Assembly: GCA_050119415.1 (NCBI GenBank)
Contig: JASFJY010000001.1
Span: 1 to 34,177 of the forward strand
Source of the DNA: Chromatiales bacterium
GTDB lineage: Bacteria > Pseudomonadota > Gammaproteobacteria > Chromatiales > Chromatiaceae
DNA length: 34,177 nt
Direction: 5' to 3'
Shown: one piece after another, positions 1 through 34,177 of the stretch
Position numbering within the stretch: position 1 is the first letter of the stretch
How the letters are laid out: every line of letters begins with the position of its first letter
Translations under genes and position numbers: made by a program
The notes under the pieces: model-generated
Seen by the model: only the letters and a program-made list of their open reading frames with translations
Databases searched by the model: none
Told to the model about the DNA's origin: nothing

Positions 1-21
1 CTGGCTTTAGTGTTTTTTGAT

Positions 22-98
<77 letters not shown>

Positions 99-111
99 TC
101 AAGGAGGGGGC

Positions 112-140
112 ATACTACCTTTGTTACACTCAGATGGCAA
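112..140 (-). promoter_or_regulatory. sigma70 promoter of tRNA-fMet
   Basis: TTGCCA-17 nt-TAGTAT followed by a GC-rich discriminator (gccccctcc) just upstream of the tRNA, as in stable-RNA promoters. Confidence 0.65.
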
Positions 141-162
141 CCCCCGATTAAAGTTCCGTCAA

Positions 163-1611
163 TCAGCCACCGAAGACGCTGCCGCAGACCGCATAGAGAC
201 CGGCCGGAAAGAGCCCCAGCACCAGCATCGAGAGACCGTTCAGCGACAACACCACCTGGGTATCCAACCCTATGGAGAGCGGGGTTTCGTCGATGGGCTG
301 GTCGAAGTACATCAGTTTGACGATGCGGATGTAGTAGAAGGCGCCGATGATGGAGAAGAAGACACCCACCAGGGCCAGCCAGGTGAGGTCGACCGAAACC
401 ACGGCGTCGAGCACGAACAGCTTGGCGAAGAAGCCCACCGTGGGCGGTACACCGGCCATGGAGAACATCAGCAGCAGCATCATGCCGGCAAACCAGGGAC
501 TGCGCTGGTTGAGCCCTTTAAAGTCCTCCAGGTTCTCCGCCTCGAAGCCTTTGCGGCTCAGGGCGATGATGACACCGAAAGCCCCCGCGGACATCAGGGC
601 ATAGACCAGGGTGTAGAACATGGCGCCCGCGTAACCCTCCTGGCTACCGGCGAGAATGCCCAACAGGATGAAGCCGACGTGGGAGATGGTCGAGTAGCCC
701 AGCATGCGCTTGATGTTGCTCTGGGCGATGGCGATCAGGTTACCTACCCCCATGGAGAGCACCGCCAGGATTATCAACATGCCCTGCCAGCCTTCCCAAC
801 CGCCATGAAGCTCGGCCAGACCGTCCACCAGCAGGCGCATGGTCAGCGCGAATGCGGCGATTTTGGGGGCGCTGCCGATGAAGAGAGTGACCGCGGTAGG
901 GGCGCCGTGGTAGATGTCGGGCACCCACATATGGAAGGGCACCGCGCCCAGCTTGAAGGCGAGGCCGATAACCAGGAAGACGATGCCGAAGACCATCACC
1001 AGTTTATTGAGATCGCCCTTTTGCACCACCTGGGCCAGCTGGTCGAACTGCAGGGTGCCGGTAGCGCCGTAGATCATGGAGATGCCGTAGAGCAGTATGC
1101 CGGAGGCCAGGGCACCGAGGACGAAATACTTCATCGCCGCCTCGGCGCCGTTGGACGATCTACGATCGAATGCGACCAGGGCATAGAGGCAGAGCGCCAG
1201 CAGTTCCAATCCCAGATAGATGGTCAGAAAGCTGTTGGCGGAGACCATGATGCTCATGCCAAGCACGGCGAACAGCCCCAGGGTGTAGAACTCACCCTTG
1301 AACAGGCCGCGCTCGCGCAGATACTCCTTGGCGTAGAGGAAGGCAAGTAAGCTGATCAGCAGAATCCCCACCTTGAGCACGTCGCTCATGGGGTCGCGAA
1401 TATAGGCCCCGTCGAACAGGATCTGGGTCTCAGGGCGGGAGACGGCGAAGGTCAGACCGATGGTCAGGATCAGACCGACCTGGGTCAGACCGTAGCTGAC
1501 AATGCGATGCTCCTCGCGAATATAGAGATCGACCACCAACACCACACAGGCGAGGGTCAGCAGAGAGAGTTCCGGCAGGACCGGGATCAGTTGTGTTGAA
1601 TCGAATTGCAT
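163..1611 (-). CDS. nuoN: NADH-quinone oxidoreductase subunit N
   Basis: Polytopic membrane protein with EAAMKYFVLGALASG, FKLGAVPFHMWVPD and NIKRMLGYSTISH. Start moved to MQFDS (1611) to avoid overlap with nuoM. Confidence 0.97.
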   Translation of the reverse strand: MQFDSTQLIPVLPELSLLTLACVVLVVDLYIREEHRIVSYGLTQVGLILTIGLTFAVSRPETQILFDGAYIRDPMSDVLKVGILLISLLAFLYAKEYLRERGLFKGEFYTLGLFAVLGMSIMVSANSFLTIYLGLELLALCLYALVAFDRRSSNGAEAAMKYFVLGALASGILLYGISMIYGATGTLQFDQLAQVVQKGDLNKLVMVFGIVFLVIGLAFKLGAVPFHMWVPDIYHGAPTAVTLFIGSAPKIAAFALTMRLLVDGLAELHGGWEGWQGMLIILAVLSMGVGNLIAIAQSNIKRMLGYSTISHVGFILLGILAGSQEGYAGAMFYTLVYALMSAGAFGVIIALSRKGFEAENLEDFKGLNQRSPWFAGMMLLLMFSMAGVPPTVGFFAKLFVLDAVVSVDLTWLALVGVFFSIIGAFYYIRIVKLMYFDQPIDETPLSIGLDTQVVLSLNGLSMLVLGLFPAGLYAVCGSVFGG

Positions 1612-1636
1612 AGTCGCGCTACCGAGTCGGGCTCCC

Positions 1637-3151
1637 TCAGTTGAGTTTCGAAACAGCGATATGTTGCAACAGGTTACTGACGGAGGCATCCATCACTTCG
1701 ACCAGAGGCGCCGGCCATAGACCCAGCAGCAGCACCGCCGCCGCCAGCGTGCCCAGCACGATGAATTCACGGCTGTTCATATCCTGCAGCGCCGCCACGC
1801 CGTCATTGGTCACTTCGCCAAAGACCACCCGCTTGACCATCCAGAGGGTGTAGGCGGCGCCGATGATGAGGGTGGTGGCGGCCAGGAAGGCGTACCAGAA
1901 ATCGGCGCGGAAGCTGGCGAGGATGACCATGAACTCACCGACGAAGCCGGAGGTACCGGGCAGTCCCGCGTTGGCCATGGCGAAAAAGACCATGAAGGCG
2001 CCAAAGATGGGCATGGTGTTGACCACGCCGCCATAGTCTTTGATCTGACGGCTGTGCAGCCGATCGTAGAGCACGCCGACGCAGAGGAACAGGGCCGCCG
2101 AGATAAAGCCGTGGGAGATCATCTGCACCATGCCCCCCTGCACGCCCAGGGCAGCGCCGCTGCCGGCGTTGTTCTGGCTGATGATGAAGACGATGAAGAA
2201 GCCGAGGGTGACAAAGCCCATGTGGGCGATCGAGGAGTAGGCGATCAACTTCTTCATATCCTGCTGGATGAGGGCGACGAAGCCGATATAGACCACCGCG
2301 ATCAGGGACATGCCGATGATCAGCCAATCCAGGGTGTAGCTAGCGTCAGGGGTGATCGGCAGGCTGAAGCGCAGGAAGCCGTAGCCACCGATCTTCAGCA
2401 TAATGGCGGCGAGGATTACCGAACCGCCGGTGGGCGCCTCGACATGGGCGTCGGGCAGCCAGGTGTGCACCGGCCACATGGGCACCTTCACAGCGAAGGC
2501 GAGCAGGAAGGCGATGAAGATCAGGATCTGCTCGGTCAGGCCCAGCTTGAGGGTATGGAAACCGAGGATATCGAAACTGCCCGACTGGAAATACATGTAG
2601 ATCAGGGCGACCAGCATGAAGACCGAGCCGAGAAATGTGTAGAGAAAGAACTTGATGGTGGCGTAGACCCGGTTGGCCCCGCCCCAGACACCGATGATGA
2701 GGAACATCGGGATCAGCATCGCCTCCCAGAAGACATAGAAGAGCATGGCGTCGAGAGCGGAGAAGACCCCCACCATCACCCCCTCCATGATGAGGAAGGC
2801 GGCCATGTACTGGGAGGGACGGTACTTGATCACCTCCCAACCGGCGATCACCACCAGTGGGGTGATGAAGGTGGTGAGGATGATCAGCGGCATGGAGATA
2901 CCATCCACACCCAGGTAGTACTCCACATCAAAGGTCGGAATCCAGGGCACCCGCTCAACGAATTGCATCTGCGCGGTGGCGCTGTCGAAGGTGAACCAGA
3001 GCGGCAGGCTGACGATAAAGGTCAGCACGGCGACCACCAGGGCAGTCCACTTGGTCGCGCTCGGTTCCCGGTCGCCACTGGCGAGCACCATCAAACCGCC
3101 GATGATCGGGAGCCAGATGGTGAGAGTGAGAATGGGCCAATCGGCATTCAT
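1637..3151 (-). CDS. nuoM: NADH-quinone oxidoreductase subunit M
   Basis: FYVFWEAMLIPM, KVPMWPVHTWLPDAHVEAPTGGS and DMKKLIAYSSIAHMG motifs; operon position. Confidence 0.98.
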   Translation of the reverse strand: MNADWPILTLTIWLPIIGGLMVLASGDREPSATKWTALVVAVLTFIVSLPLWFTFDSATAQMQFVERVPWIPTFDVEYYLGVDGISMPLIILTTFITPLVVIAGWEVIKYRPSQYMAAFLIMEGVMVGVFSALDAMLFYVFWEAMLIPMFLIIGVWGGANRVYATIKFFLYTFLGSVFMLVALIYMYFQSGSFDILGFHTLKLGLTEQILIFIAFLLAFAVKVPMWPVHTWLPDAHVEAPTGGSVILAAIMLKIGGYGFLRFSLPITPDASYTLDWLIIGMSLIAVVYIGFVALIQQDMKKLIAYSSIAHMGFVTLGFFIVFIISQNNAGSGAALGVQGGMVQMISHGFISAALFLCVGVLYDRLHSRQIKDYGGVVNTMPIFGAFMVFFAMANAGLPGTSGFVGEFMVILASFRADFWYAFLAATTLIIGAAYTLWMVKRVVFGEVTNDGVAALQDMNSREFIVLGTLAAAVLLLGLWPAPLVEVMDASVSNLLQHIAVSKLN

Positions 3152-3163
3152 GCTTAAGATCCT

Positions 3164-5152
3164 TTATAAGAAGACGAACCAGGTCAGCAGCAACAGCAGA
3201 CCCAGGATCATGGCAATGGCGTAGTGATAGAGGTATCCGGTCTGCAGATGGCGCACGACGGCGGCCAGCCAGCCGACCGAATAGGCGGAGCCGTTGACCG
3301 CCAGGCCGTCGATCAGGCCGCGGTCACCCGCCAGCCAGAGAAACTTGCCCAGCCCGCGGCTGCCGCCGGCGAAAACCGCCTGGTAGGCCTCGTCGAACCA
3401 GTACTTCTTGTCCAGCAGCTTGTAGACCGGCAACAGGCTCGATTTGACCTTGTCGGCGATGGCGGGATTAATCATATAGATGTAGAAGGCCACACCCAGA
3501 CCCGCCATGGCCAGATAGAAGGCCGGCCCGAAGAAACCGTGCAGGATGAAGCCCCCCGCCCCATGGAATCCCTCACCGATGGCACTCAGGGTATCGTGCT
3601 CCGGCAGCACATGGAGCACCCCCTTGAACCAGTCGCCGAAGAGCATCGGCCCGATGGTCAGGTAACCGAGAATCACCGATGGGATGGCGAGCAGGATCAG
3701 CGGCACGGTCACCACCTTGGGCGATTCGTGTAGATGTTCCTTGGCATGTTCGTCCCGGGGACCCTCGCCATGGAAGACCAGAAAGAACATGCGGAAGCTG
3801 TAGAGAGCGGTAACGAAAACGCCGGCCAGCACCAGCACGTAGGCGTAGCCCGCCGCAGCGAGATCGGAGTGATGCACCGCTTCTATGATGGCGTCCTTGG
3901 AGAAGAAGCCGGAGAATCCCGGGAAGCCGATCAGGGCCAGGGAGCCCAACAGGGAGGTCCAGTAAGTGATCGGCATATATTTCCTGACACCGCCCATGTG
4001 GCGGATATCCTGATCGTGGTGCATACCGATGATAACCGAGCCGGCGGCGAGGAAGAGCAGCGCCTTGAAGAAGGCGTGGGTCATCAGATGGAAGATGCCG
4101 GCGGCGTAGGCGGAGGCGCCCAGGGCCACCATCATGTAGCCCAGCTGGGAGAGTGTCGAGTAGGCCACCACCCGCTTGATGTCGTTCTGCACGATGCCGA
4201 TCAGGCCGGTGAAGAAGGCGGTGGTGGCGCCGATCACCAGCACGAAGTTGAGCGCGGTCTCCGACAGTTCATAGAGGGGCGACATGCGCGCCACCATGAA
4301 GATACCGGCGGTGACCATGGTGGCGGCGTGGATCAGGGCCGAGATGGGAGTCGGGCCCTCCATGGAGTCGGGCAGCCAGACATGCAGCGGCACCTGGGCC
4401 GACTTGCCCATGGCGCCTATGAAGAGCAGGATGCCGATCACCGACATCAGGGACCAGTCGGTCTCGCCGAAGATCTGGATCTGGGTGTCGGCCAGCCCGG
4501 GCGCCTTGGTGAAGACCTCGGCATAGTCGAGGCTGTTGGTATACATGGCGATGGCGGCGATGCCGAGGATGAAACCGAAGTCACCCACCCGGTTGACCAG
4601 GAAGGCTTTCAGATTGGCGAAGATCGCCGTCGGCCGCACCGACCAGAAGCCGATCAGCAGGTAGGAGACCAGGCCAACCGCCTCCCAGCCGAAGAAGAGC
4701 TGGAGGAAGTTGTTGGACATCACCAGCATCAGCATGGAGAAGGTGAAGAGCGATATGTAGCTGAAGAAGCGCTGGTAGGAGTTGCGCCCCGCCAGGCTGG
4801 TCTTGGGCCAGTTGTGCTCGTCGTCGGCCATGTAGCCGATGGTATAGATATGCACGCAGAAGGAGACGAAGGTCACCACGCTGATCATCACGGCTGTCAG
4901 CTGATCGACCAGGAAACCAACCTGCATATTCAGGCCGTCGCTCACCATCCAGGTGTAGACCGGACCGTTGAAGACCTCGGCGTCGTCGAACATGAAGCGC
5001 TTCAACACATAGAACGAGAGCAGCACTGAGACGCCGACACCGGTGCTAGTCACCCAATGGGAGCCCTTGCGGCCGATGGTGCCACCGAGAAACCCGGCTA
5101 TGATGGCCCCCGCGAGTGGCGCCAGCACGATTGTCAGATAGATATTTTCCAT
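3164..5152 (-). CDS. nuoL: NADH-quinone oxidoreductase subunit L
   Basis: GKSAQVPLHVWLPDSMEGPTPISALIHAATMV, DIKRVVAYSTLSQLGYM and HAFFKALLF motifs. Confidence 0.98.
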   Translation of the reverse strand: MENIYLTIVLAPLAGAIIAGFLGGTIGRKGSHWVTSTGVGVSVLLSFYVLKRFMFDDAEVFNGPVYTWMVSDGLNMQVGFLVDQLTAVMISVVTFVSFCVHIYTIGYMADDEHNWPKTSLAGRNSYQRFFSYISLFTFSMLMLVMSNNFLQLFFGWEAVGLVSYLLIGFWSVRPTAIFANLKAFLVNRVGDFGFILGIAAIAMYTNSLDYAEVFTKAPGLADTQIQIFGETDWSLMSVIGILLFIGAMGKSAQVPLHVWLPDSMEGPTPISALIHAATMVTAGIFMVARMSPLYELSETALNFVLVIGATTAFFTGLIGIVQNDIKRVVAYSTLSQLGYMMVALGASAYAAGIFHLMTHAFFKALLFLAAGSVIIGMHHDQDIRHMGGVRKYMPITYWTSLLGSLALIGFPGFSGFFSKDAIIEAVHHSDLAAAGYAYVLVLAGVFVTALYSFRMFFLVFHGEGPRDEHAKEHLHESPKVVTVPLILLAIPSVILGYLTIGPMLFGDWFKGVLHVLPEHDTLSAIGEGFHGAGGFILHGFFGPAFYLAMAGLGVAFYIYMINPAIADKVKSSLLPVYKLLDKKYWFDEAYQAVFAGGSRGLGKFLWLAGDRGLIDGLAVNGSAYSVGWLAAVVRHLQTGYLYHYAIAMILGLLLLLTWFVFL

Positions 5153-5246
5153 AACCGTTTTCTGTTAACCCTTTGCCCTCAAATCCCCGTAAAAACACAA
5201 AATCCTTTTGTATTCATTCGCGTTCATTCGCGGACTAAAAAAAACA

Positions 5247-5552
5247 CTACCCCTTCAACACATCCATATCCTGCACATTGATGCTCTGCTTGCTGCGGAA
5301 GAGCACTACCAGGATGGCCAAGCCGATGGCGGCTTCGGCTGCGGCCACGGTGAGGATGAAGAAAACGAAGACCTGCCCCGCCGTGTCCCCCAGAAAGTGG
5401 GAGAAGGCGATGAAATTGATATTGACCGCCAGCAGCATCAGCTCCACGCACATCAGCAGGACGATGACATTCTTGCGGTTGATGAAGATGCCCGCGACAC
5501 TGATAGCGAAGAGGATGGCAGCAACAATGAGATAGTCGGAGAGTGCAATCAT
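5247..5552 (-). CDS. nuoK: NADH-quinone oxidoreductase subunit K
   Basis: 101 aa from MIALSDY; ELMLLAVN and [11 protein letters not shown] motifs. Confidence 0.96.
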
Positions 5553-5556
5553 GGCT

Positions 5557-6159
5557 TCATCCTTTCTCGGCGTCCATCGAGACCATGCGCACACGGTCTG
5601 CGCGCTTGATCACAACCTGGTCGGCCGGATCGAGATATTTGGTATCGCTACGCTTGCGCATGGTCAGGCCGATGGCGGCGATAATCGCCACCAGCAGGAT
5701 CACCGCAGCGATCTCAAAGGGGTACATATGGACGGTGTAGAGGATACTGCCCAACTCCTCGGTATTGCTGTAGTCGGCGGCGTGACGTGCCGGCGCGGCA
5801 TACTGTTCCAGGCCGAAGTTGGCGGGACCGACCACCAGGATCAGCTCCGCCGCCATGGCGATGGCCATGACCAGGCCCAATGGCAGAAGTTTGATGAACC
5901 CCGCACGCAGCACCGCCAAATCGATGTCAAGCATCATCAGTACGAAGAGAAAGAGCACCATGACCGCGCCCACATAGACCAGCACCAACACGATGGCCAG
6001 GAACTCCGCCTCGGCCAGCAGCCAGAGGCCGCTGCTGGCGAAGAAGGCGAGGATCAGAAACAGGGCCGAGTGGACCGGGTTGCGTCGCGTGACGACCATG
6101 GTGGCCGCCAGAATCACGACAGCCGACAGCACGTAGAAAATCAGCTTTTCAAAGGTCAT
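5557..6159 (-). CDS. nuoJ: NADH-quinone oxidoreductase subunit J
   Basis: [10 protein letters not shown] and [28 protein letters not shown] motifs. Confidence 0.97.
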
Positions 6160-6195
6160 AGACAGTTCCTGTTCTCATTGAAGAATCCCATCGCC

Positions 6196-6684
6196 TTAGC
6201 GGTATTTCGCCTGCGCCTCAATGTCCGCCGCGATCTGCGCCTCATGCTTGTCGCCGATCGTCAGCAGGTCCTGTTTGGTCATGACATTGTCGCCCCGGTT
6301 CTCGAAGTGGTACTCGTAGACACGGGTTTCGACGATGGCGTCCACCGGACAGGCCTCCTGGCAGTAGCCGCAGTAGATGCATTTGAAGAGATCGATATCA
6401 TAGCGGGTGGTACGGCGCGAGCCATCCTCCCGGGGTTCAGCCTCGATGGTGATGGCCAACGCAGGACAGGTCGCCTCGCACAGCTTACAGGCGATGCAAC
6501 GCTCCTCACCATTGGCATAACGGCGCAGGGCATGCAGACCGCGAAAGCGTGGCGAAACCGGCGCCTTCTCCTCCGGATACATGACGGTGAACTTCTTACC
6601 GAAGAGATAGCGACCCGTGACCGTGAGGCCTTTGAACAGCTCCAGCAGAAAGAGACTCTTGAAATAGTTGGATAACGCTTTCAT
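6196..6684 (-). CDS. nuoI: NADH-quinone oxidoreductase subunit I
   Basis: Two ferredoxin motifs, [12 protein letters not shown] and [12 protein letters not shown]. Start MKALS (6684) chosen for its GAGG SD spacing; 6693 is the alternative. Confidence 0.97.
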
Positions 6685-6695
6685 CAGTGACATCC

Positions 6696-7751
6696 TCAGT
6701 CGAACCACCAAGGCACTTGATAGACCACCGCGAGACCGACGACAGCGATCCAAACAATCGTGATCGGTATAAAGACCTTCCAACCCAGGCGCATGATCTG
6801 GTCATAGCGATAACGGGGGAAGGTTGCCCGCAGCCAGAGAAACAGGAACATGAAGAAACCGGTTTTCAACACCAGCCAGAAGAAGCCGGGCACCCAATCG
6901 AACAGGGCTCCCACCAGCGGCCAGCCCTGGAAGGGTGACAGCCAGCCGCCCATGAACATGATCGCAATGAGGGCCGAGATCAGGATCATGTTGGCGTACT
7001 CGGCGAGGAAGAAGACAGCAAAGGTCATGCCCGAGTACTCCACATGGAAACCGGCCACGATCTCCGATTCGCCCTCGGCCACATCGAAGGGTGCACGGTT
7101 GGTCTCGGCCACACCGGAGATCACGTAGATGGCAAACAGGGGCAGCAGGGGCAGCCAGAACCAGGAGAACAGCCCCCCCTCCTGGGCCTTGATTATCTCT
7201 CCCAGGTTGAGACTGCCGGCCGCCACCAGCACGCCCACCAGGGCGAAGCCCATGGCGATCTCGTAGGCCACGATCTGCGCCGCCGAGCGCATGGCGCCGA
7301 GAAAGGCGTATTTGGAGTTGGAGGCCCAGCCGGCGATGATCACGCCATAGACGCCCACCGAAGTCAGGGCCAGGATATAGAGCAGCCCGGCGTTGATATT
7401 CGACAGTACCAGTTTCTCATCGAAAGGAATTACCGCCCAGGCGGCCAGAGCGGGCCCCAGGGTAATGGCCGGCGCCAGCATGAAGAGAAACTTGTTGGCG
7501 TTGGTCGGAATGACGATCTCTTTGAACATCAGCTTGACCGCATCGGCGATGGGCTGCAGCCACCCCTTGGGACCGACCCGGTTGGGTCCGACACGCACAT
7601 GCATGTAGGCAAGGATTTTGCGCTCCGCATAGGTGTAGTAGGCCACCACCAGCATCAGCGGCACGACAATGAACAGGATTTTGAGCAGCGTCCAGATCAG
7701 GTATTGGAGTTCGGCGGGCAGGATTGCCCAGAGACTGTTGAAGTATTCCAT
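6696..7751 (-). CDS. nuoH: NADH-quinone oxidoreductase subunit H
   Basis: [35 protein letters not shown] and [14 protein letters not shown] motifs. Confidence 0.98.
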
Positions 7752-7754
7752 CGG

Positions 7755-10112
7755 TTACGCCTTCTCCACGGTCACTACGCCAAAGGGTTGCCCCAACGCG
7801 GCGGTCTCCGCCAGTCCCGTCGAAATCCAGGCACAGCCTTCGGGGAGACTGTCGTCGAGCTCCAGGGGCAGGTTCGCCTGATAACCGTTCTGTTTCACCA
7901 GGGCCAGCTCCGTGGCGGCCAGGCCAAGCCGTTCGGCTTCCGCCGGATGCAGACGAATCGCCGGGCTGCCGGCATCATGGGTCTGTTGCAGGGCTTCGGC
8001 CCGGCGCACCAGGGGATCGATGGCATAGAGCGGCGTGTCGCCGCCCCTCAGCAATCCCTCGGCCGTCAGTTGCCGCACCGGATTGCCGGAGAGCGTCAAG
8101 CGGTTGGCCGGCAAGGCTTCGCCGCAGAGGTCCTGGAGTTCCGCCAGCACCTGCCCCGCATCGACATAATCGAATCCCTCCACATCGAGCAGATTGCCCA
8201 ATACACGGAGAATCTTCCAGCCGGGACGGGCCTCGCCCTGGGGTTTCACCACCCCGCGGTTGGTCTGCCAAACCCCCTCGGCATTCACGTAGGTGCCCGC
8301 GGTCTCCGCAAAGAGTCCCATCGGCAGCAGGATATCGGCGCAGGCCTCCAGCTGGGGACTGCGGAAGGCGCTCAGGGCCACCACGATATCGGCACTCTGC
8401 AAGGCACTCATGGAAAGGGCACCATCCCAGAAATCGAGACCCGGTTCGACCCCCATCAGCAAATAGCCCTTGCGGGGCAACTTGAGCATGTTAATGACAT
8501 CCAGGCCTGCCTCGTCAGCCACCTTTGCGCCGGCCTGCAGACAGGGTAGCGCGCCGGCCAGCTGAGCGCCGAGGCTGTTGGAGGCGGCCGGCACCACGCA
8601 AAGTATGGCGCCGGTGGCCTCAGCCAGGGCCGAGGCCAGCGCCCCGATCAGGGCGTAATCGGGATGGGCCTGGGCCAACGCGCCAAGCATCACTGCCGCC
8701 GCATCGGCCTGCTTGAGGGCCTTGGCCGTAGCCTCGGCAGCGGTGTCGGCCTCGGCCGAGCGGATCAGCTCGGCCAGGCCACCCTCGCCCTTGACGCCGG
8801 CGGCCTTGGCCACCGCGGCCAGGGCATCGACCATTCCGGCGGGTCCGGCCACGGTCTGGGTTGCCACATGGTTCAATTCCAGGCGCAGGGGATTGAGGTA
8901 GTGGAGTTCAGCGCCGGCCAGGGCCGCCTTACGTAGGCGGTGGGCCAGGATCGGCTGCTCCTTACGCAGGTTTCCGCCGACAACCAGAGCGCTGTTCAAC
9001 TGTTCCACCTCGGCGATCTTCATGCCCAGCCAGCTGACGCCGGGTCTCTCCTTGTCGAGCCGGAAGTCGCCCTGGCGCAGACGGCTGTCGATGTTATTGC
9101 CGCCGAGACCGCGCACCAGCTTCTGCGCCAGATAGAGTTCCTCCAGGGTCGACGCGGGTGAAACCAGGGCGCCGATCTGCTCGCCCTCGCCGATCTCCCT
9201 GAAGGCGACGGCGGCCATCTCGAGGGCCATCTCCCAGCTCACCTCCTGCCACTCGCCGCCCTTCTTGATCATGGGGGCGGTCAACCGCTCGGCGCTGTAG
9301 AGACCTTCATAACTGTAGCGATCACGGTCGGAGATCCAGGTCTCGTTGATCGATTCGTTGTCACGGGGATGAACCCGCATCACCTTGTTGCCGCGCAGGT
9401 GGAGGTTGATGTTGGAACCGACACTGTCGTGGGGCGCAACACCTTCCACCTGGGTCAGCTCCCAGGCACGGGCGCTGAAGCGGAAGGGCTTGGAGGTGAG
9501 GGCGCCTACAGGGCAGAGGTCGATGACGTTGCCGGAGAGTTCCGAATCGACGCTCCTCTCGATATAGGTGCCGATCTGCATATGCTCGCCACGGCCGGTG
9601 GCCCCCAATTCGCGGATGCCGGCGATCTCCTGGCCGAAACGCACGCAACGGGTGCAGTGGATACAGCGGGTCATGTCGGTGGCGATCAGCGGGCCGATGT
9701 TCTTGTCGACCACCACCCGCTTGCCCTCACTGTAACGAGAGACGTCGCTGCCGTAGCCCATGGCCACATCCTGCAGCTCACACTCACCGCCCTGATCGCA
9801 GATCGGGCAGTCGAGGGGGTGGTTGATGAGCAGAAACTCCATGGTCCCCTGCTGCGCCGCCAGCGCCTTGGGCGAGCGGGTGTAGACCTTCATGCCATCG
9901 CTGACGGGGGTGGCGCAGGCCGGCAGCGGCTTGGGCGCCTTTTCCACCTCAACCAGACACATACGACAGTTGGCCGCGACCGAAAGCTTCTTGTGGTAGC
10001 AGAAGCGCGGGATACGGATACCCGCCGCGTCGGTAACCTCGATCAGCATGCTACCGGCCTGCGCCTGTAGTTCGCGGCCGTCGACTTCAATGGTGACTTT
10101 GGTGTCTGTCAT
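7755..10112 (-). CDS. nuoG: NADH-quinone oxidoreductase subunit G
   Basis: PRFCYHKKLSVAANCRMCLV, HPLDCPICDQGGECELQD and CIHCTRCVRF Fe-S motifs. Confidence 0.98.
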   Translation of the reverse strand: MTDTKVTIEVDGRELQAQAGSMLIEVTDAAGIRIPRFCYHKKLSVAANCRMCLVEVEKAPKPLPACATPVSDGMKVYTRSPKALAAQQGTMEFLLINHPLDCPICDQGGECELQDVAMGYGSDVSRYSEGKRVVVDKNIGPLIATDMTRCIHCTRCVRFGQEIAGIRELGATGRGEHMQIGTYIERSVDSELSGNVIDLCPVGALTSKPFRFSARAWELTQVEGVAPHDSVGSNINLHLRGNKVMRVHPRDNESINETWISDRDRYSYEGLYSAERLTAPMIKKGGEWQEVSWEMALEMAAVAFREIGEGEQIGALVSPASTLEELYLAQKLVRGLGGNNIDSRLRQGDFRLDKERPGVSWLGMKIAEVEQLNSALVVGGNLRKEQPILAHRLRKAALAGAELHYLNPLRLELNHVATQTVAGPAGMVDALAAVAKAAGVKGEGGLAELIRSAEADTAAEATAKALKQADAAAVMLGALAQAHPDYALIGALASALAEATGAILCVVPAASNSLGAQLAGALPCLQAGAKVADEAGLDVINMLKLPRKGYLLMGVEPGLDFWDGALSMSALQSADIVVALSAFRSPQLEACADILLPMGLFAETAGTYVNAEGVWQTNRGVVKPQGEARPGWKILRVLGNLLDVEGFDYVDAGQVLAELQDLCGEALPANRLTLSGNPVRQLTAEGLLRGGDTPLYAIDPLVRRAEALQQTHDAGSPAIRLHPAEAERLGLAATELALVKQNGYQANLPLELDDSLPEGCAWISTGLAETAALGQPFGVVTVEKA

Positions 10113-10141
10113 CGTGGTCTACTGTCTCTCTGGCCCTAACC

Positions 10142-11416
10142 TTAGCCGATCCCGACCAGGCAGCGCTTGTGGTCGATGTGATACTGAAACTCGTCACGGA
10201 AGTGACGCAACATGCCTTGCACCGGCATGGCCGCGGCGTCGCCCAGGGCGCAGATGGTCTTGCCGCTGATCTTGGCCGCCACGTCGTCGAGCAGGTCCAG
10301 GTCCTCCTGACGACCCTGCCCCTTCTCGATGCGGTGCACCACCCGGTAGAGCCAACCGGTGCCCTCGCGGCAAGGGGTGCACTGGCCACAAGACTCTTCA
10401 TGGTAGAAGTAGGACATGCGCTCAAGCACCTTGACCATGCAGTTGCTGTCGTCGAGCACGATCACCGCGCCGGAACCGAGCATGGAGCCGGCGCCGGCGA
10501 TGCTGTCGTAATCCATGGTCAGCTCCATCATCTGCTCGCCTGGAATCACCGGTGCTGAAGAACCGCCGGGGATCACCGCCTTGATCTTGCGCCCGTCCCT
10601 CATGCCGCCGGCCATCTCCAGCAGTTGCGAAAAGGGAGTGCCCATGGGGATCTCGAAGACGCCGGGATTATTGATGTTGCCGGAGATGGAAAAGAGCTTG
10701 GAACCGCCGCTGTTCTTGACCCCGAGCTGAACGAACCAGTCGCCCCCCTTCTCCAGGATCATGGGGATCGAGGCCAGCGACTCAGTGTTGTTGATGATGG
10801 TGGGACAACCGTAGAGACCGAAGTGAGCCGGAAACGGCGGCTTGTAGCGCGGCTGCCCCTTCTTGCCCTCGATCGACTCCAGCAACGCCGTCTCCTCGCC
10901 ACAGATATAGGCGCCGGCGCCAAGATGGGTGTGGAGTTCGAAATCGAAGCCGGAACCGAGCAGATTCTCACCCAGGAAACCGGCCTCGCGGGCCTCTTCC
11001 AGGGCCTGTTCGAAACGCTCGTAGGGCTCCCAGAATTCGCCGCGAATGTAGTTGTAGCCGCGGGTTGCGCCGATGGCATAGCCGGCCAGAATCATCCCCT
11101 CGATCAGCTGATGGGGGTTGTAGCGCAGGATATCCCGGTCCTTGAAGGTGCCGGGCTCACCCTCGTCTGAGTTACAGACCACGTACTTCTGGCCGGGTGC
11201 GTTACGGGAGATGAAGCTCCATTTGAGGCCGGTGGGAAAACCGGCGCCGCCACGGCCACGCAGCCCCGACTTCTTCACCTCTTCGATGATCGCTTCAGGC
11301 GGTGTCTTCTCGGTCAGCACCTTCTTCAGCATCTGATAGCCGCCACGGCTCCGGTACTGTTCCAGCAGCCAGGGGCGTTCCAGATCGAGGGTGCGCAGGC
11401 AGACTTCGTTGGCCAT
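10142..11416 (-). CDS. nuoF: NADH-quinone oxidoreductase subunit F
   Basis: [27 protein letters not shown] and [12 protein letters not shown] motifs. Confidence 0.98.
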
Positions 11417-11419
11417 GGC

Positions 11420-11926
11420 TTACTCCAGCCCCTCGAGGATCGCGTCGACGATCTCGGGGGTGAGGTTTTCATAATACTGTTTACCGATCTGCATCATCGG
11501 CGCGCCACCGCATGCGCCCAGGCACTCCACCTCTTTCAGGGAGTAGCGCCCGTCCTCGGTGACTTCGCCAAAACCTATGCCGAGTTTACGCTTCAGATGA
11601 TCGACGATGACATCGGCCTTGTTGATCATGCAGGAGACGTTGGTGCAGACGCAGATCTTGTGCTTGCCGACCGGTTTCAGCTCGTACATGGAGTAGAAGG
11701 TGGCGACTTCGTAGACAGCGATGGGCGGCATATCAAGGTAGGCGGCCACATCGTTCATCAGCTCGCTCGTGAGCCAGCCACCGTTGTCGTCCTGCACAAT
11801 GCGCAGGGCGGCCATCACCGCCGACTGTTTCCACTCGGGCGGATACTTGGCGATCCAGCGATCGATCTCCGCCCTCACTTCCGGGTTGAAGAGTTGTGTT
11901 ATGTCTTTTTCTGCTGTTGTTGTCAT
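11420..11926 (-). CDS. nuoE: NADH-quinone oxidoreductase subunit E
   Basis: VYEVATFYSMY plus 2Fe-2S ligands CTNVSC and ECLGAC. Confidence 0.97.
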   Translation of the reverse strand: MTTTAEKDITQLFNPEVRAEIDRWIAKYPPEWKQSAVMAALRIVQDDNGGWLTSELMNDVAAYLDMPPIAVYEVATFYSMYELKPVGKHKICVCTNVSCMINKADVIVDHLKRKLGIGFGEVTEDGRYSLKEVECLGACGGAPMMQIGKQYYENLTPEIVDAILEGLE

Positions 11927-11941
11927 TCGTTAACAGCCTTT

Positions 11942-13195
11942 TTAACGATCAATCTCACCGAAAACCACGTCCATGGTGCCGATCACCGCCACCACATCGG
12001 CCAGCATATGGCCCTTCACCATCTCGTCCATGGCGGAGAGATGGACAAAACCGGGGGCGCGAATCTTCAAGCGATAGGGCTTGTTGGCGCCATCAGAGAC
12101 GATGTAGCAGCCGAACTCCCCTTTCGGTGCCTCGACGGCGGCGTAGGCCTCACCCTTGGGTGGGCAGTAGCCCTCGGTGAAGAGCTTGAAGTGATGGATC
12201 AGGCTCTCCATGTCGTCCTTCATCTCGCCGCGCGCCGGCACGGCCACTTTGTGATCCTCCAGGATCACCGGTCCCGGATTGTTGCGCAACCACTCTATGC
12301 ACTGTTTGATGATGCGGTTGGATTGACGCAGCTCCTCAACCCGCACCAGATAGCGATCGTAGCAGTCACCGTTGACGCCTACCGGTATATCGAACTCCAC
12401 CTTGTCGTAAGCGGCGTAGGACTGTTTCTTGCGCAGATCCCAGGCGATGCCCGATCCTCGTAGCATGGGGCCGGTAAAACCGAGTTGCATGGCACGCTCC
12501 GGCGAGACCACGCCGATGCCGACGGTACGCTGCTTCCAGATGCGGTTGTCGGTGAGCAGGGTCTCGTACTCGTCCACCAGCTTGGGGAAGCGGTTGCTGA
12601 AGTCTTCAATGAAGTCGAGCAACGAGCCCTGGCGAGCCTCGTTGCGCTCCTTCACGTCACGCCCGGTGACCCATTGACTGGCCTGGTACTTGGGCATCTG
12701 ATCCGGCAGATCGCGGTAGACCCCTCCCGGACGGTAGTAGGCGGCATGCATACGCGCACCCGAGACCGCCTCGTAGCAGTCCATCAGATCCTCGCGCTCA
12801 CGAAAGGCGTAGAGGAACACCGCCATGGCACCGATATCCAGCGCGTGGGTGCCGATCCACATAAGATGGTTGAGGATGCGGGTGATCTCATCGAATAGGG
12901 TGCGGATATACTGGGCGCGGATCGGCGCCTCGATACCCAGCAGCTTCTCGATGGCCCGTACATAACCGTGTTCGTTGCACATCATCGACACATAGTCGAG
13001 ACGGTCCATGTAGGGGATGCTTTGATTATAGGGCTTGCTCTCGGCCAGCTTCTCGGTGGCGCGGTGCAACAGGCCGATATGGGGATCGGCGCGTTCGATG
13101 ACCTCGCCGTCCATCTCCAGCACCAGGCGCAGCACGCCATGGGCAGCGGGATGCTGGGGACCAAAATTCAGGGTGTAATTACGGATCTCAGGCAT
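11942..13195 (-). CDS. nuoD: NADH-quinone oxidoreductase subunit D
   Basis: [16 protein letters not shown] at the N-terminus and GEIDR at the C-terminus. Start moved to MPEIRN (13195), giving 417 aa and a short overlap with the nuoC stop. Confidence 0.98.
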
Positions 13196-13907
13196 CGCCG
13201 GCGTCCTGGGTTTCGTTATCCGCTCCAAGATAACGGTTGTCTTCACGGATCACTCGCGGCACCAGAGTGCGCGGATCGATACTCACAGGTTCGTAGACCA
13301 CCCGCCCAAGGTTGGGATCGTAGCGCATCTCTACCTGGCCGATGAGCGGAAAGTCCTTGCGGAAGGGGTGACCGATAAAGCCGTAGTCGGTAAGGATACG
13401 CCGCAGATCCGGATGGCCGCTGAAGAGAATGCCGTAGAGATCGAAAGCCTCGCGCTCGAACCAGTTGGCGCTCGCCCAGACGGTAACCACCGAGTCGACG
13501 ATCGGCTCCGAAGTATCCACAAAGACACGTAGCCGCAGACGCATGTTGTGGTGGATGGAAAGCAGGTGATAGACGGCCGCGAAACGCTTTTCCTCCATCA
13601 ACTCCAGCTCTCCGACAGGGGTAACGCCACGACCGAAACCGGTATCCGGCGCCTCGTCCGTCTGCCATTCTGATTGGCCATAGGTGGCATAGTCGACACC
13701 GCAGACATCGATCAGCTCCTCGAAACGAAAGGCTTCCTCGTCGCGCAAGCGGGCGGCGACTTCGAGCAAATGCTGCCTGGGCACGACCAGCGTCACCTCG
13801 CCGCAGGACCTCTCCAGGCTGCACCCCATTTCGGAGAAGGTTGAAAGCAAATTGTCTGCCAGCTGCGCGAGCCGTGCCTGCATATCGTTATGCGAACCGT
13901 TGCTCAT
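13188..13907 (-). CDS. nuoC: NADH-quinone oxidoreductase subunit C
   Basis: [42 protein letters not shown] signature. Confidence 0.97.
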
Positions 13908-13920
13908 GATTCAGAACCTG

Positions 13921-14397
13921 TTAACGAGCTATAGTGCTGGTTCGGCGTATTTTATCCTGCAGCTGCAGTACGCCGTAGAGTAGCGCTTCAGCGGTCGGTG
14001 GACAGCCCGGAACATAGATATCCACGGGTACGATGCGGTCGCAACCACGCACCACCGCGTAAGAGTAGTGGTAGTATCCGCCACCGTTGGCACAGGAGCC
14101 CATGGAGATCACCCAACGAGGCTCAGCCATCTGATCGTAAACCTTGCGCAGGGCCGGCGCCATTTTGTTGACCAGGGTACCGGCAACGATCATCACATCC
14201 GACTGACGAGGACTGGGCCGGAAGAAGATACCGAACCGATCCAAATCATAACGGGCTGCGGCGGCGTGCATCATCTCGACGGCGCAACAGGCGAGTCCGA
14301 ATGTCATCGGCCACATCGAACCTGTACGTGCCCAGTTGATCAGTTTATCGGCAGAGGTGGTGAAGAACCCCTGTTCCATGATCCCTTCAATACCCAC
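13921..14397 (-). CDS. nuoB: NADH-quinone oxidoreductase subunit B
   Basis: [18 protein letters not shown] and YVPGCPP motifs; GTG start preceded by GGAGGT. Confidence 0.98.
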
Positions 14398-14481
14398 TCA
14401 ACACCTCCGAGAATCCGCTGACCGGCACCCGCTCCATGGACGCAAAGCTTGCCTTGACCAAACCGTAATCCCTGCTTTCGA

Positions 14482-14838
14482 CTACTCCCATTCCAGCGCC
14501 CCTTTCTTCCATTCATAGATGAATCCAATCACCAGAATGCCGAGAAAGACCATCATTGCAATGAAGCCAACCATGCCGATCTGATCGAGAACCACGGCCC
14601 AGGGAAAGAGAAAAGCGATTTCCAGATCGAAGATAATGAAGAGGATGGCCACCAGGTAGTAGCGCACATCAAACTTCATGCGCGAGTTCTCGAACGCTTC
14701 GAAGCCGCATTCGTAGGGAGAAAGCTTTTCGCTGTCGGGTTTGCGGGGGCCCAGAATAAAACCCAAGCCGATCACGACACCACCCATCACGAAAGCCAAG
14801 GCCATAAAAATCAGGATGGGTAAATAGTTTTCGAGCAT
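14482..14838 (-). CDS. nuoA: NADH-quinone oxidoreductase subunit A
   Basis: [24 protein letters not shown] and [11 protein letters not shown] motifs. Confidence 0.98.
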
Positions 14839-14904
14839 GGGTATGCTGCCCCCTTACGTCGTCAAATCGTTATGGTTTTAACTGCGAACCATAGGGAAGG
14901 CAGG

Positions 14905-14934
14905 AGTCTATCCTTTGGCACATAACCATGTCAA
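14905..14934 (-). promoter_or_regulatory. sigma70 promoter of the nuo operon
   Basis: TTGACA-18 nt-TAGACT about 65 nt upstream of the nuoA start. Confidence 0.6.
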
Positions 14935-14961
14935 GTTGCAGAAAAGCCTAATTTTCTAATA

Positions 14962-14974
14962 AATCATATAGTTA
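14962..14974. promoter_or_regulatory. possible IHF site upstream of the nuo promoter
   Basis: AATCATATAGTTA has one mismatch to WATCAANNNNTTR and sits in an AT-rich tract. Confidence 0.35.
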
Positions 14975-14992
14975 TGTTAATTTTTTGAACAT

Positions 14993-15030
14993 AAAAAAAC
15001 GGCATTGCCTCGAATGGAAGCAATACCGTT
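14993..15030 (-). terminator. intrinsic terminator after tRNA-Leu
   Basis: Minus strand AACGGTATTGCTT-loop-AGGCAATGCCGTT running into a T7 tract. Confidence 0.85.
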
Positions 15031-15035
15031 CGTGT

Positions 15036-15120
15036 TGGTGCCGATGGCCGGATTTGAACCGGCACGGCTTACGCCACTACCCCCTCAAGATAGCGTGTCT
15101 ACCAATTCCACCACATCGGC
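15036..15120 (-). tRNA. leuU: tRNA-Leu (GAG)
   Basis: GCCGATGTGGTGGAATTGGTAGACACGCTATCTTGAGGGGGTAG...GGTTCAAATCCGGCCATCGGCACCA. 85 nt, long variable arm, located after secG. Confidence 0.97.
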
Positions 15121-15143
15121 AAATTTCATCTAATCCGTCCTAC

Positions 15144-15716
15144 TTACTCCTTTGCCTCGGCCGGCGCTTCCGGCGTCGCCGGAGCTGCCTCGGTCGTCTC
15201 GGTCGCTGGCGCTTCGGCCGACACGGCCGGCGCATCAGCGTTATCAGGTGCCGCCACGGCCGGCACGTCAGCATTATCGGGTGCCGCCACGGCCGGCACG
15301 TCAGCATTATCGGGTGCCGCTACGACCGGCACGTCAGTTTGCGGTGCGAGGGCTTCCTCGCCACCCTCTACCGGTACGGCGGGCACGTCTGAACCAGCAG
15401 GCATCGGGGGCAGATCGGTGGTCGGCTGAGTCTCGGCTTCCACCTCCGTCTGCGGCAGGGTATCCAGCACGAAATTACCGTCGTCACTCTGTGAGGCGAA
15501 GTAGGCCATTACCATGCTTGTAACGAAAAACAGGGTGGCCAATCCAGCCGTCAACCGCGTCAGAAAAGAGGCCGAGCCCTTGGCGCCGAACACAGTACCG
15601 GATGCGCCACTACCGAAAGCGGCGCCCATGTCGGCGCCCTTTCCGTGCTGAATCAGGATCAACCCAATCAAGGCAAGAGCCAGAAAGAGATGAAATACGA
15701 TGAGAATTGTCTGCAT
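15144..15716 (-). CDS. secG: preprotein translocase subunit SecG with a long acidic Pro/Ala-rich tail
   Basis: ILIQHGKGADMGAAFGSGASGTVFG motif, two TM helices, tpiA-secG-leuU synteny. Confidence 0.96.
   Translation of the reverse strand: MQTILIVFHLFLALALIGLILIQHGKGADMGAAFGSGASGTVFGAKGSASFLTRLTAGLATLFFVTSMVMAYFASQSDDGNFVLDTLPQTEVEAETQPTTDLPPMPAGSDVPAVPVEGGEEALAPQTDVPVVAAPDNADVPAVAAPDNADVPAVAAPDNADAPAVSAEAPATETTEAAPATPEAPAEAKE
15222..15337. repeat. 33-bp in-frame tandem repeat (about 3.5 copies) in secG
   Basis: Units at 15222, 15255, 15288 and a partial unit at 15321. Consensus CACGGCCGGCACGTCAGCATTATCGGGTGCCGC encodes ADVPAVAAPDN. Confidence 0.95.
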
Positions 15717-15766
15717 ATAGCTGTGCCTGTCTTAGGGGCCTGCTAACAGGCTCCTGTTAATTCGCC

Positions 15767-16519
15767 TTAGTTGGCCGCGGTGCATATCCCGAGAAAGGCC
15801 TCGGCCTTGAGGGAAGCCCCCCCGATCAGACCACCATCGATATCCGGTTTTTCGATCAGCTCCTTGGCATTATCGGGTTTCATCGAGCCGCCGTAGAGAA
15901 TACGCAGCCCTTCGGCCACCTCGGCGCTCTTCTCGGCAATCCGCCCACGGATGAAGGCATGCACCTCCTGAGCCTGCTCAGGCGTGGCGGTCTTCCCGGT
16001 ACCTATGGCCCAGACCGGCTCATAGGCAATCACGCCATCGGCCAGCGCCTCGACCCCTTCCAGTGCGATCACCGCATCGAGCTGGCGAGCCACCACTGTT
16101 TCAGTGGTACCGGCTTCACGCTCTTGCAAGGTTTCGCCAACGCAGAGAATCGGCACCAGTCCCGCAGCGCGTGCCACGGCATATTTCTTGGCCACCAACT
16201 CATCGCTCTCGGCATGGTAGGTACGGCGCTCGGAGTGGCCCACAATCACGTACTTGCAGCCAAAGTCCTGCAACATGGAAGCGGCTACCTCACCGGTAAA
16301 GGCTCCAGACAACTCAGCGGAAAGATCCTGGCCACCCCAGGCAATGACACTGCCAGCCAGCAACTTCTCAGTCTCCGGAATGAACACAGAGGGAGGGCAG
16401 ACCGCCACTTCCGCGTTTTTCACTGCAGCAACACCACCCTTGATACCTTCCAAGAGCGCTCGTACGCCCTCCAAAGAGCCGTTCATCTTCCAGTTACCGG
16501 CAACCAGTGGCTTACGCAT
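15767..16519 (-). CDS. tpiA: triosephosphate isomerase
   Basis: [24 protein letters not shown] and LIGGASL motifs. Confidence 0.99.
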
Positions 16520-16551
16520 CTGTTCGCTCCTGAAATCTAAGAAAGCGCGCT

Positions 16552-16580
16552 AGCTTAACGGCCAACGCGTGTTAAATCAA
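16552..16580 (-). promoter_or_regulatory. candidate sigma70 promoter of tpiA
   Basis: TTGATT-17 nt-TAAGCT about 30 nt upstream of the tpiA start. Confidence 0.5.
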
Positions 16581-16645
16581 TCACCATTTTCAGCGGTGTG
16601 CCTAAATTCTCTGTACGGCGGCAGATTTTTTCGCTCTGTGGTCGC

Positions 16646-17998
16646 TCAGGCCGGCTGGGCTTCAACGAACTCTCGTACCACTCCGGCAATCCGCTCGGAG
16701 AAGTGTTCCACCAACTGCAAATCGTTGCCCTCCACCATGACACGGATCAGGGGTTCGGTTCCGGAGGGGCGCAACAGCACCCGGCCGCCGCCGCCCATTT
16801 CAACCTCTGCCTCCCTGACCGCCTTCTTCACCGCATCGGACTCCATGATCTCCAACGGCTTCTTGTCGCCGAGCTTGATGTTGGTCAGTTTCTGAGGGTA
16901 TTTGCTCATGCCGCTTGCCAACGTTTGCAGACTCTCTCCGGTCGCATGCATCTCAGCAAGTACCTGCAGGGCCGACACAATCCCGTCGCCTGTCGTGGTG
17001 CGGTCGAGACAGATGATATGCCCCGACTGTTCGCCGCCGAGAACCCAGCCTTTCTTGAACAGGCGCTCCATGATGTAGCGATCGCCGACCTGGGTACGCT
17101 CGAAGACCACCCCTTGTTCGCGCAGGGCAACCTCCAGTCCCAGATTGCTCATCAAGGTACCGACGACCGCGCCCTTCAACTCTCCTATGCGCATGCGCGA
17201 GCGGGCGATGATGTAGAGGATCTGATCACCATCCACCTCATTACCCTGACTGTCGACCATGATCAGACGATCTCCATCACCATCCAGGGCGATGCCGAGA
17301 TCGGCGCCATGCTCCCTGACCGCCGCCTTGAGGTGTTCCGGATAGGTCGAGCCGACACCGTCGTTGATGTTGAACCCGTTGGGCTCATTGCCGATGGCGA
17401 TCACCTCCGCGCCCATTTCGTCAAAGACATAGGGAGCGATGTTGTAGGTAGCGCCGTTGGCACAGTCGACCACAATCTTCATGCCGCGAAAACGGGTTCG
17501 CAATGGAATGGTGCTTTTACAAAATTCGATGTAGCGGCCCTCGGCCGCCATCTTCTCGGCACGCCCCAGTTTGGCGGAATCGACCGTGACCAGCGGCTTG
17601 TCCATCTCCGCCTCGATGGCGCTCTCAACCTGATCCGGCAGTTTCAGGCCATCGGCGGAGAAAAACTTGATGCCATTGTCTTGGTAGGGGTTGTGGGAGG
17701 CGCTGATAACGATACCCGCCTGGGCATGCAGGGTGCGGGTCAGATAGGCCACGCTGGGCGTCGGCATCGGACCCAGCAGGGTGATGTTGACGCCGGCAGC
17801 GGTCAATCCCGCCTCCAGGGCCGATTCGAGCAGATAGCCCGAGATTCGCGTATCCTTACCGATCAGAACTCGGCTCTTCGTCTCGGTCCCGAGCACGCGG
17901 CCTGCGGCCCAACCCAATTTCAGAACGAACTCGGGAGTGATCACCCCTTCGCCAAAACGGCCACGCACCCCATCGGTGCCAAAGTATTTGCGACTCAA
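16646..17998 (-). CDS. glmM: phosphoglucosamine mutase
   Basis: YFGTDGVRG, phosphoserine loop ISASHNP, DGDGDR and RPSGTEP motifs; TTG start. Confidence 0.98.
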
Positions 17999-18043
17999 TG
18001 AAACGCCCTCTATTTTTAATCTGTGGTTTAGGGCCAGGTAAAA

Positions 18044-18877
18044 CTAGTCCGCCGAGCGGACAGCCGACGCCACTTTCACCGCTTCAACCGTCGGCCCTAC
18101 ATCATGGGCTCTGATGATAGACGCCCCCTGGATAACTGCAACCACCGCAGCGGCCACGCTGCCGTGAACCCGCTGATCGACGGGCACCCTGCCCAGCAGC
18201 GTGCCGATCATCGATTTCCTTGAAATTCCCACCAATAGCGGCAATCCAAGAGACTCAAGGCCCTGCAGATGTTTCAGCAGGGAGAGATTATGACTCAGGG
18301 TCTTGCCAAATCCGAAACCGGGATCGATCAACAGGCGATCACGCCGGATCCCCCCCGCCTCGCAGACCGCCACCCGCTCGGCGAGAAAGGCGCGCACCTC
18401 GGCCACCACATCCTCATAGTGCGGTCCCTGCTGCATGGTGCGGGGCTCCCCCCGCATATGCATCAGGCAGACCGGAACCTTCAACTCTGCCGCCGTCTCG
18501 ACGGCAGACGGCGCCTGCAGCGCCATGACATCGTTGATAAAACCGGCACCGGCGGCAACCGCTTCACGCATCACGGCTGGCTTGAGGGTATCGACGGAGA
18601 TGGGGACAGAGATTTCGCCGGCCAACGCCTCGATGACCGGCACCACCCGCTCCAGCTCCTGTTCGACGGAGACGGGCTGAGCACCGGGACGGGTCGATTC
18701 ACCACCGATATCGACAAGGGCGGCCCCCTCCTCAACCATCCGTTGGGCATGGCGCAGCGCCGCATCCCTGGCGAGAAAGCGGCCTCCGTCCGAAAAGGAG
18801 TCCGGTGTCAGATTGAGAATTCCCATGACCTGGGGTTGCCCCAGGTCGAGAGGTTTTCCCCCGCAATCAAGAATCAC
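18044..18877 (-). CDS. folP: dihydropteroate synthase
   Basis: MGILNLTPDSFSDGG, DIGGESTRPGA, DPGFGFGK and SRKS motifs. Confidence 0.98.
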   Translation of the reverse strand: MILDCGGKPLDLGQPQVMGILNLTPDSFSDGGRFLARDAALRHAQRMVEEGAALVDIGGESTRPGAQPVSVEQELERVVPVIEALAGEISVPISVDTLKPAVMREAVAAGAGFINDVMALQAPSAVETAAELKVPVCLMHMRGEPRTMQQGPHYEDVVAEVRAFLAERVAVCEAGGIRRDRLLIDPGFGFGKTLSHNLSLLKHLQGLESLGLPLLVGISRKSMIGTLLGRVPVDQRVHGSVAAAVVAVIQGASIIRAHDVGPTVEAVKVASAVRSAD

Positions 18878-18880
18878 TAA

Positions 18881-20809
18881 TCAGTGCTGTCCGGCCGGAC
18901 CACCAATGGTCCCGGAGACATCATCCGAGGCCGGGGCCTCACCTGAGGGTTTGGCGCCATCGTCGCTACCTTCCGGTTCGATCCAATCCTTCGGCGGTCG
19001 CGGCACCTTACCGGCCATGATGTCGTCGATTTGATCGGTGTCGATGGTCTCGTACTTGATCAACGCCTCGGCCATCAGGTGCAGCTTTTCCTCATTCTCG
19101 GTGAGAATCCGGTTAGAGCGCTCATAGTTGCGATCGATGAAGCTGCGGATCTCCTCATCGATGGTGTGCGCGGTGTCGTCCGAGACATTCTTGTGCTGGG
19201 TCACCGAACGACCGAGGAAAACCTCCTCCTCCTCCTCGCTGTACATCAGCGGTCCGAGGCGTTCGGACAGCCCCCACTTGGTCACCATGTTGCGGGCGAT
19301 CTCGGTGGCGCGCTTGATGTCGTTGGAGGCGCCGGTGGTCACCTTGTCGATGCCGAAAATCAACTCCTCGGCGATGCGGCCGCCGAATAGGCTGGAGATC
19401 TGGCTCTCCAGATGTTCCTTGCTGTAGCTGTAGCGGTCGGCCTCCGGCAGGAACATGGTCACGCCCAGGGCGCGGCCACGGGGGATGATGCTGACTTTGT
19501 AGACCGGGTCGTGGGACGGTACCAGACGGCCGACGATAGCATGCCCCGCCTCGTGATAGGCGGTGAGTTTTTTCTCCTCCTCGCTCATCACCATGGTGCG
19601 GCGCTCGGTACCCATGAGGATCTTGTCCTTGGCCTTCTCCATCTCTTCCATGGTCACCAAGGTCTTGTTGGCACGGGCGGCGAACAGTGCCGCTTCGTTG
19701 ACCAAGTTGGCCAGATCGGCGCCGGAGAAACCGGGGGTGCCGCGAGCGATGATGCCGGGTTTCACGTCATCGGCGGCGGCCACCTTGCGCAGATGCACCT
19801 TAAGGATCTGCTCACGACCGCGCACATCGGGCAGCGGCACCACCACCTGACGGTCGAAACGACCGGGACGCAGCAGAGCGGGATCCAGCACGTCGGGACG
19901 GTTGGTGGCGGCGATGACGATAACCCCCTCGTTGCCTTCGAAGCCGTCCATCTCCACCAGCAGCTGATTGAGGGTCTGCTCGCGCTCGTCGTGACCACCG
20001 CCCAGGCCGGCGCCGCGATGGCGGCCCACCGCGTCGATCTCGTCGATAAAAATAATACAGGGGGCATGCTTCTTCGCCTGATCGAACATGTCGCGCACCC
20101 GGGAGGCGCCGACACCGACGAACATCTCGACGAAGTCGGAACCGGAGATGGTGAAGAAGGGCACCTTGGCCTCGCCGGCGATGGCCTTGGCCAGCAGGGT
20201 CTTACCGGTACCCGGTGAACCCACCATCAATACGCCTTTAGGGATCTTGCCGCCCAGCTTCTGGAACTTGGAAGGGTCGCGCAGGAAGTCGACCATTTCA
20301 GTCACCTCCTCCTTGGCCTCCTCCACGCCGGCAACGTCGCTAAAGGTAATCTTAACCTGATCCTCACTGAGCATCCTCGCCTTGCTCTTGCCGAAGGACA
20401 TGGCGCCGCGCCCAGCACCGCCACCCTGCATCTGGCGCATGAAGAAGATCCAGAGGCCGATGAGCACGAAGAGCGGGAACCAGTTGATGAGGATGTTCAT
20501 CAGCAGGGAGGGCTTCTCCGGCGGTATGGCTGAGATCTCCACGTTATTGTTGAGCAGATCGCTCACCAGCATGTCATCGCCGGGACTGTAAGTGGAGAAA
20601 TGCTGCCCGGAGACGAGAGTTCCGTCAATGTCATGGCCGTTATCGCCAATGATCACCTCCTTGACCTGTCCCGATTTCACGTCGGCGATGAACTCGGAAT
20701 AGGGTTTCATCTGCGCCTTGGTCTGAGTGGTGGTGAAGTTGTTGAAGACCGTCATCAGCACGATGGCGATCACCACCCAGAGAATCAGATTTTTTGCCAT
20801 GTCATTCAA
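18881..20809 (-). CDS. ftsH: ATP-dependent zinc metalloprotease FtsH
   Basis: Walker A GSPGTGKT, Walker B IIFIDEID and the zinc motif HEAGH. Start taken as TTG at 20809 (GAGG 8 nt upstream); ATG at 20800 is the alternative. Confidence 0.98.
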
Positions 20810-20974
20810 AACGTAAACCTCGCGTATCATTCCGACGAGCGTCGGAAACACATACCTTACCAGTGTAGTCGCTGCCGCGGGTGGTGACGAATCCCCTGTC
20901 ACAACCTGTTAGCGCAGGATGCTGGCTGTGCAACTACCTGTTTTGTTGGATTAACTGATTAGATTAGTACGGTA

Positions 20975-21595
20975 CTATATCTTAAAGTTCATCGCCACCA
21001 GATAGATCTCACGGCTTTTCGCCCGTGACGAACTCGGTTTGCGGCTCACCACGCGGCTAAAAGATTGACGTAAGGATTTGAAGTACTCGTCAAATCCGGC
21101 CCCTTGAAAGACCTTGATGACAAATCCGCCACCCGGCTTCAAGCTCTCACGCGCAAAATCCAGCGCAAGTTCACAGAGATACATGGCGCGCGGCTGATCC
21201 ACGCTGGCCATACCCGTTACATTGGGTGCCATATCGGAAATTACAAGATCGACCGGCTCACCGTCCAGAAGACTCTGCAATTGAACAAGCGGTTGCTCAT
21301 CACGAAAGTCCCCCTGGATGATGTCAACCCCGGCGATCGGGTCCATCGGCAAGATATCGAGGGCAATCACCCGCCCCTTGTCACCGACCAGGTCGCGGGC
21401 AACCTGGCTCCAGCCTCCCGGCGCGGCCCCCAGATCCACCACCTGCATACCCGCTTTGATGACCCTATCTTTTTCCTGTATTTCCAGTAACTTGAAAGCC
21501 GCGCGCGAGCGGTAGCCAGCCTTCTGCGCCTGCTTTACGTAGGCATCTTTAAAGTGGCGATCGAGCCATTGGCGGCTGCTTTTGCTGCGTTTCAT
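20975..21595 (-). CDS. rlmE: 23S rRNA Um2552 2'-O-methyltransferase RlmE (FtsJ/RrmJ)
   Basis: [29 protein letters not shown] and SREIY motifs; upstream of ftsH. Confidence 0.98.
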
Positions 21596-21832
21596 GTGGT
21601 AATTTTGAATGCTGCATTATGCATTGGGGAGAACGCTTTTCGCACGTTTTATACCCCCCCTCGATCCAATCCCTCTACCTCCAGTGAGAAGGCCAGGGTG
21701 AAGGGATAAAAAGCCGTGTGCGTAGCGCACCTTTTCAATATCAAGATCGTCAACTCATAATTCTCAAATCTCATTCCATCATACCCGAAAAAGGGCTAAA
21801 ATCCGCCTCGCTCATTTTATCGGCAGAGATTT

Positions 21833-22129
21833 ATGACACTGACTTCCGCCCAGATCCGCGAATTAAAAAAATTGGCCCACCCCCTCAAACCCGTGGTCAT
21901 CGTCGGCCAGCAGGGTCTGGGCGAGAACGTTATGGCGGAGATCGACTCGACCCTCGACACCCATGAATTGATCAAGGTGAAGCTGGCCGGCGCCGACAAG
22001 AGCGATCGGCAAACGATGAGTGGAACCATTGAGGAACGCCTGCGCGCCTCACTGGTGCAGATCATCGGACGGGTGGCGGTTTTCTACCGAGCCAATCCGA
22101 AGAAGAAGAAAAACCGGATTGTGGTCTAA
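21833..22129 (+). CDS. yhbY: CRM-domain RNA-binding ribosome assembly factor YhbY
   Basis: LAHPLKPVVIVGQQGL, HELIKVK and VQIIGRVAVFYR motifs; divergent from rlmE. Confidence 0.95.
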   Translation: MTLTSAQIRELKKLAHPLKPVVIVGQQGLGENVMAEIDSTLDTHELIKVKLAGADKSDRQTMSGTIEERLRASLVQIIGRVAVFYRANPKKKKNRIVV

Positions 22130-22195
22130 TTTTGAATTAGCGCTATGCGCTTCGCGCACAACCCCAATTCATAATTCAATAATCGAAATCACTCG

Positions 22196-22672
22196 CTATT
22201 CGTAGCGTACGTCCAGTATCTCGAACTCCCTGGCTCCACCCGGCGTCTGCAGAAATACATCATCCCCCTCCTGCTTGCCGATCAGGGCGCGGGCGATCGG
22301 GGAGCTGACGGAGATCAGGTTGTGTTTGAGATCGGCCTCGTCGTCACCGACGATCTGGTAGGTGAATTCCGCATCGTTGTCGAGCTCCAGCACCACCACG
22401 GTGGCGCCGAAGACCACTTTGCCGCCGGCGTCCAGCTTGGTCACGTCGATGACCTGGGCGTGGGAGAGCTTACCCTCGATATCCTTGATGCGGCCTTCGA
22501 TGAAGCTCTGCTGTTCGCGGGCCGCATGGTATTCGGCGTTCTCTTTCAGATCCCCATGCTCACGCGCCTCGGCGATTGCCTTGATGATCTTCGGGCGCTC
22601 CACGCTCTTCAGCTGCTTGAGTTCCTCGCGCAGCTTGGCGGCGCCTTTGGCGGTCAAAGGTACCTTGTTCAT
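22196..22672 (-). CDS. greA: transcription elongation factor GreA
   Basis: [16 protein letters not shown] and [14 protein letters not shown] motifs. Confidence 0.98.
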
Positions 22673-22686
22673 CGACGTTTCCTCTC

Positions 22687-22949
22687 GGGCTTGTTAACAC
22701 TTAAGCAAGTGGTTCTGCCGGGACTCTTTTTTCGCCCGGCAAAGCAGAATGAGCGGACTGTAGTCACTCTACGTGAGCAAATGATAACGCCGCTGGACGG
22801 AAATTGTGTGTAGTGTCCCAGCAGGCGTGGCGCTAAGCCGCCATCCGCGTTGTTGCATCCATTTGGAATCACCAAACTTCTCTCCTCGCGCCTTGATTGG
22901 CGACTTTTTCAGGGGCAACAGAGCCTATTGGTTGTGTGTTAACAGGCCC
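22687..22949. mobile_element. putative non-autonomous MITE (263 bp)
   Basis: 14-bp terminal inverted repeats GGGCTTGTTAACAC (22687-22700) and GTGTTAACAGGCCC (22936-22949), 13/14 match. No credible ORF inside; fills almost the whole carB-greA spacer. Confidence 0.7.
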
Positions 22950-22954
22950 TAATA

Positions 22955-25900
22955 TCAATCGTGCAGATCCTGCAGGCGATTCACACTCAGTTTATCCAGC
23001 TGCTTGAGGGCCAGGCAGGTGGCCTCGGCGCCGGAGATGGTGGTGGTGTAGCTCACCTTGTGCTGCAAGGCGGTACGACGGATTTCGGCGGAGTCGGCAA
23101 TCGCCTTGGCCCCCTCCGTGGTGTTGATAATGAAGTTGACCTCGTTGTTCTTGATCGAATCAACGATATGGGGGCGCCCCTCCATCACCTTGTTGACCCG
23201 CTCGCACGCCAATCCTGCATCGTTCATCGCCTTGCAGGTGCCACCGGTGGCGCTGAGGGTGAAGCCGAGGCCGATCAGATCCTGGGCCACCTGTACCGCC
23301 CTCGCCTTATCGGCGTTGCGCACGCTGAACAAGGCGCGTCCGCCTTGGGGCAAATGGTAACCGGCGCCTATGATCGACTTGTTGTAGGCCTCGCCGAAGG
23401 TGCGGCCCACGCCCATCACCTCGCCGGTCGACTTCATCTCCGGCCCGAGCACCGTATCGACGCCCGGGAATTTGACGAAGGGGAAGACCGCCTCCTTGAC
23501 GAAATAGTTATCAGGAATCACCTCTTTTGTCACGGCCTGCTCCTTCAGGCTGGTGCCGGCCATGCAGCGGGCCGCCACCTTGGCCAGCTGCACACCGGTG
23601 GCCTTGGAGACGAAGGGCACGGTGCGGGAGGCGCGCGGATTGACCTCCAACAGATAGATTTGGTTATCCTTGATGGCGAACTGGGTGTTCATCAGCCCCA
23701 CCACCTTCAGCTCCAGAGCCAGCTTGCGGATCTGCTCGCGCATGCGATCCTGAAGCGCCGCCGACAGGGTGTAGGGGGGCAGCGAACAGGCGGAGTCGCC
23801 GGAATGGACGCCAGCCTGCTCGATATGTTCCATGATACCGCCGATAAGTACATCCTCACCGTCGCAGATGGCGTCTACATCCACCTCTATGGCATCGTCG
23901 AGGAAGCGGTCGAGCAGCACCGGTGAGTCATTGGAAACACTCACCGCCTCACGCATGTAGCGGCGCAGGTCGGACTCGTTGTAGACGATCTCCATGGCGC
24001 GGCCGCCGAGCACGTAGGAGGGACGCACCACCAGCGGGTAGCCGATCTCTTCGGCCAGCACCACTGCCTGCTCCTCTTCGGTGGCGGTGCGATTGGGCGG
24101 TTGCTTGAGTCCCAGCTTCTCCACCAGTTTTTGAAAGCGTTCCCGGTCCTCCGCCAGATCGATGGAATCGGGGCTGGTGCCAATGATGGGGGCGCCGGCC
24201 GCCTCCAGGTCATTGGCCAGCTTCAACGGCGTCTGGCCACCGTACTGGACGATGACGCCGTAAGGCTGCTCCTTGTGGATGATCTCCAGTACATCCTCCA
24301 GGGTCAGGGGCTCGAAGTAGAGCCGATCGGAGGTGTCGTAGTCGGTAGAGACCGTCTCCGGGTTACAGTTGACCATGATGGTCTCGTAGCCATCCTCACG
24401 CATGGCGAAGGCGGCGTGCACGCAACAGTAGTCGAACTCGATACCCTGGCCGATGCGGTTGGGGCCGCCCCCCAGAACCATGATTTTTTTCTTGCCGGTG
24501 GGCTGCGCCTCGCACTCCTCGTCATAGCTGGAGTACATGTAGGCGGTGCTGGTAGCAAACTCAGCGGCGCAGGTGTCGACCCGCTTGTAGACAGGGCGAA
24601 TACCGGCATCGTGGCGCATACGACGGATCTCTCCTTCCTTACTCTCCACCAGGGAGGCGATGCGACGGTCGGAGAAACCCTTGCGTTTGAGAAAGCGCAG
24701 GCGCTCCGGAGTAAGGCCCTCCAGCCCCTGACCGGCCATCTCCCGCTCCAGGTTGACCAACTCCTCGATCTGTACCAGGAACCAGGGATCGATGGCACAG
24801 ATCTCATGCACCTCGTCCAGGGTCATACCGAAGCGGAAACACTCGGCCACATACCAGAGGCGCTCCGGTCCGGGCAGCCGGATCTCCCGTACCAGAGTAT
24901 CGCGCACATCGGCTTCGTTCAGGTCGACGATCTCATTGAGACCGTCCTTACCGGTCTCCAGCCCGCGCAGGGCCTTCTGCAGCGATTCCTGGAATGTGCG
25001 GCCGATGGCCATCACCTCACCCACAGACTTCATCTGGGTGGTCAGGCGGTCGTCGGCCTGGGGAAACTTCTCGAAGGCGAATCGGGGCACCTTGGTGACC
25101 ACATAGTCGATACTGGGCTCGAATGAGGCCGGAGTGGCGCCGCCGGTGATCTCGTTCTGCAGCTCATCGAGGGTGTAGCCCACCGCCAGCTTGGCCGCCA
25201 CTTTGGCGATGGGGAAGCCGGTGGCCTTGGAGGCCAGTGCCGAGGATCGGGAGACACGGGGATTCATCTCAATGATGATCATGCGCCCGTTCTCGGGATT
25301 GATGGCAAACTGCACGTTGGAGCCGCCGGTCTCTACACCGATCTCGCGCAACACCGCCAACGAGGCGTTGCGCATGATCTGGTACTCCTTGTCGGTCAGG
25401 GTCTGGGCCGGCGCCACGGTGATGGAGTCGCCGGTATGCACCCCCATGGGGTCGAAGTTTTCGATGGAACAGATGATGATGCAGTTGTCGTTTCGATCGC
25501 GCACCACCTCCATCTCATACTCTTTCCAGCCCAGGATCGACTCCTCGATCAACAGTTCGTTGGTAGGCGAGAGGTCGAGGCCTCGCTCGCATATTTCGGT
25601 AAACTCCTCCGGGTTGTAGGCGATTCCGCCTCCGCTGCCGCCCATGGTGAAGGAGGGGCGGATGATGGTCGGATAGCCTATCTGAACCTGTACCTGCAGT
25701 GCCTCTTCCATACTGTGGGCGATGGCCGAACGGGGCATGTCGAGGCCGATCTTGCGCATCGCCTGACGGAACAGGTCCCGGTCTTCGGCCTTGTCGATGG
25801 CCTCGCGGGTGGCGCCGATCATCTCAACACCGTACTTTGCCAGCACCCCTTCGCGTACCAGATCGAGGGCCGTGTTAAGTGCGGTCTGACCCCCCATGGT

Positions 25901-26164
25901 GGGCAGCAGGGCATCGGGGCGCTCCTTCTCGATAATCCGTTCCAGGGTCTGCCAGGTGATCGGCTCGATGTAGATCGCATCCGCCATGTCCGGGTCGGTC
26001 ATGATAGTGGCCGGATTGGAGTTGACCAGAATAACCCGGAACCCCTCCTCCCGCAGCGCCTTACACGCCTGCGCGCCGGAGTAGTCGAACTCGCACGCCT
26101 GCCCGATGACGATCGGACCGGCGCCTATGATCATGATGCTTTGTATGTCTGTACGTTTAGGCAT
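22955..26164 (-). CDS. carB: carbamoyl-phosphate synthase large subunit
   Basis: MPKRTDI start, [10 protein letters not shown], two ATP-grasp domains ([10 protein letters not shown] and EVNPRASRT) and a C-terminal MGS-like domain. Confidence 0.99.
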
Positions 26165-26185
26165 TTAACAACCGTTGAAAATACA

Positions 26186-26240
26186 AAACCGCAAAGGGAC
26201 GCTAATCACCGCGGCGGTGATTAGCGTCTATTCGCGGTTT
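26186..26240. repeat. long inverted repeat overlapping the carA stop
   Basis: Perfect 15-bp IR GACGCTAATCACCGC/GCGGTGATTAGCGTC (26198-26228), extended by AAACCGC/GCGGTTT. Confidence 0.9.
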
Positions 26241-27382
26241 GAATCTTTTCCTTTCATCAAATCGATAAAGTGATCGAAAACCGGCGCCACATCGTGGGGG
26301 CCGGGGCTGGCTTCCGGGTGGCCCTGAAAACTGAAGGCCGGCTTGTCGGTGCGGTGGATACCCTGCAGGGTGCCGTCGAAGAGCGAGCGGTGGGTGGCTC
26401 TGAGCTTCTCGGGCAGCGTCTCTTCGTCGACCGCGAAACCGTGGTTCTGGCTGCTGATCATCACCGTGCCCCGCCCCAGATCCTGCACTGGGTGGTTGGC
26501 ACCGTGATGGCCGAATTTCATCTTCACCGTCCGCGCGCCGGAGGCCAGCGCCAACAGCTGATGACCGAGGCAAATGCCGAATACGGGCAGACCGCTATCG
26601 ACAATCCTGGTAATCGAATCGATGGCGTAGTCGCAGGGCTCGGGATCGCCCGGTCCGTTGGAGAGGAAGACCCCGTCGGGTTGCAGCGCCAGCACCTCGT
26701 CGGCCGGCATCTGCGCCGGCACTACGGTCACCCGGCAGCCCCGGTCGACCAACATGCGCAGGATATTGCGCTTGATGCCATAGTCGTAAGCCACCACATG
26801 ACGGGGTAGCTTCTGCTCGACCGGATAGGATGCCTCGGGCAGACCCTCTTCCAGCGACCAGGTGCCCTGGGCCCATTCATAAGGGGTCCGGGTGGTGACC
26901 TCTTTGGCCAGGTCCATTCCCTTGAGTCCCGGGAAACCCTTGGCCAGTTCCAGCGCCTTGGCCTCATCGATCTCGTCGCCCGCCATAATGCAGCCGCTCT
27001 GGGCGCCCTTCTCCCGCAGGATACGCGTCAGGCGGCGGGTGTCTATATCGGCGATGGCGACGACGTTATGACGTTGCAGATAGGTCTCGAGGGACTCTTG
27101 CGATCGCCAGTTGCTGGTGATGAGCGGCAGATCCTTGATCACCAAACCGGCAGCCTGAATCCGTTCCGACTCCTCGTCCTCAGTGTTGATGCCGGTATTG
27201 CCAATATGGGGATAGGTAAGGGTGACGATCTGCCGACAGTAGGAGGGGTCGGTCAAAATCTCCTGATAACCGGTCATTGCGGTGTTGAAGACCACCTCAC
27301 CGATGGTACTTCCCGTCGCACCGATGGCCTCCCCCCTGAACTGGCTGCCATCTTCCAGGACCAGAACTGCTGGTTTTCTCAA
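26228..27382 (-). CDS. carA: carbamoyl-phosphate synthase small subunit
   Basis: [28 protein letters not shown] and [13 protein letters not shown] motifs; TTG start after GGAGAG. Confidence 0.99.
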
Positions 27383-27406
27383 GAATCTCTCCGATTGCGG
27401 GCGTGC

Positions 27407-27436
27407 AAAAAAGGGCAGGCCACAAGTAGCCTGCCC
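27407..27436 (-). terminator. intrinsic terminator in the carA leader (candidate attenuator)
   Basis: Minus strand GGGCAGGCTA-CTTG-TGGCCTGCCC-TTTTTT, ending about 25 nt upstream of the carA start. Confidence 0.8.
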
Positions 27437-27503
27437 CTCGGGATGTTCATTACTCGTTGGCGCCGAATGGCGAGCCGCCCCATACCCCCATCGACAACAG
27501 GAT

Positions 27504-27532
27504 ATTTTACTGATGTAGGACGGAACTGTCCA
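27504..27532 (-). promoter_or_regulatory. sigma70 promoter of carAB
   Basis: TGGACA-17 nt-TAAAAT (5/6 and 5/6 to consensus), upstream of the leader terminator. Confidence 0.65.
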
Positions 27533-27582
27533 TCCACTCAGTCCCCGACGTTCTCAGGCGTATCGGTCTGTCTGGTCTGCGT

Positions 27583-28020
27583 CTATACCAGCTGCTGCCG
27601 GGTCCACCGCAGAATACCGCCGGCATCCATGGCGCCTGCCTGGCGGGCGATCTCACGGCCGTTGCGCATCACCATCAGGGTGGGGATGCTGCGGATGCCG
27701 AAACGGGCTCCCAGCTGCTGCTGTTCCTCGGTATTGATCTTGACCAGGCGCACTGTCGGCTCCAACTGGGCGGCCGCCTGCTCGAAGGCGGGGGCCATCA
27801 TGCGACACGGGGCGCACCAGGGTGCCCAAAAATCGATCAACAGCGGGATGTCACTCTTCTGCGCATGTTGCGCAAACCGCCGTTCGTCCAGGGCCAGTGG
27901 ACGAGCGGAAAAAAGCGCTTGATGGCATTTTCCGCACTTGGCCCCATCCCCGAGGCGGGCTTGCGGCACCCGGTTAATACCGTCACAGTGCGGACAAACA
28001 ATATGGACTGCTTCGCTCAT
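27583..28020 (-). CDS. trxC: thioredoxin 2 (Zn-finger thioredoxin)
   Basis: N-terminal CPHC...CGKC zinc site plus a thioredoxin domain DFWAPWCAPCR. Alternative start at 28029. Confidence 0.94.
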   Translation of the reverse strand: MSEAVHIVCPHCDGINRVPQARLGDGAKCGKCHQALFSARPLALDERRFAQHAQKSDIPLLIDFWAPWCAPCRMMAPAFEQAAAQLEPTVRLVKINTEEQQQLGARFGIRSIPTLMVMRNGREIARQAGAMDAGGILRWTRQQLV

Positions 28021-28050
28021 GCTAATCATCCGTCAAATTCAATACACTTC

Positions 28051-28079
28051 AGATGGGGAAGCATCAGAACGATTTCAAG
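28051..28079 (-). promoter_or_regulatory. sigma32 (RpoH) promoter of trxC
   Basis: CTTGAA-15 nt-CCCCATCT matches the RpoH consensus CTTGAA-N13-15-CCCCATNT. Confidence 0.75.
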
Positions 28080-28242
28080 GCTGTCCTAGTGTGGTGTTGC
28101 GGCTGTTGCCAAGGCAATCACCCTTGCCGACGAGTCACGCCTTGATCAAGGGCAGACTTGAAATCCTGAACACGACATATTCGGTCGCCGGGTTAATTGT
28201 ATAATGACGAGCTTTTCAGAATCCCGAAAAGGAGCCTCAGTT

Positions 28243-29106
28243 ATGGCCGACTCATCCTTCATCTACGATGTCACAGTGGAGAACTTCCAGCAGGTGGTGC
28301 TGCAGACCTCCATGAGCCGACCGGTGCTGGTCGACTTCTGGGCCGAGTGGTGCAATCCCTGCAAGGCGTTGATGCCGACCCTGGCCAAGCTGGCCGACGA
28401 GTATCAGGGCAAATTCATCCTGGCCAAGGTCAACACCGAGGAGCAGCAGCAGCTGGCCGCCCATTTCGGCATCCGCAGCATCCCCTGCGTGAAACTCTTT
28501 TTAAAGGGTGAGATGGCGGATGAGTTCATGGGCGCCCTGCCGGAGGCCGAGGTACGCAGCTTTATCGATAAATATATTCCGCGGCAGTCGGACGCCATCC
28601 TGGCCGAAGCGGAGCAGCGCTTGCTTCAGGGAGACGCGGACGGCGCCGGCGCCCTGATCCAGCAGGCGGCGCAGATGGACCCGGCCAGCCCCCGGGTCAT
28701 GCTGAGCAACGCCCGTTACCTGGCCACCGTCGGCCGCCTGGAGGAGGCGGAACAACAGATCAACGCCCTGCCGGACGAGGAGAAGAACAATCCAGAAGTC
28801 GCCGCCATGCTGGCGCGTATGCAGTTTGACCGCTCGTCGGCAGGCACACCGCCCCTTGAAGCGCTCGAGCAACGTCTGCAGGCCAATCCGGCCGACAGCG
28901 AGGCCCTGCACCAGCTAGCCTCCCATAAGATCATGCAGAACGATTTGGAAGGTGCCCTGGAACTGCTGTTGACCCTGATGCAGAAAGACCGGGACTATGG
29001 CGACGATGTGGCGCGTAAGGACATGCTGAGGATTTTCGATATGCTGGGCGGCCAGGGTGACCTGGTAAAGCGCTATCGCAACCGGATGTTCAACATCCTG
29101 CACTGA
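28243..29106 (+). CDS. cnoX: thioredoxin-TPR chaperedoxin CnoX (YbbN)
   Basis: PVLVDFWAEWCNPCK thioredoxin domain, TPR-like helical region and C-terminal RYRNRMFNILH. Start MADSS follows AGGAG. Confidence 0.92.
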   Translation: MADSSFIYDVTVENFQQVVLQTSMSRPVLVDFWAEWCNPCKALMPTLAKLADEYQGKFILAKVNTEEQQQLAAHFGIRSIPCVKLFLKGEMADEFMGALPEAEVRSFIDKYIPRQSDAILAEAEQRLLQGDADGAGALIQQAAQMDPASPRVMLSNARYLATVGRLEEAEQQINALPDEEKNNPEVAAMLARMQFDRSSAGTPPLEALEQRLQANPADSEALHQLASHKIMQNDLEGALELLLTLMQKDRDYGDDVARKDMLRIFDMLGGQGDLVKRYRNRMFNILH

Positions 29107-29125
29107 TTCCTCCCGTTGCCCACCG

Positions 29126-29155
29126 AAAAAAAACCCTCCGCATGGGGCGGAGGGT
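29126..29155 (-). terminator. intrinsic terminator for a minus-strand transcript
   Basis: ACCCTCCGC-5 nt-GCGGAGGGT stem with A8 on the plus-strand left side, which is a U8 tail on the minus strand. Confidence 0.85.
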
Positions 29156-29272
29156 ATAAAAAATGGAGGAATTAGCTTTACAACGATGGCTTGCTTCATG
29201 ACCCTAAGCTTGCCAAACACTGACTTGGCTTCGACATCTTCTGTCGAAACGCCAGGGATCATTCGCCAACGG
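29126..29272 (-). ncRNA. candidate sRNA of about 145 nt (or structured 3' UTR of crp)
   Basis: Candidate -10 box TAACAT (29278-29283), nested hairpins, single-stranded AUUCCUCCAU anti-SD motif, then a U8 terminator. No family recognised. Confidence 0.45.
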
Positions 29273-29304
29273 GCTTTATGTTAAGGGGTGGAAATAGGGA
29301 CGTC

Positions 29305-29319
29305 TGTGAAATATTCACA
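29305..29319. promoter_or_regulatory. Crp-like palindrome TGTGA-N5-TCACA
   Basis: TGTGAAATATTCACA has perfect CRP half-sites, but the spacer is 5 nt rather than the canonical 6. Confidence 0.45.
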
Positions 29320-29376
29320 CCTGGAGTGTGACCGGATCGATTGCCTGGCGTTGTTGCCGTGAGTGAATCCTATTCA

Positions 29377-30021
29377 CTAATAACGCTTGGGCAACGCCTT
29401 GTGGATGATGGTCTGTTTCTGACCGGTAGTCAAATAACCGCCTTTGACCAAATCCTTGAAAATGCGACATACCATCTCACGGGATGCGCCGATACGGTTG
29501 GCCAGCTCCTGCTGGGTGAAGGGCTCTTCGATCACCCATTCGTCGCCACGTTTAACCGCCATACTCAGTAGCGCCTTGCTCAGCCGCCCGTAGACATCAG
29601 ACAAGGCTAGGCTCTTGACCTCCTCGGTCAGGGCCCTGATACGATGCACCAGATCCTTCAACAAATGGATGGCGATATCGGGATTTTCCTTCATGATCTG
29701 GTGAAAGGCCTGCTTGGTGATCGCGGCCAGGGTGCTCTTTTCCACCGTCATGATCGAAGCCGAACGGGTCGAGTCGTCGATGAGCGAGAGTTCGCCGAAG
29801 TATTCACCCGCCTCCTGATAGTTGATGATGGCCTCTTTGCCGTTTTCATCATTGAGAAAGACCTTCACCTTGCCGCTGAGTATCAGGTAGAGCGAGTCGC
29901 TGCTGTCCCCTTCGGAAAGAACGATGGTGTTTTTCGGAAAACTCCGTTTAACCACGCGCTGTTCAATCAGCGCGCGATCGGCGGGAGCCATACCAGCGAA
30001 TATGGATATGTTCTCAATCAT
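29377..30021 (-). CDS. Crp/Fnr family transcriptional regulator (cNMP-binding, CRP-like)
   Basis: cNMP cassette GEYFGELSL...TRSAS, hinge LALSDVYGRL and HTH TQQELANRIGASREMVCR; no Fnr Cys cluster. Start MIENI (214 aa) preferred over 30108. Confidence 0.93.
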   Translation of the reverse strand: MIENISIFAGMAPADRALIEQRVVKRSFPKNTIVLSEGDSSDSLYLILSGKVKVFLNDENGKEAIINYQEAGEYFGELSLIDDSTRSASIMTVEKSTLAAITKQAFHQIMKENPDIAIHLLKDLVHRIRALTEEVKSLALSDVYGRLSKALLSMAVKRGDEWVIEEPFTQQELANRIGASREMVCRIFKDLVKGGYLTTGQKQTIIHKALPKRY

Positions 30022-30131
30022 ATATTGATTATATACACTCGCTGAAATGTGTCCCATTATATTGACCGCCGACATGCGGCAGTCGGTCACCCGCAGCGGG
30101 AACGCCAAGGGATCTGCGCCGAAACGAGAGG

Positions 30132-32285
30132 ATGATAAGGAACATACAGTTGCGTCTGACCTCCCTGTGGCTCGGTCTGATGATCGGTCTCCTGGGCGCC
30201 CTGCTCGGTCTACTCCCCCTCACCGCGGATTGGGAGGAAGGAGTCGGCCTGGGGCTCCTGTTTAAGCTGCGCGGTCAATTGCCGGCACCGAAAGATGTGG
30301 TGATCGTCTCCATCAATGGCGAGACCGCGGCCCAGCTCGGACTCGGCGAGGAGATCCCCCAATGGCCCCGCACCCTGCACGCCGAGTTGATCGACCTTCT
30401 GCGCCAGGCAGGGGTTGCCGTCATTGCGATCGATATATTTTTCAAAAAACCCCGTAACCCGAAAAAGGATGCGCTCCTGGCGGCGTCCATCGCACGCGCC
30501 GGCAATGTCCTGTTGGTGGGCTATTTGAATCAAGAACGTATCATATCGGGCAGGCAGATCCTACATGTCGAGCGCCTTATACCCCCCATTAAATCCCTCT
30601 CCGATGCGGCCGCCGGCGTCGCCCCCTTCGTACTGCCCAAGATACCGGTGAGGGTCAGCCGCTTTTGGAGCTTCAACAATGAAAACACCCTCCCTTCACT
30701 GCCGGTGATGGCGCTGTACCAGTTGGCCGATCCGGATGGCAGTCGAATGGAAACATTGCTGCGGGTAATATCCGGGAACGGCCCTCATGCCAATAAACAG
30801 AAAGACCGTATTTCCCTGATACAAGCATTGCGCGGCAATCGGGCATTGCGCGAAAAACTGTCAGCGGCCCTGCCATACATCGATCACACACCCGCTGAAA
30901 GAAAGCGACTGCAGGCACTGTTGGCGTTGTGCGGCGGCGAGGCCTATCCCTATCTCAATTTCTACGGTCCGCCCTCGACCCTGACAAACATTCCCTACCA
31001 GAGACTGCTCAAGGGCGATAGCGATCTGCTGAACAGTCTCAGGGGCAAAGCGGTCTTCATCGGCTATGCCGGAGATTACCAGCCCAGACAGCGGGACGGT
31101 TTTTATACCATCTTCACGCAGAAGAGCGGGCTCGACCTCAGTGGCGTGGAGATTGCGGCTACTGCTTTCGCCAATCTGCTGCACAACGAAACGATTACCC
31201 CGCTTGGCCCATCAGGCCTCGCAATCCTGCTCCTGGCCTACGGCCTGGCGGTTACCCTACTGCTGCGTTTCCTGCCCGGCAGCGGCGGTGTCGCCGCCAC
31301 CCTGTTGTTGGCCGTGGCCTACCTGGGCCTGACCTATGGGCTGTTCACATATCATCAGATCTGGCTGCCCTGGTTCATCCCCCTGGGGTTGCAGACTCCA
31401 TTGGCCATGATTCTGGTGCTGACCTGGCACTATCGCCAGATGCGCCACAGCCGGGAACAGCTGCGGGAGCTCTTCGGCTACTACCTGCCCGGTGAGGTAA
31501 TCGACCGGCTAGCCGAAGACAAAGAGCAAGCCATGGAGCACAGTGACAAGGCCTTCGGCGTCTGTCTGGCTACCGATGCGCGACGTTACACCAGCCTGGC
31601 GGAGCGCATGGACCCCGAAGCCCTACAGGCCTTTCTCAATCGCTACTACGAGATCCTCTTCGCCCCGGTGCGCTCCCGGGGGGGGGTGGTCTCCGATGTG
31701 ATCGGCGACGCCATGCTGGCGATCTGGCCCGCCGCCCGCCCCGATCCCGCGCTCAGGCAGAAAGCCTGCGAAGCGGCGCTCGAGATTACCCGCGCCCTGC
31801 AATCATCAGATCTCGATCCCCCCCTGCCCACGGGTATCGGACTGCACGCCGGGGAGCTGGTGATGAGCCATGTCGGTGCCATCGACCACTTCGAATACCG
31901 GGCGGTGGGCGATATGGTCAACACCGCCAGTCGCATCGAGGCGCTGAACAAGATGCTGTGCACCCGCATCCTCGCTTCGGAGGATATGCTGCGCGGTGTG
32001 CGGGGCATACTCACCCGCGAACTCGGCGCCTTTCGGATAACCGGCCGGACTCAGACCATCAACCTGCACGAAATCGCCGCGCTCGAGGGCGAAGCCACAC
32101 CCGAGTTGCGGGAGCTGCACCGGGCGTTTGCCGAGGCGCTTGCCGAATGGGAAGAGGGAAACCGAGAACAGGCACTCAGCCACTTCGAAGCACTGCGTCA
32201 GCGCTATCCCGACGACGGACCCACCGCCTACTACATCCAGCAGTATCACGAACGCCGCGGCAACCGCATCAACCCGCTCAGTTAG
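30132..32285 (+). CDS. CHASE2-domain class III nucleotide (adenylate/guanylate-type) cyclase
   Basis: N-terminal TM, CHASE2 motifs (VVIVSI, WPRTLHAELI, IAIDIFF, SGVEIAATAFANLL), three TMs, cyclase domain (ATDARRYT, IGDAML, GIGLHAG, GDMVNTASR) and a C-terminal TPR-like helix pair. Confidence 0.93.
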   Translation: MIRNIQLRLTSLWLGLMIGLLGALLGLLPLTADWEEGVGLGLLFKLRGQLPAPKDVVIVSINGETAAQLGLGEEIPQWPRTLHAELIDLLRQAGVAVIAIDIFFKKPRNPKKDALLAASIARAGNVLLVGYLNQERIISGRQILHVERLIPPIKSLSDAAAGVAPFVLPKIPVRVSRFWSFNNENTLPSLPVMALYQLADPDGSRMETLLRVISGNGPHANKQKDRISLIQALRGNRALREKLSAALPYIDHTPAERKRLQALLALCGGEAYPYLNFYGPPSTLTNIPYQRLLKGDSDLLNSLRGKAVFIGYAGDYQPRQRDGFYTIFTQKSGLDLSGVEIAATAFANLLHNETITPLGPSGLAILLLAYGLAVTLLLRFLPGSGGVAATLLLAVAYLGLTYGLFTYHQIWLPWFIPLGLQTPLAMILVLTWHYRQMRHSREQLRELFGYYLPGEVIDRLAEDKEQAMEHSDKAFGVCLATDARRYTSLAERMDPEALQAFLNRYYEILFAPVRSRGGVVSDVIGDAMLAIWPAARPDPALRQKACEAALEITRALQSSDLDPPLPTGIGLHAGELVMSHVGAIDHFEYRAVGDMVNTASRIEALNKMLCTRILASEDMLRGVRGILTRELGAFRITGRTQTINLHEIAALEGEATPELRELHRAFAEALAEWEEGNREQALSHFEALRQRYPDDGPTAYYIQQYHERRGNRINPLS

Positions 32286-32462
32286 ATTCAGCAGCGCAGC
32301 CGCTGCAAAAAGAACCCACACACCAACCAAAAGACTTGTCTTCTCAAAGACTTTTGTGATACTCCTAAGTAAAAGGGTAGGAAATAACGCCGGGAGGCGT
32401 TATTAAACAGGGAGAGGGGTCGGCCAGCGCCTTTACCCCCCATTGATTAGGATGACCATCAA

Positions 32463-34177
32463 ATGACGTTTGCATTACAGTTCGGCAAGTTCGCCGCTAG
32501 ATTTGCCATTGTTTGGTTTTGTTACGGATTAACGCAGACACTCTCAGCAAGTGAGTGTGAAAAACATGCCGCCAAGGCACTCTCGATCCAGGGCCAGGTG
32601 GAGATGCGCTCGGACGGCGAATCGGCCTGGATCCCCGTGCATCAGAACATGGACCTCTGCCCGGGCGACAGGCTAAGGGTTGGCGAAAAAAGCCGGGCCG
32701 GGCTAATGCTCAGCAATGACACCCTGTTGCGCCTGGCCGAGCATAGCAACATCCGCATCAGCGCACCGGCGCAGGAGGGCAGCGCCTGGCTCGAACTGAT
32801 GAGAGGTATTGCTCACTTCATCAGCCGTGTCAGACACACCTTCCAGGTCGACACCCCCTATGTCAACGCCTCCGTTGAAGGTACCGAATTCACTGTCCAG
32901 ACCAGCGAGGACGGCAGCGACGTGACCGTTCTGGAGGGACGCGTGCTTGCCGCCAACCCCCAGGGGGAGATCCTAGTCAACGGTGGCGAACGCGCCCGGG
33001 TCCTGCCCGGCAAGGCGCCCGAGGCCGAAGCCGTGGTCGATCCGCTGGATGCGGTGCAGTGGGCGCTCTACTATCCGCCGGTGATCGAGGCGCTGCCCGA
33101 GCGCCCCTCGGCGGAACTCCGCCGATCTTACGAGGCCTATGTCCGCGGCGATATCGAGGGCGCTTTTGCCGCACTGGCCCAGAGCGGTGACGTGGAGCAG
33201 GAGGCGGCACTACTGGTCTACCGTGCCTCACTCCATCTTCAAGTCGGCGCCACAGAGGCGGCGAGGCGCGATCTCGCCGCGGCCCTGCGTCTGCAGCCGG
33301 AACATCCCAATGGCCTCGCCTTGATGTCCATCATCTCCACTGTGCGCAACGAGCGCCAGCAAGCCATCGAGCTGGCGCAGAGGGCGGTTGCCGCAGATCC
33401 CCAGGCCGGTTCCCCCCTACTCGCGCTCTCCTATGCCAGACAGGCCCTATTTCAGCTGCCCGAGGCCCTGGAAGCGGCTAAAAAAGCTACTCAGGTCGCA
33501 CCGGAAAGCCACCTGGCCTGGTCCCGGTTAGCCCAGCTGCAACTGATGTTCCGCAGGCTGGACCAGGCATTGGAAGCGGCCGGACGGGCGGTGGAGATCG
33601 CACCCGACCAGCCTCAGGCCCTCACCACCCAGGGTTTCGCCCAACTCATTCGGTTCGACCTGGACGGCGCCAGACAGCGCTTCGAACAGGCCGCCGCCCT
33701 CGACCAGGCCGATCCCCTACCGCGACTCGGCCTCGGCCTGGTGGAGATACGCCAAGGCGACCTGCAAACCGGACGCCGGCAGCTTGAGACGGCCGCCAGC
33801 ATGGATCCGGGCTATGCCCTGATCCGCAGCTACCTGGGCAAGGCCTACTACGAGGAGAAGCGCAACGAGCATGCCGCCACCCAGTTCGCACTGGCCAAGC
33901 AGTTCGATGAACGCGATCCGACAGCCTGGTTCTACGACGCCATCCTCAAACAATCTGAAAATCGCCCGATAGAGGCGTTGCGCGAGCTGCAAACCTCTAT
34001 CGATCTGAACGACAACCGGGCGGTCTACCGCTCGCGTCTTCTGCTCGATCAGGATGAGGCCGCGCGTAACGCCAGCCAGGCGCGAATCTACCAGGACCTG
34101 GGTTTCGAACAACTGGCCAGGGCCGAGGCCTACAAATCCCTGCAAACCGACGCAGCCTCCCACTCCGCCCACCGCCT
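32463..34177 (+). CDS. secreted FecR-domain plus multi-TPR protein, 3' truncated by the window edge (probable outer-membrane receptor)
   Basis: Hand-translated open frame of 571 codons, absent from the ORF track. Signal-peptide-like MTFALQFGKFAARFAIVWFCYGLTQTLSA, FecR-like LCPGDRLRVGEKSRAGL...FQVDTPYVNASVEGTEF...VTVLEGRV, linker DAVQWALYYPP, several TPR units, then AVYRSRLLLDQDEAAR. Confidence 0.9.
   Translation, partial: MTFALQFGKFAARFAIVWFCYGLTQTLSASECEKHAAKALSIQGQVEMRSDGESAWIPVHQNMDLCPGDRLRVGEKSRAGLMLSNDTLLRLAEHSNIRISAPAQEGSAWLELMRGIAHFISRVRHTFQVDTPYVNASVEGTEFTVQTSEDGSDVTVLEGRVLAANPQGEILVNGGERARVLPGKAPEAEAVVDPLDAVQWALYYPPVIEALPERPSAELRRSYEAYVRGDIEGAFAALAQSGDVEQEAALLVYRASLHLQVGATEAARRDLAAALRLQPEHPNGLALMSIISTVRNERQQAIELAQRAVAADPQAGSPLLALSYARQALFQLPEALEAAKKATQVAPESHLAWSRLAQLQLMFRRLDQALEAAGRAVEIAPDQPQALTTQGFAQLIRFDLDGARQRFEQAAALDQADPLPRLGLGLVEIRQGDLQTGRRQLETAASMDPGYALIRSYLGKAYYEEKRNEHAATQFALAKQFDERDPTAWFYDAILKQSENRPIEALRELQTSIDLNDNRAVYRSRLLLDQDEAARNASQARIYQDLGFEQLARAEAYKSLQTDAASHSAHR

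What the first reader, a model, noticed from the sequence alone, without database searches (positions are those of the whole stretch)
29126..34177. Self-contained trans-envelope cyclic-nucleotide signalling module: FecR/TPR receptor, CHASE2 cyclase, Crp and a candidate sRNA output
Seen: a Crp-like regulator divergent from a membrane CHASE2 cyclase (110-bp spacer), followed by a signal-peptide/FecR/TPR protein, with a candidate sRNA and Crp-like operator just downstream of crp. Established (from memory): Sinorhizobium meliloti uses the outer-membrane protein NsrA, the CHASE2 cyclase CyaK and the Crp-like Clr to sense a host signal and limit secondary infection. Inference: this gammaproteobacterium encodes all tiers of an analogous cascade in one locus. 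It may use a nucleotide other than cAMP and act through a small RNA, a combination I do not know to have been described.
Basis: partly seen in the sequence, partly recalled or inferred. Interest (0 to 1): 0.85.

Follow-up and report, generated by a model that had tools for sequence, protein, structure and literature searches.

The report
Surface-sensing cyclase circuit, odd Crp operator
Three neighbouring genes likely pass a cue from the cell surface to a Crp regulator, as in a known rhizobial pathway, but this version probably uses a messenger other than cAMP and a DNA site one base shorter than normal, and its supposed small RNA is the leftover of a deleted protease gene.

Summary
The three genes are real. 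A Crp is divergent from a CHASE2 class III cyclase (40 of 40 genus loci), followed by a FecR/TPR protein cut by the contig end. Full-length relatives end in a 22-strand outer-membrane barrel and are homologous to the S. meliloti protein beside cyaK, taken to be NsrA. The pathway type, such gene clusters and Crp control of an sRNA are in print, and this scan has found the module on other DNA many times.

Three variant features travel together: the cyclase has Asp/Arg at the two base-selecting sites (adenylate cyclases Lys/Thr); its Crp has Leu-Thr for Thr-Ser; and a 15-bp TGTGA-N5-TCACA box, one base shorter than the CRP site, lies 21 nt before a -10 element in 27 of 29 genus copies. The genome also has an ordinary CRP, so this is likely an insulated second circuit, probably cGMP. 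The scan noted the box once before; I found it in no paper.

The 'sRNA' (29271-29126) is a deletion scar: leader plus last 18 codons and terminator of a C25 peptidase gene that is intact in relatives. A function is unproven.

The parts
29126..29155 (-). Intrinsic terminator (hairpin plus U-run) on the crp strand; the 3' end of the box-driven transcription unit
   Evidence: the same terminator ends the unit in relatives
29165..29169 (-). CCUCC anti-Shine-Dalgarno-like motif just before the terminator; possible seed, also present behind the intact peptidase gene
   Evidence: 27 of 29 units carry CCTC(C/T) here, against 6% of background windows; kin are not independent
29194..29247 (-). Decayed last 18 codons of a C25 peptidase gene
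   Evidence: profile score 34.1, reached by 0 of 500 shuffles; about two-thirds identical over 122 columns to the 3' end of the intact unit in L062
29126..29271 (-).
29278..29283 (-). -10 element TAACAT, 21 nt after the box (class II activator geometry)
   Evidence: TAnnnT at 21 nt in 27 of 29 units and at 22 nt in the other 2
29305..29319 (.). TGTGA-N5-TCACA box, predicted operator of the adjacent Crp
29327..29332 (-). Upstream GTCACA half-site, 22 bp from the proximal one; a second full N5 box in some relatives
29377..30021 (-). Crp-family regulator, 214 aa: G-E and R-S pocket kept, C-helix L131-T132, recognition helix REMVCR
30028..30033 (-). -10 element TATAAT 6 nt before the crp start codon; crp likely leaderless
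   Evidence: 29 of 40 loci; no SD motif in 40 of 40
30132..32285 (+). Inner-membrane CHASE2 class III cyclase, 717 aa: catalytic D482, D526, N597, R601; base-selecting D522 and R590; TPR-like helical tail
32463..34177 (+). 5' half of a NsrA-type receptor gene (signal peptide, FecR, TPR arm); relatives continue to about 1,140 aa with a 22-strand barrel

Best explanation
This is a NsrA/CyaK/Clr-like trans-envelope pathway in which an outer-membrane barrel likely senses an outside cue, its TPR arm and FecR domain likely switch on the neighbouring CHASE2 cyclase, and the cyclase probably makes cGMP rather than cAMP for a dedicated Crp that is predicted to activate sigma-70 promoters from a 15-bp TGTGA-N5-TCACA box. 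Shown by sequence: the domains, homology to the S. meliloti pair, co-occurrence of the genes, covariation of the cyclase and Crp residues, and box/-10 geometry. Inferred: receptor-cyclase contact, the nucleotide (my odds: cGMP 0.45, cAMP or mixed 0.3, cUMP or other 0.25), that this Crp binds the box (0.75), and that the changed messenger and spacer insulate the circuit from the genome's ordinary cAMP-CRP. The ancestral local target was an exported C25 peptidase. In this genome that gene is deleted and the promoter would now produce a 146-nt leftover RNA, which may or may not act through its CCUCC motif.
For: Receptor: 4,028 of 7,995 scored longer proteins match at E<=1e-20, the best 120 about 1,040-1,170 aa. 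P0001 (77% identical) has FecR, TPR and TonB_dep_Rec_b-barrel; its model (pLDDT 87) shows 22 strands by my count and matches TonB-dependent transporter barrels. The profile hits the 1,190-aa FecR protein directly upstream of S. meliloti cyaK at 1.7e-38 in FecR, TPR and barrel regions; the cyclase profile hits CyaK at 3.7e-53. Co-occurrence: crp-cyclase divergent in 40 of 40 genus loci, receptor next in 22 of 36 assessable; outside the genus receptor next in 38 of 40 and 23 of 29. Cyclase: D522/R590 align with the Lys/Thr sites; D and R in 119 of 120 homologues, the last unparsed at R; an acidic residue at the Lys site is the main GTP determinant (PMC7384201, PMC4215837 passages). Crp: L-T in 21 of 21 Crps beside D/R cyclases and 19 of 21 in the other set (2 A-T), against T-S/T-N in 2 of 2 near K/T cyclases; G000 has a separate T-S CRP. 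Box: 10 exact N5 against 0-2 for each other spacer (3-9) in 504 kb of non-genus loci; G000 genome-wide has 2 N5 and 12 N6.
Against: No experiment shows any step. The window's own barrel half is missing. Asp/Arg is not the canonical Glu/Cys guanylate signature, and R590 lies in a low-confidence part of the model. SYCRP1 has Leu-Asn at the same site yet binds cAMP and an N6 site (PMC10187061), so L-T is not diagnostic. N5 enrichment fades with distance: in 24 held-out loci 2 exact N5 against 0, and 13 against 4-10 with one mismatch; outside the genus only 3 of 22 N5 boxes have a -10 at 21-22 nt, against 2 of 9 N6 boxes; some first-set loci carry N6 sites at the same place. Exact N5 sites are near background genome-wide (2-6 against controls of 0-3), so the regulon is small or degenerate. 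No phosphodiesterase was noticed in this locus, though I did not search for one.
Confidence: 0.6

Rival explanations
1. An ordinary cAMP version of NsrA-CyaK-Clr: the Asp/Arg cyclase still makes cAMP, perhaps with relaxed specificity, and insulation, if any, comes only from the operator.
For: Closest structures are mostly adenylate cyclases; Ma1120 K101E keeps part of its adenylate cyclase activity at high pH (PMC4215837); Leu at the T127 site is compatible with cAMP in SYCRP1.
Against: Both adenine-selecting residues have reversed polarity, are invariant in 91 of 91 aligned rows, and change together with the Crp base-contact motif.
Confidence: 0.25
2. The cyclase makes a cyclic pyrimidine (cUMP): uracil has the same donor/acceptor pattern as guanine, and Arg could fill the pocket.
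For: Asp and Arg are named among the UTP-selecting residues of BcPycC (PMC11224242).
Against: AnPycC and EaPycC put an aromatic residue two before the first catalytic Asp and Lys/Gln two before the second; here these are Ala480 and Ile524. The Crp has Thr, not the Asn that reads cUMP at the S128 site.
Confidence: 0.12
3. The N5 box belongs to another regulator and the adjacent Crp binds elsewhere.
For: The review describes GT-N10-AC as the conserved core of CRP sites; 13 of 29 class-wide D/R loci have an N5 box with up to one mismatch, so most lack one.
Against: The half-site is what an R-E-x-x-x-R helix reads; the proximal half-site sits at the class II position; boxes recur beside crp, between cyclase and receptor, and after the receptor in unrelated families; no other regulator was seen to recur in the loci listed.
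Confidence: 0.2
4. The 146-nt RNA is a selected regulatory sRNA: a 3'-UTR-derived RNA with a CCUCC seed that outlived its host gene several times.
For: Seed in 27 of 29 units; short forms need at least 6 changes on the cyclase tree (quick tree); G012 keeps a short form beside crp although an intact peptidase unit lies elsewhere; Clr drives an sRNA in S. meliloti.
Against: Length varies (about 95-220 nt) and only the last 45 nt are shared across clades; the body here is decayed coding sequence; the unit is wholly absent in 4 ybbN-syntenic relatives; CCUCC also resembles the 5' arm of the terminator and could be an alternative pairing.
Confidence: 0.25

Closest known systems
Sinorhizobium meliloti NsrA - CyaK (CyaD1/D2) - Clr (PMC7529298, PMC13001267, PMC10127613, PMC5498481: passages read; the NsrA paper PMC5952392 and PMC3340038 are not held)
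   Same: Outer-membrane FecR-TPR-barrel protein of about 1,150-1,190 aa next to a CHASE2 class III cyclase, with a Crp-family output; homology shown; acidic barrel half in both; Clr also drives an sRNA, exported proteins and polysaccharide genes.
   Different: CyaK has Lys/Ser at the base sites, this cyclase Asp/Arg. Clr has T-T and helix RPKVNR with a 16-bp site; this Crp has L-T and REMVCR with a predicted 15-bp site. Gene order is cyclase then receptor, with crp adjacent. That the L047 FecR protein is NsrA is my inference from size and position; the record does not name it.
Campylobacterota cluster of CHASE2 adenylate cyclase, phosphodiesterase, FecR-domain outer-membrane protein and TPR protein (PMC9239204, passages)
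   Same: Same domains clustered, proposed as one pathway.
   Different: Includes a phosphodiesterase; Crp is not listed in that cluster; computational only.
Rhodospirillum centenum CgrA cGMP system (PMC10187061, passages)
   Same: Crp activated by cGMP from a linked cyclase gene cluster.
   Different: CgrA keeps the CAP signatures apart from RT and has an N6 site; no outer-membrane receptor is mentioned in the passages read.
E. coli CAP/CRP class II promoters
   Same: TGTGA half-sites, R-E-x-x-x-R helix, proximal half-site 21 nt before the -10 element (class II spacing recalled).
   Different: 5-bp instead of 6-bp spacer; L-T instead of T-S.
FecI-FecR-FecA cell-surface signalling and the Burkholderia LysM-FecR / CHASE2 kinase operon (PMC5192318, passages)
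   Same: FecR domain paired with a TonB-type barrel or with a CHASE2 sensor.
   Different: Here FecR is fused to the barrel through a TPR arm, and the output is a cyclase and Crp, not a sigma factor or kinase.

Membership tests
NsrA-CyaK-Clr pathway | Outer-membrane FecR-TPR-beta-barrel receptor homologous to NsrA | tested here: met
   Met for full-length relatives and the window's N-terminal half; the window's own barrel half lies beyond the contig; NsrA identity of L047:2823-6395 is inferred
NsrA-CyaK-Clr pathway | Inner-membrane CHASE2 class III cyclase with intact catalytic residues | tested here: met
NsrA-CyaK-Clr pathway | Adenine-selecting residues (Lys plus Thr/Ser/Asp), as in CyaK | tested here: not met
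   D522 and R590
NsrA-CyaK-Clr pathway | Clr-type regulator (T-T motif, RPKVNR helix, HGTYHC-N4-GRWACA site) | tested here: not met
   L-T, REMVCR, N5 box; weak match to the Clr structure, 7e-17 against 4e-28 for the best hit
NsrA-CyaK-Clr pathway | Cyclase activation needs the receptor and an outside (host) protein signal | not testable with these tools
   needs genetics
Canonical CAP/CRP | Phosphate-binding G-E and R-S residues and R-E-x-x-x-R helix | tested here: met
Canonical CAP/CRP | T-S base-contact motif and TGTGA-N6-TCACA site | tested here: not met
   L-T; 0 exact N6 and 19 exact N5 in 380 kb of genus loci
Class III guanylate cyclases | Glu plus Cys/Ser/Gly at the base sites | tested here: inconclusive
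   Acidic Asp at the Glu site, Arg at the less conserved second site
Pycsar PycC pyrimidine cyclases | Aromatic two before the first Asp, Lys/Gln two before the second (AnPycC, EaPycC); PycTM/PycTIR partner | tested here: not met
   Ala480, Ile524, and a Crp partner; BcPycC positions could not be mapped from the passages
TonB-dependent transporters | Plug domain before the barrel | tested here: not met
   No Plug hit; only about 40 residues between the last TPR helix and strand 1 in the model
Known sRNA families | Rfam match at gathering score; conserved length and body | tested here: not met

The most novel reading that the evidence does not exclude
A widespread gammaproteobacterial subfamily (close cyclase matches in 38 of 401 sampled genomes) runs a fully orthogonal second CRP channel: an outer-membrane receptor activates an Asp/Arg cyclase that makes cGMP or cUMP, read by a Leu-Thr Crp that binds half-sites one base pair closer than any CRP in the papers I saw. 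In the Thiodiazotropha group, which includes clam-gill symbionts, it senses a host protein as NsrA does in nodules and acts through exported proteins, polysaccharide genes and a 3'-derived anti-SD RNA.
Probability: 0.3. Interest if true: 0.8.

Novelty: new variant of a known kind. Interest (0 to 1): 0.5.

Why it matters
The architecture is known but has been studied in one rhizobium. This variant offers three cheap tests with general answers: a new base-selection code in class III cyclases (Asp/Arg), a CRP dimer predicted to read a 15-bp odd-symmetry site, and a way for one cell to run two CRP circuits without crosstalk. Bacterial cGMP signalling has few worked examples. The cyclase is kept in 23 of 24 genus genomes, a group that includes marine animal symbionts, and one search found no paper holding both 'Thiodiazotropha' and 'cyclase'. 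The short RNA is a clean natural series (intact gene, partial remnant, bare scar) for asking how 3'-derived sRNAs arise.

Tried and rejected
FecR-CHASE2 complex prediction gave 'no answer'; it is not used either way.

RNA: three metatranscriptome runs hold contigs at least 99% alike to the window; pieces cover 28919-29425 (X1) and 28980-29256 (X3). They are unstranded contigs that also span ybbN and crp ends, so they cannot show a discrete sRNA; the lack of cover on the cyclase proves nothing.

Rfam near-misses (Hrs13, GcvB) rejected as terminator matches. The 115-aa ORF 29262-28915 rejected as a gene: it runs through the terminator into ybbN, and its start holds the peptidase remnant. The idea that Asp/Arg equals the PycC uridylate signature was dropped after comparing positions. 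The AT-rich-spacer filter (9 against 0-4) was chosen after seeing the data and is not counted as evidence. No exact N5 box lies upstream of the two receptor paralogues in G000 (a degenerate copy precedes the C433 gene); the only other exact N5 site precedes a DUF6627 gene. The missing receptor half and a C25 gene were not found in G000 (81% complete).

Literature: no paper with the N5 motif strings (five spellings), none relevant by title or abstract start among 14, none for 'smb20775'. Subscription papers, including the NsrA paper, are outside the library, and I read supplements only for PMC7529298 (passages). The tree is the quick version, midpoint-rooted; 39 rows, leaving out L068 and L077, which lack a usable cyclase.
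Full report
Observation. The window is the whole contig G000:C1. It holds a 214-aa Crp (29377-30021, -), a 717-aa CHASE2/class III cyclase (30132-32285, +) 110 bp away, and a FecR/TPR gene from 32463 that runs off the end at 571 aa. The rest of the window is housekeeping: nuo, secG, tpiA, glmM, folP, ftsH, rlmE, greA, carAB, trxC, ybbN. Named close hits are Candidatus Thiodiazotropha and Sedimenticolaceae.

Receptor. Longer homologues are about 1,040-1,170 aa and 47-77% identical over the window's part; 74 of 120 end in Phe. P0001 has FecR, TPR and a TonB-receptor barrel but no plug. Its model (pLDDT 87) shows FecR strands, a long TPR arm and, by my count, 22 barrel strands, and matches TonB-dependent transporters. 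In S. meliloti pSymB a 1,190-aa FecR protein lies directly upstream of cyaK. It aligns with P0001 at 2e-17 and with the family profile at 1.7e-38, in FecR, TPR and barrel regions. I take it to be NsrA from its size and place: PMC7529298 gives the NsrA barrel as residues 600-1200, and the NsrA paper itself is not held. G000 has two more partial paralogues, 64-66% identical.

Co-conservation. The full cyclase is in 23 of 24 genus genomes, the crp in 42 of 45, the receptor family in 44 of 45. crp and cyclase are divergent in 40 of 40 genus loci, the window included. The receptor follows in 22 of 36 assessable loci, 4 being cut by contig ends. The 14 without it form one clade and all have a receptor gene elsewhere. 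Among 40 non-genus loci of the 80 returned, the receptor follows in 38 and a Crp of at least 40% identity is present in 21. In an even draw across the class, 38 of 401 genomes match the catalytic domain at 1e-40. I fetched 30 of the 36 outside the genus: 29 are Asp/Arg type, 23 of these have the receptor, 21 a Crp, 19 all three; five repeat contigs.

Nucleotide. Catalytic D482, D526, N597 and R601 are kept. The two base-selecting sites, Lys and Thr/Ser/Asp in adenylate cyclases and in CyaK, are D522 and R590, found in 119 of 120 homologues with one unparsed. In guanylate cyclases an acidic residue at the first site is the main determinant and the second varies (PMC7384201); Lys-to-Glu cuts adenylate and raises guanylate activity in Ma1120 (PMC4215837). 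Asp as acceptor and Arg as donor fit guanine, and also uracil; the PycC positions given in PMC11224242 do not match. The partner Crp changes in step: Leu-Thr in place of Thr-Ser in 21 of 21 and 19 of 21 cases, against T-S or T-N in the 2 Crps near Lys/Thr cyclases. Caution: SYCRP1 has Leu-Asn and still binds cAMP. cGMP is my best guess, not a result.

Operator. The element at 29305-29319 is TGTGA-N5-TCACA. It is the part of the intergenic DNA most often matched across the genus. A TAnnnT hexamer follows at 21 nt in 27 of 29 units and at 22 nt in 2, with the spacer sequence free; that is the place of the proximal half-site in class II CRP promoters (spacing recalled). A second half-site or full box lies 22 bp upstream. 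Genus loci hold 19 exact N5 and no exact N6 sites; non-genus loci 10 exact N5 against 0-2 for other spacers; G000 as a whole 2 N5 and 12 N6, and it encodes a separate T-S CRP. Further boxes lie near a sugar-transferase gene and before receptor genes, exported proteins, a diguanylate cyclase and an ECF sigma factor in different genomes. Against: in 24 held-out distant loci the excess is small (2 exact against 0; 13 against 4-10 with one mismatch), -10 spacing is not kept outside the genus (3 of 22), and some loci carry N6 sites there. A 2023 review gives GT-N10-AC as the conserved CRP core; I found no N5 CRP site in print.

The 'sRNA'. In 9 of the 29 box-to-terminator units a 709-715-aa exported C25 peptidase gene fills the space. 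Others hold partial remnants (2), a 52-57-aa ORF (4), or 95-220 nt (14). The window's 146 nt are about 27 nt of that gene's leader, then its last 18 codons (0 of 500 shuffles score as high), then its 3' UTR and terminator, aligning over 122 columns with L062. Four other short or partial units show the same remnant; the remaining 15 do not score. So the RNA is a deletion scar. The CCUCC motif before the terminator is kept in 27 of 29 units, also behind the intact gene and in a copy elsewhere in G012, so a 3'-derived regulatory RNA remains possible. But four relatives with the same ybbN neighbour have no unit at all, and the peptidase is found in only 13 of 45 genomes.

Mechanism. Likely order: a cue at the acidic barrel surface; movement through the TPR arm to the FecR domain; activation of the CHASE2 cyclase dimer; a non-cAMP cyclic nucleotide; the L-T Crp on N5 boxes; envelope and exported-protein genes. 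The receptor-to-cyclase step rests on S. meliloti genetics (PMC7529298) and on gene linkage. The cue is unknown.

Known and new. The pathway (PMC7529298, PMC13001267), clustering of these domains (PMC9239204) and a Clr-driven sRNA (PMC10127613) are in print; I read passages only. The scan reported the module on other DNA at least ten times, the missing ATP residue twice and the N5 box once. It works like NsrA-CyaK-Clr but fails the Clr and adenine-residue tests, so it is a variant, not a plain member. What this locus adds is the three-way covariation, the exact promoter geometry and the origin of the short RNA. Interest 0.5.

Noticed in passing
window 30021-30033 (-) and 39 genus loci: crp is likely leaderless: a TAnnnT -10 element ends 5-7 nt before the ATG in 29 of 40 loci and no SD motif was found in any.
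   Followed up: partly
L027:12012-12392, L030:3354-3731, L202:3684-4010, L127:12998-13381, L121:12680-13033: A small (108-135 aa) lipoprotein-like gene with no Pfam family follows the receptor gene in many genomes, even where the receptor has moved; in the window it would lie beyond the contig end.
   Followed up: partly
G000:C494 1121-3555 and G000:C433 1-1939: Two more receptor paralogues, both cut by contig ends, against one CHASE2 cyclase found: possibly several inputs to one cyclase (assembly contamination is 5%). C494 has a transposase-like gene upstream.
   Followed up: partly
L031-L038, L067, L069-L071 (downstream of the cyclase): In the clade without the receptor, a sugar-transferase gene and two unannotated genes follow the cyclase, with N5 boxes among them; in L028/L029 rml, manBC and ExeA-like genes follow (names recalled from sequence).
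   Followed up: partly
L043-L045, L073: The box-to-terminator unit holds a 52-57-aa ORF with an SD and hydrophobic start instead of the peptidase.
   Followed up: no
L210:2399-4610; L055: A second box-leader-C25 unit lies away from crp in G012 (with CCUCC and terminator) and G022, so the unit moves as a whole.
   Followed up: partly
G000:C211:5345 (L211): The only other exact N5 box in G000 lies 230 bp before an exported DUF6627 gene: a candidate target.
   Followed up: no
L183; L152, L153: Variant cyclases beside the same receptor type: Glu/His in L183 and Asn/Arg in two deltaproteobacterial loci.
   Followed up: no
window 32100-32260 (cyclase residues 657-710): The cyclase ends in a three-helix TPR-like tail (weak TPR_14; helices); role unknown.
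   Followed up: no
window 29363-29379: An AT-rich 7-bp hairpin overlaps the crp stop codon; not seen in relatives.
   Followed up: partly
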